The notes under the pieces were generated by a model. That model was not told the DNA's origin, searched no databases, and saw only the letters and a program-made list of their open reading frames with translations. The translations under genes and the position numbers were made by a program. 64,000 nucleotides of DNA from a virus. Where the stretch lies: the IMG/VR virus record IMGVR_UViG_3300003155_000003; one strand, written 5' to 3'. Below, piece by piece: positions 1 through 64,000 of this stretch. The first letter of the stretch is position 1. Each line of letters starts with the position of its first letter.

Positions 1-163
1 TACCTTTACGATTAGTGTGTATTGATATTTTTAATTCTTTCCAATCTCCATTTCGTTTTTGGAATACCTTACCACTACGCCCATCTATGTATTCATCTTT
101 TCTGAATACTTGACCTTGTTTACTTACAAAATAACAAGGTAAACCAGGAATATTTTCTTTCAT
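1..163 (-). CDS. HNH/NUMOD4-type homing endonuclease, N-terminal fragment (3' end runs off the window)
   Basis: Reverse-strand ATG at 163-161 opens MKENIPGLPCYFVSKQGQVFRKDEYIDGRSGKVFQKRNGDWKEL..., open to position 1. The IPG-x-x-Y-x-VS-x-x-G-x-V opening is the same as in the HNH ORFs at 42534, 50453 and 58344. Confidence 0.5.
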   Translation of the reverse strand, partial: MKENIPGLPCYFVSKQGQVFRKDEYIDGRSGKVFQKRNGDWKELKISIHTNRKG

Positions 164-201
164 TTTAACAGGTTTTTAAATTTCATACCCATATAGTCAC
201 A

Positions 202-1218
202 ATGGAAAAGTTTAATTTATTGGGAGTAAGCGCAGGTCAAGGTGCTTTATTATTCCCTTTTATAAAATCTAAAAAGTACAAGCTCCTGGGTAATATTGAA
301 CCAAGAGGAGTTTTTCATACAAATTGCGAAAGTCAGTGGAAAGCCAATTTTAAGGATATACCGTTCTACAAAGGATACTGTTTACAAGAGTTTGATGAGA
401 AAGTAGATATCATAATCTCTTCTCCAGACTGTGGAGCATCATCAATTATGAGACTTTCAAAGGTTAAAGAATTGGGTAAGCCCAAAGATAACCGAAGTTT
501 AAATCTAGTAATAGAAGGAATCAATTATTACAAGCCTAAGATTTTTCTTATAGAAAACCTACCTCGTTTGCTATCTCTCTTACCCAATGAATACCTTCAG
601 GAAGCCTTTAAAGACTATAAACTTATTTTTCATGAAAGAAGCGTTTCCGACTATGGGAACTCCCAAGTATCAAGGAAGCGTTTAGTTATCGTTGGAGTGC
701 ATAAGAAAGCCGGTAAGAAATACTTGAATGCTTTTAATGAAGTATTCCAAGTAAAAACTCCAACAATTACTAGAAATCTACTTAACGATTACCAGAATCC
801 ATTGAATTATAACATTCCTTTGGATAAAACCCTGGCAATGTATGATTATCGGAAGCTTCCTAAAAAGAAGAATCTAACCGTTAAAAAGATTCAGCTATTG
901 TGGAATAGTGACTTCAAGAATGAAAAGAAATGGCCCATAAAGACTGCTAAGATGAGTACTCTCCCAGGAGTGTATCGATTAGAGTTAGATAAAGCTCCTC
1001 TAACTTTAAGACCTGCTGATAGACAGTTCCGACCCGATGGTTACCCTCTTGGGATTTTAGATTTCAAAGCAATTATGGGATTCCCTAAAGCCTACAAGAT
1101 TTTCATGGATGAAGGCAATTACCTTTACTGGCTTAACAAGGCAAGGTATACCATAGCTAAAGGGTCGGTCTACGAAATTTCAATATGGTTCAAACGTTGT
1201 ATTAAGAAGGTTTCATGA
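202..1218 (+). CDS. DNA (cytosine-5)-methyltransferase-like protein (divergent motifs)
   Basis: The C5-MTase motifs occur in the expected order: motif I-like LLGVSAGQGALLFPF, motif IV-like SSPDCGASS (Pro/Cys core), motif VI IENLPRL (ENV-like), motif VIII QVSRKRLVIVG (QxRxR), and a C-terminal AKGSVYE in place of GNAV. Confidence 0.6.
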   Translation: MEKFNLLGVSAGQGALLFPFIKSKKYKLLGNIEPRGVFHTNCESQWKANFKDIPFYKGYCLQEFDEKVDIIISSPDCGASSIMRLSKVKELGKPKDNRSLNLVIEGINYYKPKIFLIENLPRLLSLLPNEYLQEAFKDYKLIFHERSVSDYGNSQVSRKRLVIVGVHKKAGKKYLNAFNEVFQVKTPTITRNLLNDYQNPLNYNIPLDKTLAMYDYRKLPKKKNLTVKKIQLLWNSDFKNEKKWPIKTAKMSTLPGVYRLELDKAPLTLRPADRQFRPDGYPLGILDFKAIMGFPKAYKIFMDEGNYLYWLNKARYTIAKGSVYEISIWFKRCIKKVS

Positions 1219-1301
1219 GCCCCTTATAATTATATTATAAGTATACTTGTAAAATCTTCTATCATCACTTAAGACCTCTTACCAATTAGGATTTAGGATA
1301 T

Positions 1302-1337
1302 TTCTCATTCGAATAGCTAAAGCTATTCTCATTCGAA
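1302..1337. repeat. Direct repeat TTCTCATTCGAA (1302-1313 and 1326-1337) flanking the palindrome AATAGCTAAAGCTATT (1312-1327)
   Basis: Read directly in the 274-nt non-coding gap between the methyltransferase gene and the packaging module. Confidence 0.6.
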
Positions 1338-1492
1338 AAAACGCGAAGGTACCATGAATTTTTCTTACCTAACTAGTTGAATTAGAATTAGTTAGATAGT
1401 GTTTTGGCTCGCAGAATATGTAAATCAAGGTGCCAGACCTACCAAATACTATCAGTACTATTATCATTTGAAAACCTAAAAATTTTAAAGAA

Positions 1493-1762
1493 ATGAAGTC
1501 ACCGAAAGTAACTAAGCAAGAAGCCAGAGATTTAAAGAATATGGGCTTCATCCCTCAATCGATTAACAAATTGATTCAGAGACATCTAATTAAGAAAATG
1601 ATTCCACTTGGAGCAAGAGTTTCTATGAAACGTTCAGATAACTCTTTGTTTGTAGGATATTCAATCCCATTAAACCAAAAGAACCTGGATTTAAGTGAAA
1701 TTGAAAAACTCGAAGAAGTTATTGATGAACTGAAAGATATCATCAAGAAGAATAAATTTTAA
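1493..1762 (+). CDS. hypothetical small protein (its position makes a small terminase or DNA-binding role possible but unproven)
   Basis: An 89-aa ORF that begins the + strand gene train upstream of terL. It has a basic N-terminus and an acidic, helical C-terminus, with no diagnostic motif. Confidence 0.4.
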   Translation: MKSPKVTKQEARDLKNMGFIPQSINKLIQRHLIKKMIPLGARVSMKRSDNSLFVGYSIPLNQKNLDLSEIEKLEEVIDELKDIIKKNKF

Positions 1763-1767
1763 CCAAC

Positions 1768-2412
1768 ATGAAGAAATGGAAAGATGTATTAGTTCTAGTC
1801 TTACTAGGATTTACTATTTACCTTTGCTTCAGGAATTACAAATTGAATTCGTATATCAGTCAACTTCCTGATTCATCGGTCATTGGTATCTCTGATACAA
1901 TCAAACTGAAAGAAAAGTTTAAGCCCCAAAAACCTTTTTCCCAGTTAATTGAACCAAGTAGAATCCTTCTCTACGACTTTTATAGAAACAGCAATAGAAT
2001 GACTAAATCTCCAAGTTCTGATTCAACAGCGGTTGATTCTGACCATTCGGTAAAAGTCAGCAAGAAGGATTCTCTGGTTCAGTTTACTCTAGACAACAAC
2101 AAGTTAAATATCAGTCTGTTCAATAAGGAGACAGATTCTTATTCAACTAGAATGTTCAATCTAGACTTAGGGAATTACAAATATAACTGGTATGAGGGAC
2201 AATTAACTCAGAAGAAAATTCGGAAACTTAGTATTAGTCCTTATGTCTACGGTAAATACAGACCCTTTAATCAACTGTTTGATATCGGAACTGGCCTTAC
2301 AATCAAGACTACGAATTTTAATTACAAACTCGGAGTTAATGCTTTCTGTTATCCGAAATACTTTTCAGGTATAAAAGCTGACTTAGAGTTTTCAATTCAA
2401 TATAACTTTTGA
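1768..2412 (+). CDS. hypothetical protein with N-terminal transmembrane/signal-anchor segment
   Basis: The N-terminus WKDVLVLVLLGFTIYLCF is hydrophobic, and the ORF ends 1 nt before the terL start. Confidence 0.5.
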   Translation: MKKWKDVLVLVLLGFTIYLCFRNYKLNSYISQLPDSSVIGISDTIKLKEKFKPQKPFSQLIEPSRILLYDFYRNSNRMTKSPSSDSTAVDSDHSVKVSKKDSLVQFTLDNNKLNISLFNKETDSYSTRMFNLDLGNYKYNWYEGQLTQKKIRKLSISPYVYGKYRPFNQLFDIGTGLTIKTTNFNYKLGVNAFCYPKYFSGIKADLEFSIQYNF

Positions 2413-2413
2413 T

Positions 2414-3919
2414 ATGGCGAAAAAGATAATCACAGAAAATCACACTTCCCTTAACCGGGAGGAATTAGCAACCCTTGCAAAGGTTTCTAATGATGTTTTC
2501 TATTTCAGTCTTTTCACCTATGTGATACACCCAATGAGGGGAAAGGTTAGATTTGAACTTTATCCATACCAAAAATCGGTACTGTATAATTTCGTAAAAG
2601 AACGTTTCAATATCCTGCTTAAGTTTAGACAGGCTGGTATTACAGAACTTATTTCTATGTATTGCCTTTGGTTAGCAATGTATCATCCTAACAAGAAGAT
2701 TAACATTATCTCAATCAAAGACACAACTGCTAAGAAAGTACTTAAGAAGATTAAGTTCATGTATAAGAACCTGCCATGGTATTTACAAACACCGATTATC
2801 AATGGTAGAGCTGGAGAATATGGTTCTGCATCCATGATAGAATTCGATAATGGTTCTTTCATAGAATCTATCCCTACATCTTCGGAAGCTGGTCGTTCAG
2901 AATCTCTTTCCTTACTGGTAATTGATGAAGCAGCAGTAGTTAGATGGGCAGCCCAGATTTGGGCAGCCGCTTTTCCTACTCTTTCCACTGGTGGAGCTGC
3001 TATCATCAATTCCACTCCCTACGGAGTTGGTAATTTTTATCACTCTACTTGGGTAGATGCAATTGCTGGAGGAAACCCATTTAACCCACTTCGATTGTAT
3101 TGGCAAATGCACCCAGAACGAGATATCAATTGGTACAATGAAATGTCTTCTGCCTTGGGAACCAAAAGAACTGCACAAGAAATTGATGGTGACTTCTTAT
3201 CATCTGGAAATACAGTCTTCGACCTGTCTGATATCAAGGCAATCGAAGACTGCCTTAGTGATTATCCAGTTCTTAAGAAAAGGTTTAATGGTCAGTATAG
3301 GCAATTCTGCGAACCAGAAGATAACAAGGAATACTTTATTGGTGCCGACGTTTCTACTGGTAGAGCAACTGACTACTCTGCTTTTACTTGTATGGATAAA
3401 GCTGGAGAAGAACAAGCAGTATTCAAAGGCAGGTTATCAGTAGATAAGTATGCTAGATTACTGGGAGATACCGGTCAATTATTTAATTTTGCAACTATTG
3501 CTCCAGAATCAAACGATGTTGGATTGGCAGTAACCTCTAAACTTCAAGATGAAGGATATCCTAAACTGTATTACTACCAAAAGATGCTTAAGAAAAAAGG
3601 TAAATCTAGACCCGAGATGGATAAATCTCCTGGATGGTTAACTACTCAAAGGAACCGTTCAGTAATCATTGAAGGTTTAGAACAAGATATACGAGAAGAT
3701 AATATCACTTGTAAGGACCCATTCTTTGTTCAAGAAGCATATACCTTCATATATGATGGTTTGGGTAGGCCAGTTGCAATGGGTAAACATAGAGCTAACA
3801 ATTCAGCAGTAGATGTAGACCTTGAAGGTGATGTCTATTCTGATGACTCCATATTTGGTAAAGCTATATGTAATCACATAAGGAAAGGAAAAACTAACGT
3901 AATTGTACAACCAAAATGA
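2414..3919 (+). CDS. terL: terminase large subunit
   Basis: Walker A-like KFRQAGITELIS, Walker B LLVIDEAA, a C-terminal RNase H-like nuclease region (FIGADVSTGRATDYSAF) and a 501-aa size. It lies immediately upstream of the portal gene. Confidence 0.85.
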   Translation: MAKKIITENHTSLNREELATLAKVSNDVFYFSLFTYVIHPMRGKVRFELYPYQKSVLYNFVKERFNILLKFRQAGITELISMYCLWLAMYHPNKKINIISIKDTTAKKVLKKIKFMYKNLPWYLQTPIINGRAGEYGSASMIEFDNGSFIESIPTSSEAGRSESLSLLVIDEAAVVRWAAQIWAAAFPTLSTGGAAIINSTPYGVGNFYHSTWVDAIAGGNPFNPLRLYWQMHPERDINWYNEMSSALGTKRTAQEIDGDFLSSGNTVFDLSDIKAIEDCLSDYPVLKKRFNGQYRQFCEPEDNKEYFIGADVSTGRATDYSAFTCMDKAGEEQAVFKGRLSVDKYARLLGDTGQLFNFATIAPESNDVGLAVTSKLQDEGYPKLYYYQKMLKKKGKSRPEMDKSPGWLTTQRNRSVIIEGLEQDIREDNITCKDPFFVQEAYTFIYDGLGRPVAMGKHRANNSAVDVDLEGDVYSDDSIFGKAICNHIRKGKTNVIVQPK

Positions 3920-5400
3920 AAAAGAAGTTCAACTTTAATTGGAGTTGGGGGAGAAAGAAGGACCCACCTCCAGAACCCTACAAAGAGGGGAAGAAATCAA
4001 AACCTTCTACTATCTCTCCTGGTAGAGTTTCAGTCGATGAAGATGAATCTCTTATCAGTTCATTAAAGGGTATTACTGCAATGGTAGACCCTTCTTTTCG
4101 TGTTGAAGTAATACCTCTAATTCGAGATTTATATAAAGTAAATCCGGATATGGGCATTGCTTTGCAGGATATGTTTAAGTTAACCAATACTGGGCATACA
4201 GTAACATTCCCTAATAATACGGATGAAGAAGCAGATAAGATGAGGAAACACTTGGCTGAGAAAACTAAGAAATGGTCAAGGTATACTGCTGGAATAGATG
4301 GCTTGGTTAACAAGATGATTGTACAATGTCTTGTTGGCGGAGCTATTTCTGTTGAAGGAGTTCCTGATGAAAAGCTGGAAGGTTTGGATACTATTCTATT
4401 CCTTAGACCTGAGAACATTGTATTCAAAAGGGAAAACAATGGAGTATACTCTCCTTATCAAAAGAATAAGAATTATTTCATAAAGCACCAGGATTACATT
4501 AAGCTTAACCCAGAGACTTATGTATATGCTGCAATGTATAATGATACCGATGAACCATACGGAATACCACCGTTCATGGCAGCATTAGATTCATTGAAAG
4601 GGCAACATGATATGAGGGTAAACTTTAAACATATCATGGAAGTCTGCGGTATGGTAGGATTCTTGGAAGCTAAGATGGCTAAACCTGACCAATCTGGTAA
4701 TGAAAGTGTAAGGCAATATGAAGCTAGACTAGAAAGAAACCTAAGAGACCTAAAGAGAAATCTTAGGGAGGGTATGAAAGATGGAATCGTAACCGGTTAC
4801 ATTGATGACCATGAGTTTAAGCTTAACTCTACCACTAAGGAATTAGGTAACATCAAGGAACCTTGGAACATGAATCAACAATCAGTTGCCAATGGTTTGG
4901 GAGTTAATGGTAATCTTATCGGAGTTAGTTCAACAACTGGTGAAGGAGCAACGGGGATAATGCTCTCTAAATTAATCAGCCAGTTAAAGAATCTACAAAT
5001 GCTTGTAACTTATGTATTAGATTTTCTTTATTCTCTAGAACTGCGCCTGGCTGGCTTTAATAACAAGGGAATAAAGATTCAATGGGGGACTTCAACTATC
5101 TCGGATGAAGTTAAAGTTCAACAAGGTCTTCAATACAAGATACAGAATTTGGATTTGTTGTACAAAGCTGGTATCATTAGCCAAGACCAATATGCTTGGG
5201 CAATGGGATATGATTCTCCTGATGAGGATGAACCAAGAGTTTCACTTGAAGACCAGTTTGCTAAAGGTGGTAATTCAGACCCTCAAGAAGGTACTAAGAA
5301 GAAACAAAGGCAGGCTGATAAGAATCAATCTGCTCGTAGGTCAAGAGATAAAACTAATCCGGCTCCTTCTCGAGGAGACCAAAATACTAAAGCAAGATGA
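3916..5400 (+). CDS. portal protein
   Basis: A 494-aa ORF whose start overlaps the terL stop, which is the canonical portal position. The C-terminal tail is charged and disordered. Confidence 0.65.
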   Translation: MKKKFNFNWSWGRKKDPPPEPYKEGKKSKPSTISPGRVSVDEDESLISSLKGITAMVDPSFRVEVIPLIRDLYKVNPDMGIALQDMFKLTNTGHTVTFPNNTDEEADKMRKHLAEKTKKWSRYTAGIDGLVNKMIVQCLVGGAISVEGVPDEKLEGLDTILFLRPENIVFKRENNGVYSPYQKNKNYFIKHQDYIKLNPETYVYAAMYNDTDEPYGIPPFMAALDSLKGQHDMRVNFKHIMEVCGMVGFLEAKMAKPDQSGNESVRQYEARLERNLRDLKRNLREGMKDGIVTGYIDDHEFKLNSTTKELGNIKEPWNMNQQSVANGLGVNGNLIGVSSTTGEGATGIMLSKLISQLKNLQMLVTYVLDFLYSLELRLAGFNNKGIKIQWGTSTISDEVKVQQGLQYKIQNLDLLYKAGIISQDQYAWAMGYDSPDEDEPRVSLEDQFAKGGNSDPQEGTKKKQRQADKNQSARRSRDKTNPAPSRGDQNTKAR

Positions 5401-6902
5401 GTAAATTTACAAAGAAAAACAAAGAGCATCTTGATTCAATGGTGATTGGGCAAGGGCATACCATTATGGCTGGGTATATCCCAGAATCTGTTGGAGCCCA
5501 AGCTTTCTCCGAGAATTATTATAAATGGAAGACTCCAACACCGGACTCCATTGCTCAATTTGGATTTTGGGGAGGTGATATAGATTACAATACTTATTAT
5601 CCTAACCTTGATAAATCTGAACTTACTCCTAAGGACGAAGAATTTATCGAACCGATGTTTAGATTACTTTCAGAAACGATTGTATCTAAGAATTGGAATC
5701 CTACTGACTTTAGTCAAAATGGAGTACTAAAGGCATCAATGAAACTGTTACTTGGTCAAACCGTAAACTGCGACCATGAAACAAACATTGGTAATGCAAT
5801 CGGGGCTGTATCTCAAGTGATGTGGCAAGAATCTTATAAAGATGGACACTTCACTATTCCTGCAGGTATCAATGGTATTCTGAAGATTGATGGTAAGGCA
5901 AATCCAAGAATTGCTAGAGGAATCCTTATGGAACCTCCTTCAATCCACAGTAATTCAGTAACTGTACAGTTCAAGTGGGATAAATCTCATCCAGGAATGG
6001 AAGATGGTGAATTCTACCAGAAGCTTGGTACCTATGATTCTAAGGGAGAGATGGTACGTAGAATAGTTACTGAGATAGTTCGTTATTTGGAAACTTCATT
6101 AGTATCCCATGGTGCTGATTCATTTGCTCAAAAGATTGGTTCAGATGGTAAAATTGTTAATCCTACTTTTGCAAAAAGAACCTGGGCTTCTTATGAGGAA
6201 TATAGGGATGACAAGTCCAAACAGTATTTCTTTACTGACTACAAAACAGATCTCTCAGAGTTTCAAGAAAAGGACGATACTCAGGATTCTTTAATTGATA
6301 ACCAAGAAAACCAAAATAATAATAAAGAGAATATGAACAAAGAATTGCAAGAATTTCTTGAAAAGCTTTTCGGGGATAACATGCTATCCCTTGCAGAAGG
6401 CAAAGAGATGACTCAGGAAGAAGTTATCTCATGTATTCAAAGCTTGGTATCATCCAAAAACAGTCTTCAGACTACGGTTGATAATCTGACTACAGAGAAA
6501 TCTTCTCTCACTGAACAGATTACTAATCTGAATGCTGAAGTAGCAAACTTGAAGGAAATGGCAACAGTAGGAAAGAATCACATTGCTTCTCTCCGTGAAA
6601 ATGCCGTAGGTACTTATAAGAAGTTGATGGGTGACAAAGCCGATGAAACTATCATCACTATGTTGAATGCCGAAACTACTGGCATGGTTACTTTGATTTC
6701 TCTCCAGAAAGACTATCAGGCTCGTTTGGAAGAGAAGTTCCCAATGGTATGCGCAAGCTGCGGTTCTCACGATGTAAGCCGTGCTTCTTCAGCTCAGGAA
6801 ATTGATGAAAAATCAGGAACTCAGACTGAGGATAAAACTAAATTGGCCGAAAGATCTACTTCCGATGTTCTTGATGACATCTACAAGAGTAAGTTCAAAT
6901 AA
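5397..6902 (+). CDS. putative prohead protease / scaffolding fusion protein
   Basis: It sits between the portal and capsid genes. The N-terminal half has an HK97-protease-like stretch (VNCDHETNIGNAIGAVSQVMW). The C-terminal half is a long heptad-rich coiled coil (LQTTVDNLTTEKSSLTEQITNLNAEVANLKE), as in scaffolds. Confidence 0.4.
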   Translation: MSKFTKKNKEHLDSMVIGQGHTIMAGYIPESVGAQAFSENYYKWKTPTPDSIAQFGFWGGDIDYNTYYPNLDKSELTPKDEEFIEPMFRLLSETIVSKNWNPTDFSQNGVLKASMKLLLGQTVNCDHETNIGNAIGAVSQVMWQESYKDGHFTIPAGINGILKIDGKANPRIARGILMEPPSIHSNSVTVQFKWDKSHPGMEDGEFYQKLGTYDSKGEMVRRIVTEIVRYLETSLVSHGADSFAQKIGSDGKIVNPTFAKRTWASYEEYRDDKSKQYFFTDYKTDLSEFQEKDDTQDSLIDNQENQNNNKENMNKELQEFLEKLFGDNMLSLAEGKEMTQEEVISCIQSLVSSKNSLQTTVDNLTTEKSSLTEQITNLNAEVANLKEMATVGKNHIASLRENAVGTYKKLMGDKADETIITMLNAETTGMVTLISLQKDYQARLEEKFPMVCASCGSHDVSRASSAQEIDEKSGTQTEDKTKLAERSTSDVLDDIYKSKFK

Positions 6903-6928
6903 AGAAATAATCGATAAATATCACTGTT

Positions 6929-7396
6929 ATGACGAAAATCGTAAACAAAGACCAAGCAATGACTCTCTTTGGGGAAAAGACTCCAAGAGCGGTGATTTAC
7001 AAAAGTGAATCCCACAAATTGCACCAAGCCTTCAATGTAAAAGAAGGAGAAACAATCGTTCAGGGTATGCCGGTAGCAATTGATGAAACTGGCCTCATAT
7101 TCCCTTTTAAAGCTGCTGATACTGAAGTATATTTGGGAGTTGCTGTTACTGATAACATCAATCCGGCTTACCGTGCCCAACATAACTTCCCTGTAGAAGT
7201 TACAGTTGCCATGGAAGGTTACATGATTTGTAATTGGGTATCAAATACTACTCTTACTGCTGGTTATGTAATCCCTTCTGGAGATTTGCTAAATGACCGT
7301 TTTGTAAAAGCAAACCAGGAAACCTCAACAACTCCTTTCATTGCTCTTACTCCGGCAGACGAAGCAAACGAGTTAATCCAAGTACTTATTAAATAA
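6929..7396 (+). CDS. small capsid-module protein (possible decoration/cement protein)
   Basis: A 155-aa ORF directly upstream of the major capsid gene. Its codon usage shifts to ccg/cgt-type codons, as in the capsid gene. Confidence 0.35.
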   Translation: MTKIVNKDQAMTLFGEKTPRAVIYKSESHKLHQAFNVKEGETIVQGMPVAIDETGLIFPFKAADTEVYLGVAVTDNINPAYRAQHNFPVEVTVAMEGYMICNWVSNTTLTAGYVIPSGDLLNDRFVKANQETSTTPFIALTPADEANELIQVLIK

Positions 7397-7411
7397 GAAG
7401 AAAAAGAAATT

Positions 7412-8530
7412 ATGGAAAAAGTTGATATTTCAAAACTGAAGAAGGAAGACTTTATCAAAGAACTTCCTCAAATGGTAAGTCAGCTGGATGCTTTCCGTCA
7501 GGGAGCCCAGAACAAAAAGCCGGTAGAAGTTACATTGGGTGAACTTGCTACAGGTAAGTGGGGAATTACAGAAGATGAACTGTTCGAAAAGGTTGGTATC
7601 AATCCAAAAATCGATACAATGGAAAATATCTTCACTATGCCTCAGCAAGATGTTCGTTGGATTGTTCCGGAAATCATTCGTTCTGCAATTACTTTGGGTA
7701 TGCGACAAGCTCCGTTCTATCCGGAGATTATCGCATCTGACCAGTCTATCAATGGATTGACTGCTATCATGCCGATGATTAATATGTCCGATGCTGCACC
7801 GGCTAAGGTTAATGAGGCAGAAACCATCCCATTGGGAGATGTAAGCTTTGGACAGAAATCAGTTTCTCTGTTCAAAATCGGTAAAGGTTTTAAACTTACT
7901 GATGAAGTTCGTAACTACGTTTCTCTTGATGTATTGGCAATCTACCTTCGTGACTTCGGTGTTCAGCTGGGTTATGCAATGGATACATTGGCCATGGACG
8001 TTGTTATCAATGGTAATAAACCGGATGGTTCAGAATCTGCTCCGATTATCGGTGTATACGAAACAACCAATGGTATCACATATAAGGACCTTCTCCATAT
8101 CTGGGTACGTGCTGCTCGTATGGGACGTAACTTCACTACAATGATTGGTGGAGAAGACCAAGCTATCGAAATGTTGAACCTGCCAGAATTTAAAGACCGT
8201 CATTCAGGTACTACTGAAGCTACACTCAACATCAAGTCTCCGGTACCTAAGAATGCCAACTTCTACATCCATCCGGGAACTCCGGACCAAGGCCTTCTGC
8301 TGATTGATACAACGGCTGCCTTGATTAAGCTTACTGCTAAGCAGTTGATGTTGGAATCCGAAAGAATCGTTTCCAATCAGACTCAGGCAATCTATGCAAG
8401 CTTGACTACTGGCTTCTCTAAGATGTATCAGGATGCTGCACTTATCTTGTCTGCGAATAAGAAGTTCTCTGAAGCTGGATTCCCAGACTTCATGAACATC
8501 GACCCGTACTTGATGGTTAACCTGGAGTAA
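7412..8530 (+). CDS. major capsid protein (HK97-fold type inferred)
   Basis: A 372-aa ORF in the capsid position after the protease/scaffold gene. It has distinctive high-expression-like codon usage and is followed by a perfect 10-bp terminator hairpin. Confidence 0.7.
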   Translation: MEKVDISKLKKEDFIKELPQMVSQLDAFRQGAQNKKPVEVTLGELATGKWGITEDELFEKVGINPKIDTMENIFTMPQQDVRWIVPEIIRSAITLGMRQAPFYPEIIASDQSINGLTAIMPMINMSDAAPAKVNEAETIPLGDVSFGQKSVSLFKIGKGFKLTDEVRNYVSLDVLAIYLRDFGVQLGYAMDTLAMDVVINGNKPDGSESAPIIGVYETTNGITYKDLLHIWVRAARMGRNFTTMIGGEDQAIEMLNLPEFKDRHSGTTEATLNIKSPVPKNANFYIHPGTPDQGLLLIDTTAALIKLTAKQLMLESERIVSNQTQAIYASLTTGFSKMYQDAALILSANKKFSEAGFPDFMNIDPYLMVNLE

Positions 8531-8565
8531 ACCCGGTTTTATTTTACACAGTTCTAATTTCGAAT

Positions 8566-8600
8566 GGGATAGGGTTTTGAGAGGACCCTATCCCTATTTT
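8566..8600 (+). terminator. rho-independent terminator after the capsid gene
   Basis: GGGATAGGGT (8566-8575) pairs perfectly with ACCCTATCCC (8585-8594) across a 9-nt loop, followed by TATTTT. Confidence 0.8.
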
Positions 8601-8624
8601 AAACATCTAAAAACTTAGTAGATT

Positions 8625-9020
8625 ATGAGTGAAAAAATAAAGGTAACTGTAGGAGCTAAAGCTTACAGTTTTCATGACCAGTCAACTGGTATCACAATCG
8701 CAAGAGGAGAAGAAAGAGAACTTACTCTCCGTCAACTTGGTTCAAAGAAAATCCAAATGGCTTTGAACTCTGGTCATCTTCGGATGATTGCTGATAAAAA
8801 CAAAGTAGAGAAATATTCAGCAAGTGACTTGGATAAGCTGGAAAAGAAACTTACTGCTCAGTTTGAAAAGGGTATGGAAGTTGCAAAGATTGCAAAAGCC
8901 TACACTCTTGAAGAACTCACTCTCATTGCTGCTCGCCACGAAATCGTAGCCGAGAAGAATGATACCCCGGTAACCCTGGTTCAGGCTTTGCTGGAAGAGT
9001 TCGAAGAACAATCTAAATAA
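8625..9020 (+). CDS. hypothetical head-module protein
   Basis: A 131-aa ORF with no competing frame, preceded by the conserved leader CTAAAAACTTAG. Confidence 0.5.
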   Translation: MSEKIKVTVGAKAYSFHDQSTGITIARGEERELTLRQLGSKKIQMALNSGHLRMIADKNKVEKYSASDLDKLEKKLTAQFEKGMEVAKIAKAYTLEELTLIAARHEIVAEKNDTPVTLVQALLEEFEEQSK

Positions 9021-9026
9021 TCCCTC

Positions 9027-9917
9027 ATGGAAAATCTAGACTTCGTAGCTACTACGAATGGTCTGGAAGTTTCATTTAGAGTACTAAGCCAAGTCCCAGT
9101 CAAGGCCATTTTTGACTGGGACTTTGGTGATGATAAGGGGTCCGCTTACGATGTTAAGCAACCAACTTACACTTATGAAAAGTCCGGATTTTATACAGTA
9201 GCATTGAATATCACAAACTCCGATGGACTTAATCTTTCTGCTACCAAATTAGTAATTGTAAATACAAAGGCTGTTACTACATTAACGGACAGTATATATA
9301 ACCTTATTAATTATCTCATCCCTTCAGAAATCTCCGATGGTATGACCCTTGAGGAGAAGGAGATGTACATAACTAAATGGCAATTATATATCCAACCACT
9401 AGTAAATCATTGTATTCCCTTGGATAAATATAATGATGAATTAATGTATGAAGCTCTAGAAAACCAATTAATAATGGAGTTGGCAGCCTGGGATTATCTA
9501 AATGTCAAGCTCCTTAATTTATTAACGAGTACCGGAGAATACCTTAGTCAACTAACATCAACCAAAGAACAAGCGGGAGATGGTAGTTCGAAACCAGAAC
9601 TTACCCGAGGTGATAGGATTAAACAAATCACTACTGGGCCTACTGAAGTACAGTACTATGATATGCTTTCAGATTCAACATCTTCATTATGGAAAACATT
9701 CTCACAAGCTTTGCAACCTGGAGGTGTCATAGACGAATTAAAACAAAGACTTTGTATGTTAGCTACAAGATTGGAAATCTACTTACCATTCTGTGCACCA
9801 GTTAATAAGTTAGTAGTTCCTCGAGTAGTTGACAGAAGAAGACCCGGTATATTGGATGGACCTAATCCAAGTGTACCAGTAAAAAGAAATGGTAGAACCT
9901 TAATCAAGAAAAGATGA
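9027..9917 (+). CDS. PKD-domain-containing virion protein
   Basis: The N-terminal region FDWDFGDDKGSAYDVKQPTYTYEKSGFYTVALNITNSDG matches the PKD/Ig-like signature (WDFGDG...Y...G.Y.V.L.V.N). Confidence 0.55.
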   Translation: MENLDFVATTNGLEVSFRVLSQVPVKAIFDWDFGDDKGSAYDVKQPTYTYEKSGFYTVALNITNSDGLNLSATKLVIVNTKAVTTLTDSIYNLINYLIPSEISDGMTLEEKEMYITKWQLYIQPLVNHCIPLDKYNDELMYEALENQLIMELAAWDYLNVKLLNLLTSTGEYLSQLTSTKEQAGDGSSKPELTRGDRIKQITTGPTEVQYYDMLSDSTSSLWKTFSQALQPGGVIDELKQRLCMLATRLEIYLPFCAPVNKLVVPRVVDRRRPGILDGPNPSVPVKRNGRTLIKKR

Positions 9918-10390
9918 CCAAGACTCCTCATAGAATGGTAAAGAATCGTTCTTGGGATAGATACAAGAAGATTATCAATGACTTCTTGGACATAGATGCT
10001 GGAAGGCAAACTATAACTTGGGCAAAGAATGTAAATCAACTCCTAAGTCATGGAGAAGATTATATCCCTAAATATTATAATATACCCATCGAGGCTCTCT
10101 GTTATTACAATGCCTTTCGAAACTGGCCTATCAATAAAGCCACAATCACTGGAGAACTCGATGATGAGAATCTATCCATACTAGTTACAAAATCCTATAT
10201 AGAAAACCTGGGATACTTAACTCCAGAAGGTTATTGGGATTTTAACTGGTCTGAGGATAGGTTCGTAATTAACGGTATTACTTATAAACCTGCAGGAGAT
10301 ACACAAGTTGCCCAGGCCAAAGATGAAGCATTGGTGTTCATGGTCATTCTCAAGAGAGATAGAGATACTAAAATCGAATTTGTAGAATAA
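9914..10390 (+). CDS. hypothetical head-tail module protein
   Basis: A 158-aa ORF whose start overlaps the upstream stop (ATGA). Confidence 0.45.
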   Translation: MTKTPHRMVKNRSWDRYKKIINDFLDIDAGRQTITWAKNVNQLLSHGEDYIPKYYNIPIEALCYYNAFRNWPINKATITGELDDENLSILVTKSYIENLGYLTPEGYWDFNWSEDRFVINGITYKPAGDTQVAQAKDEALVFMVILKRDRDTKIEFVE

Positions 10391-10402
10391 AAATGAACGT
10401 AT

Positions 10403-10819
10403 ATGGCAAAGATGTTACAATTACGATGGACTCGAATTGAAACCCAAAATGGGATTTGGTTCGATAGTAATAGGGTAATCCTACATGGTATATGCGGAAT
10501 ACATGTTGAAATGAAAGGGCAAGGAAATGATATTACAGCCATGCAATCCATGACTGGTGATAAATACGTTTCTTGCTTTCAAGATTATTTCGGAGACCTT
10601 TGGGATAAGATAATACCTCATCCAGGTATTGGGCAAACTATGAAGTTCAGAGTCAATAGATTACCAGATTATGCAATAATCAGAGGTGATGTTGAGGATG
10701 GCGGAGACGTAGACCCAGATAATCCAGAAATACCCATGAATACTTTCTGTGGTTCAGAAGGAGAACCATTCAGAGGTAATAATACTGAACTGTTCTTGGG
10801 TAAACAACCTATTAATTAA
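10403..10819 (+). CDS. hypothetical head-tail module protein
   Basis: A 138-aa ORF in the gene train. Confidence 0.45.
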   Translation: MAKMLQLRWTRIETQNGIWFDSNRVILHGICGIHVEMKGQGNDITAMQSMTGDKYVSCFQDYFGDLWDKIIPHPGIGQTMKFRVNRLPDYAIIRGDVEDGGDVDPDNPEIPMNTFCGSEGEPFRGNNTELFLGKQPIN

Positions 10820-10840
10820 CCCTTAAATATATAAACCTAT

Positions 10841-13800
10841 ATGTATGTAAGTAAATATTACACCTGCGAGGAAATTGACCAGCGGCTATTACAAGGTTAC
10901 TATGATGACTTTGTTACTGCTGGCTTTGCTGGAACTCTTAATGAATTCTGGGCCTTCGTTCTTTCTATCAAAAACAAGGTTGATAAGAAAGAGGGATATG
11001 ACTTATCGAAAAATGATTTCACCGATGAACTGAAAAATAAGTTGGATGGAATCGAGGAGAAAGCCAATTATATTACAAAAGTTTCTCAGTTAGAAAATGA
11101 CTCCAAGTTTCAAACTGAAGAACAAGTTAAGAAAATGATTAGTGATTTGGTTGACGGTGCTGGTGATGCTCTGGATACTCTTAAGGAGTTGGCAGAAGCC
11201 TTAGGAAATGACCCAAACTTTGCAACTAATATCACAAATAAACTTACCGACCTTCGTAATGATTTGACTACTGAGGTTAACCGAGCAAAAGAAAAAGAAG
11301 CCGAACTCGGTTCTCGAATTACTGCAGTAAATGATGCTTTGCTCAAAGCCGTGGATTTACTCAATGGGAAGATTGATAATATCCGTATTGCTTTGGTAGA
11401 TAAAATCGACAAGCTGGAGGCTAAGGTTGATAAGAACACTGCAGATATTGCCGACTTGCGTAATGAAACTACTGGTTCATTGGCAGATGCTAAAGCTTAT
11501 GCTAAGGACCTGGTAGATAAAGAAGCAGAGGCTCGTAAGGCTGGAGATGATAAACTGGTGGAAGATATGCACCAGATGACTACTCTCCATATTCAGGACA
11601 AAGCAGAACTTACTCAGAAGATTGCCGAAGAGGCTCAATTAAGAGAAAACCAGGATGCAGGAATTCGTCAAAGCTTAACCGAGGAAATCTCTACTCGTCA
11701 ATCTGGTGATGCTGCTCTTGAAAGTAAACTTGCAGAAGAGGTTACCAATCGTAAAGCTGCCGATGAAACATTGCAGAATGGTTTGACTAAAGAAGTTGCT
11801 GACAGAACTAATGCCGATAACACTCTTCAAACCAATATTGATAAGGAAGCTCAAGCAAGAGAATCCGGAGACCAAGTTCTTAAAGGGCAAATTGATTCAG
11901 AGGCAGCAACCCGTACTGCTCAGGACCAAATCCTTGACCAGAAGATTACTGCTCTATCTGAAAGAACTAATGCCGATAAAGGTGAAGTACTTGCTGCAGT
12001 AGAAGCTGAAAAGGAAGCTCGTATTGCAGGAGATAATGCCCTTAAAGAAAGTAAGGTAGATAAGAGAGAGGGTTATGCCCTGTCTAAGAATGACTTTACT
12101 GATATCTTACTTCAGAAGTTGAATGGCATTGAAGAGCATGCTAATTATATTACTCAAGTATCACAATTGGTAAATGATGCTGAGTATCAAACCGAAGCTG
12201 ATGTAGAAGCTGCAATTCAGAAAATCATTGGTTCTGCACCAGAAGTACTTGACACTCTGGAAGAGATTGCCAAAGCCTTAGGTGATGACCCTAACTTCGT
12301 TACAACTATCACTAAGAAGTTGGCAGCAATTACTGAGAAGGTAAATCAGGAAATTCAGGATAGAACCAATGCAGATACTGCTCTCCAGGGAAATATTGAT
12401 GCTGAGGTAGCTGAACGTAAAGAAGCTGATGCTGCTCTTAAGACCGAACTTAAAGAGTATGTAGATGCTCAGACTTCTATCGGTGATACTGCCTTGAATG
12501 TAGTTAAGGATAACCTGGCTAAGGAAATCCAAGACCGTAAAGATGCCGATGCAACTCTGCAAGCTAATATCAATAAAGAGGCTACTGATAGAAAAGCGGC
12601 AGATGCAACACATACTGAGAATATCGCTACTCTTAATCAAAGAGTATCCGATTTGGCTTTATCTATTCAGGATGCTATCAATACGGTTAAGAATGAACTT
12701 ACTGCTCAAGTAAATGCCAATACTACGGCAATTGCTACTAATGCAGCTAACATTCAGAAGAACTCAGAAGCAATCACGGCTGTAACTAAAACTGTAGGTG
12801 ATAACTACAAAGAGGTTAAAGATATGATTAATGAGGAAATCGTAGACCGTACTAACGGTGACAGTAACCTCAGTTCTCGTATTGATACTACCAATATTGC
12901 TTTGGGTACAGAACAAGCAGAACGGAAAGCTGCAGACCAAATCCTTCAAGTAAACCTTGATAAGGAAGTGGGAGACCGTAAATCGGCAGATGCTGCATTG
13001 GAAACCAAAATAGAGGGTCAGATATCGGGGCTTAACCAAACTATCTCTGGTGAAATTACTAGAGTAGAAGGAAAAGTAACCCAAGAAATTAAAGACCGGG
13101 AAGCTGCAAATAAAACTTTGAGCGACCGTATTAATTCATTGGAAACCGGTTCAAATGAAAAGGTAAATGAACTCAAAACAAAGGTAGAAGCTAATACTGC
13201 AGCTATCAATGTAGAAAAGGAAAGAGCTATTGCCAAAGAGGATGCAATCCAGGCAAACTTGAATACGGCTATCGCCAATCACAAAGATGAGGTAAATGCC
13301 TTAACTAAGAGTATCTCTGATGAGGCTAATGTTCGTATTTCAGGTGATGCAGCACTTCAGGTAAATATTGATAAAGAGGTAACAGACCGTAAAAATGCCG
13401 ATACCCTTATTAATAATGCCTTAGCTCAGGAAGTTTCGGACCGTACTACTGCTATTCAAGGATTAGAATCTAAGAAGGTAGACAAGGTAGATGGTAAAGT
13501 ACTTTCTTCAAATGACTTTACAGATCTCCTTTTGGTAAAATTGAACGGTATTCAAGAGAAAGCTAACTACATTACTAAAGTATCTGAGTTATTGAATGAT
13601 TCAGAATTCCAGACTGCTGAACAAGTAGAAGCTGCAATTCAGAAAATCATTGGCTCAGCTCCAGAGGTTCTTGATACTTTGAAGGAAATTGCAGATGCTT
13701 TGGGTAACGACCCAAACTTTGCAACTACAATGACTCAGAAACTTACGGAGTTAACTGCAAAGATTGAAACTGAAACTCAGAATCGGGTATCTGGTGATGA

Positions 13801-16800
13801 AGCTTTGGAAACTAAGCTTACAACTCTAGATACTAAGCTTACCAAGATAGTAGAGGATTTAAGAACCTACGTTACTGAAACTCGTACTGAATTGTTGGCA
13901 AGAGCAAATAACCAAGATGCTCTTATTAATCAGAACTCGGCAAATATCCAGAGAAACTTGGAATTAATCCAGGGTATTCAGAATAATATTTCTGGTTCTT
14001 ACTTGGAAATTAAGGCTTTGCTTGAAACTGAGATAGCTGCACGTAAGGCAGAGATTACTCGAGTAGAAGGTTTGATTACTGATACTAATCAGGCTCTTAC
14101 TACAGAAACCGAAGAACGGAAAGCTGCCGATAAAGTTCTCCAGGATAATCTTGATGCCGAAGAAGCTGCTAGAGGTGCTGCTGATACTGCATTGGGAGTT
14201 CGTATAGATACGGAAACTTCGGAAAGAAAGGCAGCTGATACTAACCTTGATAATAAGATTAACAAGGAAATTCAGGATAGAACCAATGCAGATACTGCTC
14301 TCCAAACTAAATTAGACAAGGAGATATCAGACCGTACTACAGCAGATACCGAATTGGGTACTCGTATTGATAATGAAGAGGATGCAAGGGAAGCTGCAGA
14401 TACTACTCTTCAGGAAAATATAGATACTGAGAAAACCGAAAGAAAGGCAGCCGATGGGACTTTGCAGGATAACATAGATGCTACTAATGCTCATACTATC
14501 AATACTCACAGATTGGATTCAAATCCAGTATTGAATGGTACAGATATTAAGTTGGATGGGTATGAAAAGAATGCAGGTACTACTCCAGTAGACTTGGATG
14601 TAAAGGCAACAGATACTACTTCAGTGGCATTTGGTAAAGTACAGAAACGTATTGAAGTAGATAAGACAGATGCTGACTCTAAATTCAATAAGGTAAAAGT
14701 TGCAGTAGGTCTTACCAATGATTTGGGGATGCCTGCACTTACCGATACCAATTATATGAGAGGTTCTGTAAATGTGGTTGATTCTTTAAAGAAATTAGAT
14801 GCTCAATTGGAACCAATCATTATTCCTACAGCAGCATTTAGTCTGGTTTCCCAGGCAACTTCAGAAGAGATTGCAGCAGTATTTACTAATGAATTATTGC
14901 AAGAAATTTCAACAAACACTACACACCGTCCTTATATATTGGTGGATACTGGTAACAATTCCTATCAGCAATTCAGATTGAGCTTACAGCTTAGTGGTCC
15001 TACTACTGGAGATATCACTCTGAGACTTATGTATGAATCGGCTGGTAATGAGTTTTACAGAGAATTCAAGAGAACTGCTCAAGGTGCTTGGTCTATATCT
15101 TTCATAAGAACTGGTAGACTTCTTATTGAAGGAGATGTAGTTAATAACCTAACTACAGGTAATGCTAAGTTACCTTTAAGTGCAAACCAAGGTAAAGTAT
15201 TGAAGGGTTTGATTGATACTCTTGGAACAGATGCCTCAGAATTGGAAACAGAACTGAAAGAACTGATTAATACTACTAAGACTACCTTAGAAGGTACTAT
15301 TGCAACTGAAGTACAAAATCGTAAATCTGCCGATACTGCTTTAGATACCAAGTTAACCACTGCTATCAATAAAGAAGTTGCTGACAGAACTAATGCCGAT
15401 ACTGCTCTCGGTACTCGTATTGACCAGGAGGTAACGGCAAGAACTAATGCAGATGCTACCCTGAAAACCGAATTAACTAGAAATATACAGGGAGTTCAGG
15501 ATGCCTTAGATGAATTCATTGCAACTAAGGCTCAGGCAAATGGATTAGCTTCTTTGGATGAAAATGGAAAAGTACCTGCTAATCAATTACCCTCATATGT
15601 AGATGATGTAATCGATGTATATGCTACCTATGATAAATCCCCTACTGGAGAACTTTCTAATATTGCCTTATTTGAGAATCCAGACCATACTAGAACAATA
15701 GTTGGGGAAGCAGGAAAGATTTATCAAGATGTAACTGAGGGAGAACCCACCTATCAATTTAGATGGACTGGTACTACCTGGGCACCTATTGTTTCTGGTG
15801 GAGTAGTAATCGGTGAAATCACTGGTACTGCTTATGATGGAGCAAAAGGTAAAACCACTACGGATAATCTTAATGCTCTTAAAGCTTTTAATCCTATACG
15901 ATTAACCAATATTGTTACGGATACTTCTAAAGCTACAATCCGATATGAAAAGTCCGATGGTACAGCTATTCAAGGATTGGATATTCCTGCTGCTAATTCT
16001 ACTAAAGCTGGTGTTATGGCTGCTGCAGATAAGGTTAAACTTGACACCACATTACCTAATCAAATTGCTGCCGAAACTGCTGCAAGGGAAGCTGCAATTT
16101 CAGGTGTTCAAGGAGAATTGGCTAATGATATAGCTCAGGAAGTAGTGGATAGAAACGAGGCTATTGCAACTGCTAAAGCTGAATTAACTACGGCTATCAA
16201 TAAAGAAATATCCGATAGAAAGGCAGCCGATTCAGCTAATTTCAAAGAGCTAGAAGACGGAATGACTGCTGCTGTTGATAATCTAGAGGGAAGAATCCAG
16301 GCTACTGATGGTAAACTGTATGAAGAAATAGATAACCGAAAAGGTGAAATCAATAGAGTAGAAAAGTTAATCTCGGATGAAACTGCAACCAGAGCTCAAG
16401 CAGATACTAATGTAAATGCTAAGGTAGATTCTCATATTGCTAACAAATCTAATCCCCATGGAGTAACCAAAGCTCAGGTAGGTTTAGGTAATGTTAACAA
16501 TACGTCAGATGCAGATAAACCAGTATCTACTGCTCAGGCAACTGCTATTGCAGATGCTAAGGCTGCAGGTACAAATGCACAAGCTAACTTAAATACCCAT
16601 ACTCAGAATAAATCTAATCCTCACAATGTAACCAGAGACCAGTTGGGAATGGGAACTAACTCTGAGATTGTATTTAAGAAAGTATCTGCTCCTTCTGGGT
16701 TATGGAAGGAATCCGATGAAAGGCTTAAATCCTTCATCAAACCTTTGGAACATACTCTTGATGAGATTTGCTCTATACCTACCGATTCATTCATAATTCG

Positions 16801-17059
16801 ATGTAGTCATGATATAGGTACTATTGCTCAGGCAATCGAAAAACATTTCCCAGAATTAGTTTCTGAGAATACGGTTAAATCCGATACTGTACCTAATCCC
16901 GAAGTCTTCGAAACAATCGAAAAGGATGGAGAAACTTATGTAGTGGTTAAAGAGGTAGATTATTCTAAGATGTCGGTTCTGGCAATCGAAGGTATCAAAC
17001 TTCTGAAGGCAAGAATCGAAGAATTGGAAAAGAAACTTTTATTCACAAACTTGGATTAA
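10841..17059 (+). CDS. giant modular tail fibre with C-terminal S74-type intramolecular chaperone
   Basis: A 2072-aa ORF with three 93-aa modules (KVDK..G..LS.NDFT...K.KL..I), long runs of an 18-residue repeat (L...ID.E...R..AD..), NKSNPHGVTKAQVGLGNVNNTSDADKPVS fibre motifs, and a C-terminal ESDERLKSF...VDYSKMSVLAIEGIKLLKARIEELE domain. Confidence 0.85.
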   Translation: MYVSKYYTCEEIDQRLLQGYYDDFVTAGFAGTLNEFWAFVLSIKNKVDKKEGYDLSKNDFTDELKNKLDGIEEKANYITKVSQLENDSKFQTEEQVKKMISDLVDGAGDALDTLKELAEALGNDPNFATNITNKLTDLRNDLTTEVNRAKEKEAELGSRITAVNDALLKAVDLLNGKIDNIRIALVDKIDKLEAKVDKNTADIADLRNETTGSLADAKAYAKDLVDKEAEARKAGDDKLVEDMHQMTTLHIQDKAELTQKIAEEAQLRENQDAGIRQSLTEEISTRQSGDAALESKLAEEVTNRKAADETLQNGLTKEVADRTNADNTLQTNIDKEAQARESGDQVLKGQIDSEAATRTAQDQILDQKITALSERTNADKGEVLAAVEAEKEARIAGDNALKESKVDKREGYALSKNDFTDILLQKLNGIEEHANYITQVSQLVNDAEYQTEADVEAAIQKIIGSAPEVLDTLEEIAKALGDDPNFVTTITKKLAAITEKVNQEIQDRTNADTALQGNIDAEVAERKEADAALKTELKEYVDAQTSIGDTALNVVKDNLAKEIQDRKDADATLQANINKEATDRKAADATHTENIATLNQRVSDLALSIQDAINTVKNELTAQVNANTTAIATNAANIQKNSEAITAVTKTVGDNYKEVKDMINEEIVDRTNGDSNLSSRIDTTNIALGTEQAERKAADQILQVNLDKEVGDRKSADAALETKIEGQISGLNQTISGEITRVEGKVTQEIKDREAANKTLSDRINSLETGSNEKVNELKTKVEANTAAINVEKERAIAKEDAIQANLNTAIANHKDEVNALTKSISDEANVRISGDAALQVNIDKEVTDRKNADTLINNALAQEVSDRTTAIQGLESKKVDKVDGKVLSSNDFTDLLLVKLNGIQEKANYITKVSELLNDSEFQTAEQVEAAIQKIIGSAPEVLDTLKEIADALGNDPNFATTMTQKLTELTAKIETETQNRVSGDEALETKLTTLDTKLTKIVEDLRTYVTETRTELLARANNQDALINQNSANIQRNLELIQGIQNNISGSYLEIKALLETEIAARKAEITRVEGLITDTNQALTTETEERKAADKVLQDNLDAEEAARGAADTALGVRIDTETSERKAADTNLDNKINKEIQDRTNADTALQTKLDKEISDRTTADTELGTRIDNEEDAREAADTTLQENIDTEKTERKAADGTLQDNIDATNAHTINTHRLDSNPVLNGTDIKLDGYEKNAGTTPVDLDVKATDTTSVAFGKVQKRIEVDKTDADSKFNKVKVAVGLTNDLGMPALTDTNYMRGSVNVVDSLKKLDAQLEPIIIPTAAFSLVSQATSEEIAAVFTNELLQEISTNTTHRPYILVDTGNNSYQQFRLSLQLSGPTTGDITLRLMYESAGNEFYREFKRTAQGAWSISFIRTGRLLIEGDVVNNLTTGNAKLPLSANQGKVLKGLIDTLGTDASELETELKELINTTKTTLEGTIATEVQNRKSADTALDTKLTTAINKEVADRTNADTALGTRIDQEVTARTNADATLKTELTRNIQGVQDALDEFIATKAQANGLASLDENGKVPANQLPSYVDDVIDVYATYDKSPTGELSNIALFENPDHTRTIVGEAGKIYQDVTEGEPTYQFRWTGTTWAPIVSGGVVIGEITGTAYDGAKGKTTTDNLNALKAFNPIRLTNIVTDTSKATIRYEKSDGTAIQGLDIPAANSTKAGVMAAADKVKLDTTLPNQIAAETAAREAAISGVQGELANDIAQEVVDRNEAIATAKAELTTAINKEISDRKAADSANFKELEDGMTAAVDNLEGRIQATDGKLYEEIDNRKGEINRVEKLISDETATRAQADTNVNAKVDSHIANKSNPHGVTKAQVGLGNVNNTSDADKPVSTAQATAIADAKAAGTNAQANLNTHTQNKSNPHNVTRDQLGMGTNSEIVFKKVSAPSGLWKESDERLKSFIKPLEHTLDEICSIPTDSFIIRCSHDIGTIAQAIEKHFPELVSENTVKSDTVPNPEVFETIEKDGETYVVVKEVDYSKMSVLAIEGIKLLKARIEELEKKLLFTNLD
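10976..11254 (+). repeat. fibre module copy 1 (93 aa, aa 46-138)
   Basis: KVDKKEGYDLSKNDFTDELKNKLDGIEEKANYITKVSQLENDSKFQTEEQV...DTLKELAEALGNDPNFATNITNKLTDL. Confidence 0.85.
11788..11819 (+). repeat. exact 32-nt intragenic repeat (partner at 15370-15401)
   Basis: The sequence taaagaagttgctgacagaactaatgccgata is present identically at both sites. Confidence 0.8.
12053..12331 (+). repeat. fibre module copy 2 (93 aa, aa 405-497)
   Basis: KVDKREGYALSKNDFTDILLQKLNGIEEHANYITQVSQLVNDAEYQTEADVEAAIQKIIGSAPEVLDTLEEIAKALGDDPNFVTTITKKLAAI. Confidence 0.85.
12348..12387 (+). repeat. exact 40-nt intragenic repeat (partner at 14265-14304)
   Basis: The sequence aggaaattcaggatagaaccaatgcagatactgctctcca is present identically at both sites. 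Confidence 0.8.
13475..13753 (+). repeat. fibre module copy 3 (93 aa, aa 879-971)
   Basis: KVDKVDGKVLSSNDFTDLLLVKLNGIQEKANYITKVSELLNDSEFQTAEQVEAAIQKIIGSAPEVLDTLKEIADALGNDPNFATTMTQKLTEL. Confidence 0.85.
14265..14304 (+). repeat. exact 40-nt intragenic repeat (partner at 12348-12387)
   Basis: Same sequence as the copy at 12348-12387. Confidence 0.8.
15370..15401 (+). repeat. exact 32-nt intragenic repeat (partner at 11788-11819)
   Basis: Same sequence as the copy at 11788-11819. Confidence 0.8.
16705..17056 (+). other. S74-type intramolecular chaperone / autoproteolysis domain of the fibre
   Basis: GLWKESDERLKSFIKPLEHTLDEICSIPTDSF...GTIAQAIEKHFPELV...VDYSKMSVLAIEGIKLLKARIEELEKKL carries the SD-x-R-x-K Ser-Lys dyad context and the terminal helix typical of endosialidase-type chaperone domains. 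Confidence 0.75.
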
Positions 17060-17060
17060 T

Positions 17061-19118
17061 ATGGGAGAGATAGCAACTTGGAGTGCTGTCAAAACTAAAG
17101 TAGGCCTTGGTAAGGATTCAAATGAATGCCCTACCAAGGCTGAATTGTTAGCACTCTCTCCTACAGGAACGGGAGAATCTTACATAGGCTTGGAAATTTC
17201 CAATGCTAGTTCCTATGGTGATAATGAAACCATACAGCTTAGTGATATACATAAGGTAACTTATAAGTATATTCTGGCATTAACTAATAAGACTCTAAAC
17301 TTCACTGCTTTGGGTGGAGCTCCAACTCCTGCTGGTTTCGATTTGGTTACCCAAAAACAAAAATACCTGGATGGGGTTGCCCAATCTGGAGTTATTCCGG
17401 TATCTTACAACTTATCTGCACATCCTGATTGGATTTATTCTGAGAATGGTTTAAAAGCTACAGAAAATCTTAATACCCAGGAAAGGTATGGGTCTGTAAC
17501 CTTTACTCAGTCAGAATCGGGAAAATCTATTGATGGTGCTGTTTCTCAGGCAGCAGCTTCTCAGAGATTTGAATATACTTTCAGTAGTAAATATCCAGGA
17601 ATAAACTTTAATGCTCTTGGAGGTGTTAGTTCTGCTAATAGAATACTGGATATAACTTCTACTCGTCAAGAGTATAGAAATAATCATACTTATGGAAACT
17701 TAGTTCAGATATCTTTTACCAATACAGGTTTGCCCAGTTGGTTAATAAATACCAATGAATCCTGGTCGGCACAAGAGAACAAAAGTTTAAGTTCAAGGTC
17801 TCATTCAATGACCTATACCCAAAATGAATCCGGTAAGAAATTTACTGTTACCTTTAACCAAGCCGCAGGTACACAAACTTATGGCGATATTACCATAAAT
17901 CCTACCAGTGGAATTGCCGATATACCAGCTGCAGGTGGAACTTCTGGAGTATTTACATATTCTTATTCTCAACCATGGGGATGGAATGGTAAAACCAATG
18001 ATGGTGGTACAATTACTTCTGGGGCTACAGTAAATTGGAGTAATGCCATATCAGGTTCTAATCTTGGTACTACACAAAAAGCAAGAACCAGGTTGGGTAG
18101 TAGAACCCTTACATTATCTCAAAATGGTAAATCTGCTTCGAAATCTGTAGATGTATACCAGGCAGCTAACCAGATAGTAAATGTTACTCAGGGAGCTTGG
18201 GTAGTTTCTATATTTGCTAATCCAACTACTCTTACCGAGCAAGGAGGTACATCCGAAATCAATGCAGGGGCTCAGGCACCAAGAACTAACCATTGGTCTT
18301 CAGGAGCTACCAGTTCAGCTCCAAATGAATTTGGTACTCCTACTTTAAGTATACCTACTGCAGTAACTGGATTCAGTTTATCTGGTAATATTTTAACAGT
18401 AGCCGAGAATCCTACACCTAATCCAAGAAGTGTAGTAGTAAGAGCAACTATGGGTACGGTATATAAGGAAGTTACTGTAACTCAAAGTGCATATGTAGTA
18501 ACTTGGAATTATTACTTCACCGTTTCACCTTCCGTGTTAACTTTTGCATCTGGTGGCGAAATTAAATATGTTACAGTTTCTTCTTATCGACAAAAAGTTA
18601 TAAACGGAGTCGAAACAACAACCCGGGAAGATGTTTCATGGACAGTTGTAGGTTCTTCGGGGTTTCATACTTTAAAAGACCGAGTCGCTGCAGACCCAAA
18701 TCTTAGTAATGGTAGTATAACTGGGACTGCTACTTATACCCAAGAGGGAAGCAATAAAACAGTTACAATTGATTTGGCACAAGCTGCTCCAAAGGTTAAT
18801 ACACTTACACTCAAATTATCAGCCTCTGGAATGAGTATAGTAACCTTATATGTGTTTAAGTTATCAAATAAGCCATTAGGAGGTCCACCATCGAGATATC
18901 CAGCTCCTTTCTTTTCTGGAATGGGTACTCAGGCTGAATTTCAGTGGAATAATAATAAAGGCTTGGAAGTTCTTGACTCTAATACTGGAAGTAGAGTTTT
19001 TGCTCATGCTGAAGACTCATTAATTATAGCTGTTAAAAACCCGAAAGAGGATACTTGGGCTAACTTCATGGTCATTATCTTGCAAGATAACAACCAAACA
19101 ATACAAGCTCCTATTTAG
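17061..19118 (+). CDS. virion/fibre-associated protein with about five BACON/Ig-like repeats
   Basis: Repeated units end in similar motifs: RYGSVTFTQSESGKSIDGAVSQAAAS, RSHSMTYTQNESGKKFTVTFNQAAGT, RTLTLSQNGKSASKSVDVYQAAN, RSVVVRATMGTVYKEVTVTQSAY and TATYTQEGSNKTVTIDLAQAAP. Each unit is preceded by an LNF.ALGG-type start. Confidence 0.6.
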   Translation: MGEIATWSAVKTKVGLGKDSNECPTKAELLALSPTGTGESYIGLEISNASSYGDNETIQLSDIHKVTYKYILALTNKTLNFTALGGAPTPAGFDLVTQKQKYLDGVAQSGVIPVSYNLSAHPDWIYSENGLKATENLNTQERYGSVTFTQSESGKSIDGAVSQAAASQRFEYTFSSKYPGINFNALGGVSSANRILDITSTRQEYRNNHTYGNLVQISFTNTGLPSWLINTNESWSAQENKSLSSRSHSMTYTQNESGKKFTVTFNQAAGTQTYGDITINPTSGIADIPAAGGTSGVFTYSYSQPWGWNGKTNDGGTITSGATVNWSNAISGSNLGTTQKARTRLGSRTLTLSQNGKSASKSVDVYQAANQIVNVTQGAWVVSIFANPTTLTEQGGTSEINAGAQAPRTNHWSSGATSSAPNEFGTPTLSIPTAVTGFSLSGNILTVAENPTPNPRSVVVRATMGTVYKEVTVTQSAYVVTWNYYFTVSPSVLTFASGGEIKYVTVSSYRQKVINGVETTTREDVSWTVVGSSGFHTLKDRVAADPNLSNGSITGTATYTQEGSNKTVTIDLAQAAPKVNTLTLKLSASGMSIVTLYVFKLSNKPLGGPPSRYPAPFFSGMGTQAEFQWNNNKGLEVLDSNTGSRVFAHAEDSLIIAVKNPKEDTWANFMVIILQDNNQTIQAPI

Positions 19119-19158
19119 AATTAGTACAAATAAAACAATACTGCGGTATTTATATACG

Positions 19159-19170
19159 TATAGGCCTATA
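19159..19170. promoter_or_regulatory. perfect 12-bp palindrome TATAGGCCTATA in the intergenic region upstream of the Cys-rich gene
   Basis: Read directly. It lies 47 nt upstream of the ATG at 19217. Any function as an operator or promoter element is speculative. Confidence 0.3.
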
Positions 19171-19216
19171 TACAAAATTAATTAACTTATGTTTAACCAT
19201 TTAAAACTAAAACGTT

Positions 19217-19918
19217 ATGGAACTAAAATCTGGAGAAGGCACCGTAGTGGTAGCCGACAGAGACTGTTGTTGTAATGATGGTTGTAATAGAAACTCAGGC
19301 TGGGGCTCTGGTTGGGGTGCAGTTGGTGGAGCATTGGTAGGTGGTGGCTTTGGTGCTGCTGCAGTTTCCGTATGGGACAAAATCAATGACACTAAAGCTG
19401 ACATTCAGAAAGTAGAATCTACAGTTCAAGAAGCAAAGGCAGGTATCTACAAAGATATCTCTGATGCAGCTCGTGGAGTTACTCAAGAAGTCAATGGTGT
19501 AGCAAAAGATGTTGCCGGTGTTGGTAGAGAAATCCTTAACAACCGTTTCACAACGGAAAGAGGACTTTGTGATTTGGGATACAAAACCAATTCCGATATC
19601 CGGGATTCTCGTGACCAAATGGGAGCAGGCTTCAATCGTGTTATGGATCGTCTTTGCCATATGGAACATGAACAACAGCAATGCTGCTGCGAAACTAAAG
19701 GCTTGATTAAAGAAGTAAAATCCGAATTGGCTCTTCAGTTGGAGCGTTGTTGCTGCGACATCAAGAACGGTCAACAGGAAATCAAGTGCCTTATCGAAAA
19801 CACGGCTAAAGACCAGGAAATCGCTCGTCTCAACCGAGTAGTAGATGCTCAAAGAGACCAGAACATTATCCAGTCTGTAGTTGCCGCTCTCAAAACAACC
19901 ACAGCTCCGGCATCCTAA
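19217..19918 (+). CDS. Cys-triplet / Gly-rich protein with one predicted glycine-zipper membrane segment (unknown function)
   Basis: DCCCNDGCNRNSGWGSGWGAVGGALVGGGFGAAAVSVW is followed by a helical region with QQCCCETKG and ERCCCDIKNGQQEIKC. The gene has its own upstream gap and a strong downstream terminator. Confidence 0.6.
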   Translation: MELKSGEGTVVVADRDCCCNDGCNRNSGWGSGWGAVGGALVGGGFGAAAVSVWDKINDTKADIQKVESTVQEAKAGIYKDISDAARGVTQEVNGVAKDVAGVGREILNNRFTTERGLCDLGYKTNSDIRDSRDQMGAGFNRVMDRLCHMEHEQQQCCCETKGLIKEVKSELALQLERCCCDIKNGQQEIKCLIENTAKDQEIARLNRVVDAQRDQNIIQSVVAALKTTTAPAS

Positions 19919-19940
19919 TTAAGAACCGGACATTGCAAAG

Positions 19941-19982
19941 GGAAGGAGTGCATCTTACGAGGTGTACTCCTTCCTTCGTTTT
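19941..19982 (+). terminator. rho-independent terminator
   Basis: GGAAGGAGTGCA (19941-19952) pairs with TGTACTCCTTCC (19963-19974), giving 12 bp with one G-U pair, followed by TTCGTTTT. Confidence 0.75.
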
Positions 19983-20003
19983 AACACCTAAAAACTTAGA
20001 GAG

Positions 20004-20204
20004 ATGGAAAAAGAAAAACTAACCGAATATCAGATACAGATATCTTTGCCTGCTCCTAATCAAGAGATTGCTCAAGAAGTAGCAAACAAAGCCCAAGCCC
20101 TTGTAGACCAGTTCGGATACTATCAATTCTTAAACTTGGTAGACTTCATGCAGAAGAATCCAGGTGCAGTATCATTCGGTTTAAATTTAATAAATAGGAG
20201 GTAA
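20004..20204 (+). CDS. hypothetical small protein
   Basis: A 66-aa ORF preceded by the conserved leader CTAAAAACTTAG. Confidence 0.45.
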   Translation: MEKEKLTEYQIQISLPAPNQEIAQEVANKAQALVDQFGYYQFLNLVDFMQKNPGAVSFGLNLINRR

Positions 20205-20206
20205 TT

Positions 20207-20755
20207 ATGGAAGAATTGATTTTTTCGAAACTACAAAAAGGTGATACATTGTATACCCTAGAAAGAGACAGACGTTCTATGTATCCAATCTTTGATAAGG
20301 CTACGGTAGTCAGGGTTGGTGAAATTAAACCTATGTCTTCAGGCAATGATGGCAACTTTGTTTCAAGTATAGAAGTAGTAATTCAGGATTCAGTATCCTC
20401 ATTAACTATTTTTTTACCCGTTCAAACTACGGAAGGTATTCATAATGGTATATACTACACTACCGACCTTAAGAATATTGTTAATGAGGTAAATGTTCAA
20501 AGAACTAATGCCTTGAATATCCTTAATAACCGGGATAAGTACGAGGCCATCGTATCTGAATGTGATAATATCTTTAAGACTATTGAAGGTATGATTGCTC
20601 CTCAAGCTCCGGCTCAGGCTTATAAACCTGAAGAACTTGAAACATTCAAAAGAGAGATAGATACCCGATTATCAACTCAGGAGAATCTTCTCTTGCAAAT
20701 TGCCCAAGAGTTAGGATTAAATAACAAAGAAAAGAAAGATGGCAAAAAAGGTTAA
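20207..20755 (+). CDS. hypothetical protein
   Basis: A 182-aa ORF. It is one of the few genes with an AGGAGG Shine-Dalgarno-like sequence (20195-20200) before the ATG. Confidence 0.5.
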   Translation: MEELIFSKLQKGDTLYTLERDRRSMYPIFDKATVVRVGEIKPMSSGNDGNFVSSIEVVIQDSVSSLTIFLPVQTTEGIHNGIYYTTDLKNIVNEVNVQRTNALNILNNRDKYEAIVSECDNIFKTIEGMIAPQAPAQAYKPEELETFKREIDTRLSTQENLLLQIAQELGLNNKEKKDGKKG

Positions 20756-21296
20756 CATAAATATATCGCTCCCGATAGGAAGTGTTCAGATTTATGTAGA
20801 CCCAAGAAAACAAATGCAAGCAGAAAAGTTGATTACTAGAACTCCCCAAATTATGCAAAGAGGTTATGATTTGGGTTCAAGGAAGTTCGGTAATCAACTT
20901 CTTCGTATTGTTAAGAGGAGCTTAAATACGGGAGTTCCTCCTCCAGGTTCCGGAGTATCTTGGCCACCACATTCAGTAGCTACACTTAAGAAGTATGGTT
21001 CTCATACTCTATTAAACCTTACTGGTCAATATGCAAGGTCAGTTACTATAGTGAACCGAAAAGATAGAACCTTTGTTGGTCTACCTCCTGGATTGAAAAA
21101 GACAACCTACTTTGGAAAGACTTCTCGTAAAACCCTTAATCAAATTGCCATTATGTTAGAGTATGGTAGTAGAGATGGTAACTTACCACCTCGTGAATTA
21201 TGGGGTCCTGCTTATAAAGCTGCAGGTGGAGCTGATGCTTTACAGAAGTCTATACGTAATGAAGTAAGAAAAGAACTTAGAAAATATACAAAATAA
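20739..21296 (+). CDS. putative neck / tail-completion protein
   Basis: A 185-aa ORF upstream of the sheath gene. LLNLTGQYARSVTIV...FVGLPPG loosely resembles the L..TG.L..S motif of HK97 gp10 / Mu G-type proteins. Assignment is weak. Confidence 0.3.
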   Translation: MAKKVNINISLPIGSVQIYVDPRKQMQAEKLITRTPQIMQRGYDLGSRKFGNQLLRIVKRSLNTGVPPPGSGVSWPPHSVATLKKYGSHTLLNLTGQYARSVTIVNRKDRTFVGLPPGLKKTTYFGKTSRKTLNQIAIMLEYGSRDGNLPPRELWGPAYKAAGGADALQKSIRNEVRKELRKYTK

Positions 21297-22195
21297 TGGC
21301 AGATTTTGAAGTAGATAAAACATCTGGTAAAGGTCCTACACTTGTAATGGTACACCCATTAAAGATGAATGATACTGAATCGGATAAGAAGGCTTCATTG
21401 ATTGTAGATGTCAATGGAGTTACTAAAACAGTTAGCCTTCTTCAGAAGAAAGGTACCCTTAGTTACGAATATCAATTAGAGGTAGATAAGGATACACTTA
21501 ATATTCCGGGTAAAGGTGGCACTGATACTTTGGTAGTTACATCCCGTCGTAGGGGAATGATTAATGGTACTCCTCAGGGAGATTGGGAAAATGTACATGT
21601 TATTGCTGAACTTGTAGAGGGAAATCCTTTTACTGATTATGTTGTTAGATTTACTGACCAAACAGAAAAGAATCTAGAGGTAAAAATAAATTCTAAGAAT
21701 AAGACTGAACAGGATATTACCGGAACTCTAATTATAAAACAGAGTGAAAGTAATGATACTAAAACTATCAAGGTTATTCAGGCTGCAGGTACAGTTTCTT
21801 ATACTTATAGGTTAGAACCACCAACTGTAAATTTATTAGTACCAAAAGACCAGAATGTTAATGAATATGAAACTTCTGTTGGATTTACGATTACTGGGTA
21901 TAGAAGTAAATTAATAGAAGGTGAAAAAGTCTCTGAAGAAGTTATGGCTTTTAAAATCCCCACTGTTGGTCAATCACAGGATGTTAAGTTATTTAATTCT
22001 AATGTAACTGTAACATATTGGATTACTAATTATGGTAATATATCAAATACACCTAAAACTATTTTGTCAGCAACGGTACATGCTAAAAAAACTGCAGGAG
22101 TGATGATAAATGGAACTTCTGCTAACTTCGAGTGTGTATTTACTGATGGTGGAAAATATGCGTTTACTCCGATATTAGTGGCTCAATTAGTATAA
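21296..22195 (+). CDS. virion protein with BACON/Ig-like repeats
   Basis: Repeat ends TKTVSLLQKKGTLSYEY and GTLIIKQSESNDTKTIKVIQAAGTVSYTY resemble those of the 17061 ORF. Confidence 0.45.
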   Translation: MADFEVDKTSGKGPTLVMVHPLKMNDTESDKKASLIVDVNGVTKTVSLLQKKGTLSYEYQLEVDKDTLNIPGKGGTDTLVVTSRRRGMINGTPQGDWENVHVIAELVEGNPFTDYVVRFTDQTEKNLEVKINSKNKTEQDITGTLIIKQSESNDTKTIKVIQAAGTVSYTYRLEPPTVNLLVPKDQNVNEYETSVGFTITGYRSKLIEGEKVSEEVMAFKIPTVGQSQDVKLFNSNVTVTYWITNYGNISNTPKTILSATVHAKKTAGVMINGTSANFECVFTDGGKYAFTPILVAQLV

Positions 22196-22199
22196 TATT

Positions 22200-22919
22200 A
22201 TGGTAAATACAGAAGAAATAGTAGAAAGGACTTTCTATATCTGTCTACTAACGACGGCATTAAAAAGAAAGCTTACACTAAATCCTGATGATTACCTACC
22301 ATTATCCTTAGAGAATGAGAAAAGATTTAAGGAAGACTCAGAAGCCTTAAAGAAATTCATACCTATCTTTGGAGTAGGTAATAATCAGGTAAAAGGTGCA
22401 AAGACTTGTCCCAGAATCACCATAGAATTGCAAGGGTTCTATAATGGTGATATTGGTGTGAACAAATATATCATAGGAGATAAACTAGAGAATGGTAACT
22501 ACCAAGCTTCAGAATTTCCTTATGAGACTAAAGACATAACTCTGGATATACATCTTGTGGCAAATACTCAACAAGATATGAGATTACTTCATAGTATCAT
22601 GTATGAAGCTTTGCCATCAAGAGGATATGTAAGACCTTACTATAATGACATAGAAGAATGGGAAGAGGGTAAGGTTGCTCCTACTGGAAACCTTTATATA
22701 GAGATAGGTAATTACTATGACCATCCCGATGAAAGTCATGGCCTACTCGAAAAGGTATACCAGTACATATGTAAAGACGGTATCTTGCCTGAAAAACTTG
22801 CAGGAGAAGGAGAATTGGTTCCTATCACAGATATCTCAGTACTCTTAGGTACAGTAGAAAAGAAGGAAAACGATTTACTTCAACTCCAAGTGAATAAGGA
22901 CAATACTTCAGGGTATTAA
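22200..22919 (+). CDS. hypothetical tail-module protein (possible tail terminator/sheath stabiliser by position)
   Basis: A 239-aa ORF immediately upstream of the sheath gene, with no diagnostic motif. Confidence 0.35.
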   Translation: MVNTEEIVERTFYICLLTTALKRKLTLNPDDYLPLSLENEKRFKEDSEALKKFIPIFGVGNNQVKGAKTCPRITIELQGFYNGDIGVNKYIIGDKLENGNYQASEFPYETKDITLDIHLVANTQQDMRLLHSIMYEALPSRGYVRPYYNDIEEWEEGKVAPTGNLYIEIGNYYDHPDESHGLLEKVYQYICKDGILPEKLAGEGELVPITDISVLLGTVEKKENDLLQLQVNKDNTSGY

Positions 22920-22954
22920 TTAAATAAGTAACTAACTTTTAAATTAAGTATAAT

Positions 22955-24727
22955 ATGCCAAATTCACCTTCAGTTAAGTTTGAGTTTGAGAACAGAAATG
23001 TTCAACAGACTACTCCTATGTTAGGAGTTTCATGTGTATTGGCTAGAACCACGAAAGGTCCTTATGATGACCCTTCAGAAATCATCAATTCTTTCTCACA
23101 TTTCCAAAGAGTCTTTGGTTCTGAGATAGTACCAGATGGTTCTGTATCAAATATTGAGAAGGCTTTCATGGGTGGTTCTAAGCTTCGTGTTATTAGAGTA
23201 TTGGGTAAGGGAGCAACCAAGGGAGTTATATCTGTAGCTGCAGCAAGAGGTGCTAGAGCAGCAAGGTCTTCTGAAGATGGTTCTTCTGTTACTGAATCTA
23301 CTTCTGAAGAAGCAAGTCCTAAATCTCTCTTTAAGTTTACTTCTGGTTCTACTACAGTAGGATTCGGATTGGTAACTAAGGGTTATGGAGACCCCATCGG
23401 TAGTGCTGAAACCTTCAATGTAAAAGTTTACAAACAAGCTAACACAATCTACTATCAAGTAGTAAGTGCTAATGGTCAGGTATTAGAACAAGGCCCTATC
23501 ATTACCTACAAAACAGCAGATACTGTAAACAACACTTCAGTAGACTACCTTGCTCTAAGCGCTTTTGCAAAGAATTCAGAATACCTTGTACCGGTTATGA
23601 CCGATACAGTAGAAGGTATTAAATCTTGGAATAACCTCATTAAATGGTTAACGGATGATGTCGATGGAACAAAGAACCCAATCGATATCAAACTTAACAA
23701 TGCAGCAATTACTACCGATGTTGTTAATCTTAATGGTACTATAGGTAATGCAGGTACTACTCCAACTGCAGACGAATGGATTGCTTCTTTAGAATTCGTA
23801 AAGGATTATGTAGATGTATATCAATTCGCTTGCTCTCATATTCACCAACACCTTACTAAAGACCAAGATGTACTTAAGGTACACAAGGCTGCAGTAGATA
23901 TGGTTAAGGAATTGCAGGAGTATACCTATTATATCGAAGTACCTAAGTATACCACTCACTATACTCAAGGCGACCAGCCAAGAGATTTGAAAAGTATCAA
24001 TAGCTGGGTACAGACTTGCCTGGGTACTGTAGGTAACTCTAAGTATGTAGCTTACTTCGGTGGTGGTATTAAATACTACAACGAAGACGGTAACTTGGTA
24101 GATTCAGATGTACTGGGAACTATCTTTGGTTTGGGTGATGCTTCTGCAACTCAATTCGGTGTATGGAAATCATTTGCCGGAATGAACCGAGGTATTATTT
24201 ATGATGGTAATGGTCCTGTATGTCCGAATTATGGTTCTCCTTCAAGAACTAATGAACTTAATGAGTTGGCTCAGAACTACGTAAATATCATTTGCGTAAA
24301 GGATGTACCTAACCAGGGTAAGAGAACTTTGTTATGGCATTGCTTCTCATCTCAGGTAAAACAAGATTCAGAAAGATTTCTGGCTATTGTAAGATTGAAT
24401 CTGTATCTCAAAAAGAATCTTAGACCAATCCTAGAAAGATATTTAGAAGAACCCAATATCTGGAACACTTGGAATAAGATTTGGCTTGAGGTTAAACCTA
24501 TTCTTGATGCCTGCGTAGATGGCGATGCTATGTCAGAATATACCTGGATGGGTGACCAAGATGCTAACTCATACAGTGAACTCTCAGTGAACAACGAACA
24601 AGATGTTCGTCAGGGTAAGTATAAAGCTATCCTGAAATATAAAGATATCGTACCAATGCAAGAAGTTACAATGTCAATCATTATTGACCAGGCTTCTAAG
24701 TCGGTATCAATTATTGAAAACGAATAA
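22955..24727 (+). CDS. contractile tail sheath protein
   Basis: A 590-aa ORF directly upstream of the tube gene. The N-terminus TPMLGVSCVLARTTKGPYDDPSEIINSFSHFQRVFG follows the usual sheath opening (...G.a.kGP...p..i.s...f...FG). The C-terminal region is FGVWKSFAGMNRGII. Confidence 0.75.
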   Translation: MPNSPSVKFEFENRNVQQTTPMLGVSCVLARTTKGPYDDPSEIINSFSHFQRVFGSEIVPDGSVSNIEKAFMGGSKLRVIRVLGKGATKGVISVAAARGARAARSSEDGSSVTESTSEEASPKSLFKFTSGSTTVGFGLVTKGYGDPIGSAETFNVKVYKQANTIYYQVVSANGQVLEQGPIITYKTADTVNNTSVDYLALSAFAKNSEYLVPVMTDTVEGIKSWNNLIKWLTDDVDGTKNPIDIKLNNAAITTDVVNLNGTIGNAGTTPTADEWIASLEFVKDYVDVYQFACSHIHQHLTKDQDVLKVHKAAVDMVKELQEYTYYIEVPKYTTHYTQGDQPRDLKSINSWVQTCLGTVGNSKYVAYFGGGIKYYNEDGNLVDSDVLGTIFGLGDASATQFGVWKSFAGMNRGIIYDGNGPVCPNYGSPSRTNELNELAQNYVNIICVKDVPNQGKRTLLWHCFSSQVKQDSERFLAIVRLNLYLKKNLRPILERYLEEPNIWNTWNKIWLEVKPILDACVDGDAMSEYTWMGDQDANSYSELSVNNEQDVRQGKYKAILKYKDIVPMQEVTMSIIIDQASKSVSIIENE

Positions 24728-24738
24728 AACTAAAAGAC

Positions 24739-25203
24739 ATGGGAGCAAAAGTAAAAAATCCGAGAAAGAAATTCCTTTGGAGTATCACTTTCCCTAAGCA
24801 CCCAATCAATACCTATCTGTTCCAAACTTGTACTTTGCCAGATATTGAGATTGACCAGGTTGCTCATGGGGACGTTAACCGGGACGTTAAAACTGCCGGT
24901 AGAGTTACAGTAGGTAACTTAGTAGTAGGGAAGTTATTAACTACTGCAGGTTCAGATACATGGCTTCATGACTGGCTTTATTCATGCCAGGATATGATTG
25001 CAGGTGGTGGTTTGGTACCAAGCCAATACTGGGAAAATGTAATCGTAAACGAACTTGCCGAAGACGGAGTTTCTGTACTCAACACCCACTTCTTCGAAGA
25101 GGTATGGCCATGTAAGATTACAGGTTTAGACCTGGACCGAATGGCTTCAGAAAACACAATCGAAAGTATCGAATTCTCAGTAGGTACTGTCGATAAGTAT
25201 TAA
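24739..25203 (+). CDS. tail tube protein (T4 gp19 / eCIS tube-like)
   Basis: A 154-aa ORF following the sheath gene, opening with KFLWSITFPKHPINTYLFQTCTLPDIEIDQV. Confidence 0.7.
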   Translation: MGAKVKNPRKKFLWSITFPKHPINTYLFQTCTLPDIEIDQVAHGDVNRDVKTAGRVTVGNLVVGKLLTTAGSDTWLHDWLYSCQDMIAGGGLVPSQYWENVIVNELAEDGVSVLNTHFFEEVWPCKITGLDLDRMASENTIESIEFSVGTVDKY

Positions 25204-25240
25204 AAGCTTAGTCTATTTTCAACTAAGATTTTTAGGTGGA

Positions 25241-25280
25241 GGGGTGGGATTCCTAGAAAGGGCTCACCCCTTTCTTGTTG
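25241..25280 (+). terminator. possible terminator hairpin after the tube gene
   Basis: GGGGTG (25241-25246) pairs with CACCCC (25265-25270) across a large loop, followed by TTTCTTGTTG. The structure is weaker than the other terminators. Confidence 0.35.
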
Positions 25281-25327
25281 TTATATCAGATACTATGGAT
25301 TTAAGTAACCAATTAAAATAAATAAAT

Positions 25328-26089
25328 ATGGAATTTAGAACTTGTGAATTTACAGCACCGTCAGGATTTAAGTATTCAATCCGTGAACAGAATGGAGCCG
25401 ATGAGGATATTTTATCTAACCCTATGGATTCTAAGAACCTGATGAACCTTACCAAGTTTATTCAAGCAATCGTGGTAGATACGGACTTCACTCCTAACAG
25501 GAGACTTACGGTAGAGGATGCAGACCGTATCCCTTTGAATGACCGGTACCACATTATCTTCATGTCAAGAATTTTCTCACTCGGTGAAGAAGTAGAATTT
25601 GAATATAATTGGGGCCAGAATGGTGGGTCAGTAACTTATGGTCAATCACTTCGGGAAATGGTATTTGAGAATTATGGAACATTACCTACAGAAAAGGAAA
25701 TGGATGAAAAACCTAATGCTATTCCTTATTATCCTGAGCAGAAGAAACTCGTAGACTACGAAGTAGTATTATCTTCTGGTAAACAAGTTATGTTTGACTT
25801 GATGACCGGTGCAGGAGAACGTTGGTTGGTTATGTTACCAATAGAAAAACAAACCAAGAGTGCTGGCTTAATGGCAAGAAACCTAAGGCTATCAGTAGAT
25901 AACAAATGGGAAAAGGTAGAAAACTTCTCTCTCTTTTCAGTAAGGGATATGGCTGAAATTCGTAAGGCAGTATTTACCTATGACCCAGTATTCAGCGGTA
26001 ATACCGAAGTAGAAAATCCTACTACTGGAGAAAAGGCTGAATACCCAGTTATGTTGTCATCCTCTTTTTTCTACCTGACGGAAGCGTAG
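25328..26089 (+). CDS. tail assembly chaperone (0-frame product, 253 aa)
   Basis: It sits between the tube and tape-measure genes and contains a slippery heptamer 18 nt before its stop codon. Confidence 0.6.
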   Translation: MEFRTCEFTAPSGFKYSIREQNGADEDILSNPMDSKNLMNLTKFIQAIVVDTDFTPNRRLTVEDADRIPLNDRYHIIFMSRIFSLGEEVEFEYNWGQNGGSVTYGQSLREMVFENYGTLPTEKEMDEKPNAIPYYPEQKKLVDYEVVLSSGKQVMFDLMTGAGERWLVMLPIEKQTKSAGLMARNLRLSVDNKWEKVENFSLFSVRDMAEIRKAVFTYDPVFSGNTEVENPTTGEKAEYPVMLSSSFFYLTEA

Positions 26090-26238
26090 ACCACCCGGGT
26101 ACATTTACTTATATATGTAGAGCTGAGATAGTCCTTGATTATCTCAGCTTTTTGCGTCTTCCGTATCGAGAAAGAAAAAGATTTAAAGACTTAGCCGATG
26201 AATATTATGATAACCTAAAAAAGATTAAAAATAAATGA
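25328..26238 (+). CDS. tail assembly chaperone, predicted -1 frameshift product (248 + 55 aa; gpGT analogue)
   Basis: After the slip, the -1 frame reads LPDGSVDHPGTFTYICRAEIVLDYLSFLRLPYRERKRFKDLADEYYDNLKKIKNK without a stop from 26071. It ends at the TGA at 26236-26238, which overlaps the tape-measure ATG (26235). This frame contains no ATG and is closed by a TGA at 26038-26040. Confidence 0.55.
26065..26071 (+). promoter_or_regulatory. -1 programmed ribosomal frameshift slippery site T_TTT_TTC
   Basis: The 0-frame codons are tcT TTT TTC (aa 246-248), which is a canonical X_XXY_YYZ heptamer in the correct phase. Confidence 0.6.
26121..26153 (+). terminator. perfect 10-bp hairpin plus T-tract inside the frameshift extension (terminator-like attenuator?)
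   Basis: AGCTGAGATA (26121-26130) pairs with TATCTCAGCT (26140-26149) across a 9-nt loop, followed by TTTT. Confidence 0.5.
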
Positions 26239-28187
26239 TAAACAGTAGAAGCTTAGTTGAGGTCGGTGTTGCAATGGTATTAAAAGACCGATTCTCCAAT
26301 GAAGCAGGCAGGATATCTAATTCATTCAGAACAATGATGAATGATATGAATACCTGGAATAGAGGTATTCAAATGTCTGCTGCTAATGCTTTTGATTTTG
26401 GAAAAGAATTGGTTGGTGGTATGGCTAAAGCCTACCAATATTCTGCAGGAGTATACGACCAAGTATTCTTAGCTTCTAAGATGTCTGGAGCAAATGCTGC
26501 TCAACAGGCAAGGCTAATGCAGGTTGCTAAGGAGGTCAACGAGGTAACACCTCTTACAGCAAAAGATATTGCATCAGGAGAAAGGTACTTGGCAATGGCC
26601 GGTAACAATGTAGAGCAAATTGAAAAAATGATTGGCCCTGCAGCTAAACTGGCTTCTATCTTTAGTATGCCTCTTGGAGAGAAAGGTGGAGTTGCTGACT
26701 TGATGACTAACATCATGCAGACCTTCAATATACCTTCTCAAAATGCTACTCAGGTAGTAGACCAATTGGCAACTGCAGTAAATTCTGCAAATATATCATT
26801 AACCGACCTTGCACAATCTTTCCAATATTCAGGAGCCGAATTTAGAAATGCCAAAATCAGTATGGGTGATGCAGCTGCAGCAATTGGAGTACTTGGTAAT
26901 CAAGGTATCCAAGCTTCATCCGCAGGTACTGCATTGGCAAACATGATGCGCTATTTAACACTTTCCGTAACCGGGCAGAAAAAAGCAGGTAGTACTATGC
27001 TAAAATCTTTAGGTATAGACCCGGCTTCTCTAGTGGATTCCCAAGGAAACCTTTTAAGGTTAGATAAGATTATAACCATGCTGGGAGATAAACTTAGAGG
27101 TAGAAGAGGTATAGATATATCTTCTGCTCTGTTCAATATCTTCGGAGTTCGAGGTACAAGAGCAGCATCTGCTTTACTTCAGGATTATTGGTCAGGTACC
27201 AATAAGCTTACTGAACTTATGGATAAGGTAAACTCAGCAAAAGGTACAGTAGAAAGTTTAGCCCAAGAAAGATTACAAACTCCTGCAGGTATTATCGAAC
27301 AGTTTAAATCAAACTGGGAGAACTTTGTAGTAACTGTAGGTTCTACCTTAGCTCAGGTATTTAATCCTTTACTAAAATTTGGTTCAGGTTTACTTAAGAT
27401 AATCAATGATATCCAAGAAATTTGGGCTGGTAAATTCTTAGTAAAGGTAGTTGCTACTGGAGCTTTAGTTGGTACCTTGTATCAGGGGTTTAAGTTTATC
27501 TCGGGTACCATTAGGATGATTAGTACATTCCAAGCTTTAGCTACGGCAGAGACTGAAGGTATGGCTGCGGGTATGACTAAAACAAATGTTCAAGCTACTA
27601 TCCTTGAAGGTCACCTTAGGAATATATCTGCAATGATGATGAGGATGACTGCCTTACAAATGGCTCCAGGTAAATTCTTTGCATTACCAATGGGAGGTAC
27701 TGTAGGTAAAACCAAAAAAGGTACTGTAGTAGCCAGAGATTCACAAGGGAGATTTACTTCAATGAGTACACTTGCTGGAGCAGGGGCAGGAGCTGCAGTA
27801 GGTTCTACTGTAACTAGAACAGCAGGTCAACAGGTAGCTAAGAGAGGTGCTATAGGGTTTGGTGCTAGATTACTTGGTAGTAGACTTTTGGGATTCTTAG
27901 GTGGTCCATTGGGATTAGCTTTATCTATAGGTATACCTTTACTTATAGAGGTAATCGGAGGCCTTACAAATTCTGTAGATAAGAATACTGAAGCTTTAAA
28001 CTCTGATGATAATAAAGCTTCTATTCAAGAAAGAAACCAACAGGCTTTTGTTGAGGCAGTTAGGTCTGCAATCAGAGATGGCTTCAAGGATTCAAGAATT
28101 AATATCTCAGTAGATGGAGAACCAGTTGGAGATTTTGCTCCAGGTAATTCATCTGATTTTACTGGTATAGCTTTAGGAATAAACTAA
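26235..28187 (+). CDS. tail tape measure protein
   Basis: A 650-aa ORF after the chaperone. It has a TMP-core-like stretch LTAKDIASGERYLAMAGNNVEQIEKMIGPAAKLA, a helical repeat character, and a hydrophobic Gly-rich C-terminal part (LLGSRLLGFLGGPLGLALSIGIPLLIEVIGG). Confidence 0.8.
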   Translation: MINSRSLVEVGVAMVLKDRFSNEAGRISNSFRTMMNDMNTWNRGIQMSAANAFDFGKELVGGMAKAYQYSAGVYDQVFLASKMSGANAAQQARLMQVAKEVNEVTPLTAKDIASGERYLAMAGNNVEQIEKMIGPAAKLASIFSMPLGEKGGVADLMTNIMQTFNIPSQNATQVVDQLATAVNSANISLTDLAQSFQYSGAEFRNAKISMGDAAAAIGVLGNQGIQASSAGTALANMMRYLTLSVTGQKKAGSTMLKSLGIDPASLVDSQGNLLRLDKIITMLGDKLRGRRGIDISSALFNIFGVRGTRAASALLQDYWSGTNKLTELMDKVNSAKGTVESLAQERLQTPAGIIEQFKSNWENFVVTVGSTLAQVFNPLLKFGSGLLKIINDIQEIWAGKFLVKVVATGALVGTLYQGFKFISGTIRMISTFQALATAETEGMAAGMTKTNVQATILEGHLRNISAMMMRMTALQMAPGKFFALPMGGTVGKTKKGTVVARDSQGRFTSMSTLAGAGAGAAVGSTVTRTAGQQVAKRGAIGFGARLLGSRLLGFLGGPLGLALSIGIPLLIEVIGGLTNSVDKNTEALNSDDNKASIQERNQQAFVEAVRSAIRDGFKDSRINISVDGEPVGDFAPGNSSDFTGIALGIN

Positions 28188-28194
28188 AACAATT

Positions 28195-29118
28195 ATGGCA
28201 AGAATATTGAATCAAATAGCAGGTGGGGTTGTTGAAAAGTATAATGATCTTACCCGGGATTCTGCCGGAGTTCTTACTGGTCCTTTAAATAAACTTTGGA
28301 GGGCCAGGATTTATTTAAATAGGGCTACATCTACTTTACCTAAAGACACTGCAGATAAAGGAAAGATATATGACCCTAATAATCCTTTTGGACCAAGAGC
28401 TACCTCAAAGAATCCCAAAGTAAACCAAAGGATACAAAACCAATATCGGATGGAATTAAAACATCAGGTAGAGGGTGGAGTTCCTTTTGGCTATGAAGAG
28501 ATGGACCCAGCTAAGGGTAATTCCGTAAATAAGAATAAAGAACTTTTTATGGTAATGCCCGAAGTTCGTAATATGAACCAAGTAGTAATATATAATTTGG
28601 TATCAACACCTTATCAATATATCACTCTTCAAAATAGACCTTCCTCTATTGACTTCCGAGGAGAAACTACTTGGGCTACCATTAAATCAATGGGACGTAA
28701 TACTCCCATGTATCATTACACTGGAGCAGAGGATATAATTCAATTCAATGTATCTTGGTTCTGTAATGACCCAGAAAATCCAGAAGAGGTAATCACTAAA
28801 TGTAGGTTATTAGAGATGTGGTCTAAGGCAAACTCCTATCAGGCAAGCCCACCAATACTAAAGATTGAATGGGGTAATTCTGGTATATTTGAGAACCATC
28901 AGTATATACTTACTTCAGCAACCTATACCTTAAACAATTTCCGAAATGCTTCAAGGACAAGGGTTGCAGGTAAATCATGCGAGATTGATGATTTGAAATT
29001 ACTTCCTGCAGCTGCAACTCAAGAATTAATCTTCAAGAGAGTAAGTGCTTATAACTTATCCTATGCAGATATTGTAAATGAAGAAACTCTAAAGAAAACG
29101 AAAGGAATAAGTTTATGA
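28195..29118 (+). CDS. tail/baseplate-proximal protein (unknown role)
   Basis: A 307-aa ORF between the tape-measure and LysM genes, assigned by position only. Confidence 0.35.
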   Translation: MARILNQIAGGVVEKYNDLTRDSAGVLTGPLNKLWRARIYLNRATSTLPKDTADKGKIYDPNNPFGPRATSKNPKVNQRIQNQYRMELKHQVEGGVPFGYEEMDPAKGNSVNKNKELFMVMPEVRNMNQVVIYNLVSTPYQYITLQNRPSSIDFRGETTWATIKSMGRNTPMYHYTGAEDIIQFNVSWFCNDPENPEEVITKCRLLEMWSKANSYQASPPILKIEWGNSGIFENHQYILTSATYTLNNFRNASRTRVAGKSCEIDDLKLLPAAATQELIFKRVSAYNLSYADIVNEETLKKTKGISL

Positions 29119-29405
29119 TAGACTTAAATCAATACTTAACTGGAGCTAGCCCCTATGATGGGGCAGTAGCTCTTAAATATGATGAGGGGGATTATTCCTT
29201 AGAAACAATCCCACCCTCGGTTCCATATACAAATAATGATAAGCAACATACTGTAATGGATGGAGAAACCTTGCAGAACATTGCTTATCGTTATTATGGT
29301 GATTCGGGAAAATGGTATTTAATAGCTGAGGCTAATAATATCCTAAACCCTTTTGCAGAACTTGAACCTTATCAGTTAATAAGAATACCAATGTATGGCA
29401 ACTAA
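29115..29405 (+). CDS. LysM-domain tail protein (P2 gpX-like)
   Basis: HTVMDGETLQNIAYRYYGDSGKWYLIAEANNILNPFAELEPYQLIRIP is a LysM fold signature. The 96-aa size and the position before a gpD-like gene match gpX. Confidence 0.7.
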   Translation: MIDLNQYLTGASPYDGAVALKYDEGDYSLETIPPSVPYTNNDKQHTVMDGETLQNIAYRYYGDSGKWYLIAEANNILNPFAELEPYQLIRIPMYGN

Positions 29406-29892
29406 GAAACCTAATCAATCAATTCTTTATAATGGAACAGCAACACCCTATATGGCACTGTTCGATTCTGGAGGTATGCCTATAATGAATGTAATTACAG
29501 GTATACCTCTTGGCGCTTATATAAGTAATTGGAGCTACAAATATGATGAGGAGAAGGAGAACTTAGCAACCATCACATTTGATACTGGAGACCCAGATAC
29601 AGTAGATATCCCAGAACTCCAGGAAGGCTCTATTATTTATCTTCAGTGGGGATACATATATCCAGATGGCCAATTTATTTCAAGTCCCATACGAAGTATT
29701 AAGGTAAGGGATTTGGATTGTGTATTCGATTCTACTGGTACTCATGTGACATTAAAGTGTATAGATACCGTTGGAGATTTAAGATTCCAACCACCATACA
29801 CCTATTCGGATTTATCGGAGTATAGCTTATCTAATTTTTTAGATAAGGGTTGTAACAATGATATCGGTGTAATCATAGAAATATTTCAGTAA
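29395..29892 (+). CDS. hypothetical baseplate-module protein
   Basis: A 165-aa ORF with overlapping start and stop codons on both sides. Confidence 0.4.
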   Translation: MATKKPNQSILYNGTATPYMALFDSGGMPIMNVITGIPLGAYISNWSYKYDEEKENLATITFDTGDPDTVDIPELQEGSIIYLQWGYIYPDGQFISSPIRSIKVRDLDCVFDSTGTHVTLKCIDTVGDLRFQPPYTYSDLSEYSLSNFLDKGCNNDIGVIIEIFQ

Positions 29893-31796
29893 TGGCTAAA
29901 CAAGTAATAAGTAATAAAGTTTACGAGTCACTACAGGTCCCGACAGAACAGAGTCGAAATACTGTTGGAAAGATACTTTACTCTAATAGTTTTAGTGGAG
30001 TAGCTCAAGTACCTATGCCAGCAGATTTGAAAGCTCTGATAGATAGTGACTTAGGGTTAATAGGTAATAACATCTTAGTTCAATTAGAACAAAAGATGAA
30101 AGGTTATCCTAATGGTCCTTGGTATATTGATTCTCGAGATGGTGTAATCTATATTCATAATCGAAAGTTTACCCAAGAGCCAGAATATAATTATATATAC
30201 CAATCCGAAAATGGTGAGGTACTCAAAGTATCATTTACCATGCAGAATGTAAAGAAAAGAGTTAAAGCAATTCTATCCCAAACTGTAGACTCGGATGAAA
30301 AGGATATTATTGTGGGTTCTACTGGTATTCAAGAACCAGACAAGGATAAAGAACAGATAACCCCTAAACGGGATAAGGCAGTAACTCCTCAAGATAATAC
30401 TGAAGTAGTACCCTCTTGGGATTATAATACCGGTCAGAATTTCGGATTGGGTCACCCTAATACTCAGGCTGAATTTGTAGATAATCAGAAGAGAGCAAAG
30501 GGTTTTGCTGTTCCAGATTTAAAAACTCTGAGAGAAGCTAATTCAAAAGAACCATTACCTACTCCGGGCCAATCTTTTAATGCTAGTAAAGAGGCTAAGC
30601 TTAATCAGATGTCTGTTGAAGATTATCAAAGAGCTATATCAGAAGTAGAGAGAACTTTACCTGCTGATAAACGAGCTATACTTCAACAAATTAAGAAAAC
30701 CTGTAAGACTGGTAAATCCGTTGAAAGTAATCTAAAACAATATTTTGAAGCTGAGAAATATGTATTTACTGGTGATGAACAGATAAGGTATATGGCTGAA
30801 GAATATATAGACCCTACTGAGTATGACCCAGAAGGTTATAGGATAAAATCTGGTAGAGCTATGGGTGGTTTAGAATACCAAACTAGTTATTCTAGTGCTT
30901 GGGATAGAGGTTATGGAGCTATGCAAAAAGACCCAAATATTGTTGAGGTATCTTCAACCGATACTCAACAATATAATTTGGGTTATGGTAATATGGGTAA
31001 GAAAGTAAAAGTACGCCGTTGGAAGAAACACGATTTATCAGTACCTCTATACAAGTTATATCACAACTTATTTAGTAGATATGGTGGAGCAGATAAATAT
31101 ATTTGGGCTATGAATGCTAATGCTAATGGTGGTCTTAAAACTACTGAAAGAAAACTTTCTTGTCAAATGACCGTAGTTGGTAGACCTTCATTACAATCTT
31201 CTCAGGTAATTTTTTTAGGGAATGTAGGTAAACGTTGGTCTGGGTATTGGTATATTAAATCAGTACAACATTCGATGGATGCAGGTCAGGGTTATCTATG
31301 CACTCTAGATTTGATTAAGAATAATGCTCGGGATGGACAGATAACTGCTAAGTCTCACCTAAGTACTCAGGATATTGTAAGCAATGATGCTGCTTCCGGT
31401 GCTAAAACCCCGTTTGGTAAAGATAAGAAAAAATCTGGGCCTGATTCTAGTATTAACTTTAACTTTACTAATAATGAAGTAACTTATTTTGTTGAAGCTT
31501 ATATGGACCCAGAAACTGGTAAAATGGTAGACCCAAAAGGTGCTGGAAAATTTTTACTTAATAAGCTTTATACGGATGAGATATATGCTAAAGACCCAAT
31601 GGCTATAGCTGCTGGTACTGTACAAACTGAGGGCAATATGGTATATTCTGACGGTATTCTTAAACCGGGTAAAGTTACGGTAAAATGGGTAGACCCAAGT
31701 AAGATTACCCCAGAGATGAAGGCTAAGTATAATTTTGATTGGATTAACTATGCTGAGAAGATGTACATTCAGTATAATAAAAACAAAAAAAAATAA
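29892..31796 (+). CDS. baseplate hub protein (P2 gpD / Mu gp44-like) with long insertions
   Basis: The C-terminal block MTVVGRPSLQSSQVIFLGNVGKRWSGYWYIKSVQHSMDAGQGYLCTLDLIKN resembles the late-control-D family. It lies before the gpV-like spike gene. Confidence 0.55.
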   Translation: MAKQVISNKVYESLQVPTEQSRNTVGKILYSNSFSGVAQVPMPADLKALIDSDLGLIGNNILVQLEQKMKGYPNGPWYIDSRDGVIYIHNRKFTQEPEYNYIYQSENGEVLKVSFTMQNVKKRVKAILSQTVDSDEKDIIVGSTGIQEPDKDKEQITPKRDKAVTPQDNTEVVPSWDYNTGQNFGLGHPNTQAEFVDNQKRAKGFAVPDLKTLREANSKEPLPTPGQSFNASKEAKLNQMSVEDYQRAISEVERTLPADKRAILQQIKKTCKTGKSVESNLKQYFEAEKYVFTGDEQIRYMAEEYIDPTEYDPEGYRIKSGRAMGGLEYQTSYSSAWDRGYGAMQKDPNIVEVSSTDTQQYNLGYGNMGKKVKVRRWKKHDLSVPLYKLYHNLFSRYGGADKYIWAMNANANGGLKTTERKLSCQMTVVGRPSLQSSQVIFLGNVGKRWSGYWYIKSVQHSMDAGQGYLCTLDLIKNNARDGQITAKSHLSTQDIVSNDAASGAKTPFGKDKKKSGPDSSINFNFTNNEVTYFVEAYMDPETGKMVDPKGAGKFLLNKLYTDEIYAKDPMAIAAGTVQTEGNMVYSDGILKPGKVTVKWVDPSKITPEMKAKYNFDWINYAEKMYIQYNKNKKK

Positions 31797-31803
31797 GTGA
31801 ATA

Positions 31804-32523
31804 ATGTACTCAACTGCTAAATTGATAACAGAAGAAGGCCTCGAAGGATTGGGTAGATATTACTCAGTCTATCGAGGCATTGTGGTAGATAATGATGACC
31901 AAGAGAAACATATGAATCGTATCAAGGTATGTTGTCCTGAAGTAATGAGTGGCATTATATCTTGGGCTTACCCAAAGAGTCAACATGGTTCTATCAACAA
32001 TGGTTTTAAGTTCTTAGCTCCTAAGGTTGGTGATATAGTATTTGTTACTTTTGAGTTTGGAGACCCAACTAAACCCCTATGGGAATATCATGGTTGGGCT
32101 TTAAATCAAATACCAAGTCCTTTAGATGGACCAAACAAAATGGGTATTATTACTCCAGAAGGCAATGTAATAGTTCTAGATGATGATAATGGTAAACTAA
32201 CCATGTACATCAATGGAGACATTGGAGTTACTGCAAAAGGTAACATATCTATCCAAGCTCAAGGAGACGTAAGTGTAGGTTCTGGTGATACAGTAATCTT
32301 AAACAAAGGAGAGAATCAAGGAGTAGTTAATATTAAAGAACTAACCGAAAAGCTAAACCAAACTGTTCAAGAACTAGAATCACTTAGAGCTCTATTTAAT
32401 TCTCATGTACACTCTGGTGTAACTACTGGACCAGGTTCTTCGGGTCCTACTGTAACTCAAGCAAGTAAACCATTCTCGGAATTTAAACAAGAAGATTACG
32501 AGGATACTAAATGTATACACTAA
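31804..32523 (+). CDS. baseplate central spike (gpV / gp5 OB-fold type)
   Basis: YRGIVVDNDDQEKHMNRIKVCCPEVMSG...WAYPKS...APKVGDIVFVTFEFGDPTKPLW is the gpV/VgrG OB-fold signature, followed by a beta-helical segment GDIGVTAKGNISIQAQGDVSVGSGDTVILNKG. Confidence 0.7.
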   Translation: MYSTAKLITEEGLEGLGRYYSVYRGIVVDNDDQEKHMNRIKVCCPEVMSGIISWAYPKSQHGSINNGFKFLAPKVGDIVFVTFEFGDPTKPLWEYHGWALNQIPSPLDGPNKMGIITPEGNVIVLDDDNGKLTMYINGDIGVTAKGNISIQAQGDVSVGSGDTVILNKGENQGVVNIKELTEKLNQTVQELESLRALFNSHVHSGVTTGPGSSGPTVTQASKPFSEFKQEDYEDTKCIH

Positions 32524-32945
32524 TGGATAATTACTTTACTGACATAATAGGGAAAGGGGTGACTTTCCCTATTCAACTAAGTAGAAATGAAAAGGGTGAA
32601 ACTGGATGGTATCCGGTTAATGGAGATATGGAGTTAGTAAGAAATAATATTAACTCTATCCTATATTATATGATAGGCCAGAGATTTCGACAGGAAAACT
32701 TTGGGAATCGCTTATGGGAATGTATAGAAGAGCCAAATTCACAAGCCCTGAGTTTTATTATTAAAGAGTTTATAAAAACTGCAATTGGTACCTGGGAACA
32801 AAGGTTAACCTTTAAAGGTATCAAGGTTGCTAGAGTTGATGCAAAGGTAAATATAGAAGTAGAATATTCTATTAATGGTACAGGCTCTAGCCAATATCTA
32901 TACCTTACCTACAACAACTTAGATAATTCATTAAATACAAAATAA
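32511..32945 (+). CDS. baseplate wedge protein (gpW / T4 gp25-like)
   Basis: GKGVTFPIQLSRNEKGETGWYPVNGDMELVRNNINSILYYMIGQRFRQENFGNRLWECIEEPN matches the GPW_gp25 pattern, and the ORF is 144 aa. Confidence 0.75.
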   Translation: MYTLMDNYFTDIIGKGVTFPIQLSRNEKGETGWYPVNGDMELVRNNINSILYYMIGQRFRQENFGNRLWECIEEPNSQALSFIIKEFIKTAIGTWEQRLTFKGIKVARVDAKVNIEVEYSINGTGSSQYLYLTYNNLDNSLNTK

Positions 32946-32946
32946 T

Positions 32947-34668
32947 ATGGGAATCACTAATAAATGGCTTAACCCTTATCAGAGGTCTTATCAACAGATT
33001 AAGGCCAAGCTGATAGAATCTCTTATGGGTATAAAAGACAGAGAGGGGAATGTACTCATAACAGATTACTCGGAAGGAAACATATTAATCATTATCCTTT
33101 CATTATTTGCGGCTATTGCCGAAGTTCTTCATTACTACATTGATAACATGGCAAGGGAAACCTTCTTACCTACTGCCAGAAAGTATGGTTCAGTAGTTAA
33201 GCATGGTGCCTTGGTGGATTATCATGCAAGAGGTGCTATTGCTGCATCGGTAGACTTAATGATATCAAGGGATGTATCTGGAGATTCCATTGGAGCTAAG
33301 TTAACTATACCTGCAGGTACTTTATTCACAGACCAATCAGGGAACAAATGGTTATCTACTAGAGATGTAGTTTGGTATTCAAATGTGACTGATTGTAAGG
33401 TACCAGTAGTACAACATGAGTTATACACTGAAAGTCAGGTTAATGGTATGATTATACCATCCGAAGAAAAATTAAGAATTACTCTCGGTACTTTACCCAA
33501 TGGTAAATACTATGAACATGGAACTATGAACATGAAGATTGGTGGAGAATCTTGGGTATTAGTAAATACCTTCGCTTATTCAAAACCTACCGATAAACAC
33601 TTCATGGTAGTAGTAGATGAATCTCTAACTCCTTATATTACCTTTGGAGATGGTTTATATGGTAAGAAACCTGCTGCTGGTGCAAAGATATCTGATTTAA
33701 CTTTTTACCTTACATCTGGTAGTAACGGTAATGTTAAGTCTGGTACCATTACCTCAGTACCGTCAGTAATATCTTCTTCAGTATCTGATGCAACTGTAAG
33801 TAATACTTATAATGCAGGTGGTGGCTCTAACTACGAAAACTTTGGTATGCTCAAAGAACATATACCTTTGAGTGTTAAGACTATGGGAGTAGCTGTTACT
33901 AAACAGGACTTTGTAGACTTGGCTAAACTGGTAGATGGAGTTAGTAAAGCTAAAGCTGAATATGAATGCGGTAGAAAACTTATTGTATACATTGCTCCAG
34001 ATAATGGGGTAATTGCCAATTCTTCCATGATTAAGAAGGTATATGATATCTTACATCAGAATTCACCTCTTACTACTTGGTTGACTGTTAAGTCGGCAGG
34101 TAAAGTTAATATTATACTGGATATCGAAGTTACTGGTAAGAAGTCATATAAAACCTCAGAAATTCAATCTCAGGTACTCGGTGCTTTGTTTAATGCTTAT
34201 TCTCCTGAGAGTTCAGACATTGGTGGTAGTGTAAGAATCTCAGATATCTATGCCCTTATAGATAATCTGGAATCAGTAGATTACCTACACTTAAAGAAAT
34301 TCTATACTAAACCTTGGCCTACAACCCTTTATGGTAACAAGGAATTAATCCTTGGTCAATTCCAATTGGATAAGGCTAACGGTTCTATGGCTTATTTTAT
34401 ATCTTTCTCTTCAGGAACTACGTTTACCCTCAAGTCTCTGAAAGGTGGATTTTCTTATGATGGAAAAATAGGTAAGACTACACAGATTCGAGATAATATA
34501 AATGGGTTTATCTTTGCCCTTGATATTCAGAACAATGGTTATCAATCTGGATTCAGATATACCATAACCATTGCCGAACCTAACAAGGATTATACAGACC
34601 CAGGTTATAATATCCCGGTATTCGAAGATTCAAGTCAGTTAACACTTAAAGTAAATGAAACAGTATGA
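32947..34668 (+). CDS. baseplate wedge protein (gpJ / T4 gp6-like)
   Basis: It follows the gp25-like gene and has an N-terminal Baseplate_J-like stretch (DYSEGNILIIILSLFAAIAEVLHYYIDNMARETFLPTA). The ORF is 573 aa. Confidence 0.7.
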   Translation: MGITNKWLNPYQRSYQQIKAKLIESLMGIKDREGNVLITDYSEGNILIIILSLFAAIAEVLHYYIDNMARETFLPTARKYGSVVKHGALVDYHARGAIAASVDLMISRDVSGDSIGAKLTIPAGTLFTDQSGNKWLSTRDVVWYSNVTDCKVPVVQHELYTESQVNGMIIPSEEKLRITLGTLPNGKYYEHGTMNMKIGGESWVLVNTFAYSKPTDKHFMVVVDESLTPYITFGDGLYGKKPAAGAKISDLTFYLTSGSNGNVKSGTITSVPSVISSSVSDATVSNTYNAGGGSNYENFGMLKEHIPLSVKTMGVAVTKQDFVDLAKLVDGVSKAKAEYECGRKLIVYIAPDNGVIANSSMIKKVYDILHQNSPLTTWLTVKSAGKVNIILDIEVTGKKSYKTSEIQSQVLGALFNAYSPESSDIGGSVRISDIYALIDNLESVDYLHLKKFYTKPWPTTLYGNKELILGQFQLDKANGSMAYFISFSSGTTFTLKSLKGGFSYDGKIGKTTQIRDNINGFIFALDIQNNGYQSGFRYTITIAEPNKDYTDPGYNIPVFEDSSQLTLKVNETV

Positions 34669-37121
34669 CAAATCTTAAAAACCTAATTGATTTCTTACCA
34701 TTTGAATTTAAGGAGCAAGATACTTATAAAGTCAATGGTAAGGGTATATTAGAAAGATTTCTAGAAATATGTGGTTCATACTTCCAAGATAATATTACTT
34801 CTGATATTGATAATATTCTAGATTTAATCGATATCGATAAAACTCAACAGAGGTATTTAAACTACCTCTGGGAGTTCTTGGGAGAATTACCCTTTGCTAG
34901 AACAGGAGAACATACAGGAGTTCCTAATCTAAGTGATGAACAGATTCGTACAATTTTAAAGTACTCAATCTCATTACTTAAGATTAGAGGCTCAAGGAAG
35001 TTCTTCGAAATTCTTTTTAATATGTATGGGTTAACATGTACCATTGTAGACCCAACAGATGGAGAGATGGATAAATGGGAAAAGGTAGACCCATTATATG
35101 ATACTGATTATTCCCGGTACGATAAGTACAACTATGATAAGATTTATGGTTGTGCTCAATGTATCGAGGTAGATATTAGTATCGGTGGCCATGGCTTTAC
35201 ATCTCCAACTAAAGAGTTCAAGGCTTTCAAACAATCAATTGATAAATTATTCGATAGGTTCTTACCTTATAATGTATCTGGAAATATTAAATATGGTTTT
35301 GACTTAGCCTACAATTATAAGATAGTTGCAGAACCAATGGTATCTCCGGCAAAGATTGTAACTGGCCATATTACAGAAGTACCTATTAGAGTAACTGTAA
35401 CTTCGGATTATGAGGATGCAGACTTAAGGTATCAGGTAACTGGATATGACCCCTCAAAAAACAAGTGGAGCTCTAAACTATACGAAAGTGGTTCTATCTT
35501 TTATGCAAAGAAAGGTGACCAAAGATATTATTTCAGAAGCGTTGGAGATAATTCGGTAACTACTTATGTAGATATAGGTTTAGAGTACTACACTAAGTCT
35601 TATCATATCTATGCAGACTTAATAAGTGGCGGTACCGACTTAGATAACTTGGTAATCACTGGTAGTAATACTAAGATTGAAGTTAAGGTTACTGCTAATT
35701 TGAATTATCAAGGTAGTATTAAACCGGTAGGTGTTCAGTTAATAAATACTCATGAAATTAAACCTTCTGGTTCTATTTGGGAAATAACTTCTGCAGGTAC
35801 TTACGAATTTGTTATTGCAGACTTCCCGGCAAAGAGGATAATCTTAAAGGTTACTTCAATAGCTACTAATTATACTGTAATATGTGAACCTCGAAATGTA
35901 AACATTACTAATTTAGAATCATCTAAGATAACTATTCGTTCCTCAGACCCAAATGAAAATACTACTAATTTGATTGCCGTACTTACTACAGACCCAGGAG
36001 TATTGGTTAGGAATGGTTCTAGATGGACTCCTACCCGAGTAGGTACATTCTTATTCAGATGTACCAAAGATACTTCTGGTAATTCTGCAAATTATGGTAC
36101 AGTAGTTGCTTACAAATTGGGATACACAATTACTTATGGTATTGGAGTATCTAATAAGAAGCTTAGCTTGAATGCTCAAGGTACTGCTTCTATTAAGTTG
36201 TTCCTTACTTCGGGTATCTATTATTCTACCTTTGAAAGTGCTAACCTATATTCATACTTCAATGATACCATAAATGTATACAGAAAGAATACCTCGGGTA
36301 CTTGGGTAAAATTAGGGGATGTAGAATTAGAAGATAGATATGTAGAAGGTCCAGATTTCTATTATGGTAAAAGTATAGATTACCTATTTAATGAAGTTGG
36401 TACTTATAAGTTTGAATCCGTAGGAGACCCAACCAAAACGGTAGAGGTAGAGGTATTAGAATATGTACCTACACCTGAATCCTATTTATGGTTAGAACCA
36501 ATGAATCCCGATGATGAAAATTGGTATGAACTAGAGCCATATTCTCAAACGGAATCCACTAAATATATTAAGGCTGGTTATCAATTAACCAAGAATCAGA
36601 ATTGCCAATTCTATTTAAGATATGGAGATGGTGGTAGTCAGATAACTGGTATTACAGTAGAAGGTTTATCCGAAACTTATAGTTCGAATATCTTAATTAC
36701 CTTTGATACTGCTGGTACCTATAAATTTTATTATCGAGGTTCAGTAGTAACTTTAACCGTAAAAAAAGTAGTACCTCAGTATAAATTAACTCTTAATCCT
36801 GTAAGTGCAGAACTAAGCGATAGTGTACCAGAAGTATCTACTATTGTAACATGTACTTCGGATACTGGAGACTCTGGTGATATAGTTTATGAGACGGTTC
36901 CCGATGTAGTTCATACCAGTCCCTATCAGTTCTTTACCAATCTACCTGGAAAACATACTTTTTATGTAAAAGATAATCCTGCAGTCAAAGTAGTATTTTT
37001 AGTAAATATAAAAGACATAGTAGATAAAACAGAATTAGTATGGGAGTCTAACGATATATCAGAGCAGGGAATCCAAATAGAGGTTCCCGAAGAAACAGAA
37101 TGGAAACTTAAAATAGAATAA
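34665..37121 (+). CDS. baseplate/tail protein (gpI-like N-terminus) with long Ig-like C-terminal extension
   Basis: The N-terminus LIDFLPFEFKEQDT...QRYLNYLWEFLG...LLKIRGSRKFFEILFNMYG resembles the P2 gpI family. The remaining roughly 600 aa are beta-rich repeat-like segments. Confidence 0.5.
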   Translation: MTNLKNLIDFLPFEFKEQDTYKVNGKGILERFLEICGSYFQDNITSDIDNILDLIDIDKTQQRYLNYLWEFLGELPFARTGEHTGVPNLSDEQIRTILKYSISLLKIRGSRKFFEILFNMYGLTCTIVDPTDGEMDKWEKVDPLYDTDYSRYDKYNYDKIYGCAQCIEVDISIGGHGFTSPTKEFKAFKQSIDKLFDRFLPYNVSGNIKYGFDLAYNYKIVAEPMVSPAKIVTGHITEVPIRVTVTSDYEDADLRYQVTGYDPSKNKWSSKLYESGSIFYAKKGDQRYYFRSVGDNSVTTYVDIGLEYYTKSYHIYADLISGGTDLDNLVITGSNTKIEVKVTANLNYQGSIKPVGVQLINTHEIKPSGSIWEITSAGTYEFVIADFPAKRIILKVTSIATNYTVICEPRNVNITNLESSKITIRSSDPNENTTNLIAVLTTDPGVLVRNGSRWTPTRVGTFLFRCTKDTSGNSANYGTVVAYKLGYTITYGIGVSNKKLSLNAQGTASIKLFLTSGIYYSTFESANLYSYFNDTINVYRKNTSGTWVKLGDVELEDRYVEGPDFYYGKSIDYLFNEVGTYKFESVGDPTKTVEVEVLEYVPTPESYLWLEPMNPDDENWYELEPYSQTESTKYIKAGYQLTKNQNCQFYLRYGDGGSQITGITVEGLSETYSSNILITFDTAGTYKFYYRGSVVTLTVKKVVPQYKLTLNPVSAELSDSVPEVSTIVTCTSDTGDSGDIVYETVPDVVHTSPYQFFTNLPGKHTFYVKDNPAVKVVFLVNIKDIVDKTELVWESNDISEQGIQIEVPEETEWKLKIE

Positions 37122-37127
37122 AAATAG

Positions 37128-37634
37128 ATGGAAAGCAACTCTTTTAACACAGTCTTCAAAACTAGCCTTATAGGATTCACTTCTGAATTCTACGGTATTA
37201 TCTTTGACCTAAGGTGGATGATTTTATTAGCCTTTGTATTAATACTCTCGGACTTCTGGTTTGGAATATCCGTCAGTAGGATGCAGGGCATAGAAGTAAG
37301 AAAATCTAGAGCAGGAAGAAGAACTCTTAATAAAATTATTGATTATTTATGTTACGTATTACTTGGAGCCATTATAGGTAAGGCTATTGGAGACCCCTAT
37401 GGACTTAATCCTATAACAGTTTCTATAACAATCATGATACTATGTTATTGTTTCGAAATAGATAGTATTTACAACCATATCTGTGAACTTCATGGAGTAA
37501 AGAAAAGGTATAGTATATGGGCTATCTTATGGAAATTTATAACATTCAAGTTCAAAGATGTAGGAGAGGCTTTCCAAGATATGAAAAATCAATCGAAAGA
37601 TTTTAAGAACAATAAAAACGAGGATACAGTATGA
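37128..37634 (+). CDS. holin (multi-TM, TcdE/phage_holin_4-like)
   Basis: Three to four hydrophobic helices (WMILLAFVLILSDFWFGI, YLCYVLLGAIIGKAIG, ITVSITIMILCYCF) are followed by an E.DSI.N motif (FEIDSIYNHICELHG), and the C-terminus is charged. Confidence 0.55.
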   Translation: MESNSFNTVFKTSLIGFTSEFYGIIFDLRWMILLAFVLILSDFWFGISVSRMQGIEVRKSRAGRRTLNKIIDYLCYVLLGAIIGKAIGDPYGLNPITVSITIMILCYCFEIDSIYNHICELHGVKKRYSIWAILWKFITFKFKDVGEAFQDMKNQSKDFKNNKNEDTV

Positions 37635-38896
37635 AAACTTATTTCGATTATGAAGGTATTATTAAATCCAAGGATGCAGCTGAAGCCATAGCTGCACCAG
37701 TTGGTATAGGCCCCTTTTGTGGATTTGGTTCAGCAGTGATAAATAACAATGCTATCACAATATCTCCAAATGGAGAACCTACCTCACCGGCTTACCTGGC
37801 AATAAAGGATAGAATTATTGCAAGGTATATGACTAAGGCTTCGGATTCTGGAGAAGGCCCAGAAGTTAATTTCGGATGTATTGCCAGGGATGGTATGATA
37901 TTTATATCGGATGCTGCAACAATCCGTATCTCAAATATCGAAGGTTCTAAAGGTAGTAATGAAGATGTGATTGTATTTGCATATCATACTCCTTTGGAAG
38001 AACCAGTACAGAACCCAGTACAATTTAGAGCTTTCTGGAATGAATCAAATTCCTTCTACAGTTTGTATAAGAAGTCGGTAGACCCCTTATATCCAAGTGC
38101 TAAGGGGTCTAGAAACTTGTCAAAAACAAACGTATTAGAAGATACGGAATTAACTTATGAGTCACTAGCTAGTAGAGCTATGGCTTCGGTAGCTCAAGGC
38201 TTGGTAGACAAATCATCCATGGTACTGATAGGTATTTATGGTCAAGGTATTAACTCTATAGATAATACAGTAGAGAAATATTCTATTGTCCCCTATGGGG
38301 GAAGATTCCCTCAACCAGTAGAATATAATACTGCTATCCATGGTATGCAACAATCTAATGTAGAAACTCTCTTACGGTTATTACAGGGATTCCCTAATTT
38401 TGATATTAAGGCTTATATTGATGAAAAATTAGGTAGTAGTAATAGTGTGGGAGGCTCAAGTATACCGAGAGGATTAATTGCTATGTGGAATGGTACTCAG
38501 ATTCCTGATGGCTGGGCTTTATGTAATGGTCAGATTGTAGATGATTTACAAACTCCAGACTTATCTGGTAAGTTTATAGTAGGTTGGCAATCTGGTAATG
38601 AGGATTATAATCTTATTGGTAATACTGGAGGTAAAGATAAAGTTACATTAAGTGCTACCGAGATACCTGCTCATAACCATGAATTTCAAGATGCCTATTT
38701 TTGTGAAGCTTTTTCAGATATGGTTGCTCCCAATGGTACGAAATGGATTGGTAATAACCTTACTGGTGCCAAATCTTCCGATAGAGATAATTCCTATGTA
38801 TCCCTGTGGAATCATAATACTCTTGATACTGGTGGAGGACGAGCTCATGAGAATAGACCTCCCTATTACGTACTAGCTTACATTATAAAACTATAA
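37631..38896 (+). CDS. tail fibre protein with C-terminal phage tail-collar domain
   Basis: GLIAMWNGTQIPDGWALCNGQ...TPDLSGKFIVGW...GNTGGKDKVTLSATEIPAHNH...HENRPPYYVLAYIIK is the tail-collar signature. Confidence 0.7.
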   Translation: MKTYFDYEGIIKSKDAAEAIAAPVGIGPFCGFGSAVINNNAITISPNGEPTSPAYLAIKDRIIARYMTKASDSGEGPEVNFGCIARDGMIFISDAATIRISNIEGSKGSNEDVIVFAYHTPLEEPVQNPVQFRAFWNESNSFYSLYKKSVDPLYPSAKGSRNLSKTNVLEDTELTYESLASRAMASVAQGLVDKSSMVLIGIYGQGINSIDNTVEKYSIVPYGGRFPQPVEYNTAIHGMQQSNVETLLRLLQGFPNFDIKAYIDEKLGSSNSVGGSSIPRGLIAMWNGTQIPDGWALCNGQIVDDLQTPDLSGKFIVGWQSGNEDYNLIGNTGGKDKVTLSATEIPAHNHEFQDAYFCEAFSDMVAPNGTKWIGNNLTGAKSSDRDNSYVSLWNHNTLDTGGGRAHENRPPYYVLAYIIKL

Positions 38897-38962
38897 TAAT
38901 GTGTAACTACTTGTAACAATATCAATGAACTTTTAATTTATGAATTGCTTAACAATTGGGAT

Positions 38963-38994
38963 AGGGACGTTGGGAAACGCCCCTTTCTTTTTGT
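38963..38994 (+). terminator. terminator hairpin between convergent genes
   Basis: AGGGACGTT / AACGCCCCT form a stem with one mismatch and a GGGA loop, followed by TTTCTTTTTG. Confidence 0.5.
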
Positions 38995-38996
38995 GT

Positions 38997-39650
38997 TTAG
39001 TAATGCAGTTCTTTTTTGGCTTTCTCTTCCCAGTATTGAATATCCGCCTTTAGTTCACTAATATACTTGATAGAATTCTTAGTTCGAGGCATATCAAAGA
39101 ACTCTACTAAAAGTATATTGGTAATTCTCCCTGACTCAGGCATACGTTCTTTAATATAAGGTGGAGGAGTTACTAATACCTCGAATAACATATAAGCATC
39201 TGAAGACAGGTTAGCTTTCATATAATCATAAAGCAATTCCAGCATATCTTCTTTAGCTTTAGTTTCTTCCTCATCATCTTCGAGTTCCTTATCATTATCA
39301 AATAAATCCTCAAGCTTAAATAAGTTCTGATTATATTCTGCAACCTCTCCATAGGCAAATCTCAGAAGCTTATTTTTAAAAGTAGCTAGAGATGATAAGA
39401 TTCTTGCTTTAAGATGTTCTTCACTACAAGTACCGTAGTACTTATTAAAAACAAATAACATTTTATCCCAGAAATAAGAAGATATTATATCTGGAGTAAG
39501 GTTGAATCTTTTGTAATCTATCTGTTTGGTTAGGTTCCTAATAACAGGTTTACAAACTTTATACAACCTATTAAACATTGCTTCATCATAATCCTGCATA
39601 GGTTTTAATCTGTGCAGTTCTGAACCATTATTACCGTTGGTCTTTCTCAT
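38997..39650 (-). CDS. putative transcription regulator (sigma-factor-like, weak); only internal minus-strand gene
   Basis: A 217-aa ORF. FNRLYKVCKPVIRNLTKQI...PDIISSYFWDKMLFVFNKYY loosely resembles sigma-70 region 2. There is an acidic central linker, and the gene sits at the boundary between the late and early modules. Confidence 0.3.
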   Translation of the reverse strand: MRKTNGNNGSELHRLKPMQDYDEAMFNRLYKVCKPVIRNLTKQIDYKRFNLTPDIISSYFWDKMLFVFNKYYGTCSEEHLKARILSSLATFKNKLLRFAYGEVAEYNQNLFKLEDLFDNDKELEDDEEETKAKEDMLELLYDYMKANLSSDAYMLFEVLVTPPPYIKERMPESGRITNILLVEFFDMPRTKNSIKYISELKADIQYWEEKAKKELHY

Positions 39651-39674
39651 ATCTTTATAAATATTTCGTTAATG

Positions 39675-39682
39675 CAAATATA
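39675..39682 (-). promoter_or_regulatory. Bacteroidota-type -7 promoter element TAnnTTTG (TATATTTG on the minus strand)
   Basis: The + strand caaatata at 39675-39682 is the reverse complement of TATATTTG. It lies about 25 nt upstream of the minus-strand ATG (39650). No clear -33 TTTG was seen. Confidence 0.4.
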
Positions 39683-39828
39683 TAAATTTATTCATTATAT
39701 AATATAAGAATATTAAAATATTTCACCGAACGGCTGAGGATTAGAAGACTAGATACTGTGGACATGAGTTCAGAACTATATGGAGACTATCAAAATCTAT
39801 TAGTTATTATATTGCAATATATTAATGT

Positions 39829-41259
39829 ATGAAAAAAGATAAAATCAAATTTTCGTTCGACCCGAGTTTCCAGTTAGAGATACTCCGGTTCATTATTCAA
39901 GATAAGGAAGGAGGTTTAGTACTGGGAAGATTAAAACCCAGTTACTTAGTTCTTATTGAGCATTCCTTAATATGTGAGGGTATACTTAAGTACTTTAAGA
40001 AGACAAAAAAGATACCCTCTCAGAATGTACTAAAGGAAGTGATAAAGGAAATGCTAGAATCCAAGGCTTATGTAGATTTAGTAACTAAGGATGACATACC
40101 AACTATTGAGAGAACCATTAAAAACCTCTATTCAATTCAACTATCGGATTCGGATTATATTAAAGAGAAGATTTATAAGTTCTCTACTTATGTTGAGATG
40201 AAGAACTTAAATGATTCATTTGACTTGGATAACTTCGAACAATACGAAGAATATTCTAAAAAGATTGAGAAGGTTCTTCAAAAGAGTAAGCCTAAGAAAG
40301 AGGATGAACCCTTATATATGATTCGAGATGTTACGGAGAGACAATTTAAAAGACAATCAGAACCTTCAGTAGTTCCCTGTCCGTTTAGGCAATTGAATGA
40401 TTTGACCAATGCCGGAGGATTTCCAGTTGCTTCAGTAAATGTAATCTTGGATAGACCAAAGGCAAAGAAAACATTCTTCATGGTAAACCTTGCAAGAGGA
40501 TACCTAAGAATGAAGAAGTCAGTATTATATATAGATACAGAAAATGGCCAAGAACAAATCATGGACCGTTTCATTCAATCAAGTATCAATAAAACAAAGA
40601 AGGAATTATATTCCGGAGATTACGATAAACTCGAGGCTAAGCATTTAAGGAAATTGGCAAGGTTTGGAGTTGAATTGGTAGTTGAAAGAGTACCCGCATT
40701 AATTACTGACTGCAATTATATAAGAGAGAAGATATTAACTCTTAGAAGCCAGGGGATTGATATTAAGGTATTGATGGTCGATTATGCAGGTAAGCTTGCA
40801 TCATTAGCCAAGGATAAAGAGGATTTCGATAGAATCTCGAATGTATATATTGACTTACAGAACTTAGCAGAGGAACTACATTTAGATATTATATGGACTG
40901 CTCATCATATTACAAGGGAGGGTAAGAAACATAGAACTACTAAATACGATGAGAATGATATCTCAGGCTCAATTGCAATTGTACGTAATGCTCAATTTAT
41001 AATGGGTCTTAATTGTACTGAGCAAGAGGAGAAAGATAATATTCTTCGAGTTGAGATTGTAGTACAAAGAGATGGTCTTCCTTCGGGTAGAGCTTTATTC
41101 AAATGTGATGTCGAAAGACAAAGATGTACAGAATTTACTAAAGAACAACGAAAGCAATATGATGAAGTATACGGTAGTAAATTGGATGAGCAATTTAAAA
41201 AGAAAGATAATCCAGATGCTGATTCCAAGAAAAGAGCTAATAACTGTGGAGATATATAA
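39829..41259 (+). CDS. DnaB-like replicative DNA helicase
   Basis: C-terminal RecA-like domain: PFRQLNDLTNAGGFPVASVNVILDRPKAKKTFFMVNLA (DnaB motifs H1 and Walker A, with the variant KAKKT), YIDTENGQEQIMDRFI, VLMVDYAGKL (Walker B), and IWTAHHITREG. Confidence 0.6.
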   Translation: MKKDKIKFSFDPSFQLEILRFIIQDKEGGLVLGRLKPSYLVLIEHSLICEGILKYFKKTKKIPSQNVLKEVIKEMLESKAYVDLVTKDDIPTIERTIKNLYSIQLSDSDYIKEKIYKFSTYVEMKNLNDSFDLDNFEQYEEYSKKIEKVLQKSKPKKEDEPLYMIRDVTERQFKRQSEPSVVPCPFRQLNDLTNAGGFPVASVNVILDRPKAKKTFFMVNLARGYLRMKKSVLYIDTENGQEQIMDRFIQSSINKTKKELYSGDYDKLEAKHLRKLARFGVELVVERVPALITDCNYIREKILTLRSQGIDIKVLMVDYAGKLASLAKDKEDFDRISNVYIDLQNLAEELHLDIIWTAHHITREGKKHRTTKYDENDISGSIAIVRNAQFIMGLNCTEQEEKDNILRVEIVVQRDGLPSGRALFKCDVERQRCTEFTKEQRKQYDEVYGSKLDEQFKKKDNPDADSKKRANNCGDI

Positions 41260-41437
41260 ATGCAAACTCGGTATTCATGATTGGGTAACCGAGCATTGGT
41301 GGGAAACCAGACAGAAACCCAGGAAGGCTATCTTTTCAAAGAAAGGCGGTAGGAAGAGGGCTCAGTATTATACTAAATATTGTACGAGAACTTACTGTAG
41401 AATCTGTGGTAAAAAGAAAAAGAGAAATGAGAACTAA
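41246..41437 (+). CDS. possible small Cys-rich basic protein (start uncertain; GTG at 41246 or upstream ATGs overlapping the helicase gene)
   Basis: The frame of track ORF 41072-41437 reads ...KCKLGIHDWVTEHWWETRQKPRKAIFSKKGGRKRAQYYTKYCTRTYCRICGKKKKRNEN. This fills the gap after the helicase stop codon. Confidence 0.3.
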   Translation: MEIYKCKLGIHDWVTEHWWETRQKPRKAIFSKKGGRKRAQYYTKYCTRTYCRICGKKKKRNEN

Positions 41438-41606
41438 AAAAGTAGAAGTAGTAAAAGACAGATGGACTGATGGATTGGCTTTAGAAATATCCCATAATGG
41501 TTGGCAAATAACTTCCATCAGTAACCTGGATTTAGAGGATTTAAAGAGAATCCGAAAAGTAATTCGTAAAGCTATAAAGGAACATGAAAATAACAAATCA
41601 GTTTAA
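41406..41606 (+). CDS. hypothetical small protein
   Basis: A 66-aa ORF bridging to the primase gene. Whether it is coding is uncertain. Confidence 0.35.
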   Translation: MVKRKREMRTKKVEVVKDRWTDGLALEISHNGWQITSISNLDLEDLKRIRKVIRKAIKEHENNKSV

Positions 41607-42534
41607 GTCTAAGCTCAAAACTTATTTCATTAAAAGACTTGGAGCTTTTGAATATAGGAGAGGATGGATGAAACTCCCAACTTGCCCATACTGTCACAGG
41701 GAATTAAAGATGGGAGTTAATCTTTCCATGTACAGAACTAATTGCTTTAGATGTAATAAACATCCGAATCCTTCACAATTAGTTATGGATGTTGAGGGAT
41801 TCGATACTTATCACGAACTTATAAATTTCTTAAACAATGGACAATTCGAAGAACTTGAATTTCATGATGAAAAGGTTGAACTTGCCAAAGCTAAACCTTT
41901 GTACTTACCCGATAGTTTTAGACTCCTTAGTATCGGAGATTCACAAATTGCAAGGAGCATTAGAAGCTATGTCAAAGGCCGCGGATTTAGTATTGAAGAG
42001 TTATGTAAACATGGAGTTGGTTATGCGACGAAGGAACCTTTCTTCGGATACCTTATTATACCGTTCTATTATCATGGCCAACTTAGGTATTACAATGCCA
42101 GAAAAGTTATCGGAAACGGTCCTCGGTATAATAACCCCAACAAAGATATCACAGGCCTTGGAAAAGAGTTTATCATATTTAATTATGACGCATTGGAAAT
42201 GTACAGGTCGGTATTCATTTGCGAAGGAGCACTTAATGCTCTCACCCTCGGAGATAGAGCTATTGCCACAATGGGCAAAGTTGTATCTAAATATCAACTA
42301 AACGAACTAATAAAGGCACCTTGTCAACGGTATATAATTCTATTAGATTTTGATGCTCAAAAGTATGCTATAGAATTAGCCTTAAAACTCATATCGTATA
42401 AGAAGGTGAAGTTAGTTCTTTTTGAGGATAATCGAGATGTAAATGACTTAGGTAAGAAAGCCGTTCTTAAAAAGGTTTACAAAACTAAGTATGCTACTTA
42501 TCAAGATTTAATTAAACTTAAAAACTCACTATAA
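41584..42534 (+). CDS. DNA primase (zinc-ribbon + TOPRIM)
   Basis: Zinc ribbon CPYCHRELKMGVNLSMYRTNCFRCNKH, TOPRIM glutamate FICEGALNALTL and DxD ILLDFDAQ. It is adjacent to the helicase gene. Confidence 0.75.
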   Translation: MKITNQFKSKLKTYFIKRLGAFEYRRGWMKLPTCPYCHRELKMGVNLSMYRTNCFRCNKHPNPSQLVMDVEGFDTYHELINFLNNGQFEELEFHDEKVELAKAKPLYLPDSFRLLSIGDSQIARSIRSYVKGRGFSIEELCKHGVGYATKEPFFGYLIIPFYYHGQLRYYNARKVIGNGPRYNNPNKDITGLGKEFIIFNYDALEMYRSVFICEGALNALTLGDRAIATMGKVVSKYQLNELIKAPCQRYIILLDFDAQKYAIELALKLISYKKVKLVLFEDNRDVNDLGKKAVLKKVYKTKYATYQDLIKLKNSL

Positions 42535-43061
42535 TGGAAGATAATGTACCGGGTTTTATAGGTTACCATATTACTAGAGAGGGAGAATTGTATTCAAGAC
42601 GGGTAGAAAGATCTCCTCATAAGTTTGGTAAATGGCATAAATTAAGACTTTCGAAAAAGGTTAGAGTTAAGGTAAGACTCTATAAGGATGGTATGGGTTA
42701 TGATTTGAGTATTAGTAGGTTGGTGGCTTTAGTATATGTATATAATCCTAATCCTTCTAGATTTAATGAGGTAATGCACTTAGATAATAACCCCTTAAAT
42801 AATCATTATAGGAATCTTCAATGGGGTACACATAGTATGAATATACAACAAATGATTTTCGAACAGAGAAGAAGGTCATTTAAAACTACCCAAAATCCCA
42901 ACTGGGAAAATTTTAAGATTTCTGATAGAAAACTGAGAAGATTTAAAAGATTACTGAGTTTAGGTAATAGTAAGCTATACATTAGTAAAAGGTTAAAGGT
43001 GTCACGTAAAACGCTCTATAACTTTATTCATAGAACTAAAGTCAGAAACTCTTTGGAATAA
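42534..43061 (+). CDS. HNH homing endonuclease (NUMOD4 + HNH_3 + C-terminal HTH)
   Basis: VPGFIGYHITREGELYS, SRLVALVYVYNPNP, MHLDNNPLNNHYRNLQWGTHSMN and a C-terminal LYISKRLKVSRKTLYNFI. The ATG overlaps the primase stop codon. Confidence 0.85.
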   Translation: MEDNVPGFIGYHITREGELYSRRVERSPHKFGKWHKLRLSKKVRVKVRLYKDGMGYDLSISRLVALVYVYNPNPSRFNEVMHLDNNPLNNHYRNLQWGTHSMNIQQMIFEQRRRSFKTTQNPNWENFKISDRKLRRFKRLLSLGNSKLYISKRLKVSRKTLYNFIHRTKVRNSLE

Positions 43062-43095
43062 GGATTTCCTATTATATTATATAACTTAAAATATT

Positions 43096-43239
43096 ATGAA
43101 CCGATTAATTGAAGCTTTTATAAACAAGTTCTTATGTTGTCATGAATATGAAATCATCCATAAGACAGATTATGTAGATTGTGTTAAGGTACTATTAAAA
43201 TGTACCAAGTGTGGTAAACTTAAAAGAAAAAAGGTATGA
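43096..43239 (+). CDS. small zinc-ribbon-like ORF (47 aa), below the ORF-track size cut-off
   Basis: ATG at 43096. The translation is MNRLIEAFINKFLCCHEYEIIHKTDYVDCVKVLLKCTKCGKLKRKKV. The stop TGA (43237-43239) overlaps the next ATG (43236) in an ATGA arrangement typical of this genome. Confidence 0.4.
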   Translation: MNRLIEAFINKFLCCHEYEIIHKTDYVDCVKVLLKCTKCGKLKRKKV

Positions 43240-44066
43240 ATACTAAACGTTCTCCTTCTATTCATATAACTAAGTCTCAATTTGAGGAAATACTAAATAC
43301 CTTAGAGGTAGATAACTTCCCAGTTGAGGCTTTTTTTGTTATTGCCAGGAAAATGGCAATAAATACTAGAGCAGTGGTTGTTTCTAATAAAGGGACAACT
43401 AAGAAAGTAACTAACATATTACTAGCATCCAAAGGGAATGCTGCCTTAGTTGCTGATATTTTATATGCAACCCGTATAAAGTTAAAGCATAGAGGAGTTC
43501 GTAAAATAAACGAAAGTAATACAAGGGAATGGGCAAATTGTAAAAAGCTTGCCGAGATATGTAATACCTTCTGTGAGGATTTTAAATTTGATACTCGGGA
43601 AGGTTTTATTAAATATATTGAGACAGGCTTAAAGAGGATGACTGATTATAGGAATGTTATGCAAAGGTTAATATCTATGCAGGACAACATTACTAATCAG
43701 GTAGATGCTGAAATAGAATTGCAATATTCTGATTCAAAGCTTACTAAAGAGATACATGATTATTTCATAGGTAAGATTGCTAAGGCAACTGGTATATATG
43801 AATCCTATGAAAATAAACCTGAGAAATATGTACACTTTGCAAAGGTAGGAGAATTCCTAAAAGAAGAAGGTTGGGATTATAAGACATTCATTGATGCCCA
43901 GTTTGAGTCTCTTGCATGGTGTAATGGTTTGCCAGATATTGCACAGATGTATACGGATAAAGCCGTTGAAAGATACAATAAGTATTTATATAAGTATAGG
44001 AATAAAAAATCCTTAGAGGAGGAACCTGAAGTTGAAGGTTCTCTCTGGGAAAAGATTAATAATTAA
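43236..44066 (+). CDS. hypothetical protein
   Basis: A 276-aa ORF with no recognisable motif. Confidence 0.55.
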   Translation: MNTKRSPSIHITKSQFEEILNTLEVDNFPVEAFFVIARKMAINTRAVVVSNKGTTKKVTNILLASKGNAALVADILYATRIKLKHRGVRKINESNTREWANCKKLAEICNTFCEDFKFDTREGFIKYIETGLKRMTDYRNVMQRLISMQDNITNQVDAEIELQYSDSKLTKEIHDYFIGKIAKATGIYESYENKPEKYVHFAKVGEFLKEEGWDYKTFIDAQFESLAWCNGLPDIAQMYTDKAVERYNKYLYKYRNKKSLEEEPEVEGSLWEKINN

Positions 44067-44078
44067 AAACGTAACGTT

Positions 44079-44666
44079 ATGAAAGCTTTAAAATTTTTAG
44101 GTAACAGAGTAGAGGATGCGGCTAATGCTTTTATTGATGTCCTCAAGTATTCAGACCAATCCGTAGATTACCCAGATTTCAACGATATCGAACCTTGGCC
44201 GGATGATATTGTTAACATGTTCAAGGATGCTCTGAAGGATAAACCTTTCTCAGAGATTAGTGCTATCCTAATGTATACTCAACAGTCTTCAAGGTTCGAA
44301 CCTATTGCAGAACTTATGTTGGGTATTGGTTTGGTAGAGATGAGACACTATGATAAATTATCTGATTTCTTACAGAAGGCAGACCCATACGAGGAGAATC
44401 CAGTTATGGATATTTATCCAAAGGTAGAGGTAGGTTTTTCTCCTGAGAGTGCTTTAAAGATTGCATTAGATTCGGAGATAGAAACCATCGGTCATTACAA
44501 GAAGATTATGAATAACGTAGCTTTATACAATGACCGGGCAGATTACGATGACGTGATGTACTTATTGAATAAGTTGGTTGCTGATGAAGAACATCACATT
44601 AAACTTCTCAAAGAGGCAATGGGTATGGATAAATCCACTAAAGGTGTAACGGTAATTATCAAATGA
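44079..44666 (+). CDS. ferritin-like di-iron carboxylate protein (rubrerythrin / Mn-catalase-like four-helix bundle)
   Basis: Two ExxH motifs with upstream Glu residues: SEISAILMY...LVEMRHYDKL and DSEIETIGHY...VADEEHHIKLL. Confidence 0.5.
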   Translation: MKALKFLGNRVEDAANAFIDVLKYSDQSVDYPDFNDIEPWPDDIVNMFKDALKDKPFSEISAILMYTQQSSRFEPIAELMLGIGLVEMRHYDKLSDFLQKADPYEENPVMDIYPKVEVGFSPESALKIALDSEIETIGHYKKIMNNVALYNDRADYDDVMYLLNKLVADEEHHIKLLKEAMGMDKSTKGVTVIIK

Positions 44667-46141
44667 GTAAGATAATAATACAAAACGGAAATATGTGCGA
44701 ACTTGATTTACCTCTTAAGTTCGCACAGAAACTCTACCAGGAATTTTCAGTTAGACATCCTAATGCTTTCTATTTACGTACAAGGCAAAGAGGTATGCAG
44801 AACTGGGATGGTAAGATACATTATATAAACAAGCATGGTGAGTTTAAGATAGGTTTTCTTCCAGCAGTATATGAAAAGTGTATTGAGTATGGAATTAAAC
44901 CTAAAGTTGTAGATATGCGGAAACCTTTACCCAAAGTCAAAAAGGTAGTTACGAAAATAGGTAAGTATAAATTAAGACCAGAACAAGAGAAAGCTGTAAA
45001 GGCAATTATATCTAACCAGGTAGGTAACTCTCTTTTTCAGATTGGAGTTTTAGATTACACGGTTAATGCAGGTAAAACCCTTATCATGTCATCCTTATAT
45101 TTATCTTATAAGAGACAGTTAAAGACTTTGCTAATAACTAATGACTCTGATTGGTTAAACCAGGCTAGAGAAGAGTTTAAGCAATATCTCCCGGGAGAGA
45201 ATATCACTTTTGTTCAAGGTAAGGTTTTAAACTGGAATAACTTTACGATTGGTATGGTTCAATCTATTTCTCGAAATATGAGATTCTATCAACAGGAATT
45301 ATCTAAGATAGATATGGTTTTGGTAGATGAGGCAGACCAAGGTGGAAGTAAGCAATATCAAAATGTACTTACTCGTTTATTTAATACCAGAGTTCGTATA
45401 GGATTATCAGGTACCATTTATATGAGTAAGCTTGCCAAAGATAAGGTTAAGAATATGAATCTTGAAGGATTCTTTGGCAAGGTAATTGCCGAGTTTAAAC
45501 TAAAGGATTCTATCAAGAAAGGTTACTCAACTAAAACAATCGTAAAGATGGTACCCAGTAAACCTTGGTATGGTAATTGGGAATCCGATTGTATATCTTA
45601 TAAAGAGATATATGATGATTCTATTACCTTGAATAAATATGCCAGAAGAATGGCTTATGCTCGGTTAAAATGGAATATTAACCAAGGTAGATATCCTGCA
45701 CTTGTAGTATGCAAGCATATTGCACATTGTGAAAATCTATATAAGTTCTTTAAAAAGAAACTGGGCGATGCCTATAATATTTCCTATGTGCATGTTAATA
45801 CTCCTTCTAAGTTAAGACAACAAATAATGAAGGATTTTAGGGAAGGTAAGATAGATATCCTGGTATCAACTACAATCATTGCTCGAGGTAAAAACTTTCC
45901 TAAGCTTAAGTACTTACTCAATACCGCAAGTATGGATTCACAAGAAAAATCCATTCAATTCCTTGGTCGTTTGGTAAGAACCGATGAATCTAAAAATAAG
46001 GTATACCTTGATGATCTTCATTATCCTGGAAATTACCTTAGCCGACATGGCAGACATAGGAAACAATATTATCAAAAACAAGAATTGAAAGTTATTTTGT
46101 TAGAGAAGCTATGGAAGAAACATCCTATTCATTCTTTATAA
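44663..46141 (+). CDS. SF2 DEAD-box-type DNA helicase (UvsW-like)
   Basis: Motif I VNAGKTLIM, motif II VLVDEADQ, motif III GLSGT, motif V STTIIARGKNFP and motif VI FLGRLVR. Confidence 0.75.
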   Translation: MSKIIIQNGNMCELDLPLKFAQKLYQEFSVRHPNAFYLRTRQRGMQNWDGKIHYINKHGEFKIGFLPAVYEKCIEYGIKPKVVDMRKPLPKVKKVVTKIGKYKLRPEQEKAVKAIISNQVGNSLFQIGVLDYTVNAGKTLIMSSLYLSYKRQLKTLLITNDSDWLNQAREEFKQYLPGENITFVQGKVLNWNNFTIGMVQSISRNMRFYQQELSKIDMVLVDEADQGGSKQYQNVLTRLFNTRVRIGLSGTIYMSKLAKDKVKNMNLEGFFGKVIAEFKLKDSIKKGYSTKTIVKMVPSKPWYGNWESDCISYKEIYDDSITLNKYARRMAYARLKWNINQGRYPALVVCKHIAHCENLYKFFKKKLGDAYNISYVHVNTPSKLRQQIMKDFREGKIDILVSTTIIARGKNFPKLKYLLNTASMDSQEKSIQFLGRLVRTDESKNKVYLDDLHYPGNYLSRHGRHRKQYYQKQELKVILLEKLWKKHPIHSL

Positions 46142-46177
46142 GAATACCTTACTTAAGTAGACTTATAAGTACTATGA

Positions 46178-46211
46178 GTAATTACTTTTCTCCGTAGGAG
46201 GAAATAATTAC
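46178..46211 (+). terminator. strong hairpin after the helicase gene (no U-tract)
   Basis: GTAATTACTTTTCTCC gta GGAGGAAATAATTAC forms about 15 bp with one bulged C and one G-U pair. The downstream sequence is not T-rich, so terminator function is uncertain. Confidence 0.4.
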
Positions 46212-46256
46212 ATCCTTATTAGGGACATAGGGCATTAAACATTAATACTTAAAACA

Positions 46257-46484
46257 ATGGAATTAACATTACTAATACCAGTAATACTGGGAGTGATTAC
46301 CGGAATACTCTATACCTATTCATCTCAGTATGATTACGATGAATATAAATATCAATGTCATCAATGCAAAAAGAAATTCAGAAAGGACGAATTAAAAGAT
46401 TTAAGAGGTCCTTGGCATATAAAAGATTGGACTTGTCCCAATTGTAATCATCAAAATGTAACACTTAAAAGTTATGATTATTAA
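46257..46484 (+). CDS. small membrane-anchored zinc-ribbon protein
   Basis: An N-terminal TM segment LTLLIPVILGVITGILYTY is followed by CHQCKKKF...CPNCNHQ. Confidence 0.5.
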   Translation: MELTLLIPVILGVITGILYTYSSQYDYDEYKYQCHQCKKKFRKDELKDLRGPWHIKDWTCPNCNHQNVTLKSYDY

Positions 46485-46812
46485 ATTATATAAGAAACTG
46501 GTTAATAAGATAATCGGAGAGGAACTTACTCCTCTCCATGTCTTTAATTGTAATTCATTAGTATGGATATCAAATATACAATCTACTCAGGTAATACCCA
46601 ATGAGTATAAGGTATATTTTGATTTATCTTTCTGTTCAGGACTGCAAGTTAGGGTACTAACTTATACTGACACTCGTTACTCACAACACTTGGGTGATAT
46701 CAGGAAACTATTTATAAATGCAATTGGACATTCCTACTTACCTCTGTATGAGTCGGAATTGAAGATTGGAAATTCAGTTATAAGACTAACAGAAAAAAGA
46801 ATAGATGATTAA
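46474..46812 (+). CDS. hypothetical protein
   Basis: A 112-aa ORF in the gene train. Confidence 0.45.
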   Translation: MIIKLYKKLVNKIIGEELTPLHVFNCNSLVWISNIQSTQVIPNEYKVYFDLSFCSGLQVRVLTYTDTRYSQHLGDIRKLFINAIGHSYLPLYESELKIGNSVIRLTEKRIDD

Positions 46813-46814
46813 TT

Positions 46815-47204
46815 ATGGCAAAGAAAAAACAACAACTTCCTGATTTAACCAAGCAGGATGTCCTTACTCCCTTAGACATCAGTCAGCTGGGAACTAATGG
46901 AGACCCTTGCTTTGGTATTGGGTATGATTTATCTACTAAGGAATGTAAACTATGTGGAGATTCAGAACTATGTGCATTTAAGATGTCACAGAACTTGAAC
47001 ATTACCAGGAAAGAATTAGAACAGAAGAATCAGTACAAAGATTTGGATATACTGGAAGATACAGTTGGTATCAAGAAATACATCCGAGGTTTGATTCGGA
47101 AAGGGAAAGACAAAAAAGAAATTATCTCAAAGACAGTTGAGAAATTCGAAGTACCAAGAAAACGTATTAGAGAACTTTATCGAGAGTGCAATGAAAAAAA
47201 TTGA
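46815..47204 (+). CDS. hypothetical protein (four Cys, basic C-terminus)
   Basis: A 129-aa ORF with GDPCFGIGYDLSTKECKLCGDSELCAF. Confidence 0.45.
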   Translation: MAKKKQQLPDLTKQDVLTPLDISQLGTNGDPCFGIGYDLSTKECKLCGDSELCAFKMSQNLNITRKELEQKNQYKDLDILEDTVGIKKYIRGLIRKGKDKKEIISKTVEKFEVPRKRIRELYRECNEKN

Positions 47205-47391
47205 GATGATATGGGCTATGTTCAAGATATATCTTAACAACCCAAATTATTATGTAAGGCAAGAGGATGTTCTTGCTGATTTGTTTATGGAGGGTGAATC
47301 TGACCTTAACAGATTCTGTCATTCACTGGGAATTTACCCTCAACGAGGATTAACCTTTGGACAACTTTTAAAACAATGTAATATATTATGA
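47191..47391 (+). CDS. hypothetical small protein (start moved to ATG 47191)
   Basis: Track ORF 47137-47391 overlaps the upstream gene by 68 nt. The in-frame ATG at 47191 (MKKIEMIWAMFK...) cuts the overlap to 14 nt. Confidence 0.4.
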   Translation: MKKIEMIWAMFKIYLNNPNYYVRQEDVLADLFMEGESDLNRFCHSLGIYPQRGLTFGQLLKQCNIL

Positions 47392-47924
47392 ACAAATTTA
47401 GATTTATTAAAGTAAGGGAGGTAGTATCTCCCAACAGAGCAAACCCTAATGATGCTGGGTTAGATTTTTATGTACCAACTGATTTATACCCTGATGATAT
47501 TCATGACAAGAACGAATTTGATTCAAATGGGTATATTTTAGATATGCCCTTTAATGAAAATTTCGTAAGGCATATATCTTTAAAACCAGGTCATCGTATA
47601 CTTATCCCATCTGGTATCAAAGGTTTGCTAGAACCTCCTGCATCTATGTTAATGGCAGCAAACAAATCGGGTATAGCTACTAAGAAAGGGTTAATCTTTA
47701 CTGCCGAGATAGTAGATTCTCCATATGTTGGTGAGATACACATTGGAGTATATAACACCTCTCAAGAAATTCAGGTTATAGAAGCTGGGCAGAAGCTGGT
47801 ACAATTTATTCATGTACCCATCTATATCACCGAGCCAGAAGAGATTCAGCAAGAAGAATTCTATACTGAATCTCAAATGTGGGGAAGTCGGCAAGATAAA
47901 GGTTTCGGCTCATCAGGAAATTAA
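47388..47924 (+). CDS. dut: trimeric dUTPase-fold dUTP (or dCTP) pyrophosphatase
   Basis: Motif 1 NDAGLDFYVP, motif 3 AEIVDSPYVGEIHIGVYN, motif 4 GQKLVQF and motif 5 RQDKGFGSSG. Confidence 0.8.
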   Translation: MNKFRFIKVREVVSPNRANPNDAGLDFYVPTDLYPDDIHDKNEFDSNGYILDMPFNENFVRHISLKPGHRILIPSGIKGLLEPPASMLMAANKSGIATKKGLIFTAEIVDSPYVGEIHIGVYNTSQEIQVIEAGQKLVQFIHVPIYITEPEEIQQEEFYTESQMWGSRQDKGFGSSGN

Positions 47925-47941
47925 TAAGAAAGGAGTATATT

Positions 47942-48778
47942 TTGGACATCAGGAATATCAAAGAAGAAGTACCACTCACAAGAGAAGGTACTGAGTTACA
48001 AGAGATGTATTCTCTTGGAATACAACAATTTGAAGGCTACAGGCAAATAGAAAAATTGCCAGAAGCTCCATTGGACGTGAATAACCCATCTAATCAGGCA
48101 ATCCTTAAAGACTTTATTGGTAGAGTGATAGAGGAATTGATGGAGGGTTATGAATCTACTTCTGAAGTAGTTAAGATATGCCATAAGTGGGGATGGAATA
48201 TTGAACAACTTACAGAAGATGAATATACCCAGGTACTCAATCATTTGCAAAATGCCAATGAGGAACAGGTAGATGCCTTGGGATTCTACTTCACTTTATT
48301 TCTCTTTGCTAACATTGCTCCAGAAGATATTCTATCATGGGGAACTAATCATGTAATGGATTACTCAGACTTCAAAGTAAATAACTTGAAGGATGTAATT
48401 ACTCTTGGTATAGCAATGGTTACTGAAGGTAGTATTGGTTTAGTTAATCGGTTTAACATGGTTGATGAAGACCATGAATCCGTAAAAGATTATACTCCGG
48501 GATTCAATACTTTAAGTGAATCATCTCACGAAGAAGAGAAGGTATTATTGTTCAATGTAGTTTACGAACTGAACATTGCAAGAAATCTTCTAAAGTGTAG
48601 GCCATGGAAACAAACCCAGGTAATGACTAAGGAATTAGATTTTCAATATTCTCTGGTAAAAGCTTTCTACCTATATATGGGATTCTTGGGATTACAAGGA
48701 TTTACTCCAGAAGGGTTATTTAGGTTATTCTTTAAGAAACAACGCCTTAACAGATGGCGTCAAAAATCAAACTACTAA
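47942..48778 (+). CDS. MazG-like / all-alpha NTP pyrophosphohydrolase (possible dCTPase analogue of T4 gp56)
   Basis: The paired EExxE/EExxD helices RVIEELMEGYES and NANEEQVDALGFYFTLFLFA are typical of MazG-type NTP-PPases. The track start is a TTG at 47942 preceded by AAGGAG, and an alternative in-frame ATG lies at 48005. Confidence 0.45.
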   Translation: MDIRNIKEEVPLTREGTELQEMYSLGIQQFEGYRQIEKLPEAPLDVNNPSNQAILKDFIGRVIEELMEGYESTSEVVKICHKWGWNIEQLTEDEYTQVLNHLQNANEEQVDALGFYFTLFLFANIAPEDILSWGTNHVMDYSDFKVNNLKDVITLGIAMVTEGSIGLVNRFNMVDEDHESVKDYTPGFNTLSESSHEEEKVLLFNVVYELNIARNLLKCRPWKQTQVMTKELDFQYSLVKAFYLYMGFLGLQGFTPEGLFRLFFKKQRLNRWRQKSNY

Positions 48779-49683
48779 TGTCAGGTTGGAATAGAAAATT
48801 AGAGGGTCTTCAATCTAATACGGAGGAGACCCTCCACTCTTTGGAGTTTGCTACTTCACAAGAGGCATGGGAGAAATTGAACGAGGCTTTCTTAAGATTA
48901 GACCCTGTTCTTTTTGATAAAGGTGCTACTGCAAACAGTGGAGTTGCAGTAGCATACAACGTGTTTATAAAAATACGTAAAGCATGGGTAGACCCAGATT
49001 TTGATTATGGTAGGTGTTTTAATTACAAAGAGACTAAGTGGACGAGCTTATTGAATAATTATATTGATTTTAATAAGTTAGACCTCTTACGTAGCAAATT
49101 AAGACTCCTGAAAAACAAATATAATCAGAATTACAATGTTACGTACATGTTTAATAATCATCATGATAATGGTAAACAATGTCTAATAGCTGCAACATTT
49201 TCGAAGAGATTTGGGGAAGATATACCGGTCATCACAATGGTGGTTCGAGCTTCAGAAATTACAAAAAGGTTAATCTTCGACTTCTTATTAATCCAACGGA
49301 TGGCGGAATATGTGTACGGACCAGAACAGTCGGTACAAATAAATTTATTTGCTACTCAAATGTATGGGAATGTAGAAACCCTTCTGATGTACTCGGCTTA
49401 TAAACCTCTTAAGAAAGTAATCAAGGGTATTGATAATCCATGGACTAAACGGGTTAAGGAAGTATATAAGAAAATCTTGAACGGTACAGAAAAGGAATGG
49501 TCATCATTCAAAGTATTTTTCAGAAGTTTCAAAGTACTACGTCCTGACTTGTATGAATACCAAGCTTTGTTAGCAAAGGACTTGCTATTAGAATATGAAG
49601 ATATAGAATATCCAGAAAATGTGATATCCTATTCTCAACGTAAAGCATATAAGAAGAAACTTTTAAAACAACAAAAGAAATGA
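48754..49683 (+). CDS. divergent thymidylate-synthase-fold paralogue (function unknown; alternative start ATG 48778)
   Basis: GKQCLIAATFSKR...VITMVVRASEITKRLIFDFLLIQRMAEYVYG runs parallel to RIPCSMYYDFLIR...LHICYHQRSSDFAQHFGNDIYLAWRLMEYVAQ of the next gene (Cys ... R-x-S-[DE] ... D ... MEYV). Confidence 0.35.
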   Translation: MASKIKLLMSGWNRKLEGLQSNTEETLHSLEFATSQEAWEKLNEAFLRLDPVLFDKGATANSGVAVAYNVFIKIRKAWVDPDFDYGRCFNYKETKWTSLLNNYIDFNKLDLLRSKLRLLKNKYNQNYNVTYMFNNHHDNGKQCLIAATFSKRFGEDIPVITMVVRASEITKRLIFDFLLIQRMAEYVYGPEQSVQINLFATQMYGNVETLLMYSAYKPLKKVIKGIDNPWTKRVKEVYKKILNGTEKEWSSFKVFFRSFKVLRPDLYEYQALLAKDLLLEYEDIEYPENVISYSQRKAYKKKLLKQQKK

Positions 49684-50450
49684 GGATATACAGCAATTCG
49701 TTTGAGTTAATGTCAGAACTTGGCAGAGAACTCAACAGTTATGGTCAGACTGTAAAACCAAAGACCTATCAGAATAAAAGGATTGAAGGTAATGAGGATT
49801 TTATTACAAAAGAACTCATTTGCCAACAATATTGCTTAACTTCACTCGGAGACCCGGTATGGTTATTCGTATTCTCTCATTCAAAGGAATGGGCAGATGC
49901 CGAGTTTAAAGAAAGAATTGGTTGGTATGATTTAAATCCAGGTAAAGCTTGGGAATTGAGAAAAGATCTATGGGAACAGTTTTTGGTGAATGGTAAGTTT
50001 GATTACACCTACCCAGAGCGTATTTGGAACTCGTTAGACATTTATGGTAGTACTTCTTTTAACTGTGATTTAGCAATGCAATCAGTTATTGAGCTTCTTA
50101 AAAGGGATAATGATACTCGTAAAGCAGTACTTCCTATATTCCATGGTACAGATTTAAGATTCCTTGATGGAAGTAAACGTATACCTTGCTCAATGTATTA
50201 TGATTTCCTTATCCGTCAGAATGGTAAAGGAGAGAAGGTATTACATATTTGCTATCATCAAAGAAGTTCAGACTTTGCCCAACATTTCGGTAATGATATT
50301 TATTTAGCTTGGAGATTAATGGAATACGTAGCTCAAGAAGTAGGTGTAAAGCCTGGTTATCTATATCATACCATAGATTCATTGCATATATACAAAAAAG
50401 ATTGGCATTTCTTAAATACCAATTTGGAAGACTTACAAGAAAAATACTAA
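49680..50450 (+). CDS. thymidylate synthase family enzyme, predicted deoxycytidylate-specific (dCMP hydroxymethylase/methylase-like)
   Basis: Catalytic Pro-Cys (RIPCSMYYDF), YHQRSSDFAQHFGNDIY aligning with E. coli ThyA [17 protein letters not shown], and DSLHIY aligning with GDTHLY. Asp replaces ThyA Asn177. Confidence 0.65.
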   Translation: MRIYSNSFELMSELGRELNSYGQTVKPKTYQNKRIEGNEDFITKELICQQYCLTSLGDPVWLFVFSHSKEWADAEFKERIGWYDLNPGKAWELRKDLWEQFLVNGKFDYTYPERIWNSLDIYGSTSFNCDLAMQSVIELLKRDNDTRKAVLPIFHGTDLRFLDGSKRIPCSMYYDFLIRQNGKGEKVLHICYHQRSSDFAQHFGNDIYLAWRLMEYVAQEVGVKPGYLYHTIDSLHIYKKDWHFLNTNLEDLQEKY

Positions 50451-50452
50451 TA

Positions 50453-50950
50453 ATGAGGGATGTATCTACTACTGGTGGGTATGTCCCTTTTTCTATTTAT
50501 AAATATATGAAGAAAAAACATGTATCATCTTTTCCAGTAATCTTGCGTAAAAGGTTCATGGATAATATACCTGGATTTTCTGGTTATTATGTTTCTAAAC
50601 GAGGTCGGGTATATACCAGAAGAAGAGTTGGATTAGGTAGAAAATCTAAAACTGGTGTTGGAGATTTAAACAGAGTGGGTTATTGGAGGGAATTAACTAG
50701 AATAACTAACCATAAGGGATATTATAGGTTAGTAATACAGGATGATTTCCGTAAAAGACATTATGTACAAGTGTCTAGGTTGGTAGCTTTAGCTTATATA
50801 CCTAACCCATTAAATAAACCATTTGTATGTCACAAAGATAATAATCCTAAGAATAATTTTTATAAAAATCTTTACTGGGGTACTCAATCTGAGAATATTC
50901 AACAATGTGTTAAAGATGGGAGACATCAATCATGCAAACTAGATATGTAA
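50453..50950 (+). CDS. HNH homing endonuclease (start moved to ATG 50453)
   Basis: IPGFSGYYVSKRGRVYT, SRLVALAYIPNPLN and CHKDNNPKNNFYKNLYWGTQSEN. The track ORF (50309) overlaps the upstream gene by 142 nt, and the in-frame ATG at 50453 removes that overlap. The 3' end overlaps the DNA polymerase start by 19 nt. Confidence 0.8.
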   Translation: MRDVSTTGGYVPFSIYKYMKKKHVSSFPVILRKRFMDNIPGFSGYYVSKRGRVYTRRRVGLGRKSKTGVGDLNRVGYWRELTRITNHKGYYRLVIQDDFRKRHYVQVSRLVALAYIPNPLNKPFVCHKDNNPKNNFYKNLYWGTQSENIQQCVKDGRHQSCKLDM

Positions 50951-53223
50951 TTATTAAGAACAAACGTATGCTTAAAAAAGTTATTGAACTATGTAAGTAT
51001 ACCGGATATGCCAGTGTGGATTATGAAACTGATGGTTCACCAATATATAATAAGGGTTTTAAGCCAACTATACTCTCAGTATCCTGGATGCCAGGGTTTG
51101 GTGCTTCCATTCCTTTAGACCATTTCGAAACAAAAGATTATACTTCACCTGGTTGGAATTGGAAAAAGATGCTAAAGAAATTTGGGGAAGAGGTAATCGA
51201 GAATTATGACATTGTAAAGGTTGCATGGAACTGGAAGTTTGATGACCAGATTAATCAAAAGTATCACATCTATTATAGAGGTACTTGCCTTGATGGAATG
51301 CTTGCAAAATATGTTCTCAATGAGGAAAAACCACATGACCTAAAATCAATGGTTAGAAGATATTTACCAGAACATGGAGATTATGAGAAGCAAGATAAAT
51401 TCGATAAGATACCTTGGGATAAAAAAGAATTAGACCCACTTTGTCATTATGGATGTCAAGATACAGATTATACTCTTAGGTTAATGATATTCTTTGAGAA
51501 AAAGTTAATTGACTTAGGTATGTATTCGGTATTCCGTAATTTATTTATGTGTAATTCCCGGGTATTAACCTCGGTAGAGAAAGAGGGTTTATACCTTGAT
51601 ATCAAATTTAATCAAAAACTCCTTGAAGAATACAAACCCAAAATTGATGCTGCAAGGGAAGCTATCTATAATTTACCAAGAGTAAAGAAGTTCACTAAGA
51701 AATATAATCAAGGTAAGATTGAGAAATATATTCAATCAATCGAAGCTGAACTCGAGGAGTTAGATTATAATGACCCAAAAGATAAACGTAAGATTGATTC
51801 TCGGCAACAAAAGATAACTAATATACGTGCAGGGGTATTTACTACTAAGAAAGAACAGGAACTTATAAGACCAGTTAATCTTGGTAGTCCAGTTGATTTA
51901 CCTCAACTAATGTATTCAGATATTGGATTCAAATTTCCAGTAATAAAGGATAATGAATCTGGTAAGCCAAGTACAGATGAAGATACATTAACCGAATTAA
52001 GGTTAACTGTAAAAGACCCTGAATCTCCAAAAGCAATATTTCTTGATAAGATGCTTGAATTGAGAGGTTTAGAGAAAATGTATAAGACTTATATTTTAGG
52101 TTGGTCAGAGAAGGTACAAGATGATTCTCGATTACACGGTAGGTATAATATACATGGTACAGATTCTAATAGGTTTAGTTCTGCAGACCCAAACATGCAA
52201 CAAATACCAAAGACTTCCGTAGACCCAAATATCAAGAAACAATTGGTAGCTCCTCCCGGTTATCTTTATATGGCATTCGACTATTCTCAGGCAGAATTAA
52301 GAATGATGGCTCACTTATCAGGTGATGAAACTTACCTGGAAGCATTCGCTAAGGGAGTAGACCCTCACTTGGGTATAGCAGCAGCAAAATATGGTGTATC
52401 GATCGAAGAAGCAAGTAAAGCTTATGAAGATGAAATGCACCCAGATTATAAATTATGGAAGGTACGAAGGAAGCAAGCTAAACAGATTGCATTTGGACTT
52501 ATTTACGGAATTGGTAATAAATTACTAGCACAGAAGTTATCTGACCCAAAAGCTGGTATTATAGTTACTCCGGAAGAAGCAGCAAAGGAAATGGAAGTAT
52601 TCTTTGGTCAACATCCTAAGATTAGGAAGTTTAAAGAGAAACAAGAGAAATTCCTTCGTAAGCATGGGTATTATACCCAATTATTTGGTACTAAACGAAG
52701 ACTTCCACAAATATATTCAAATGATAAGCAAGAGGTTGCTTATGCAATTCGTTTAGGTCTTAATTTCCCATGTCAAGGTGCCGCAGCAAATATGACCAAC
52801 TTCGGAGCTATCCTGGTTTATTATCTAATGAGGCAAGGTAAACTGCCAATGATGAAAGAAGCTTGTACAGTACATGATGCCGTATATATGTATGCTAAAC
52901 CAAACGATATTAACACATGGACTGTATATACAATCTGGAATATCCTACGTAACCCAAGTACTAAAAGGTATTTCGGATTTCAAGTTGATGATGTTGATAT
53001 GGATATGGACTTTACCATTGGTAGAACCATGGCAGAAGAATTACCATTCATTCCTGGGTATGATTATAACAAGATGTTACAACCAGATTTCTCAGTAGAG
53101 GAATATATGGCTGAACATAAGAAGTATAAGCATATCCACATCAAGCAATTCAAAGAAAGGTTTAATAAACAAATAAAGAGATATGAAAAAGATTTTGAAC
53201 GGACCCACGATATGGCGAGCTAA
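50932..53223 (+). CDS. family A DNA polymerase with 3'-5' exonuclease domain
   Basis: Exo I VDYETDG, Exo II WNWKFDDQ, Exo III HYGCQDTDY, motif A DYSQAELRMMAH, motif B RRKQAKQIAFGLIYG and motif C TVHDAVYMY. Confidence 0.9.
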   Translation: MQTRYVIIKNKRMLKKVIELCKYTGYASVDYETDGSPIYNKGFKPTILSVSWMPGFGASIPLDHFETKDYTSPGWNWKKMLKKFGEEVIENYDIVKVAWNWKFDDQINQKYHIYYRGTCLDGMLAKYVLNEEKPHDLKSMVRRYLPEHGDYEKQDKFDKIPWDKKELDPLCHYGCQDTDYTLRLMIFFEKKLIDLGMYSVFRNLFMCNSRVLTSVEKEGLYLDIKFNQKLLEEYKPKIDAAREAIYNLPRVKKFTKKYNQGKIEKYIQSIEAELEELDYNDPKDKRKIDSRQQKITNIRAGVFTTKKEQELIRPVNLGSPVDLPQLMYSDIGFKFPVIKDNESGKPSTDEDTLTELRLTVKDPESPKAIFLDKMLELRGLEKMYKTYILGWSEKVQDDSRLHGRYNIHGTDSNRFSSADPNMQQIPKTSVDPNIKKQLVAPPGYLYMAFDYSQAELRMMAHLSGDETYLEAFAKGVDPHLGIAAAKYGVSIEEASKAYEDEMHPDYKLWKVRRKQAKQIAFGLIYGIGNKLLAQKLSDPKAGIIVTPEEAAKEMEVFFGQHPKIRKFKEKQEKFLRKHGYYTQLFGTKRRLPQIYSNDKQEVAYAIRLGLNFPCQGAAANMTNFGAILVYYLMRQGKLPMMKEACTVHDAVYMYAKPNDINTWTVYTIWNILRNPSTKRYFGFQVDDVDMDMDFTIGRTMAEELPFIPGYDYNKMLQPDFSVEEYMAEHKKYKHIHIKQFKERFNKQIKRYEKDFERTHDMAS

Positions 53224-53392
53224 ATGCCCTTATTGTGATTGTGAATTCGAATATGATTATTCAGAAGTGGATTCACATACTTTTGCAGATTGTAAATTGG
53301 TTAAATGTCCTGGTTGCAATCGGTACCTTCATCATAAAGACAATGCTAAATCCACTACAGAAGTAAAAAGAGAGGATACTATGACAACATAA
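53183..53392 (+). CDS. small zinc-ribbon protein
   Basis: CPYCDCEF...CPGCNRY. The ORF overlaps the polymerase 3' end by 41 nt. Confidence 0.4.
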   Translation: MKKILNGPTIWRAKCPYCDCEFEYDYSEVDSHTFADCKLVKCPGCNRYLHHKDNAKSTTEVKREDTMTT

Positions 53393-53413
53393 ATAATATA
53401 AATTTATGAAACT

Positions 53414-53929
53414 ATGGCAAACGAAGAAGATATTTTGAATGCTAACAGACTATCATCACTAACTTACATGATAGCTGCTTGCTTAAATTTCTCTATTGAA
53501 AATCTTAACCGACAACTAAGGTTATGTAATTTACAGTTAGTAGGTAGAGATAAGATGTTATTCAATCGGATTAAAACTCAGATAGAGCAATTACAATCTA
53601 ATCTCAATATATTAGAGGATTTGGCTTTTGGAGTTATGAAAGATGAAGAGGCAAGATTAGCCTATGAGGATGCTACCCATATCTATTGGGCTTTGTTTAT
53701 GATACTGGTTGATAGAGGTGGAACCGATAACCTATGCGACTTAAGATTCAAGGCTTTGATTGATAAGATGGCACCTTACAAATCTCTTCTTCATTTGCCT
53801 GGTATGGATGTTGCATATAGATGCGCATTTGCTCAGGTATCAAAAGCCATCCAAGAAGGTAAATATAGTAAAGAGGATTTTAAGAACCTATTACAATATG
53901 AAAACAGAACTGAAGAAACTAAAGGTTAA
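53414..53929 (+). CDS. hypothetical protein
   Basis: A 171-aa helical ORF. Confidence 0.5.
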   Translation: MANEEDILNANRLSSLTYMIAACLNFSIENLNRQLRLCNLQLVGRDKMLFNRIKTQIEQLQSNLNILEDLAFGVMKDEEARLAYEDATHIYWALFMILVDRGGTDNLCDLRFKALIDKMAPYKSLLHLPGMDVAYRCAFAQVSKAIQEGKYSKEDFKNLLQYENRTEETKG

Positions 53930-54317
53930 ATTCGAAGGTAGGATATTAGAAATAGATATCCAAAAAGAATTATCTATAAACGAAAATCTCATCAATTCTC
54001 AGCTACGAGAATCTCCATCTAGTTATTATATATTCTGTTCTTTAAGGGATAAATATATTAAAGAAAGGGATGCACTAGCAAGGGAAAAGGACGAAGCTTA
54101 TTCTTCTGCATGGATTTATATTAAAGAATCTAACGAAAGATTCAATAACGACTACGTATCACATAAAGCAAACGTAAGCCCTAAATATAAATCCATATAT
54201 CAAAGGTATTTGAAGGCAGTAGAAAAGGCTAACAAGTATATTTCAATCTGTAGAGCCTACGAGAGTCGAGAGGGTATACTGAGAACTCTAAATGCCAATC
54301 TTCGTAAGGAGAAATAA
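53898..54317 (+). CDS. possible UvsY-like recombination mediator (start moved to ATG 53898)
   Basis: The 139-aa size is comparable to T4 UvsY. The helical pattern SYYIFCSLRDKYIKERDALAREKDEAYSSAW...ISICRAYESREGILRTL loosely parallels UvsY, and the gene is near the gp32-like and RecA-like genes. Confidence 0.3.
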   Translation: MKTELKKLKVKFEGRILEIDIQKELSINENLINSQLRESPSSYYIFCSLRDKYIKERDALAREKDEAYSSAWIYIKESNERFNNDYVSHKANVSPKYKSIYQRYLKAVEKANKYISICRAYESREGILRTLNANLRKEK

Positions 54318-54356
54318 TAACTATAATCAATTACTAACTTTTAAAATATAAGAAAT

Positions 54357-54743
54357 ATGAACTATTCATTGACTTTCGTATCTGTAGCAGTAGCTCAGAA
54401 ATTTAATGAAGAATTGCCCGGTAGTCCAACAGAGAACCGGGTATTGATTTTATCTCCAAAAGAGGTAAATCAAACAAAATCCGGACTCTTTATTCCGGAA
54501 CAAGTAAAAGAGGGAGTACCTCGTAAGGGAGTAGTAGTAAAATCTGGTATCATCACCGAAGAATATAACACCTATAAGGACTTTGTTGCTATCGGCAGAA
54601 TTGTTACTTATGGTTTATATGCAGGTAAGGAAATGGAATTTGAAACAGACAAGCTTTCTCCCGCATTGCAACAACTTCTGGAAAAGAACACTCTTACAGT
54701 GTTAAGTATGAACGAGGTAATTTATACCGAACCAAACGAGTAA
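54357..54743 (+). CDS. GroES-like co-chaperonin (T4 gp31 functional analogue)
   Basis: ENRVLILSPKEVNQTKSGLFIPEQVKEGVPRKGVVVKSG follows the Cpn10 pattern (drvlv...e.e.kt.gGi.iP......kp..g.VvavG). The ORF is 128 aa. Confidence 0.6.
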   Translation: MNYSLTFVSVAVAQKFNEELPGSPTENRVLILSPKEVNQTKSGLFIPEQVKEGVPRKGVVVKSGIITEEYNTYKDFVAIGRIVTYGLYAGKEMEFETDKLSPALQQLLEKNTLTVLSMNEVIYTEPNE

Positions 54744-54748
54744 TTATC

Positions 54749-55555
54749 ATGATAAAAGACAAAAAGAAAAAGAAAGTATCCTCAGATGGACTTTCTACAA
54801 AAGAAAAGATGCTGGCTAGAAAGAAACAGCTGGAATCAAAAGGTAATGGAGGTGGATTCGTATACCCTAAGGAGGGTACTTTAAGAATGAGAATAAAATC
54901 TCCAGGTGATGACCAGGAATTGGGTATAGAAGTTATTCAATTCTATTTAGGTAAAGATTTGGGTGGAGTTATATCTCCGGCTACTTTTGATGAACCATGT
55001 CCTTTCATGGAGAAATACCAAGAATTGAAAAATTCAAAGGATGAAGATGACAAGGAACTTGCGAAAACTTTAGTACCCAGAAGAAAATATGTATTGGGCG
55101 GTCCAGTATATGTAGACGAAAAAGGTACTAAATTTGATTACGATGGCCAGGATAAGGGAGTTCTTGTTCCACGCTCAGTATATCAGGATGTTATTGACCT
55201 TTACCTTGATGAGGATGAAGCTGGTGATATGACTGATCCGAAAAACGGATATGATATCAAAATCATCCGTTCTGGTTCAGGTAAAATGGATACTACCTAT
55301 TCTGCTCGTGCTTGTAAACCAACTAAGTTGGATAAGAAATACCAAGGTACAGTAGATTTGGAAGGTATAGTTCGTTCTCAAATCAAATCCTACGATGAGC
55401 TTGAGGAAATGCTTGCAAAATTCCTCAATGAAGACCATGGAGATGATGACGACGATGCTCCAAAGAAAAAGAAGAAGAAAAAGGGATTACATCGGGACCA
55501 TTACATGGAAGACGAAAAACCAAAGAAAAAGAGAAAATACAAATCTGATATTTAA
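54749..55555 (+). CDS. T4 gp32-like single-stranded DNA-binding protein
   Basis: Collinear resemblance to gp32: KKQLESKGNGGGFVYPKEGTLRMRI, DEPCPFMEKYQELKN, PRRKYVLGGPVYV and DPKNGYDIKIIRSGSG. The C-terminal tail is acidic then basic, and the gene is directly upstream of the RecA-like gene. Confidence 0.5.
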   Translation: MIKDKKKKKVSSDGLSTKEKMLARKKQLESKGNGGGFVYPKEGTLRMRIKSPGDDQELGIEVIQFYLGKDLGGVISPATFDEPCPFMEKYQELKNSKDEDDKELAKTLVPRRKYVLGGPVYVDEKGTKFDYDGQDKGVLVPRSVYQDVIDLYLDEDEAGDMTDPKNGYDIKIIRSGSGKMDTTYSARACKPTKLDKKYQGTVDLEGIVRSQIKSYDELEEMLAKFLNEDHGDDDDDAPKKKKKKKGLHRDHYMEDEKPKKKRKYKSDI

Positions 55556-55582
55556 GGGTTAGTAAATATGGTTTCATTCGAT

Positions 55583-55624
55583 AAGGTAGTAATTAGATTA
55601 ATTCAGTTACTACCTTATTTAGTT
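55583..55624 (+). terminator. terminator-like hairpin
   Basis: AAGGTAGTAA (55583-55592) pairs perfectly with TTACTACCTT (55607-55616) across a 14-nt loop, followed by ATTTAGTTT. Confidence 0.5.
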
Positions 55625-55639
55625 TAAAGAGATTACATT

Positions 55640-56785
55640 ATGGCAAAGAAAACAAAGGTTGGTTTAAAGGTACCAACGGCAAATGAAATGGCAAAAAAAT
55701 ATGGGAGTATGGTTAAGTTAGCTTCAGAAGTTACTGATACTGATTTATATATACCTTCTACTTTTTTTGCCTTGAACTATTTATTCGGTAAAGGTATTCC
55801 ATACGGTAAAATTGTAGAGATTGCTGGAGAAGAATCCTCTGGTAAATCTTTGGTGGCTTATAACTTTGCTTATTCTACTCAACAACTCGGTGGTCATGTT
55901 ATATGGGTAGATGCAGAACAATCCTGGATGAACTCCTGGGCAGAGATTAATGGAGTAGACCCTGCAAAAGTAACCATTGTTAATGATACTCGTATTGAAT
56001 ATATTGCAGATGTAGTAGCAGACTTAGCAATATATTTACGTTCTCAATTAACCCACAATGAACCGATACTTCTGGTAATCGATTCTATTGCAGCAACCGA
56101 CTGTACGGATAATATTGATGCTAAGATGGTTGATGGTAAAGCTGAGATGGGAGGTAGAGCAAAGGCTCTTTACAAATACTTCCGTATTAGAAGTGAATTA
56201 TTCTACAAACTGGGAGTATCTCAGATTTATATCAATCAGTTAAGAACTGCTTTAAATGTAGGGTTTGGAAAAGATAATACAACAACTACAGGAGGAGCTG
56301 CACTCAAGTTCTATGCTTCAATCAGAGCTGCTTTCTATTCAGGAAAATCTGTTACAATCAAACAGAATGGAAAAGAAAGGAAAGCTGGTAAACTTGTTAC
56401 AATTAGACTTATCAAAAATAAAGTTGCTCCACCAAGACCCACAATTAGCAAATGCCCAGTATATTTCAACCCTAAATTCCATGAGGTTGGTTTTGATAGA
56501 TGCTATGCTTTAGAGGATGTATTGGTAGATACTGATGTAATCGAAAAAACATCTGGTGGATATAAGCTAAAAGGTAAAACTCTTGCAAGAGGAGAAGAGA
56601 AATTCCAAAAGCTTCTGGAAGAAGATGATGAACTTCGTAGAAAACTTTTAAGGAAAGCCGGAGTAAATACTATAGGTACTACTAAAAAACAACTGGAAAG
56701 AATAGAAACAAATCTCTTCCCAGTTGATGGTGTAGAATATGAAAATTATGCAGACTCAGACGAAGAGGAGGAAGACGATGAGTAA
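55640..56785 (+). CDS. RecA/UvsX-family recombinase
   Basis: Walker A GKIVEIAGEESSGKSLVA, Walker B LLVIDSIAA, L1/L2-like region INQLRTALNVGFGKDNTTTTGGAALKFYAS and an acidic C-terminal tail. Confidence 0.85.
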   Translation: MAKKTKVGLKVPTANEMAKKYGSMVKLASEVTDTDLYIPSTFFALNYLFGKGIPYGKIVEIAGEESSGKSLVAYNFAYSTQQLGGHVIWVDAEQSWMNSWAEINGVDPAKVTIVNDTRIEYIADVVADLAIYLRSQLTHNEPILLVIDSIAATDCTDNIDAKMVDGKAEMGGRAKALYKYFRIRSELFYKLGVSQIYINQLRTALNVGFGKDNTTTTGGAALKFYASIRAAFYSGKSVTIKQNGKERKAGKLVTIRLIKNKVAPPRPTISKCPVYFNPKFHEVGFDRCYALEDVLVDTDVIEKTSGGYKLKGKTLARGEEKFQKLLEEDDELRRKLLRKAGVNTIGTTKKQLERIETNLFPVDGVEYENYADSDEEEEDDE

Positions 56786-57650
56786 GAAAACAATATTACT
56801 GGTTGATGGAGAGAACATTCTCCATCAATCCTTTCACAAGTTCGAAAAACTTAAATCTACCGATGGTAAACCAAGTGGAGCAATTTTCGGGTTCTTCAAA
56901 TCATTACATATGTATCTTACAAGGTTTGAACCAGATGATGTAGTAATAACTTTCGACAATGGTCATTCACCGGTAAGAGATAAATTACTTCCCAATTATA
57001 AGGGACACAGAAAAAATATATCCGTAGATTATGAATCATTGCAAAATCAAAAGGCAATAATTATGAAGATATTGGGTATGCTAAGAATTCCTTATATATT
57101 CGATAAAAGGAATAAAACCAAATATGAAGGTGATGATTTCTTAGCATACCTTGTTATTAATACTTATCGGGCAGAAAAGGTAATATTGGTATCATCAGAT
57201 AAGGATTTTAACCAACTCTTAAACAAGAACGTTAGGATACTGAATCCTCGGAAAGATGAAACAATCCGAGTAGATAACTGCAAAGAATTATTCGGTTATC
57301 ATTCACATGAAACTGTACAGTATCTTGCAATGGTAGGTGATACTTCGGACGATATACCTGGGTTTAATGGTATAGGTCCAGTAAAAGCAAGGAAGATATT
57401 AGATGAGTATGGTACTATATATAAGTTCTTAGAAGCTAAACCCAATAAAGAATACTCAGAAGCTTGGGAAAGGAATCGTAAACTTATTGACTTATTCTGG
57501 TTTGTAGGTAATGTACCTTTGGATTCATTGCCCATCAAGAAGAAAAAGGTATTCAAGTATGAGAAATTCAAAGAACTATGTATCGAGTACTCATTAGCAT
57601 CTTTTTTAACAAATGAATTTATAAAACCTTTTAAAAAGTTACAAGAATGA
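56778..57650 (+). CDS. 5'-3' exonuclease / flap endonuclease (T4 RNase H-like); start moved to ATG 56778
   Basis: TILLVDGENILHQSFH (PIN-like N-terminal domain), YEGDDFLAY, VSSDKDFNQL and H3TH GDTSDDIPGFNGIGPVKARKIL. Confidence 0.8.
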   Translation: MSKKTILLVDGENILHQSFHKFEKLKSTDGKPSGAIFGFFKSLHMYLTRFEPDDVVITFDNGHSPVRDKLLPNYKGHRKNISVDYESLQNQKAIIMKILGMLRIPYIFDKRNKTKYEGDDFLAYLVINTYRAEKVILVSSDKDFNQLLNKNVRILNPRKDETIRVDNCKELFGYHSHETVQYLAMVGDTSDDIPGFNGIGPVKARKILDEYGTIYKFLEAKPNKEYSEAWERNRKLIDLFWFVGNVPLDSLPIKKKKVFKYEKFKELCIEYSLASFLTNEFIKPFKKLQE

Positions 57651-58351
57651 AGAACGTAAAGATAATGTATGCAGGTCCAAGTGGAGTTGGAAAGACTACA
57701 CTTGCAGAGTTTACTCCTAAGTTGTATCATTATGGTGTATGTGAAGCTCAACCTATGAGATTCATTTCTGGTAGTGTATCCGAATTGATACCTAAAACCA
57801 AAGATATGACCCATAAGGAGATGTTGGAAAGGAATCCAAAGGATTTACTTCTTGAAGATTATCAGATTCTAAACCTTCGGAATAAGTTATTCAAAGATGA
57901 AGAGGATTTTGTAACAGATAGAAGCTATCTTGATTCGGCAGCTTACTTTTATTACAAACAATCCCAGAATATCCCAAAATGTGAAATGGAACACTTCTTC
58001 GAGATGTGCAAAATGTTACTCAATCAACAATGTACTCATCTAATCATCTTAGACTTCACTACTGCAATGATTAAAGAATGGGTAACAGAGGGTAATAATA
58101 AAAGGATTGAGAACAATTACTTTCAATTCTTGATATCTTCAATCATGGATAATATGCTGAATATTTGGGGATTCATTCCGGTAGAGGAAATTAACGTACT
58201 TTACAGAGGTTGGTTCAAAAGACAACCTCTTGAGTATGGTGCTACTAAAGGTACTATCAAATCTTGTTATGGAGAAACAAAAGTTATTCAGATACGAGAG
58301 GCTAATATAGATATCCGAAAAGAAATTATTCAAAGTTTTATCAATGAGTAA
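57647..58351 (+). CDS. P-loop deoxynucleoside/deoxynucleotide kinase-like protein
   Basis: Walker A MYAGPSGVGKTTLAE and a dNK-like DRSYLDSAAYFYY. The ORF is 234 aa. Confidence 0.5.
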   Translation: MKNVKIMYAGPSGVGKTTLAEFTPKLYHYGVCEAQPMRFISGSVSELIPKTKDMTHKEMLERNPKDLLLEDYQILNLRNKLFKDEEDFVTDRSYLDSAAYFYYKQSQNIPKCEMEHFFEMCKMLLNQQCTHLIILDFTTAMIKEWVTEGNNKRIENNYFQFLISSIMDNMLNIWGFIPVEEINVLYRGWFKRQPLEYGATKGTIKSCYGETKVIQIREANIDIRKEIIQSFINE

Positions 58352-58721
58352 AGAAGTAGTATTTATAGATAATATAAAGGGATATCCCGGGTATCATATT
58401 ACCCGGGATGGTTTATTGTATAGTAGGTACGATAATAAGGGTAGGCTTACTTCTAATACTTGGAAAATTCGTAAGCCTACGATATCTACTAATGGGTATG
58501 TAAAATATGGATTTTGTTTAAGGTTTAGAAAAATAAAAACCCAACTCTATGCCCATAGATTAGTAGCAGAAGCCTATATACCTAACCCCAATAATTTACC
58601 TGTAGTAATGCACCTGGACGATAATCCTAAGAATAATTCTGTAGAGAATCTTAAATGGGGAACTACTTTGGATAATATAAGGGATTGTATTAAGAAGGGT
58701 AGAAAGGTAGTAAGGAAGAAA
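58344..58721 (+). mobile_element. HNH homing-endonuclease module (N-terminal domain of the fusion ORF)
   Basis: It is a paralogue of the free-standing HNH ORFs at 42534 and 50453. It ends with ...NIRDCIKKGRKVVRKK and has no stop codon before the SbcD motif I. Confidence 0.7.
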
Positions 58722-59678
58722 ATAATATCCTATGTTATCTCGGATTTACATATTGGAGAGTATGGTAAATTTACTAGTAGAACTGAAACAGCTTTCCGAG
58801 TGTTAGTAAAGTTATCAAAACTCTGTGTAAAGAATGGAGTTCCCTTATTACACTGTGGAGATTTATTTCATAGTTCTGATAAGATATCTCCGGATTTATT
58901 ATGTAGGGTTATGGAAGTATTTAACAACTTATCTAAAAAAGACTTTATAATACTAACCATTTCAGGTAATCATGGTAGCCCGGTTACTCATAGAATAGGA
59001 GATAGAGAATTTATATCCTATGATAAAGCTATTGTTAAAGCTTTCCCTAACCTTTTCTATTCATTAGATTATGAACACTTTAGGCTAAATTATCATAAAC
59101 ATGTAGTTTATGGGATACCGTATATAGATAATAACCTCGGTTTATCGGAGTACATAAAGGGTATTAAACTTAATCCTAAAAAGAAAAATATTCTTTTATT
59201 ACATACTGATTATCCGGGAGCAAAAGATACCGATGGTAGAGAAATTGGTTCTGTAGAGAATCTTAATGTAAATACCCTAAATAAATTTGATTTGGTGTTA
59301 TGTGGACATATACATAAACCACAAAGATTATCAAAGAAGGTATATATGATAGGAGCCCCTTATCAACAAAGGAGAACTGATAAAGATTGTGATTTGGGAT
59401 ATTGGGAGTTATATTCGGATTTATCTATGAAGTTTATACCCTTGAAGGGTTTTCCAAAATTCATTGATGTAGAATCTGAAGATGAAATTAAGGATGATGG
59501 AAATTATTATACCGTTTTACCTAAGAAAACTAGTAACTTAGTAAATACTAACCATAAAATTACTAAGCAACTTTCTAAGAAAGCTCTAGCAAGGAAGTAT
59601 CTTAAGGAAAAGGGTATAACTGAGCAAGATAAGAAAGAACTACTGATTGACATACTTAAAAAAGCTGAATCATGTTAA
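58344..59678 (+). CDS. sbcD: HNH homing endonuclease fused in frame to SbcD/Mre11-type nuclease (T4 gp47 analogue)
   Basis: Residues 1 to about 120 are the HNH part: IKGYPGYHITRDGLLYS, HRLVAEAYIPNPNN and MHLDDNPKNNSVENLKWGTTLDN. From about residue 127 the sequence is a calcineurin-like phosphoesterase, with motifs VISDLHIGEYG, HCGDLFH, SGNHG, LLLHTDYPG and CGHIHKPQ. Confidence 0.75.
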   Translation: MSKEVVFIDNIKGYPGYHITRDGLLYSRYDNKGRLTSNTWKIRKPTISTNGYVKYGFCLRFRKIKTQLYAHRLVAEAYIPNPNNLPVVMHLDDNPKNNSVENLKWGTTLDNIRDCIKKGRKVVRKKIISYVISDLHIGEYGKFTSRTETAFRVLVKLSKLCVKNGVPLLHCGDLFHSSDKISPDLLCRVMEVFNNLSKKDFIILTISGNHGSPVTHRIGDREFISYDKAIVKAFPNLFYSLDYEHFRLNYHKHVVYGIPYIDNNLGLSEYIKGIKLNPKKKNILLLHTDYPGAKDTDGREIGSVENLNVNTLNKFDLVLCGHIHKPQRLSKKVYMIGAPYQQRRTDKDCDLGYWELYSDLSMKFIPLKGFPKFIDVESEDEIKDDGNYYTVLPKKTSNLVNTNHKITKQLSKKALARKYLKEKGITEQDKKELLIDILKKAESC

Positions 59679-62434
59679 CATTTACAACAATGAACGTAGT
59701 AGGATTCTGTTCAATAGAAAACCTACATATACCTTTAAACCCGAGTTGTACCATACTTATCAAGGCACCTAATGGGAAAGGTAAAGCACAACCTTTAGAA
59801 GAACCCGTTTTAACCGCTAATGGTTGGAAAAAGATGGGGGAATTAACTCTTAATGATAAAGTAATTAACCCAGTTACAGGTAAACCTATCAAGCTATTGG
59901 GTATTTATGATAGAGGTCTATTAGATACTTACAAAATAACCTTTTCTGATGGCTCATGTACTGAATGTGCTGGAGACCATTTATGGTCAGTATTCAAATC
60001 TGGTAAAGCTAAAGACAGACTAAGAACCTTAGATACCGAGACTTTACTAAAGGATTATAAGGTTGAGAATAAAACTGCTCCTGGTACTTTCAAGTATAGA
60101 TACTCAACTCCATTAACCGTACCAATTGATGGTAATTATACTAAATTACCAATACACCCCTACGTATTAGGGTTTATATTAGGCGATGGTTGTATTTCCG
60201 GTAATAGGCCTACAGTTAGAGTATCTACCAATAGAGAGGATTGGCCAGAGATAGTTGATAGATTAAGGTCATATTTGCCAGACCCAAACCTGGTTCATGA
60301 AGGTACAGATGTAAGAGGGGCTAAACACTTTAGGATTCATGGTTTAGGTAAAGAACTTAAGGATTTAGGATTAATTGGTTGTAAGTCTAAAGATAAGTTT
60401 ATACCAGAGTTATATTTGAAATCATCAATCGAGAATCGTAGATTATTATTAGCTGGTTTATTAGATACTGATGGATGTGTTGGTTCCAAAAAGAAAATCT
60501 CAAAGGTTTCTACGTATTCATCTAAGAGTGAGCACTTAAGAGATGGTATTAGCTATTTGGTAAGATCCCTTGGAGGCCTATCTACTAAAAATGAAAGTAC
60601 CCGGTTTAAGTATGGTAGGTATACTACTTCATATGTGTGTTCAATACGACTAACCTTTAACCCTTTTCTAAGGAAATATAAAACTAAATCCTATGGTGAG
60701 TTTACCAGGAGAAATAGAATGGTAAATACCATAAGAAATATTGAATATATAGGGAAAAAGGTATGTAGGTGCATTAAAGTAGATTCTTCAGAAGGCCTAT
60801 ATATTACCAGAGATTTTATAGTTACCCATAATTCAACTATCTTATCGGCATTGGTATGGGCAATATATGGGAAAAACCTAAAAGGTGTATCCGAAGTTAC
60901 TACCTGGGAAAAGATAAGACCTAAAGATTACCAGGGAGTAATGGTAGAGGTATTCTTTCAAAAGGGGGAACATATTTATAAAATTATCAGATGTCAGAAA
61001 TGTAATATAGTTCTTGAGGATGGAGCTAAAGGTAAAGATAGGCTTATCCTTATGAAAGATAATGAGGTAGTGAATATAAAAGGTAAGAATAAACTCCAGG
61101 ATGCTATTAATGCAGAACTTGGATTATCTTACACTTTATTCATGAACTCGATAATGTTTGGTCAAGGGATTAAGAGGTTAATACAAGAATCAAATGCCGA
61201 CAAGAAAAGGATATTTGAGGAAGTATTTGACCTTGAGTTCTTGAATATAGCTAAAGGAATAGCTATGCAGGATAAAAATAACCTGTTAGCTCAAGCAAAC
61301 GAGGCAGAACATCAATCCGAGTTACTTAAAAGGGAATTGGAAGCTAGTAAAGAGGCTTACTTTGATTTACGTGACAGGGAGAAAGGTTTTAAAGAGAAAA
61401 TCAAATCGGAACGTAGAGAGTTAAAGAAAGACAGGGAAAAGCTAACTAAGTTACTGATTGAAAAACAAAAGGCACTTAAGGATGAAGTAGAAAAAAGTCT
61501 TCAGGTAAAGATTAAAAAACATAGTACCTATGTAGATACTCTTAAGTCAAAGCTTAGGGATAATAGAATGGTTGCAGAAGGGGTTTCTTTACCAGATTTT
61601 GTAAAGAAACTTAAGATACAGTTAGATAAAGGCCACTACAAACGTGCAAAGGCGAGCGTAGATATTATTTACAATGCCCTGATTAATTCTGATAAGTTAC
61701 GAGAAGAGTATGAGGATGCTCTAGAAAGGTTAGGTGAGTTGAGGACTACAAATGAGAAGTATAAGAGACTTCAAAAAGACTGTGAAGACATTGCTTCAGA
61801 TATTGCATCTATTGACGAGGATTTGGAAAAGCTCAAACGAGAGAAGCTTAAGGTTATGTCTCCTAAGTATAAAGAGAAACTTAAGGAAATTAGAAAGAAT
61901 CTTCGTAAGGTAGATGAGGATTACCATAATAAGGAGTTAGAATTAAAAAACTACGATTGGTTACTTAATGACCCACTTGGTAATAATGGAATCAAGGCTT
62001 ATCTGTTTGATTCATCTCTGGGTATGTTAAATAGAACACTTGATAAATATTCTCAAGTATTGGGATTCAGGATTGAATTTGGTATAGATTTGGGTACTAT
62101 TAGAAAAGACTTTTATACTTTAATTGAAAGGGATGGGCAAATTATTGATTATGATGAACTATCGGGAGGAGAACGACAACTTTGTAATGTAGCAATGGCT
62201 TTTGCTATGAACGAATCTCTAACTGCTTCCAAAGGGATTAATCTAGCCTTCTTAGATGAAGTATTTGAATCTTTAAGCTCAGATAATGTAGAGGTGGTTA
62301 CATCCTTAATCAGGCATACTTTTGCAAATAAGACCCTATTTCTAATTACCCATTTAGATTCACTTCCATTATCTAATACTAAAATCCTGCAAGTTGAAAA
62401 GGTGAATGGCCTGAGTAGGTACCAACTACTATAA
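59672..62434 (+). CDS. sbcC: Rad50/SbcC-type ATPase (T4 gp46 analogue) interrupted by an intein
   Basis: The Walker A motif is split (APNGKGK / STILSA). Other motifs are Q-loop IMFGQG, a long coiled coil, signature LSGGERQL, Walker B LAFLDEVFESL and H-loop LFLITHLD. Confidence 0.85.
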   Translation: MLTFTTMNVVGFCSIENLHIPLNPSCTILIKAPNGKGKAQPLEEPVLTANGWKKMGELTLNDKVINPVTGKPIKLLGIYDRGLLDTYKITFSDGSCTECAGDHLWSVFKSGKAKDRLRTLDTETLLKDYKVENKTAPGTFKYRYSTPLTVPIDGNYTKLPIHPYVLGFILGDGCISGNRPTVRVSTNREDWPEIVDRLRSYLPDPNLVHEGTDVRGAKHFRIHGLGKELKDLGLIGCKSKDKFIPELYLKSSIENRRLLLAGLLDTDGCVGSKKKISKVSTYSSKSEHLRDGISYLVRSLGGLSTKNESTRFKYGRYTTSYVCSIRLTFNPFLRKYKTKSYGEFTRRNRMVNTIRNIEYIGKKVCRCIKVDSSEGLYITRDFIVTHNSTILSALVWAIYGKNLKGVSEVTTWEKIRPKDYQGVMVEVFFQKGEHIYKIIRCQKCNIVLEDGAKGKDRLILMKDNEVVNIKGKNKLQDAINAELGLSYTLFMNSIMFGQGIKRLIQESNADKKRIFEEVFDLEFLNIAKGIAMQDKNNLLAQANEAEHQSELLKRELEASKEAYFDLRDREKGFKEKIKSERRELKKDREKLTKLLIEKQKALKDEVEKSLQVKIKKHSTYVDTLKSKLRDNRMVAEGVSLPDFVKKLKIQLDKGHYKRAKASVDIIYNALINSDKLREEYEDALERLGELRTTNEKYKRLQKDCEDIASDIASIDEDLEKLKREKLKVMSPKYKEKLKEIRKNLRKVDEDYHNKELELKNYDWLLNDPLGNNGIKAYLFDSSLGMLNRTLDKYSQVLGFRIEFGIDLGTIRKDFYTLIERDGQIIDYDELSGGERQLCNVAMAFAMNESLTASKGINLAFLDEVFESLSSDNVEVVTSLIRHTFANKTLFLITHLDSLPLSNTKILQVEKVNGLSRYQLL
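59786..60832 (+). mobile_element. intein (349 aa, aa 39-387) with LAGLIDADG homing endonuclease; class-3-like W-C-T signature
   Basis: It starts AQPLEEPVLTANGWKKMGEL. Block B is AGDHLW, the LAGLIDADG motifs are LGFILGDGCISG and LLAGLLDTDGCVG, the block F Cys lies in VCRCIKV, and it ends FIVTHN followed by a Ser at +1. Confidence 0.8.
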
Positions 62435-62455
62435 TGATATAAAATATAATACATC

Positions 62456-62968
62456 ATGAATAGTAAGAAAAAAGGCTCAAGATTTGAATTAAAAATGTCT
62501 AAGTGGTTTACTAAATGGACCACTTATACTTGGAATAGAGTTCCAATGTCAGGGGCTTGGCATTCTAATAAGGATGCTGCTTCTGATATTACTTGTGTAG
62601 ATGAAAGACATGCTCACAGGTGTAAAATATCAGTTGAGTGTAAAAACTATAAGGAAATTAAATTTGAACACATTCTTTTAGGCAATAAGAGATGTGATAT
62701 ATTGAAATTCTGGGCTCAAGCTTCTAAGGATGCCAAAAGAGCAAATAAAGTACCTATCCTTTGCATGAGGTATAACTCGATGCCCGCAGAAGAGTTTTTC
62801 TTTGTTGTAGATTATAAACTCGGAAGTATCATAGTTCAGTATATTACTAAGTCAATGTATATCCAAGTACAGGAGAATACTCTTATGGTATTTATGGCTA
62901 GTGAGGTATTAAACGTGCCTTACAAATTAATTCATAAGCAAGCTAAGTTAATTCTTAAAAACTCCTAA
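62456..62968 (+). CDS. PD-(D/E)xK nuclease, Holliday-junction-resolvase-like
   Basis: KKGSRFELKMSKWF...VPMSGAW...ASDITCVD...ISVECKNYKE follows the G..fE ... SG ... D ... E.K pattern of archaeal Hjc/RecU-type resolvases. Confidence 0.5.
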   Translation: MNSKKKGSRFELKMSKWFTKWTTYTWNRVPMSGAWHSNKDAASDITCVDERHAHRCKISVECKNYKEIKFEHILLGNKRCDILKFWAQASKDAKRANKVPILCMRYNSMPAEEFFFVVDYKLGSIIVQYITKSMYIQVQENTLMVFMASEVLNVPYKLIHKQAKLILKNS

Positions 62969-62971
62969 ACC

Positions 62972-63697
62972 ATGAAGAAACGTACCCCATATTCATATTG
63001 TATCTTCTACATCGAAAGAAAGTACTCCGATAGGATTAATCAAGAACTTAAAGAAAAGGGGTATGACCAACTTAAAGCCATTATCCCTACAGTAAATGTA
63101 TTGAAGAAAACTATAAAAGGTAAGATGGTATTTGAAGAAGTACCGGTATTATTCAATTATGGTTTTATGAGAATGCCTACAGAGTTTGCTTTCTCTAGAC
63201 CTTTTCTTAATAAATTAAAGAGAAACATATCGGGCATTAGAACTTGGTTAAAGAATACAGAGACAATGCACCAAAGGAAAAAGAAAATCAGAATCGATAA
63301 CTCTGAAGACTTTGATGATTTTTCTTTAGTAGCTACATGTTCAAGAAAGGATGTTAGAAGGTTTAAGAGAATGGCAAAAGAGAATAAGAAATTTTCGGTA
63401 GATGACTTGATGAATGTCTCAATAGGAGACTACATCGTACTAAAGGGTTATCCTTATGAGGGTATTGATGCTACGGTATTAGAGGTAGATTACATCAATA
63501 AAATGGTAAAGATGCTTTTATATCCTGAAATGGGTAGAATGGAGATTTGGTTACCCTTCGATAATGTTATCTATAGCGTATATCAAAATTACGACCCAGA
63601 TAAATTATATGCCAACTCTCAAGAGTTTGACCCAAATCAAATAACCTGTGAACAAATCGATAGAGTACTGAATATAAAATCAAGGAAAAGGAAATGA
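62972..63697 (+). CDS. NusG-like transcription elongation/antitermination factor (NGN + KOW)
   Basis: NGN region: YCIFYIERKYSDRINQELKEKGYDQLKAIIPTVNVLKKTIKGKMVFEEVPVLFNYGFMRMP, compared with E. coli NusG WYVVQAFSGFE...[32 protein letters not shown]. KOW region: IGDYIVLKGYPYEGIDATVLEVDYINKMVKMLL, compared with [33 protein letters not shown]. Confidence 0.6.
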   Translation: MKKRTPYSYCIFYIERKYSDRINQELKEKGYDQLKAIIPTVNVLKKTIKGKMVFEEVPVLFNYGFMRMPTEFAFSRPFLNKLKRNISGIRTWLKNTETMHQRKKKIRIDNSEDFDDFSLVATCSRKDVRRFKRMAKENKKFSVDDLMNVSIGDYIVLKGYPYEGIDATVLEVDYINKMVKMLLYPEMGRMEIWLPFDNVIYSVYQNYDPDKLYANSQEFDPNQITCEQIDRVLNIKSRKRK

Positions 63698-64000
63698 ACG
63701 AGGCTCAGAAAAAAGCATGGGACTGTCTAAAAGATTTAGAACAGAAATCCTTATTCCTTCAATTATCAGAAAACAAATCCTCATGGGAAGCTGGTGAAAT
63801 TTTAAAATTGTCACATTACAAGTATCTAGAAGTCCGGGAAAGGTCAGAAAAGTTTTTTAGATTATTCTCGGACTTTTTTGAGAAACACACTTCTCTATTT
63901 CGACCAGATTGTCCATGTGAGAGAAGTTTTCAGGATTATATTGAAGGTTGTCTAGAAAGAAGGTTAACTAGAAAAGAAGCAATGATTTACATTGGTGATT
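63694..64000 (+). CDS. hypothetical protein, 5' part only (runs off the window)
   Basis: The ATG at 63694 overlaps the upstream TGA (ATGA). The frame stays open to the window end (MNEAQKKAWDCLKDLEQKSLFLQLSENKSSWEAGEILKLSHYKYLEVRERSEKFF...). A possible HTH is only a guess. Confidence 0.45.
   Translation, partial: MNEAQKKAWDCLKDLEQKSLFLQLSENKSSWEAGEILKLSHYKYLEVRERSEKFFRLFSDFFEKHTSLFRPDCPCERSFQDYIEGCLERRLTRKEAMIYIGD

Follow-up and report, generated by a model that had tools for sequence, protein, structure and literature searches.

A predicted module for cytosine nucleotide modification

Four + strand genes (ORF1 to ORF4), in direct succession at positions 47388-50450 of the 64,000-nucleotide stretch of phage DNA analysed here (the window), together with a kinase-fold protein encoded further downstream, probably form a module that makes a deoxycytidine nucleotide modified at C5 ahead of replication and keeps normal dCTP out. 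Among the four genes, ORF3 is a member of a previously unrecognised enzyme family, which is the most interesting component of the module. A preliminary description of this DNA had listed a trimeric dUTPase-fold enzyme, an all-alpha NTP pyrophosphohydrolase and two thymidylate synthase (TS)-fold proteins in consecutive genes, and we found all four ORFs at these positions and on this strand.

ORF1 (47388-47924, + strand, 178 aa) belongs to the trimeric dUTPase superfamily, as had been proposed. It scores above the threshold of the Pfam dUTPase model PF00692 (E 1.3e-14, 54.5 bits, cut-off 22), matches the dUTPase families PHROG 135 (9.5e-23) and NCBIfam dut (1.2e-17, under the equivalog cut-off) and contains the five dUTPase motifs in its translation; the NCBIfam dCTP deaminase model matches at only 0.005. 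Of 8 related gut-phage loci, 6 have a dUTPase of this type ahead of the module. ORF1 probably hydrolyses dUTP, which would keep uracil out of the DNA and supply dUMP.

ORF2 (47942-48778, + strand, 278 aa) has a TTG start preceded by a good AAGGAG ribosome-binding site and encodes an all-alpha NTP pyrophosphatase of the dimeric-dUTPase/T4 gp56 family. It matches PHROG 12184 ‘nucleotide pyrophosphohydrolase’ (4e-19), and its score against Pfam dUTPase_2 (PF08761) is 21.8 bits, just under the cut-off of 22.9, a threshold that its relatives pass. The metal-binding motifs EExxE and EExxD are invariant in the alignment of its family (A7), whose profile aligns with T4 gp56 in hhalign (probability 84.6%, E 6.8e-6). 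The family and gp56 also have in common a C-terminal motif, ...KN..N..RQ..NY, that is likewise present in the Campylobacter jejuni dUTPase 1w2y. Profile match, metal motifs, C-terminal motif and hhalign comparison all uphold the earlier placement of ORF2 in the MazG/all-alpha pyrophosphohydrolases of the gp56 superfamily. Since a second dUTPase would be redundant with the trimeric enzyme ORF1, and given the gene context, we infer that ORF2 is a putative dCTPase converting dCTP to dCMP.

A TS-family enzyme with a cytosine-type specificity residue

ORF4 (49680-50450, + strand, 256 aa) begins within the stop codon of ORF3 (ATGA overlap), which suggests translational coupling. It is a TS-family enzyme according to Pfam (Thymidylat_synt, PF00303, E 3.5e-15, 56.3 bits, cut-off 24.3), and its best matches among PDB sequences are the HY126 enzyme AfhB (4e-10) and the CMP hydroxymethylase MilA (8e-7), both ahead of ThyA. 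HMMER alignments to Staphylococcus aureus ThyA, MilA and AfhB, and MAFFT alignments with Escherichia coli ThyA and T4 gp42, all place an Asp, not an Asn, at ThyA position 177 (the E. coli ThyA reference sequence was checked against the standard numbering by its length of 264 residues and by 20 numbered positions, which agree). The preliminary description had reached the same conclusion from a 20-residue hand alignment; the conclusion stands, but the quoted strings were one residue out of register, so that pairing them literally sets Asn on N177 and only the QRS-to-QRS register gives Asp. Exchanging Asn177 for Asp is known from experiment to switch the substrate from dUMP to dCMP, and metagenomic contigs on which cytosine modification has been demonstrated are enriched in TS homologues with Asp177 (PMC8670742, PMC13326640). 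For ORF4 we predict an activity on C5 of dCMP.

The MAFFT and HMMER alignments show that ORF4 also retains C146, R166, S167, D169, Y94, W80, R126, H207 and Y209; Glu58 is uncertain, being aligned in one MAFFT run and shifted in later ones. Its clade is recognisable by Arg143, Ser147, Asp169, His173, Asp177 and a short C-terminus. All 18 module-linked TS sequences have Asp177 and Arg143, and 17 of them have His173, the exception being a Phe in locus L087. ORF4 ends about 18 residues past Tyr209, and ORF4-type enzymes lack a C-terminal segment of about 45 residues that ThyA and the Xp12 methylase both possess. In TS enzymes, this segment closes over the folate for hydride transfer.

These features set ORF4 apart from each enzyme type that we considered. 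Canonical ThyA is ruled out by the Asp at position 177 and by the missing folate-closing segment. T4 gp42, only 22% identical, resembles ORF4 in C146, D169, D177 and its short C-terminus but carries Asp143 and Gly173 instead of Arg143 and His173; the published criterion for a T4-type dCMP hydroxymethylase is Asp177 together with an acidic residue 143 (PMC13326640), where ORF4 has Arg. This rule is imperfect, since the dCMP methyltransferase of Xanthomonas phage Xp12, which makes 5-methylcytosine, has Asn143. The Xp12 enzyme is also an Asp177 TS homologue, but unlike ORF4 it is full length, with Gly173 and Pro147, and its gene adjoins a dihydrofolate reductase (DHFR) gene; given the short C-terminus of ORF4, and as neither the window nor any module locus has a DHFR, we rejected an Xp12-type enzyme. 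The flavin-dependent 5-hydroxy-dCMP synthases RB69 gp48 and HY126 AfhB, which have a short TS fold and Asp177, are the solved structures nearest to ORF4 by sequence and among the nearest to ORF3 by fold, but their diagnostic Asp169-to-Asn change is absent: position 169 is Asp in ORF4, within its RSSD motif, which rules out this type, and Glu in the ORF3 family. MilA, from mildiomycin biosynthesis, is cytosine specific, has Asp at 177 and is the best fold match of ORF3 as well as a significant sequence match of ORF4; it differs in acting on a ribonucleotide in antibiotic synthesis and in having Asp143 and Gly173. The combination of Arg143 and His173 fits neither known product class and, judged by its sequence, ORF4 is a member of a distinct TS clade, not of the T4, Xp12 or RB69 type.

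ORF3 defines a divergent TS-fold family

The mechanical ORF of ORF3 begins at 48754, but its start is most likely the ATG at 48778, which overlaps the ORF2 stop, because homologues start there (48778-49683, + strand, 301 aa from Met9). ORF3 has no match in Pfam or NCBIfam and falls in PHROG 34294, of ‘unknown function’. Its AlphaFold2 model (pLDDT 92.9) retrieved MilA, the HY126 dCMP hydroxylase AfhB and T4 dCMP hydroxymethylase from the PDB with Foldseek, each with probability 1.00; all significant matches were TS-family enzymes (E down to 5e-6), with TM-scores of only 0.38-0.52, and a structure search of BFVD agreed. At the sequence level the resemblance is weak: the family profile reached E 0.56 against PDB sequences and, in hhalign against a TS alignment, E 3.7e-4 with a probability of only 36%. 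The TS fold of ORF3 is thus supported by structure, and membership of the TS family as defined by the PF00303 profile is not. Two TS-fold proteins had been claimed, and both hold, ORF4 by Pfam and ORF3 by predicted structure.

The hhalign pairing matches the catalytic-type residues Cys135, Arg157, Glu160 and Asp168 of ORF3 with C146, R166, D169 and N177 of ThyA, respectively. In the family, which comprises 144 clusters at 50% identity, Y83, K87, Y95, C135, R157 and D168 are invariant; the last three have ThyA-like spacing, do not vary in 74 sequences that are at most 50% identical and are kept in all paralogues (gut, Clostridium perfringens and other Firmicutes-type loci). An Arg occupies the position of Gly173, and in our own reading of the alignment Tyr-Asn replaces the cross-subunit Arg126-Arg127 of ThyA. 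The preliminary description had treated this protein as the less conserved of two TS copies; it is instead a separate, strongly constrained family.

Neighbouring genes and distribution of the module

The P-loop protein encoded at 57647-58351 (+ strand, 234 aa) has a nucleoside-monophosphate/deoxynucleoside kinase fold, in line with the earlier description of a dNMP-kinase-like protein. It matches PHROG ‘thymidylate kinase’ (2.4e-5) and, weakly, Pfam AAA_28, and its AlphaFold2 model (pLDDT 89.2) is closest to a Giardia deoxyadenosine kinase and to thymidylate kinases (Foldseek probability 1.0, TM-score 0.45-0.55). T4 gp1 was absent from its best 50 fold matches and the sequence profile matched the P-loop only; with no homology to gp1 detected by either route, we rejected membership of the gp1 family. 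It may nevertheless work like gp1, and we infer that it phosphorylates the modified dCMP. This kinase is conserved in loci L002 and L091, and in other phage lineages the gene for a different kinase immediately precedes the module. A family A DNA polymerase (PolA; 50932-53223, + strand, identified as an ORF and by Pfam DNA_pol_A on the product of identical length in the relative L099) follows the module immediately, as in most loci examined (L001, L002, L085-L091, L092, L095 and L101-L104; L094, which ends shortly after the module, was left out of this tally), and is presumed to use the modified dNTP.

A set of kinase, gp56-like pyrophosphatase, ORF3-family protein and TS, in many cases with a deaminase and PolA behind it, is a recurrent feature of gut phages, and the same set occurs in 116 GenBank phage records, mostly of cultured phages, from four host phyla, with the ORF3-family protein annotated as ‘hypothetical’. 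Carriers include C. perfringens phage CPD4, Serratia phage Serbin, Gordonia phages Emalyn and Azira, and Pseudomonas phage PMBT14. The phage studied here is itself an abundant gut phage. We located the pyrophosphatase, ORF3-family and R143/H173/D177 TS genes together in 16 loci from Bacteroidota-type gut lineages and from phages of Firmicutes, Actinobacteria and Proteobacteria, the kinase adjoining the module on its upstream side in the latter three, and a TS of this type was always paired with an ORF3-family protein. Two loci carry an ordinary thymidylate synthase beside the module, a canonical ThyA (N177, H147, G173) in L085 and a ThyX (Pfam Thy1) in L094, so that the module is not redundant with ordinary thymidylate synthesis. 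The relatives of the 9g-like phage Serbin have a 7-deazaguanine cluster that is absent from Serbin (PMC6509536), which carries the pyrophosphatase/ORF3-family/TS module instead, a link between this module and DNA-modification modules. The same domain neighbourhood (TS, all-alpha pyrophosphatase, dCMP deaminase and PolA) characterises MetaGPA contigs with experimentally shown cytosine modification, and the enzymes tested in those studies may or may not be of the R143/H173 type. The ORF3 family was invisible to these studies because they worked from Pfam domains and it has no Pfam model.

Alternative explanations

The closest alternative, possible if somewhat doubtful, is plain 5-methylcytosine as in Xp12: ORF4 alone would methylate dCMP, the deaminase of the relatives would convert some of the 5-methyl-dCTP to dTTP, and the ORF3-family protein would be an accessory. 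Many carriers do have a dCMP-deaminase-family gene between the TS gene and PolA, like the one neighbouring the Xp12 methylase gene; deaminases from the TS/all-alpha pyrophosphatase/PolA neighbourhood have been shown to be selective for 5-methylcytosine, and 5 of 7 cognate Asp177 TS enzymes, possibly of another clade than R143/H173, made 5-methyl-dCMP in vivo (bioRxiv 10.1101/2024.12.05.627091). Yet no deaminase was found in the window, ORF4-type enzymes lack the long C-terminal segment, no DHFR gene lies near any module, and Xp12 has Gly173 and no ORF3-family gene. Much less probable is an ordinary salvage pathway, in which a dUTPase, a thymidylate synthase and a thymidylate kinase serve to raise the supply of dTTP, even if GenBank records and genome announcements annotate the set in this way (thymidylate synthase, thymidylate kinase, deaminase, ‘thymine synthesis’; Serbin, PMC6509536, and Azira). 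It would leave unexplained the universal Asp177 of the module-linked TS sequences, the canonical ThyA or ThyX beside some modules and the gp56-family pyrophosphatase redundant with ORF1, and dTMP synthesis has no use for a further TS-fold enzyme bearing a cytosine-type Asp.

About as improbable is a module that manipulates nucleotide pools and leaves virion DNA unchanged, for instance by depleting dCTP or by making a modified nucleotide that acts as an inhibitor or counter-defence molecule. Two features of this genome, which also weigh against the main reading, speak for DNA that is at least partly unmodified. It encodes a C5 cytosine DNA methyltransferase-like protein (202-1218), which is difficult to square with full replacement at C5 because such an enzyme needs an unsubstituted C5 in DNA, and GATC is nearly eliminated (11 observed, 252 expected), which indicates DNA still under restriction selection at a C-containing site. 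However, the module adjoins the replicative PolA in most loci and a nucleotide kinase, and experiments have linked TS genes of the Asp177 type to modified DNA (PMC8670742). ORF3 might, tentatively, be the specialised partner subunit of ORF4 in a heterodimeric enzyme, since TS enzymes function only as dimers, with active-site arginines shared between the subunits; the strict pairing of the two genes, the stop and start codons that overlap in several loci and the Tyr-Asn in place of the cross-subunit arginines, of which ORF4 keeps Arg126, all favour this arrangement. Against it, L002, L089 and L092 have two ORF3-family genes for one TS gene, and the ORF3 family has its own full set of catalytic-type residues. 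To a similarly tentative degree, the ORF3 family may be a new TS-fold enzyme family carrying out a second C5 transformation on the cytosine nucleotide, for example by re-activating 5-hydroxymethyl-dCMP through Cys addition and replacing its hydroxyl by another group, or by a DHFR-free reduction.

Proposed pathway and comparison with T4

In the module as we read it, ORF2, the relative of the T4 dCTPase gp56, would first convert dCTP to dCMP. ORF4, as a folate-type TS-family enzyme, would attack C6 of dCMP and add a one-carbon unit to C5, with the Asp at position 177 selecting cytosine over uracil. In ORF3 the nucleophilic Cys, the Arg that binds phosphate and the Asp that selects cytosine are all retained on a very divergent TS fold; the protein may work either on this nucleotide too or on what ORF4 makes of it, and may do so by catalysing a separate second step or by serving as an obligatory partner subunit. 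The product would be raised to the triphosphate by the kinase-fold protein and host enzymes and incorporated by the adjacent PolA, ORF1 keeping dUTP low.

The T-even logic put forward earlier, in which dCTP is destroyed, dCMP modified and the product rephosphorylated, remains the best reading, strengthened by the fact that unrelated phages have kept the gene set, often with the kinase directly adjacent; it is not, however, the gp56/gp42/gp1 set in the family sense. Both systems combine an all-alpha dCTPase-family enzyme, an Asp177 TS-family enzyme and a nucleotide kinase. Unlike T4, which makes 5-hydroxymethylcytosine, the module has an obligatory second TS-fold protein, of which no counterpart is known from T4. 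Nor did we find a glucosyltransferase with the module: in agreement with the preliminary description, the family scan detected no glycosyltransferase among the scanned window ORFs of at least 90 aa (nearly all + strand, plus one − strand ORF and a few shorter ones), and close relatives had none in their remaining ~20 kb.

The group predicted at cytosine C5 may be a methyl, a hydroxymethyl or a new one, and a literature search found no nucleoside analysis of the DNA of this phage or of any module carrier. A hydroxymethyl-type base or a derivative of it is the foremost prediction, short of being probable, followed by 5-methylcytosine as a possible and a different group dependent on the ORF3 family as a more speculative outcome; a module operating without bulk modification of cytosine seems improbable. 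If the ORF3 family does carry out a second step, a cytosine derivative so far undescribed in DNA would be present in one of the most abundant groups of human gut phages and in over 100 cultured phages.

Four consecutive genes and the predicted substrate of ORF4

The four consecutive plus-strand genes at 47388-50450, which the preliminary description had read as a dUTPase-fold enzyme, an all-alpha NTP pyrophosphohydrolase and two thymidylate synthase (TS)-fold proteins, do constitute such a set, as all four ORFs could be assigned by family or fold. ORF1 (47388-47924, + strand) is a trimeric dUTPase with a Pfam score well over threshold. ORF2 (47942-48778, + strand), an all-alpha NTP pyrophosphatase with a TTG start codon and a strong ribosome-binding site, matches a PHROG pyrophosphohydrolase family and falls slightly under the threshold of the Pfam dUTPase_2 profile, which its relatives from other phages exceed. 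EExxE and EExxD motifs are invariant in this family (12-sequence alignment). Profile comparison aligned the C-terminal 46 residues of ORF2 with the T4 dCTPase gp56 (probability 84.6%, E 6.8e-6); both proteins share the C-terminal motif ...KN..N..RQ..NY, present too in the Campylobacter dimeric dUTPase.

ORF4 (49680-50450, + strand) is a Pfam-positive member of the thymidylate synthase family. HMMER alignments to solved structures and MAFFT alignments with E. coli ThyA and T4 gp42 (the latter from the T4 record) agree in placing an Asp at position 177 (ThyA numbering, used throughout for TS enzymes). The ThyA sequence was checked by its length and 20 numbered residues, which fit the standard numbering. 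The Asp previously deduced from a hand alignment thus stands, but the two 20-residue strings quoted for it were offset by one, so that their literal pairing would put Asn on 177. The same HMMER and MAFFT alignments identify Cys146, Arg166-Ser167 and Asp169 in ORF4, which further keeps Trp80, Tyr94, Arg126, His207 and Tyr209. Asp177 is a published diagnostic of dCMP as substrate (PMC13326640).

A second, divergent TS-fold family

ORF3 has no Pfam or NCBIfam match and matches only a PHROG family of unknown function. Since neither its sequence nor the profile of its family retrieved anything significant from the PDB, its fold was established by structure prediction. A confident AlphaFold2 model (pLDDT 92.9, from a 74-sequence alignment) had only TS-fold enzymes as significant PDB neighbours, headed by the cytosine-specific MilA, the HY126 dCMP hydroxylase AfhB and the T4 dCMP hydroxymethylase, with modest TM-scores (0.38-0.52) that make ORF3 a very divergent member of this fold. 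Because its homologues begin at Met9, the true start is probably at 48778, overlapping the ORF2 stop.

An exhaustive search delimited a family of 144 clusters at 50% identity. Across 74 full-length members (19-57% identity to ORF3), Tyr83, Lys87, Tyr95, Cys135, Arg157, and Asp168 are invariant, and Asn35, Trp88, Glu160, Arg164, and Arg249 nearly so. The spacing of Arg157-x-Ser-Glu160-x7-Asp168 is identical to that of ThyA Arg166-Ser-Cys-Asp169-x7-Asn177, and a profile-profile alignment with TS, weak overall (E 3.7e-4, probability 36%), pairs Cys135 with Cys146 and the other active-site residues one to one. The family thus appears to retain the nucleophile, the anchor for the phosphate and a specificity residue of the cytosine type. 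Unlike ThyA, it has Arg at the position of Gly173 and, in the alignment as read by eye, Tyr-Asn in place of the cross-subunit Arg126-Arg127; its C-terminal tail is Lys-rich. This pattern of residues speaks against a decayed duplicate and in favour of a functional enzyme or of a catalytic partner that is obligatory. We found no informative domain fusions in the longer homologues, and our literature search found no paper describing this family or the TS clade with Arg143 and His173 to which ORF4 belongs.

A mobile module in phages of diverse hosts

The order dUTPase, pyrophosphatase, ORF3 homologue, TS and PolA is kept in MT121964 and in seven IMG/VR gut-phage loci, whose ORF3 homologues are 33-45% identical to ORF3. 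A related-locus search with a closer alignment of the family returned near-identical gut phages only, and two divergent queries had no matches in IMG/VR; more distant contexts were obtained by searching contigs that encode homologues and by tblastn against GenBank, where gut, proteobacterial and actinobacterial queries retrieved 13, 18, and 85 phage records, respectively (116 in total). In these records, the gene is almost always "hypothetical" and adjoins a "thymidylate synthase". Replication modules of other, unrelated kinds contain the same core genes: Clostridium perfringens phage CPD4 carries kinase, pyrophosphatase, ORF3 homologue, TS and PolI, and three Firmicutes-type metagenomic contigs combine RepB-type primases with the same four genes, often with a deaminase and a PolA fused to UDG. 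Gordonia phage GTE2, Streptomyces phage KimJongPhill, Brevundimonas phage Strzyga and Serratia phage Serbin are cultured carriers, as are C. perfringens phage A2, Pseudomonas phage PMBT14, Gordonia phages Emalyn and Azira and Mycobacteroides phage Maco2. Serbin, described as a 9g-like phage, lacks the 7-deazaguanine gene cluster that its relatives have (PMC6509536) and carries the module in its place. All 18 module-linked TS sequences have Arg143, Asp169 and Asp177, and 17 of them have His173 (Phe in the other). Some genomes encode two ORF3 paralogues, the conserved residues being kept in every one. Xp12 has no ORF3 homologue within a 50-kb stretch containing its TS gene. From these comparisons, the ORF3 family appears to be an unannotated second TS-fold family locked to a distinct TS clade, and the module seems to be mobile, spanning phages whose hosts belong to at least four bacterial phyla.

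Among close relatives, ORF3 homologues reach 99% identity, the best match of ORF4 is 94% identical (most matches are at about 80% and differ in length by 11 residues) and that of the kinase 83%, and these differences in identity suggest mosaic exchange inside the module (47388-50450). Three loci showed further variations, namely two tandem dUTPase-fold paralogues (L087, 1882-3366) and, in L092 as well as L095, the fusion of PolA to a UDG-like domain.

The P-loop protein at 57647-58351 has weak sequence matches only. Its model (pLDDT 89) most resembles deoxyadenosine kinase and numerous thymidylate kinases (probability 1.0, TM 0.45-0.55), and since T4 gp1 was absent among its top 50 structural matches, it may act like gp1 without belonging to that family. 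Firmicutes, Actinobacteria and Proteobacteria carriers have another small kinase directly upstream of the pyrophosphatase, which supports a rephosphorylation step in the module function.

Predicted modification of cytosine

The genome announcements of Serbin (PMC6509536) and Azira interpret the module genes as thymine synthesis. Some carriers have a separate enzyme for that purpose beside the module, a canonical ThyA between pyrophosphatase and ORF3 homologue in one locus (L085, 6005-6973) and ThyX in another (L094), so that the module is not the phage's thymidylate synthase. On contigs whose cytosine was shown by experiment to be modified, TS homologues with Asp177 are known to cluster with all-alpha pyrophosphatases, deaminases and PolA (PMC8670742; bioRxiv 10.1101/2024.12.05.627091). 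The logic proposed in the preliminary description, in which the canonical dNTP is destroyed and the dNMP modified and then rephosphorylated, is the best available explanation for the module. 

Three chemistries are known for pre-replicative replacement of cytosine, with hydroxymethyl, methyl and hydroxy products. Asn169 marks the flavin-dependent 5-hydroxy-dCMP synthases (PMC13326640); ORF4 retains Asp169 and is therefore not of this type, which rules it out as a 5-hydroxy-dCMP synthase. Between the other two products, an acidic residue 143 has been associated with hydroxymethylation and a hydrophobic one with methylation (PMC13326640). ORF4 has Arg143 and His173, whereas T4 gp42 has Asp143 and Gly173 and the proven dCMP methylase of Xp12 has Asn143 and Gly173; as the Xp12 enzyme already breaks the rule, it is inapplicable to ORF4, and we dropped the call from this residue as unreliable. 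Position 173 lies near C5 in ThyA. ORF4 ends ~18 residues past Tyr209, without the C-terminal segment found in ThyA and in the Xp12 enzyme, which, by established TS enzymology, shuts the active site for hydride transfer, and no DHFR gene accompanies the module at any locus examined. These two features lean weakly to a non-methyl product. Against this, many relatives have a dCMP-deaminase-family gene next after the TS gene, an arrangement recently tied to 5-methylcytosine phages (bioRxiv 10.1101/2024.12.05.627091). Given these conflicting cues, the sequence does not decide between a methyl and a non-methyl product.

Two observations speak against complete replacement. The window opens with a gene (202-1218, + strand) for a 338-aa C5 cytosine DNA methyltransferase-like protein (PF00145, E 5e-13), in which motifs I, VI and VIII can be recognised and Pro-Asp-Cys replaces the usual Pro-Cys catalytic motif, and the title of the related record MT121964 also names a DNA cytosine methyltransferase. 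Enzymes of this class require a free C5. GATC is strongly avoided in the window (11 sites where 252 are expected, z = -15), which implies ongoing selection by restriction or methyl-directed systems. Depletion is moderate for CTAG, GTAC and CATG and absent for GC-only 4-mer palindromes, and CpG occurs at half its expected frequency (odds ratio 0.5); the palindrome statistics as a whole are ambiguous. The methyltransferase-like gene and the GATC depletion both lower confidence in complete replacement without excluding modification, which is compatible with the two because a changed base need not block every enzyme. We found no restriction or modification data in papers on CPD4-like, Serbin and P744 phages, and no paper on the DNA composition of any module carrier.

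Genome setting

The window has a GC content of 35%, and nearly every gene lies on the + strand. It comprises a structural block, which includes contractile-tail and baseplate proteins, and a replication block encoding DnaB, primase, an SNF2-type helicase, PolA, a gp32-like SSB, a RecA/UvsX-like protein, FEN and SbcCD-like proteins. Ferritin/rubrerythrin-like (44079-44666) and GroES (Cpn10)-like (54357-54743) proteins are encoded inside the latter. The SbcC/Rad50-like ATPase (59672-62434, + strand) contains an intein with a LAGLIDADG homing-endonuclease domain, missing from the 571-aa protein of a close relative. Three HNH endonuclease copies are present (42534-43061, about 50452-50950, and the N-terminus of 58344-59678); one separates the TS gene from PolA, and another forms an N-terminal fusion with the SbcD-like phosphoesterase, whose 321-aa version in a relative lacks it.

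Megablast found no near relative of the region among GenBank phages, and human and animal gut metagenomes contain thousands of ~85 kb contigs near-identical to the window phage. Compared by description alone, its layout is consistent with that of the "Flandersviridae" (about 85 kb, contractile tail, DnaB, DnaG, PolA and a 20-kb unknown region), a proposed gut-phage family with Bacteroides and Parabacteroides as hosts (PMC8008677). Relatives have ~20 kb of small ORFs in genome parts outside the window (L099, 10723-20726; L100, 1-9400), where a Pfam scan matched only muramidase, HNH and KTSC domains; a further DNA-modifying enzyme hidden there would evade profile searches.

Implications

To our knowledge, each of the three cytosine-replacement chemistries relies on one thymidylate synthase homologue. 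The module points to a distinct and widespread variant in which cytosine is predicted to be modified before replication and a second TS-fold enzyme is obligatory. It is carried, among others, by a very common lineage of human gut phages and by phages that have been put forward as therapeutic agents for C. perfringens and Mycobacteroides abscessus. If the DNA of such carriers is modified, evasion of restriction and CRISPR, host-range prediction, gut virome sequencing and methylation-calling would all be affected, and the "thymine synthesis" annotation of the module genes would need correction. Many carriers are held in culture collections, which makes the modification of their DNA directly testable, and the module may yield new enzymes for DNA-modification tools.

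Follow-up and report, generated by a model that had tools for sequence, protein, structure and literature searches.

A probable class 3 intein with a LAGLIDADG endonuclease in the P-loop of a phage Rad50/SbcC-like ATPase

We find that the Rad50/SbcC-like ATPase gene in a 64,000-nucleotide stretch of viral DNA (IMG/VR record IMGVR_UViG_3300003155_000003; hereafter the window) is interrupted between the Walker A lysine and serine. The interrupting segment is very probably a full-length class 3 intein, which would splice by a Cys329 route and home by means of its LAGLIDADG endonuclease. The insertion itself, the homology and fold of its Hint and LAGLIDADG parts, the signature residues, the presence/absence polymorphism and the near-identity of the intein DNA between phages are directly established. 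The coordinates of the features are given in Table 1.

Table 1. Features of the intein-interrupted gene and its neighbours in the window; a slash marks an intein junction or the equivalent empty site.
Feature	Position	Strand	Remarks
AAA_28-like ATPase gene	57647..58351	+	without intein here, AGPSGVGK/TTLAEF
Mre11/SbcD/gp47-like phosphoesterase, partner gene	58344..59678	+	Metallophos 9.5e-9
Precursor ORF, 920 aa	59672..62434	+	intein-interrupted Rad50/SbcC/gp46-like ATPase
N-extein, 38 aa	59672..59785	+	C-terminal end = Walker A residues APNGKGK
Intein, 349 aa (Ala1–Asn349)	59786..60832	+	Hint splicing domain interrupted by double-motif LAGLIDADG homing endonuclease
Block A AQPLEEPVLTANG	59786..59824	+	Ala1 non-nucleophilic; aligned to A1 of MchDnaB1
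Block B DGSCTECAGDHLWSVF	59948..59995	+	His65 (B:10, 59978–59980), Trp67 (B:12, 59984–59986)
LAGLIDADG motif 1 YVLGFILGDGCI	60161..60196	+	acidic residue Asp134
LAGLIDADG motif 2 RLLLAGLLDTDGCV	60440..60481	+	acidic residue Asp229
Block F IGKKVCRCIKVDSSEGLYITRDFI	60749..60820	+	Cys329 (F:4, 60770–60772), predicted initiating nucleophile
Block G DFIVTHN + Ser+1	60812..60835	+	Thr347 (G:5), His348, Asn349
C-extein, 533 aa + stop	60833..62434	+	STILSALVWAIYGK..., coiled coil, LSGGERQ signature motif, Walker B LAFLDEVF

The insert is 1047 bp long and in frame, and the preliminary description, which had placed it at residues 39–387 of the precursor, was exact to the base; the strings quoted there, including GDHLW, LGFILGDGCISG, LLAGLLDTDGCVG and VCRCIKV, are all in the sequence. 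The translation reads ...ILIKAPNGKGK/AQPLEEPVLTANGWKKMGEL... at the N-terminal side and RDFIVTHN/STILSALVWAIYGKNL at the C-terminal side. Natural intein-less alleles of 570 residues, with exteins 92–94% identical, read APNGKGKSTILSALVW, or APNGKGK/STILSALVW, and the DNA of the window is colinear with that of an intein-less genome (L002) apart from exactly the 1047 bp block. The comparison with intein-less homologues, which had been proposed as a check, thus confirms the insertion point at both the protein and the DNA level. Since such alleles exist, the segment is evidently dispensable; it is in frame, it is missing from close orthologues and its removal restores the motif of the host, as is required of an intein. 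The composition gives no sign of foreign origin, because intein and extein have equal GC contents (34.6% and 34.4%, respectively). An HMM of the intein family matches the insert with an E-value of 4e-107 as its sole match in the window, so the assignment is far above chance; the same search found no further copy of the family elsewhere in the window.

In silico removal of the intein gives a 571-residue protein whose Walker A aligns with the P-loop of Thermotoga Rad50 (3qf7), and the Pfam AAA_23 E-value improves from 4e-4 with the insert to 7.6e-12 after its deletion. Both results bear out the earlier claim that the deletion recreates a Rad50 Walker A, with the insert lying between its Lys and Ser. 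The spliced form also matches SMC_N (8.6e-16), SbcC_Walker_B (4.8e-6; 27.2 bits, with a cut-off of 27) and the SbcC-like phrog_77 (4.6e-67), and both of its ends align with Rad50 3qf7 and SbcC 6s6v, including LSGGER and LDE. All elements of an ABC-type head are found in it, namely Walker A, Q-loop, signature, Walker B and D-loop, and a long coiled coil divides the head into two parts. A CxxC zinc hook was not found at the apex of the coiled coil, the sole CxxC of the spliced protein being CQKC at residues 92–95 in the N-terminal head; as the coiled coil is without CxxC, the host is best named a hook-less Rad50/SbcC-like ATPase. An Mre11/SbcD-type neighbour, such as accompanies a Rad50-type host, is encoded directly upstream, and the start of the precursor ORF overlaps its stop by 7 nt. 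This Mre11-like ORF has an in-frame N-terminal HNH_3 domain here. We recommend annotating the 920-residue ORF as the precursor of a Rad50/SbcC-like ATPase together with an intein.

Regarding the Hint domain, the stock Hint, intein_Nterm and intein_Cterm models of Pfam and NCBIfam gave no match on the insert at E ≤ 0.1; the only Pfam-A and NCBIfam matches are LAGLIDADG_3 (1.5e-11), Hom_end (5.8e-6) and fragments of intein-containing equivalogs. Used alone as a query, the intein sequence matched two class 3 DnaB inteins, 6rix and 6bs8 (E 2.5e-5). A profile of 21 family sequences matched 6rix, 6riy and 6bs8 with E-values of 7e-26 to 7e-24, with the N- and C-terminal halves aligned, and PI-SceI with an E-value of 2e-22 in an alignment that covers the endonuclease plus the C-terminal half of the Hint domain. 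The AlphaFold2 model of the intein (pLDDT 92, pTM 0.90) has a Hint and a LAGLIDADG fold; in Foldseek it matches PI-SceI (E 1.7e-16, TMq 0.70) and the class 3 mini-inteins (TMt 0.78–0.79), as well as other mini-inteins and hedgehog Hint. Because the family profile and the predicted structure clearly show a Hint domain, the null result of the stock models is a failure of sensitivity, and the reading that no Hint domain is present is ruled out by the profile, the AlphaFold2 model and Foldseek. The HMM check suggested in the preliminary description therefore held for LAGLIDADG with stock Pfam models and for Hint with the family profile, and failed for the stock Hint models, a null result that by its letter is the one named there as refuting the intein. 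A Hint fold with blocks A, B, F and G emerges from the profile, the AlphaFold2 model and Foldseek alike and, together with Pfam LAGLIDADG_3, upholds the original identification of an intein that contains a LAGLIDADG endonuclease.

The residues expected of a class 3 intein are conserved in the family. Position 1 is Ala in 102–103 of 166–167 copies, His65 is present in all 167 and Trp67 in 163. VCRCIKV contains two cysteines, the second of which, Cys329, occupies the nucleophile position F:4; it is kept in 166 of 167 copies and aligns with the Cys in block F of two class 3 inteins, Mch DnaB1 and Msm DnaB1, whereas position 327 is variable (Cys in 42 of 167). Thr347, His348 and Asn349 are found in 164, 160 and 166 of the 167 copies, respectively, and the C-terminal end (...VTHN/S) combines His-Asn with a nucleophilic +1 residue. 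This Ser+1 is the first residue of the C-extein and also the Ser of the P-loop; across the family (n = 167) the +1 residue is Thr in 120 copies, Ser in 39 and Cys in six. The endonuclease has two LAGLIDADG motifs, YVLGFILGDG and LLAGLLDTDG, each with a catalytic acidic residue (Asp134 and Asp229), and these positions are Asp in 143 and 164 of 167 copies. Further cysteines, Cys58, Cys61 and Cys327, lie close to the active site, and Cys61 is kept in 122 of 167 relatives.

Class 3 inteins are defined by a non-nucleophilic residue 1 together with W-C-T (PMC2807308), and the insert fits this definition, with Ala1, Trp67/Cys329/Thr347 and Ser+1. The class 3 signature proposed in the preliminary description is thus confirmed by residues that align with solved class 3 inteins and are conserved over 167 copies. 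The W-C-T motif is diagnostic yet insufficient, since grafting it into a class 1 intein is not enough to confer class 3 splicing (PMC7664689). A class 2 (KlbA-like) route, in which no block F branch forms and the N-terminal junction is attacked by Ser+1 itself, would also accommodate Ala1, the C-terminal His-Asn and Ser+1, and a 2026 preprint labels Rad50-associated viral inteins without a block A nucleophile 'class 2' on such criteria. However, class 2 is defined by the lack of W-C-T and by Asp at F:4 (PMC2807308), and the insert is not class 2 because it has Cys at F:4 and Trp at B:12; Trp67, Cys329 and Thr347 are family-invariant. Moreover, experiments have placed the nearest relatives of solved structure in class 3, and the class 3 intein of Bvi IcmO is unable to splice in the class 2 manner (PMC5222942), so we regard the class 2 route as highly improbable. 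In a recent large-scale survey, comparable proteins are handled as a 'Rad50–endonuclease fusion' or as class 2; neither label should be given to the 920-residue ORF.

Homology with class 3 inteins that have been studied experimentally lets us infer how the intein would splice and that its endonuclease would be active. In those inteins the block F Cys is an obligate nucleophile and two branched intermediates form in succession (PMC2807308, PMC5222942), and the structures 6rix, 6riy and 6bs8 show a Cys124–His65–Thr143 triad with Trp67 (PMC7664689). By analogy, the split P-loop would leave the 920-residue precursor unable to bind ATP. His65 would activate Cys329, with Trp67 and Thr347 packed around it, and Cys329 would attack the Lys38–Ala1 peptide bond to form a thioester branch on the intein. 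The N-extein would then pass to Ser+1 by transesterification, cyclization of Asn349 would release the 349-residue intein, and an O-to-N shift would restore the native GKGK-STIL P-loop in an active 571-residue ATPase that would partner the adjoining Mre11-like nuclease. Decay offers another account, in which the insert is a non-splicing remnant and the Rad50-like gene either a pseudogene or functional with the insert kept as a domain; the class 3-like intein pseudogene Arth_1007 of Arthrobacter is a precedent (PMC3196547). It is extremely unlikely here, as every catalytic position is intact and more than 100 intein-bearing allele clusters have full-length ORFs with exteins 60–94% conserved. Furthermore, a retained insert would be incompatible with ATP binding, because it holds the Lys and Ser of Walker A apart, and the intein-less alleles speak against a required domain.

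We compared the intein with its flanks among alleles. The intein protein is 99% identical among alleles with exteins 63–90% identical. Between phage lineages, the intein DNA is 98.8–98.9% identical, with only 11–13 nucleotide differences (8–9 of them synonymous), compared with 64–80% for the flanking Rad50 DNA, and the identity falls sharply at both intein boundaries in two independent lineages. Within 15 bp on the left and 6 bp on the right side of the junction, the intein-bearing alleles have synonymous variants in common that differ from the empty allele, a co-conversion tract that is drawn from few sequences and from a single intein-less allele compared by DNA. Polymorphism, an element more similar than its flanks and co-conversion, the three parts of a homing footprint, are all seen. 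At the level of sequence, the intein identity of about 99%, the flanks of 64–80% and the short co-conversion tract indicate recent homing. The LAGLIDADG domain of the freed intein, with Asp134 and Asp229 intact, would cut empty alleles near ...AATGGAAAAGGTAAG/TCAACCATC... during co-infection, and repair templated on the intein-bearing genome would copy the intein into the cut allele.

Ordinary recombination of co-infecting phages, instead of endonuclease-driven homing, could in principle give the same near-identity across lineages. The element would then be a class 3 intein whose homing has ceased, and general recombination among phages, including short-patch gene conversion of the whole block, would account for its patchiness and near-identity. 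These phages do encode a full recombination module (gp32, UvsX/RecA, 5′–3′ exonuclease and Mre11/Rad50), and dead endonucleases are frequent in inteins, for example SCTP-2 gp539. We consider this quite unlikely, however, as both LAGLIDADG motifs and their acidic residues are intact, and the drop in identity exactly at both boundaries in two lineages fits cleavage-initiated repair and not random recombination end-points. Class 3 splicing combined with homing remains the preferred reading.

A sister intein lies in the AAA_28-like ATPase of related gut phages of ~86–88 kb (P0124 and about 12 allelic clusters), at a GK/T P-loop two genes upstream of the Rad50 gene in the same phage family and gene cluster. 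It is 49% identical to the Rad50 intein over all 349 residues (E 1e-109) and shares its length and class 3 signature, and the two groups are mutual best non-allelic matches. In the genomes with the sister intein the Rad50 gene is empty, whereas in the window the AAA_28 gene is empty and the Rad50 gene filled. Human-gut phages of about 86 kb form an abundant natural population in which the Rad50 gene occurs both filled and empty, the flanks of the intein having diverged by 20–36% between lineages. Given these natural alleles, intein DNA of ~99% identity in diverged flanks and a sister intein in a neighbouring P-loop, the phages are a convenient natural system for studying homing, the length of co-conversion tracts and extein switching between nucleotide-binding sites.

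In phage T4, gp46/47 are required for homing-type repair. Gating by the intein is conceivable because it sits in the ATP loop of an enzyme for the resection of double-strand breaks, and oxidation or zinc can reversibly trap the catalytic Cys of its class. It might therefore be more than a selfish element and act as a redox- or metal-sensitive switch that delays activation of the phage Mre11–Rad50 nuclease until the state of the infected cell allows splicing. H2O2 reversibly inhibits the homologous class 3 intein Msm DnaBi1, which likewise interrupts a P-loop at K/S, by way of a disulfide with its catalytic Cys (PMC6195587), zinc inhibition is described in a companion paper (PMC7360933), and the additional cysteines near the active site would suit such control. 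Intein-less alleles, however, are common and evidently viable, and oxidative gating has no obvious role in an anaerobic gut bacterium, the probable host, which makes the switch decidedly improbable. The joint proposal that the intein gates the onset of Mre11–Rad50 and, with the AAA_28 sister, documents 'extein switching' between P-loops in one cluster is unlikely.

The Rad50 intein is unexceptional within a large family that has been described well and whose kind is already known, and it leaves the understanding of inteins unchanged; part of its value for intein biology is that it is a class 3 intein of full length that combines Ser+1 with an endonuclease that appears intact. More than 16,000 protein sequence clusters and 823 phage records match the family, most members of which lie at GK/T or GK/S P-loops; 102 of 166 relatives are inserted after GK. 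The gene had no megablast match among 50,697 phage records, so protein-level searches were required; when the extein was compared by phmmer with 150 representative intein hosts, the sole match was a fragment belonging to the same family. Literature searches on inteins with Rad50, SbcC or gp46 yielded almost solely incidental co-mentions, the exception being a July 2026 preprint that mentions viral Rad50-like ATPases with Hint and endonuclease domains. Among the 61 nearest representatives, hosts include PhoH, RecD-like, DnaB, SNF2 and RecA proteins, and none has SMC_N or AAA_23.

The preliminary description had implied that a class 3 intein in a phage Rad50 gene is new. This does not hold, since two public phage genomes carry inteins at the orthologous Rad50/SbcC site and the P-loop K/S or K/T position is the 'classic' class 3 site (PMC2807308, PMC5050341). 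Lactobacillus phage LfeInf gp087 (KP054477, 'endonuclease', 'putative intein') reads NGSGK/AQPYSE...VSHN/SSIYFALLYALYGK, and Salicola phage SCTP-2 gp539 (MF360958, 'hypothetical protein') reads NGIGK/AQPYHS...ITHN/TTIINGISYALYGK. Both have Ala1 and the block F Cys, as in the window; however, LfeInf has F-C-S in place of W-C-T, SCTP-2 has degenerate LAGLIDADG motifs, and both host proteins have the CxxC hook that the extein of the window lacks. These two are probably separate invasions or very old, because their identity to the intein of the window (27–28%) is below that of inteins in unrelated hosts (35–49%). Mycobacteriophage Gizmo gp220, which has an intein match and the annotation 'exonuclease', was rejected as an SbcC host, being a nuclease of Cas4/RecB type whose intein begins with Cys1.

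The inteins whose structures best match the whole model, PI-SceI (yeast VMA1) and other archaeal or eukaryotic LAGLIDADG inteins (TliVMA, PI-PfuI), share the bipartite Hint/LAGLIDADG architecture, although they are class 1 (Cys1, Asp at F:4), have an extra DNA-recognition region and are 14–18% identical. The 'classic' phage P-loop inteins (mycobacteriophage TerL1-a; helicase, primase and terminase genes) share the K/T or K/S site, the phage habitat and the same Hint plus LAGLIDADG layout of 340–360 residues; the Ser+1 of the Rad50 intein differs from the Thr of about three quarters of relatives. Among class 3 inteins, those of DnaB (the prototype from mycobacteriophage Bethlehem and the DnaB-1 inteins of M. 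smegmatis, Msm, and M. chimaera, Mch) resemble it in Ala1, His-x-Trp, the F:4 Cys, Thr-His-Asn and Ser/Thr+1, and in MchDnaB1 the numbering of His65 and Trp67 is identical and the N-extein (...SVGK) likewise ends after the P-loop Lys. They differ in that their host is the DnaB helicase and not a Rad50/SbcC-type ABC ATPase, and the solved DnaB-1 inteins, ~30% identical over the Hint halves, are mini-inteins without an endonuclease, whereas the Rad50 intein has a complete LAGLIDADG domain.

The 349-residue insert of the Rad50/SbcC-like ORF occupies exactly residues 39–387 and the corresponding nucleotides proposed in the preliminary description, all of whose quoted strings are found in the window. 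Without these residues the protein is 571 aa long and contains the Walker A motif APNGKGKSTILSA. In alignment, the P-loop so restored corresponds to VEGPNGAGKSSLFEAISFALFG of Thermotoga Rad50, which bears out the claim that deletion recreates a Rad50-type P-loop. The spliced protein matches SMC_N (8.6e-16), SbcC_Walker_B (4.8e-6), PHROG 77, 'SbcC-like subunit' (4.6e-67), and the solved structures of Rad50 (3qf7 and 3tho) and SbcC (6s6v); its AAA_23 match improves to 7.6e-12 from the 4e-4 of the unspliced ORF. The upstream Mre11/SbcD-like phosphoesterase gene has its stop within the start of this gene, and relatives colinear with the window locus encode Cpn10, gp32, RecA/UvsX and a 5'-3' exonuclease. 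The locus is a T4-like recombination module of phages of ~86 kb, and the nearest GenBank relatives come from human faeces.

Features of the window and of related loci
Feature	Location	Strand	Remark
AAA_28-like ATPase ORF	window 57647..58351	+	intein-free
Mre11/gp47-like gene	window 58344..59678	+	with HNH_3 domain
920-aa ORF	window 59672..62434	+	Rad50/SbcC-like ATPase precursor with intein
Intein	window 59786..60832		residues 39–387
Cys58 and Cys61	window 59951..59968		block B
Cys327	window 60764..60766
Free-standing 186-aa HNH_3 ORF	L008:8790-9350		between Rad50-like and PDDEXK_15 genes
AAA_28 with intein	L012:6001-7710
AAA_28 with intein	L013:2545-4254
Lactobacillus phage LfeInf gp087 (KP054477)	L010:3887-6880		deposited as 'endonuclease', 'putative intein'
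Salicola phage SCTP-2 gp539 (MF360958)	L011:1460-4225		921-aa 'hypothetical protein', adjoins 'T4gp47 homologue'

A search covering 5.8 billion proteins returned more than 100 clusters of intein-bearing alleles (919–921 aa), together with intein-less alleles of 570 aa whose exteins are 92–94% identical to that of the window. The short alleles align as ...APNGKGK-STILSALVW.... The 86.6-kb contig of an intein-less relative (L002) lacks a 1047-bp block and aligns to the window on either side of it; the empty Rad50 site of L002 reads GCACCAAATGGAAAAGGTAAG/TCAACCATCTTATCGGCATTG (here and below, slashes mark insertion points). When the window sequence is spliced in silico, both reading frame and protein match those of L002 exactly. 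The insert has exact boundaries and can be dispensed with, and the insertion point proposed earlier is confirmed. The alternative that this segment is a conserved, non-excised domain is excluded by the 570-aa alleles and by the colinear L002 DNA without the block.

Stock Pfam and NCBIfam scans found the endonuclease part of the insert alone (LAGLIDADG_3, 1.5e-11; Hom_end, 5.8e-6); their Hint models gave no match. As a single sequence, the intein matches the solved DnaB inteins 6rix, 6bs8 and 6riy (E 2.5e-5 to 8e-5) in the N-terminal blocks and also weakly in the C-terminal ...RC..V....LY......THN. A family profile, built from a 21-sequence alignment of diverse relatives, matches the same three structures with E values of 7e-26 to 7e-24 in two stretches (positions 1–69 and 314–351), and PI-SceI at 2e-22 over positions 119–351. 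The AlphaFold2 model made with this alignment has a pLDDT of 92.0 and a pTM of 0.90. Its top Foldseek matches in the PDB are PI-SceI (E 1.7e-16, TMq 0.70), the TliVMA/PhoVMA inteins and PI-PfuI, followed by mini-inteins that include class 3 structures (TMt 0.78–0.79) and by the hedgehog Hint domain. Since the family profile, the matches to solved inteins and the predicted fold all show Hint, the missing stock match is a problem of sensitivity. The Hint domain first read from the motifs is thus recovered by the family profile and not by stock models, while the LAGLIDADG endonuclease is found by both approaches. Acidic residues (Asp134 and Asp229) are kept in both LAGLIDADG motifs.

Class 3 inteins are defined by a non-nucleophilic residue 1 that co-varies with Trp at B:12, Cys at F:4 and Thr at G:5 (W-C-T), and usually carry Ser or Thr at +1 (PMC2807308). 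The active site of MchDnaB1 consists of Cys124-His65-Thr143 plus Trp67 (PMC7664689). Aligned to solved class 3 inteins, the window's intein has the equivalents Ala1, His65, Trp67, Cys329, Thr347, His348, Asn349 and Ser+1. Among 167 family copies from the 150 best representative clusters, His65 is invariant (167/167), and Trp67 (163/167), Cys329 (166/167), Thr347 (164/167), His348 (160/167) and Asn349 (166/167) are nearly so. Position 1 is Ala in 103 of the 167 copies and mostly Leu, Pro or Gly in the rest, and the +1 residue is Thr in 120 and Ser in 39. The Ala1/W-C-T signature noted at the outset is complete, and its W-C-T residues are conserved across the family. The block-F cysteine had been placed in VCRCIKV, which holds, with the refinement that, of its two cysteines, the second (Cys329) is the one conserved at F:4. 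Membership of class 2 was rejected because that class requires the absence of W-C-T. By homology, splicing would follow the class 3 route: Cys329 would form a thioester branch, the N-extein would be transferred from this branch to Ser+1, and Asn would cyclise. In summary, orthologue comparison, profile homology, predicted structure and residue conservation support the reading that the insert in the Rad50/SbcC P-loop is an intein of class 3 type that carries a LAGLIDADG endonuclease.

The intein contains further cysteines. Cys61, four residues ahead of the block B His, is present in 122/167 family members, Cys327 in 42/167, and Cys58 also lies in block B. A regulatory disulfide that links the catalytic Cys to a cysteine outside the blocks is described for M. 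smegmatis DnaBi1 (PMC6195587).

The family is very large. HMMER against 1.84 billion representatives gave 16,660 clusters at E <= 1e-3, of which 3,851 reach E <= 1e-30, and tblastn found full-length relatives of 25–35% identity in 823 phage records, with helicases, terminases, primase/replication proteins, RNA polymerase, GyrA and others as hosts. Three examples, read directly, all show GxGK/A...C(Q/R/K)CI...VTHN/T. GK precedes the insertion in 102 of 166 family copies, and Lys/Thr of Walker A is the 'classic' P-loop intein insertion (PMC5050341). The window's intein is an ordinary member of this family at its standard type of site. The host domains in 61 of the nearest representatives are PhoH (17), AAA_30 (9), DnaB (8), SNF2 (7), RecA (3) and others; none of the 61 has an SMC_N or AAA_23 host, so a Rad50-type host is uncommon, though not unique.

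The intein is far more uniform than its surroundings. Among intein-bearing alleles, the intein protein is 95–99.7% identical (mostly ~99%) and the C-extein 63% to 91%. In two intein-bearing lineages, L007 and L008, the intein DNA is 98.9% and 98.8% identical to that of the window, compared with 71% and 80% for the N-extein and 64–73% for the C-extein. In 90-nt windows, identity is at least 0.97 up to the intein boundaries and drops right there, to 0.67–0.77 on the 5' side and to 0.73–0.80 on the 3' side. Only 11–13 of the 1047 intein nucleotides differ between lineages, 8–9 of them synonymously. The three filled alleles share the junctions AATGGGAAAGGTAAA/ and /TCAACT, and the empty allele reads AATGGAAAAGGTAAG/TCAACC. 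In this comparison of three filled alleles with one empty allele, the three synonymous differences lie in the 15 bp on one side and the 6 bp on the other side of the junction and are consistent with a short co-conversion tract. We infer that the endonuclease is active, and these sequence patterns are most simply read as endonuclease-mediated homing, very recent or still under way, among gut phages that infect the same cells.

The best non-allelic relative of the intein, P0124, shares 49% identity with it across all 349 residues (E 1e-109) and sits in another P-loop, AGPSGIGK/.../TTLAEG. Its host extein is 54% identical (E 2e-91) to the AAA_28-like ORF of the window, which is uninterrupted (AGPSGVGKTTLAEF; site GGTCCAAGTGGAGTTGGAAAG/ACTACACTTGCAGAGTTTACT). 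A search with P0124 returned ~12 allelic clusters, and the next-best matches were the Rad50 intein alleles (46–50%). Related phages of ~88 kb carry AAA_28-like orthologues with a 349-aa class 3 intein in the P-loop. In two of them (L012 and L013) the order is gp32, RecA, 5'-3' exonuclease, AAA_28 with intein (569 aa), Mre11 (322 aa) and an intein-less Rad50-like gene (570 aa), the reverse of the filled and empty sites in the window. The two empty sites have 20 of 42 nt in common, mostly on the GxxGxGK side. The arrangement is a candidate for extein switching, here between P-loop genes ~1.3 kb apart; such switching between nucleotide-binding sites has been proposed for actinobacteriophage class 3 inteins (10.1101/2025.01.02.630785).

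The Mre11/gp47-like gene contains an in-frame HNH_3 domain of ~115 aa (PHROG 59, 1e-31), inserted past the first eight codons (MSKEVVFI) and directly ahead of motif I of the phosphoesterase (SDLHI). The orthologues of L002, L007, L008 and L012 lack HNH_3 and are 319–324 aa long. No in-frame ATG, GTG or TTG lies between the HNH domain and motif I in the window's gene. An assembly error was rejected, as the identical 444-aa protein occurs on 30 contigs, and fusions of 435–445 aa are known down to 50% identity. In these fusions the HNH and Mre11 parts diverge at a matching pace, unlike the intein and its extein. The protein is either a long-lived fusion or an old homing-endonuclease capture. At the position of the free-standing HNH_3 ORF of L008, the window, L002 and L007 have no such ORF. 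Across the Mre11-Rad50 cluster, genes for homing endonucleases seem to be gained and lost.

The preliminary description recognised no class 3 intein described in a Rad50/gp46-type gene of a phage of this type; inteins at this position are already present in public phage genomes. A query spanning the junction (the last 59 intein and 144 C-extein residues) identified orthologous-site inteins in two isolated phages. First, LfeInf gp087 reads ...LLSADNGSGK/AQPYSERVMT...DHLF...NMRCIMVD...YVVSHN/SSIYFALLYALYGK, and its extein is homologous to that of the window (E 8e-12). This intein has Phe, Cys and Ser at the W-C-T positions, ends in Ser-His-Asn before Ser+1, and may be classed from its sequence as a variant of the class 3 triplet. 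Its deposited N-boundary lies 31 residues too far downstream, the likely true start being NGSGK/AQPYSE.... Second, SCTP-2 gp539, a gp46/Rad50 homologue, reads ...SNGIGK/AQPYHS...EHLW...KAACIKIN...YTITHN/TTIINGISYALYGK. Its unannotated intein has the class 3 signature (Ala1, HLW, ACI and THN/T) at the same P-loop site, with degenerate LAGLIDADG motifs (ARG for GDG and DSIA for DTDG). Both homologues have an apical CxxC hook (CPEC in SCTP-2), whereas the coiled coil of the window's spliced extein has none, its only CxxC being CQKC at residues 92–95 in the N-terminal head. Both inteins are only 27–28% identical to that of the window, below the inteins of unrelated hosts, which points to separate invasions or to an old split.

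In the literature searched, no description of an intein in Rad50, SbcC or gp46 was found beyond a 2026 preprint (bioRxiv 10.64898/2026.07.21.739742), which assigned the viral inteins associated with Rad50 to class 1 or class 2 only, and suggested that the endonuclease 'replaced' Mre11. This reading does not apply to the window's case, at least, since an intact Mre11-like gene lies directly upstream and W-C-T marks class 3. Inteins with Ala1, W-C-T and an adjacent intact Mre11 gene would be mislabelled as class 2 under a scheme without class 3. The present case contributes a rich natural population that bears clear footprints of homing and, in a neighbouring gene, a sister intein.

Follow-up and report, generated by a model that had tools for sequence, protein, structure and literature searches.

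A highly diverged NusG-like protein of a Flandersviridae-like phage and its possible part in antitermination

The product of a 241-residue ORF in the window (the whole 64-kb stretch of phage DNA that was analysed) is very probably a NusG/Spt5 superfamily member that is highly diverged and specific to phages. By profile comparison, it comes closest to UpxY, LoaP and RfaH, the specialised paralogues of bacteria. The best-supported reading of its role is antitermination of the RfaH/UpxY type, to which we assign a probability of roughly 55%, because no phage RNA polymerase (RNAP) was recognised among the ORFs scanned, the long gene trains run without perfect promoters, and strong hairpins lie in both trains.

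Identity and domain organisation of the NusG-like protein

The NusG-like gene and its two flanking genes lie as follows:

62456..62968, + strand: PDDEXK_15 / RusA-like nuclease gene, the conserved left neighbour, which closes the SbcD-SbcC recombination block
62972..63697, + strand: NusG-like (NGN-KOW) gene, ATG at 62972, TGA at 63697, 241 aa
63694..64000, + strand: 5' part of the partner gene, which runs beyond the window and encodes 327 aa in near-identical genomes

The start codon of the NusG-like gene is found 3 nt past the stop of the nuclease gene, and its stop codon shares an ATGA with the start of the partner gene. An earlier note on this DNA had described the ORF as an NGN+KOW protein collinear with bacterial NusG. 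The peptides quoted there (YCIFYIERKY, IIPTVNVLKKTIKGKMVFEEVPVLFNYGFMRMP and IGDYIVLKGYPYEGIDATVLEVDYINKMVKMLL) are all present in the ORF, and the E. coli NusG strings are those of the real nusG product. The identification was borne out by fold and profile evidence, and hhalign and the fold agree with the collinearity.

Direct family scans of the window protein were marginal or empty, and the identification therefore required family alignments and a structure model. Pfam returned no match even at E<=10. The NCBIfam RfaH model matched weakly (E 0.006, 16.5 bits against a cutoff of 124 bits), as did the PHROGs family phrog_6386, 'transcription antiterminator' (E 0.042), so that the protein falls below every curated family threshold (Pfam PF02357 and PF00467, TIGR00922, RfaH model). 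Where Pfam gave no direct match, structure comparison recovered a NusG/RfaH/Spt5 fold: the top 50 Foldseek matches of the AF2 model in the PDB were all NusG, RfaH or Spt5 (50/50, best E 5e-9), in alignments of ~200 columns that cover both domains. The AF2 model itself is moderate, with a mean pLDDT of 66 and a pTM of 0.50. Isolated NGN domains align with it in Foldseek at an rmsd of 3.6-5.8 A, with RfaH NGN at ~4 A over 86-91 columns. At the profile level, hhalign of a 70-member family profile gave E 3.4e-6 over 139 columns against E. coli NusG and E 9.3e-6 over 132 columns against RfaH, both collinear from NGN to KOW. Searched against PDB sequences, the same family profile matched KOW domains of Spt5 and NusG (E 1.9e-4 to 1e-2) and, at E 0.05, the RfaH NGN.

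Searches with 70 diverse relatives placed the family further. UpxY was the model matched most often (53/70), followed by nusG (30/70), LoaP (27/70), RfaH (20/70) and Spt5 (19/70), making the earlier likening to specialised paralogues an apt one. Pfam NusG (PF02357) was matched by 20/70 relatives (best E 9e-7) and phrog_6386 'transcription antiterminator' by 35/70. Matches to the UpxY, LoaP and NusG models are near full length (in one case residues 8-173 cover model positions 1-147 of 164), with scores of ~18-31 bits that lie far below the NCBIfam cutoffs of 100-150 bits. The nr/UniProt name 'DNA-directed RNA polymerase subunit alpha' was rejected, RpoA chains being absent from the PDB sequence and fold matches. 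A match to 'RNAP subunit F' was also set aside: it is weak (E 0.058) and was seen in only one of the 70 members. NusG factors can thus diverge past the reach of Pfam, and UniProt calls the window protein an 'RNA polymerase subunit alpha'.

The domains map onto the gene as follows:

62987..63256, + strand: NGN core, residues 6-95; strand-helix-strand-hairpin-strand; pLDDT 70-92; net charge +9
63257..63325, + strand: clade-specific insertion, residues 96-118; pLDDT <50 at 97-117, predicted disordered
63326..63412, + strand: last NGN helix and linker, residues 119-147; helix at 125-140 (AF2)
63413..63571, + strand: KOW domain, residues 148-200; PDB profile matches to Spt5/NusG KOW; strands at 154-195
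63572..63694, + strand: C-terminal extension, residues 201-241; low pLDDT; without counterpart in NusG or RfaH

Conservation within the family peaks at the invariant P58-x-LFNYGF65 (P58/L60-F61-N62-Y63-G64-F65), a segment of the NGN core that hhalign aligned to P49-LFPNYLF56 of RfaH. In RfaH this is the strand that binds the clamp helices. The alignment lends indirect support to the suggestion that the phage protein may bind the clamp helices through its P-x-LFNYGF segment.

A basic insertion had been noted between the two domains. Such an insertion exists, at residues ~96-118, but hhalign puts it within the C-terminal part of the NGN, before its last helix, rather than strictly between the domains. 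It comprises a basic stretch followed by the invariant acidic-aromatic motif R-I-D-N-x-E-D-F-D-D-F-S, in which R107, N110, D115, D116, F117 and S118 are invariant (alignment A1); in distant clades the insertion is variable or missing. It may be a partner-binding linear motif. In the segment after it (residues 119-147), VATCSRKDVRRF was aligned by hhalign to PAPISDKEVDAI of NusG. The KOW domain carries G152-D-Y-x-V-L-K-G-Y-P-Y-E-G and has a net charge of -4, akin to the E. coli NusG KOW (family median 0). Residues 154-195 are predicted as beta strands at a pLDDT of only 65-77 (pTM 0.50). The hhalign match to E. coli NusG spans residues 34-199, and the NusG and RfaH alignments both stop near residue 199. 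The extension beyond this point is itself conserved (YSVY-NYDPDKLYAN...DPNxIT; alignment A1) and ends in a basic tail.

Phage lineage, gene neighbourhood and the partner gene

The family is closed and small: a search of 1.84 billion proteins at E<=1e-3 gave 197 clusters, whose representatives are all ~215-260 aa long. The gene order SbcD-SbcC-PDDEXK-NusG-like-partner is kept even at 23% identity, which indicates that the NusG-like gene is an old core gene of the phage lineage. Rather than heading a target operon, it occupies the 3' end of a replication/recombination module, with genes for SbcCD, UvsX, a gp32-like protein and a resolvase-like nuclease among its neighbours.

This invariable position at the close of the recombination block would fit an NGN-KOW scaffold that was co-opted for DNA replication or recombination and does not act on RNAP, and the DFDDF of the insertion is suggestive of the acidic protein-binding tails of single-strand-binding proteins. 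We nevertheless regard such a role as highly improbable. No NGN domain is known to have a function outside RNAP, conservation in the family is highest in the segment that aligns with the strand through which RfaH binds RNAP, and the downstream neighbour resembles a transcription factor.

Contigs that encode an identical NusG-like protein are 84-87 kb long. They begin with a structural block containing a contractile-tail module, continue with a DnaB/DnaG/PolA replication module and end with ~20 kb of unknown ORFs. The phage is a ~85-kb 'Flandersviridae'-like phage, its gene order agreeing with the published description (PMC8008677). 'Flandersviridae' phages infect Bacteroides and Parabacteroides, and Flandersviridae-like phages reportedly turn up in viromes of the human gut with about the frequency of crAss-like phages (PMC8008677). 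A tblastn search for cultured relatives with three family members against 50,697 phage records returned only two unannotated metagenomic records. Three single-protein IMG/VR scans found no distant family members; the distant loci discussed here came from contigs encoding members. Among 185,579 bacterial species genomes there were only two matches, a Collinsella MAG and a 598-bp Streptomyces contig, both probably contaminants. The lineage thus gives no sign of a prophage state, and the phage is apparently virulent.

These hosts bear on a host-directed role, in which the protein would act as a decoy or competitor on the NusG/UpxY site and shut down or re-programme host transcription, for example of UpxY-dependent capsule operons. 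Bacteroides capsule operons need UpxY and set phage susceptibility (PMC12118408, PMC11685472), and UpxY is the model that most relatives match (53/70, best E 1.6e-11). Such a role appears improbable to us, since those scores lie far under the 100-bit UpxY cutoff and the window protein itself has no match to the UpxY model (NF033644) at E<=0.1. There is no UpxZ-like neighbour, an apparently virulent phage has little to gain from a capsule change after infection, and the strict core synteny with replication genes suggests a part in the phage's own programme.

The gene directly downstream encodes a conserved partner protein of ~300 aa in every lineage examined. Partners from distant lineages are homologous at 30-32% identity (E 4e-33 and 2e-40). 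The AF2 model of the partner has a pLDDT of 80, and its N-terminal ~60 residues are predicted to adopt a helix-turn-helix fold like that of sigma-70 region 4 (AF2 and Foldseek). Almost all of the top 25 Foldseek matches were sigma factor region 4, with a target-normalised TM of 0.6-0.83 (isolated region-4 chains). The best of them superpose at an rmsd of 1.0-1.5 A, but with a non-significant Foldseek E of only ~0.7-2. The partner matched no family in Pfam, NCBIfam or PHROG, and beyond its N-terminal ~60 residues it is without known relatives. Its sequence-search matches to designed repeat proteins were discarded as spurious. At the distant locus L088, a 115-nt AT-rich spacer separates the NusG-like and partner genes, which shows that translational coupling of the two is not universal. 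The earlier note overlooked this conserved gene, which could supply promoter specificity instead.

The two proteins could form a module, in which the sigma-4-like partner diverts host RNAP to middle or late promoters of the phage and the NusG-like protein occupies the clamp-helix site once the polymerase has left the promoter. On beta', that site serves both sigma region 2 and the NusG NGN. This scheme overlaps the antitermination reading; control would be placed at initiation, and the pair rather than antitermination alone would be the temporal switch. It would account for the adjacency and homology of the partner in all lineages examined, for the ATGA overlap that couples both genes translationally in the window, for the superposition of the partner N-terminus on sigma region 4 and for gene trains without perfect host promoters. 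We judge it unlikely, given the Foldseek E values of the partner, its failure to match any sequence family, the spacer in L088 and the lack of an identified candidate for a phage-specific promoter motif. A two-part takeover of host RNAP, of a kind not described before, is similarly doubtful. In it the partner would supplant or reshape that portion of the Bacteroides primary sigma factor which recognises -33, and so steer the polymerase to middle and late promoters of the phage; the NusG paralogue would next occupy the clamp-helix site, lock out host NusG and Rho, and keep the polymerase going over tens of kilobases. If true, it would amount to a complete phage-encoded hand-off from initiation to elongation in one of the most prevalent phage families of the human gut.

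Gene trains, promoters and terminator-like hairpins

The 37-kb co-directional late train described earlier was correct. It extends from 1493 to 38896 and contains the genes for TerL, portal, protease, major capsid protein, fibre, tape measure, baseplate and tail fibre. A second co-directional train of 24 kb is devoted to replication and has the NusG-like gene near its end. Three PHROG batches and one further scan found no recognisable phage RNA polymerase among the ORFs scanned. A scan for sigma-70-type promoters was uninformative, with counts under the shuffle expectation, as expected for a Bacteroidota host, and a search for TAnnTTTG-type promoters was used in its place. This gave no truly intergenic + strand match in the 64-kb window, and both the 37-kb and the 24-kb trains hold zero perfect host-type promoters; a near-consensus promoter (TATATTG-CAAT) stands directly ahead of the replication train. 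At least 10 perfect, intergenic Bacteroides promoters (TTTG...TAnnTTTG) were found in the ~20-kb early region outside the window, which is built of promoter-gene-terminator units. The leader upstream of the packaging genes (1219-1492) is too variable in length across relatives to interpret, and a tRNA scan found nothing.

Hairpin strength was scored by folding energy against shuffled sequence (z). Four strong hairpins were found:

8562..8599, + strand: hairpin and T-tract right after the major capsid gene; -20.5 kcal/mol, z -4.0
19939..19976, + strand: hairpin and T-tract, intergenic, within the late train; -26.8 kcal/mol, z -5.9
26115..26157, + strand: hairpin and T-tract, intergenic, ahead of the tape-measure gene; -21.4 kcal/mol, z -5.5
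50455..50489, + strand: hairpin and T-tract within the replication train, upstream of the NusG-like gene; -20.6 kcal/mol, z -5.1

All of the strong hairpins lie in intergenic gaps and are followed by T-rich tracts. Three of the four late-train hairpins listed in the earlier note (~8566, 19941 and 26121) proved strong, but the fourth, given at ~25241 and located here at ~25255, is weak (z -0.4). In 23 sequence variants the hairpin at 8562-8599 is maintained by compensatory changes, with one inversion of the loop. Terminator-like matches per 20 kb numbered 17 against 13.5 in shuffled sequence, 13 against 10.7 and 16 against 9.1, a total not above expectation. The four strong hairpins are candidate terminators and would be the targets of read-through. 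The phage may have promoters of its own downstream of each hairpin, which would make read-through unnecessary.

The promoter-gene-terminator units of the early region would also suit a protein that promotes pausing or termination, or that couples transcription to translation: a replacement housekeeping NusG that insulates transcription units or tethers ribosomes through KOW-S10. The KOW domain is acidic like that of E. coli NusG, not basic like that of LoaP. NusG proteins of several bacteria are described as stimulating pausing or intrinsic termination, and class-2 UpxY as pro-pausing at its own sites (PMC11685472). This role seems quite unlikely, as a pro-termination factor would be counterproductive in trains of 24-37 kb that have no internal host-type promoters, and the profile affinity of the family points to the antiterminator paralogues.

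Proposed mechanism and comparison with known systems

Starting from the fold, homology, synteny and promoter and terminator distribution described above, we infer a model for the RNAP binding, antitermination, targets and timing of the NusG-like protein. The protein would be made from the replication-module transcript of a phage in which no RNA polymerase could be recognised. Through the hydrophobic P-x-LFNYGF segment, the basic NGN would dock on the clamp helices of beta' in the host elongation complex, shutting out host NusG and hence NusG-assisted Rho termination. The polymerase would become resistant to pausing and to hairpin terminators and could therefore transcribe both trains, the 24-kb one for replication and the 37-kb structural one, over their whole length. 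A partner may be tethered by the KOW domain together with the C-terminal extension and the acidic-aromatic insertion, the candidates being ribosomal S10 and the adjacent sigma-4-like protein. That the protein is a specific switch for late transcription, as suggested earlier, is unproven.

The characterised paralogues RfaH, UpxY and LoaP each favour read-through in long operons that were gained by horizontal transfer (PMC7819879, PMC6391919, PMC11685472). Some NusG proteins raise pausing or termination instead, among them the class-2 UpxY proteins, which are described as pro-pausing (PMC11685472).

UpxY resembles the phage protein in its NGN+KOW architecture, in coming from the same host phylum, in the conserved second gene that follows it and in a basic NGN that fits DNA contacts (PMC11685472). 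Unlike upxY, the NusG-like gene is not the first in an operon behind an ops-bearing leader, nor does it belong to a capsule operon. Its neighbour is a 327-aa sigma-4-like protein, not UpxZ, and the present protein is phage-encoded and has an extra insertion of ~23 residues and a C-terminal extension of ~40 residues.

With RfaH the protein shares the NGN fold (rmsd ~4 A), the hhalign match (E 9.3e-6) and the P-LF-NY-F strand. The two differ at the positions that contact ops DNA, which are K10, H20, R23 and Q24 in the RfaH-ops structure (5OND). These align by hhalign with E15, E25, E28 and K29 of the phage protein and are not conserved. At low confidence, AF2 predicts the KOW domain here as beta, with nothing that points to the alpha-hairpin autoinhibited state of RfaH. 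Plasmid- and prophage-borne rfaH-like genes, ActX and TraB, are included in this comparison.

An ops-like recruitment motif, which the earlier note had envisaged in the leaders of phage operons, was not found there. An Rfam scan of the window and 42 kb of the remaining genome gave no family at threshold, JUMPstart included, and inspection of the intergenic gaps revealed no motif resembling GGCGGTAGnnTG or YGCGNAGCR. One sequence, CTAAAAACTTAG, was considered as an ops-like site. It occurs in exactly two copies, at 8607 and 19988, each after a hairpin, and is invariant in relatives. We rejected it as a recruitment site and regard it as a translation leader, because its count with two mismatches allowed is at chance level (14 observed, 16 expected), it sits 6-7 nt ahead of start codons, and it resembles the A-rich 'TTTAAAAnTAGACGTT-ATG' leaders of the early genes.

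The likeness to LoaP consists in the near full-length matches of 27/70 relatives to its model and in a presumed common job, the read-through of intrinsic terminators in long operons. The matches to the LoaP model (NF033641) score 20-25 bits, under its cutoff of 125 bits. In contrast to the acidic KOW found here (-4), the LoaP KOW is described as positively charged and is proposed to bind an RNA hairpin (PMC11685472); no leader hairpin element was identified here.

Lambda N and Q, gp39 of P23-45 and the HK022 put RNA follow the logic proposed here, in which a phage product alters host RNAP and lets it pass terminators into the later genes of a co-directional genome (PMC3351154, PMC9378689). They are unrelated proteins or RNAs, and N recruits host NusG instead of replacing it. 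Elements of the nut, qut or put type were not found in the present phage.

The statement that antitermination by a phage-supplied NusG paralogue is not a characterised mechanism in phages of this type agrees with the literature searched, in which no characterised phage-encoded nusG homologue was apparent; nusG- and rfaH-like genes in phages and prophages have already been annotated or mentioned. If the antitermination reading is true, the idea of the specialised NusG, so far demonstrated for chromosomes and plasmids, would extend to a virulent phage. The NusG paralogue and its sigma-4-like neighbour offer a testable handle on the gene expression programme of Flandersviridae-like phages, and assays with recombinant B. 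fragilis RNAP exist (PMC11685472).

Other phages do carry nusG genes. A tblastn search with E. coli NusG hit 46 records of the phage collection, including Synechococcus and Microcystis phages and uncultured phages of 636-735 kb. Those products are 34-59% identical to E. coli NusG and recognisable by BLAST, whereas the present family is invisible to BLAST and Pfam from the window protein; it is also closed, and the insertion, the C-terminal extension and the partner are peculiar to it. BFVD includes phage proteins under the names NusG or RfaH, which match the AF2 model of the NusG-like protein at E 1e-7 to 1e-9.

Family assignment and domain anatomy

The NusG-like ORF lies on the plus strand (ATG at 62972, TGA at 63697) and encodes 241 residues. 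A PDDEXK/RusA-like nuclease gene (62456-62968) ends 3 nt ahead of this ATG, and the stop of the NusG-like ORF overlaps the start of the downstream gene, hereafter the partner gene (ATGA at 63694). The earlier note had the coordinates and length right; the peptides that it quoted all occur in the translation, and the E. coli NusG strings set against them are the true nusG product sequence.

That note had called the product a NusG-like NGN and KOW protein and had suggested Pfam scans and structure prediction as checks. Scanned directly, the protein matched nothing in Pfam at E ≤ 10, a single PHROG (phrog_6386, “transcription antiterminator”, E 0.042) and the NCBIfam RfaH model over residues 10-71 (E 0.006). 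Homology searches returned 253 relatives, most of them unnamed; JGI names three clusters “transcription antitermination factor NusG”, and nr names one “RNA polymerase subunit alpha”. Searched exhaustively with a profile, 1.84 billion cluster representatives yielded only 197 proteins at E ≤ 1e-3, every one of them about 215-260 residues long. Judged by sequence, the family is small and closed, and separate from cellular NusG.

We then drew on an alignment of 70 diverse members (identity down to 21%). The Pfam NusG model, which fails for the window protein, matched 20 of the 70 (best E 9e-7). NCBIfam UpxY matched 53 (best E 1.6e-11), nusG 30, LoaP 27, RfaH 20 and Spt5 19, and phrog_6386 matched 35; these matches run near full length, yet score far under the curated cutoffs. 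Against the PDB, the profile of this alignment retrieved Spt5 and NusG KOW chains (E 1.9e-4 to 1e-2) and the RfaH NGN domain (E 0.05). Alignment by hhalign was collinear with both E. coli NusG (E 3.4e-6) and RfaH (E 9.3e-6). An AlphaFold2 model built from a 22-sequence alignment has pLDDT 70-92 over residues 1-95, disorder at 97-117 and a beta-rich segment at 154-195 (pLDDT 65-77). All of its top 50 Foldseek matches in the PDB were NusG, RfaH or Spt5 (best E 5e-9), with alignments of about 200 columns spanning both domains. Since direct scanning fails, the identification comes from homologues, fold model, family scans and profile searches, which uphold the original claim; the window protein is very probably a diverged NGN-KOW protein. 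A role away from RNA polymerase is highly improbable.

The protein does not reach the curated family cutoffs of NusG, RfaH, UpxY or LoaP, and we therefore file it under the NusG/Spt5 superfamily only. UniProt A0A8S5LRJ5, 99% identical to it, is named “DNA-directed RNA polymerase subunit alpha”, as is an nr entry. Neither sequence nor fold evidence backs this name, so we rejected it as an apparent mis-annotation.

The protein is divided as follows.

Residues 6-95: NGN core, basic (net charge +9)
Residues 96-118: insertion
Residues 148-200: KOW domain, acidic (net charge -4)
Residues 201-241: conserved C-terminal extension

The family's most conserved segment, P58-x-L-F-N-Y-G-F65 in the NGN core, aligns to P49-LFPNYLF56 of RfaH. 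The ops-contact positions of RfaH, K10, H20, R23 and Q24, align to E15, E25, E28 and K29 (hhalign). The insertion had been described as basic and as lying between the two domains; it is present, but hhalign places it before the last NGN helix. Its acidic-aromatic motif R-I-D-N-x-E-D-F-D-D-F-S is invariant throughout the clade of the window protein and absent in distant clades. The KOW domain is similar in charge to that of E. coli NusG (-3), unlike those of LoaP and class-2 UpxY, described as positively charged (PMC11685472). NusG and RfaH have no counterpart of the C-terminal extension.

Gene trains, hairpins and promoters

The layout is as follows, with the genome outside the window taken from two near-identical contigs, L003 and L006.

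202-1218: DNA methyltransferase gene
1493-38896: structural train (TerL, portal, protease, capsid, 2072-aa fibre, tape measure, baseplate, tail fibre)
8562-8599: intergenic hairpin with T-rich tract, after the capsid gene
19939-19976, 26115-26157 and 50455-50489: intergenic hairpins with T-rich tracts
About 38952-38990: hairpin
38997-39650, minus strand: the window's sole minus-strand ORF (217 aa, no family match)
39829-62968: replication/recombination train (DnaB, primase, helicase, thymidylate synthase, PolA, GroES-like, gp32-like, UvsX/RecA, 5'-3' exonuclease, SbcD, SbcC, PDDEXK nuclease)
62972-63697, plus strand: NusG-like gene, after the replication/recombination train
63694-64000, then L003 10723-11706: partner gene (327 aa), overlapping start
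L003 11707-18144 and L006 406-5121: Bacteroides-type promoters (TTTG...TAnnTTTG), in a region of about 20 kb of small ORFs without known function, outside the window

Outside the window lie the partner gene, about 16 kb of these small ORFs, a short minus-strand cluster, a muramidase gene and a minus-strand HNH endonuclease gene, the end of which forms the window's first ~200 nt. The 37-kb late gene train of the earlier note corresponds to 1493-38896, which does hold the structural genes from TerL to tail fibre. Among the scanned ORFs, none resembled an RNA polymerase; for a few large ORFs of the tail module there was no match of any kind.

Compared with shuffled sequence, the four intergenic hairpins with T-rich tracts fold much more stably (z -4.0 to -5.9). 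Three of the terminator-like hairpins proposed earlier, near 8566, 19941 and 26121, are thus borne out, but a fourth, at ~25255, is weak and the overall number of terminator-like sites does not exceed chance. Compensatory changes and a single loop inversion preserve the post-capsid hairpin across 23 sequence variants.

A sigma-70 promoter scan was uninformative, as expected for Bacteroidota, and we searched with the Bacteroides -7 element TAnnTTTG. The early-region intergenic gaps contain at least 10 perfect promoters of this type, often TTATTCTTATATTTGCA and most with an upstream TTTG, the first directly past the partner gene. The 64-kb window has 39 plus-strand matches, none truly intergenic, and a near-consensus site (TATATTG-CAAT) 17 nt upstream of dnaB. 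This clustering identifies the small-ORF region as the genome's early, host-sigma-dependent part, and the promoter sequences support a Bacteroidota host. The early region also includes two non-coding stretches, one of 0.9 kb (L006 3176-4058) and one of 0.7 kb (L006 4416-5121). Both are rich in short CCTAA/GGCC-type repeats and matched no Rfam family; they could be a replication origin or non-coding RNA genes.

The survey therefore describes an early region made up of promoter-terminator units and, besides it, two very long trains that contain internal terminators and lack perfect host promoters. Such trains would need processive antitermination or a phage-specific promoter factor.

Predicted role and the partner gene

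We favour, at a probability of roughly 55%, an elongation factor of the RfaH/UpxY/LoaP kind that eases read-through of the phage trains. The NGN domain would bind the clamp helices of host RNA polymerase, the bound protein would exclude host NusG, and the polymerase would become resistant to pauses and terminators over the trains. The earlier note's interpretation is thus upheld in part; the late-switch role that it proposed would be compatible with expression of the gene alongside the replication (middle) genes. Promotion of pausing or termination, or coupling of transcription to translation, is an unlikely alternative function for the protein.

The search for an ops-like recruitment motif found no recruitment element, and Rfam, JUMPstart included, gave no match. 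An exact 12-mer, CTAAAAACTTAG, occurs twice (8600-8624, 19981-20004), where it closely follows a strong hairpin and precedes a start codon by 6-7 nt; after the capsid gene it is unchanged in 23 spacer variants, whereas the adjoining hairpin varies. It is better read as a translation leader than as a recruitment element, and probably serves translation initiation.

The partner gene is translationally coupled to the NusG-like gene. The order SbcD-SbcC-PDDEXK_15-NusG-like-partner is kept in relatives at 34% (P0141) and 23% (P0269) identity, and the partner proteins are homologous between lineages (E 4e-33 and 2e-40). All 821 partner relatives are unnamed or “hypothetical”, and Pfam, NCBIfam and PHROG gave no family match. 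In its AlphaFold2 model (pLDDT 80), almost all of the top 25 fold matches of the first ~60 residues are sigma factor region 4 domains (target-normalised TM ~0.6-0.83 against isolated region-4 chains, best rmsd 1.0-1.5 Å), with E-values of only 0.7-2 because the match is short; the remainder has no known relatives. We treat this predicted sigma-region-4-like fold as a lead rather than a finding. An initiation-plus-elongation module formed by the two proteins is conceivable, if rather doubtful.

Distribution, novelty and other genome features

An identical protein is present on contigs of 84-87 kb, and the gene order agrees with the proposed family “Flandersviridae”, colinear phages of ~85 kb assigned to Bacteroides/Parabacteroides hosts from CRISPR spacers and detected about as frequently as crAss-like phages (PMC8008677); NusG is not mentioned there. 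The NusG-like gene belongs to the core genes of this highly prevalent group of gut phages. It is improbable that the product instead acts on the host as a competitor or decoy, e.g. against UpxY-dependent capsule operons. Among 185,579 species genomes there was no prophage copy; the only family matches were in two contigs, one assigned to a Collinsella MAG and the other, of 598 bp, from a Streptomyces assembly, and both are probably phage-DNA contamination or mis-binning.

In reviews, specialised NusG paralogues are listed for chromosomes and plasmids (PMC6391919, PMC7819879), and rfaH-like genes on prophages have been mentioned (PMC7593976). With E. coli NusG, tblastn matched 46 phage-collection records, including cyanophages and uncultured phages of 636-735 kb with annotated nusG, and BFVD has a few phage entries under the names NusG or RfaH that match our model. 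Phage NusG-like proteins are therefore known as a kind; this family is a new and highly diverged form of them, with an insertion, C-terminal extension and partner of its own. Literature searches found no functionally characterised phage-encoded NusG paralogue, in agreement with the earlier remark that the mechanism is not characterised in such phages.

The minus-strand ORF at 38997-39650 sits between the structural-train terminator and an AT-rich gap (39651-39828) before dnaB, with a TATATTTG promoter facing it, and may encode a regulator at the junction of the two trains. The SbcC-like ORF (59672-62434) has 920 residues, versus 571 in near-identical genomes; its extra N-terminal ~350 residues give LAGLIDADG and intein-like cross-hits, so an intein is probably inserted in this ATPase. 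The SbcD-like ORF (58344-59678) has 444 residues, versus 321-322 in relatives, and its extra N-terminal ~125 residues match HNH endonucleases; the 5' end of this nuclease gene appears to carry a fused or inserted homing endonuclease. Finally, the 274-nt gap preceding the packaging genes (1219-1492) contains two palindromes: GAATAGCTAAAGCTATTC, which a direct repeat of TCTCATTCGAA flanks, and an imperfect one, CTAACTAG...TTAGTTAG. The gap may hold a packaging site or else a region of late regulation; several IMG/VR contigs start 160-200 nt upstream of the 214-aa gene.
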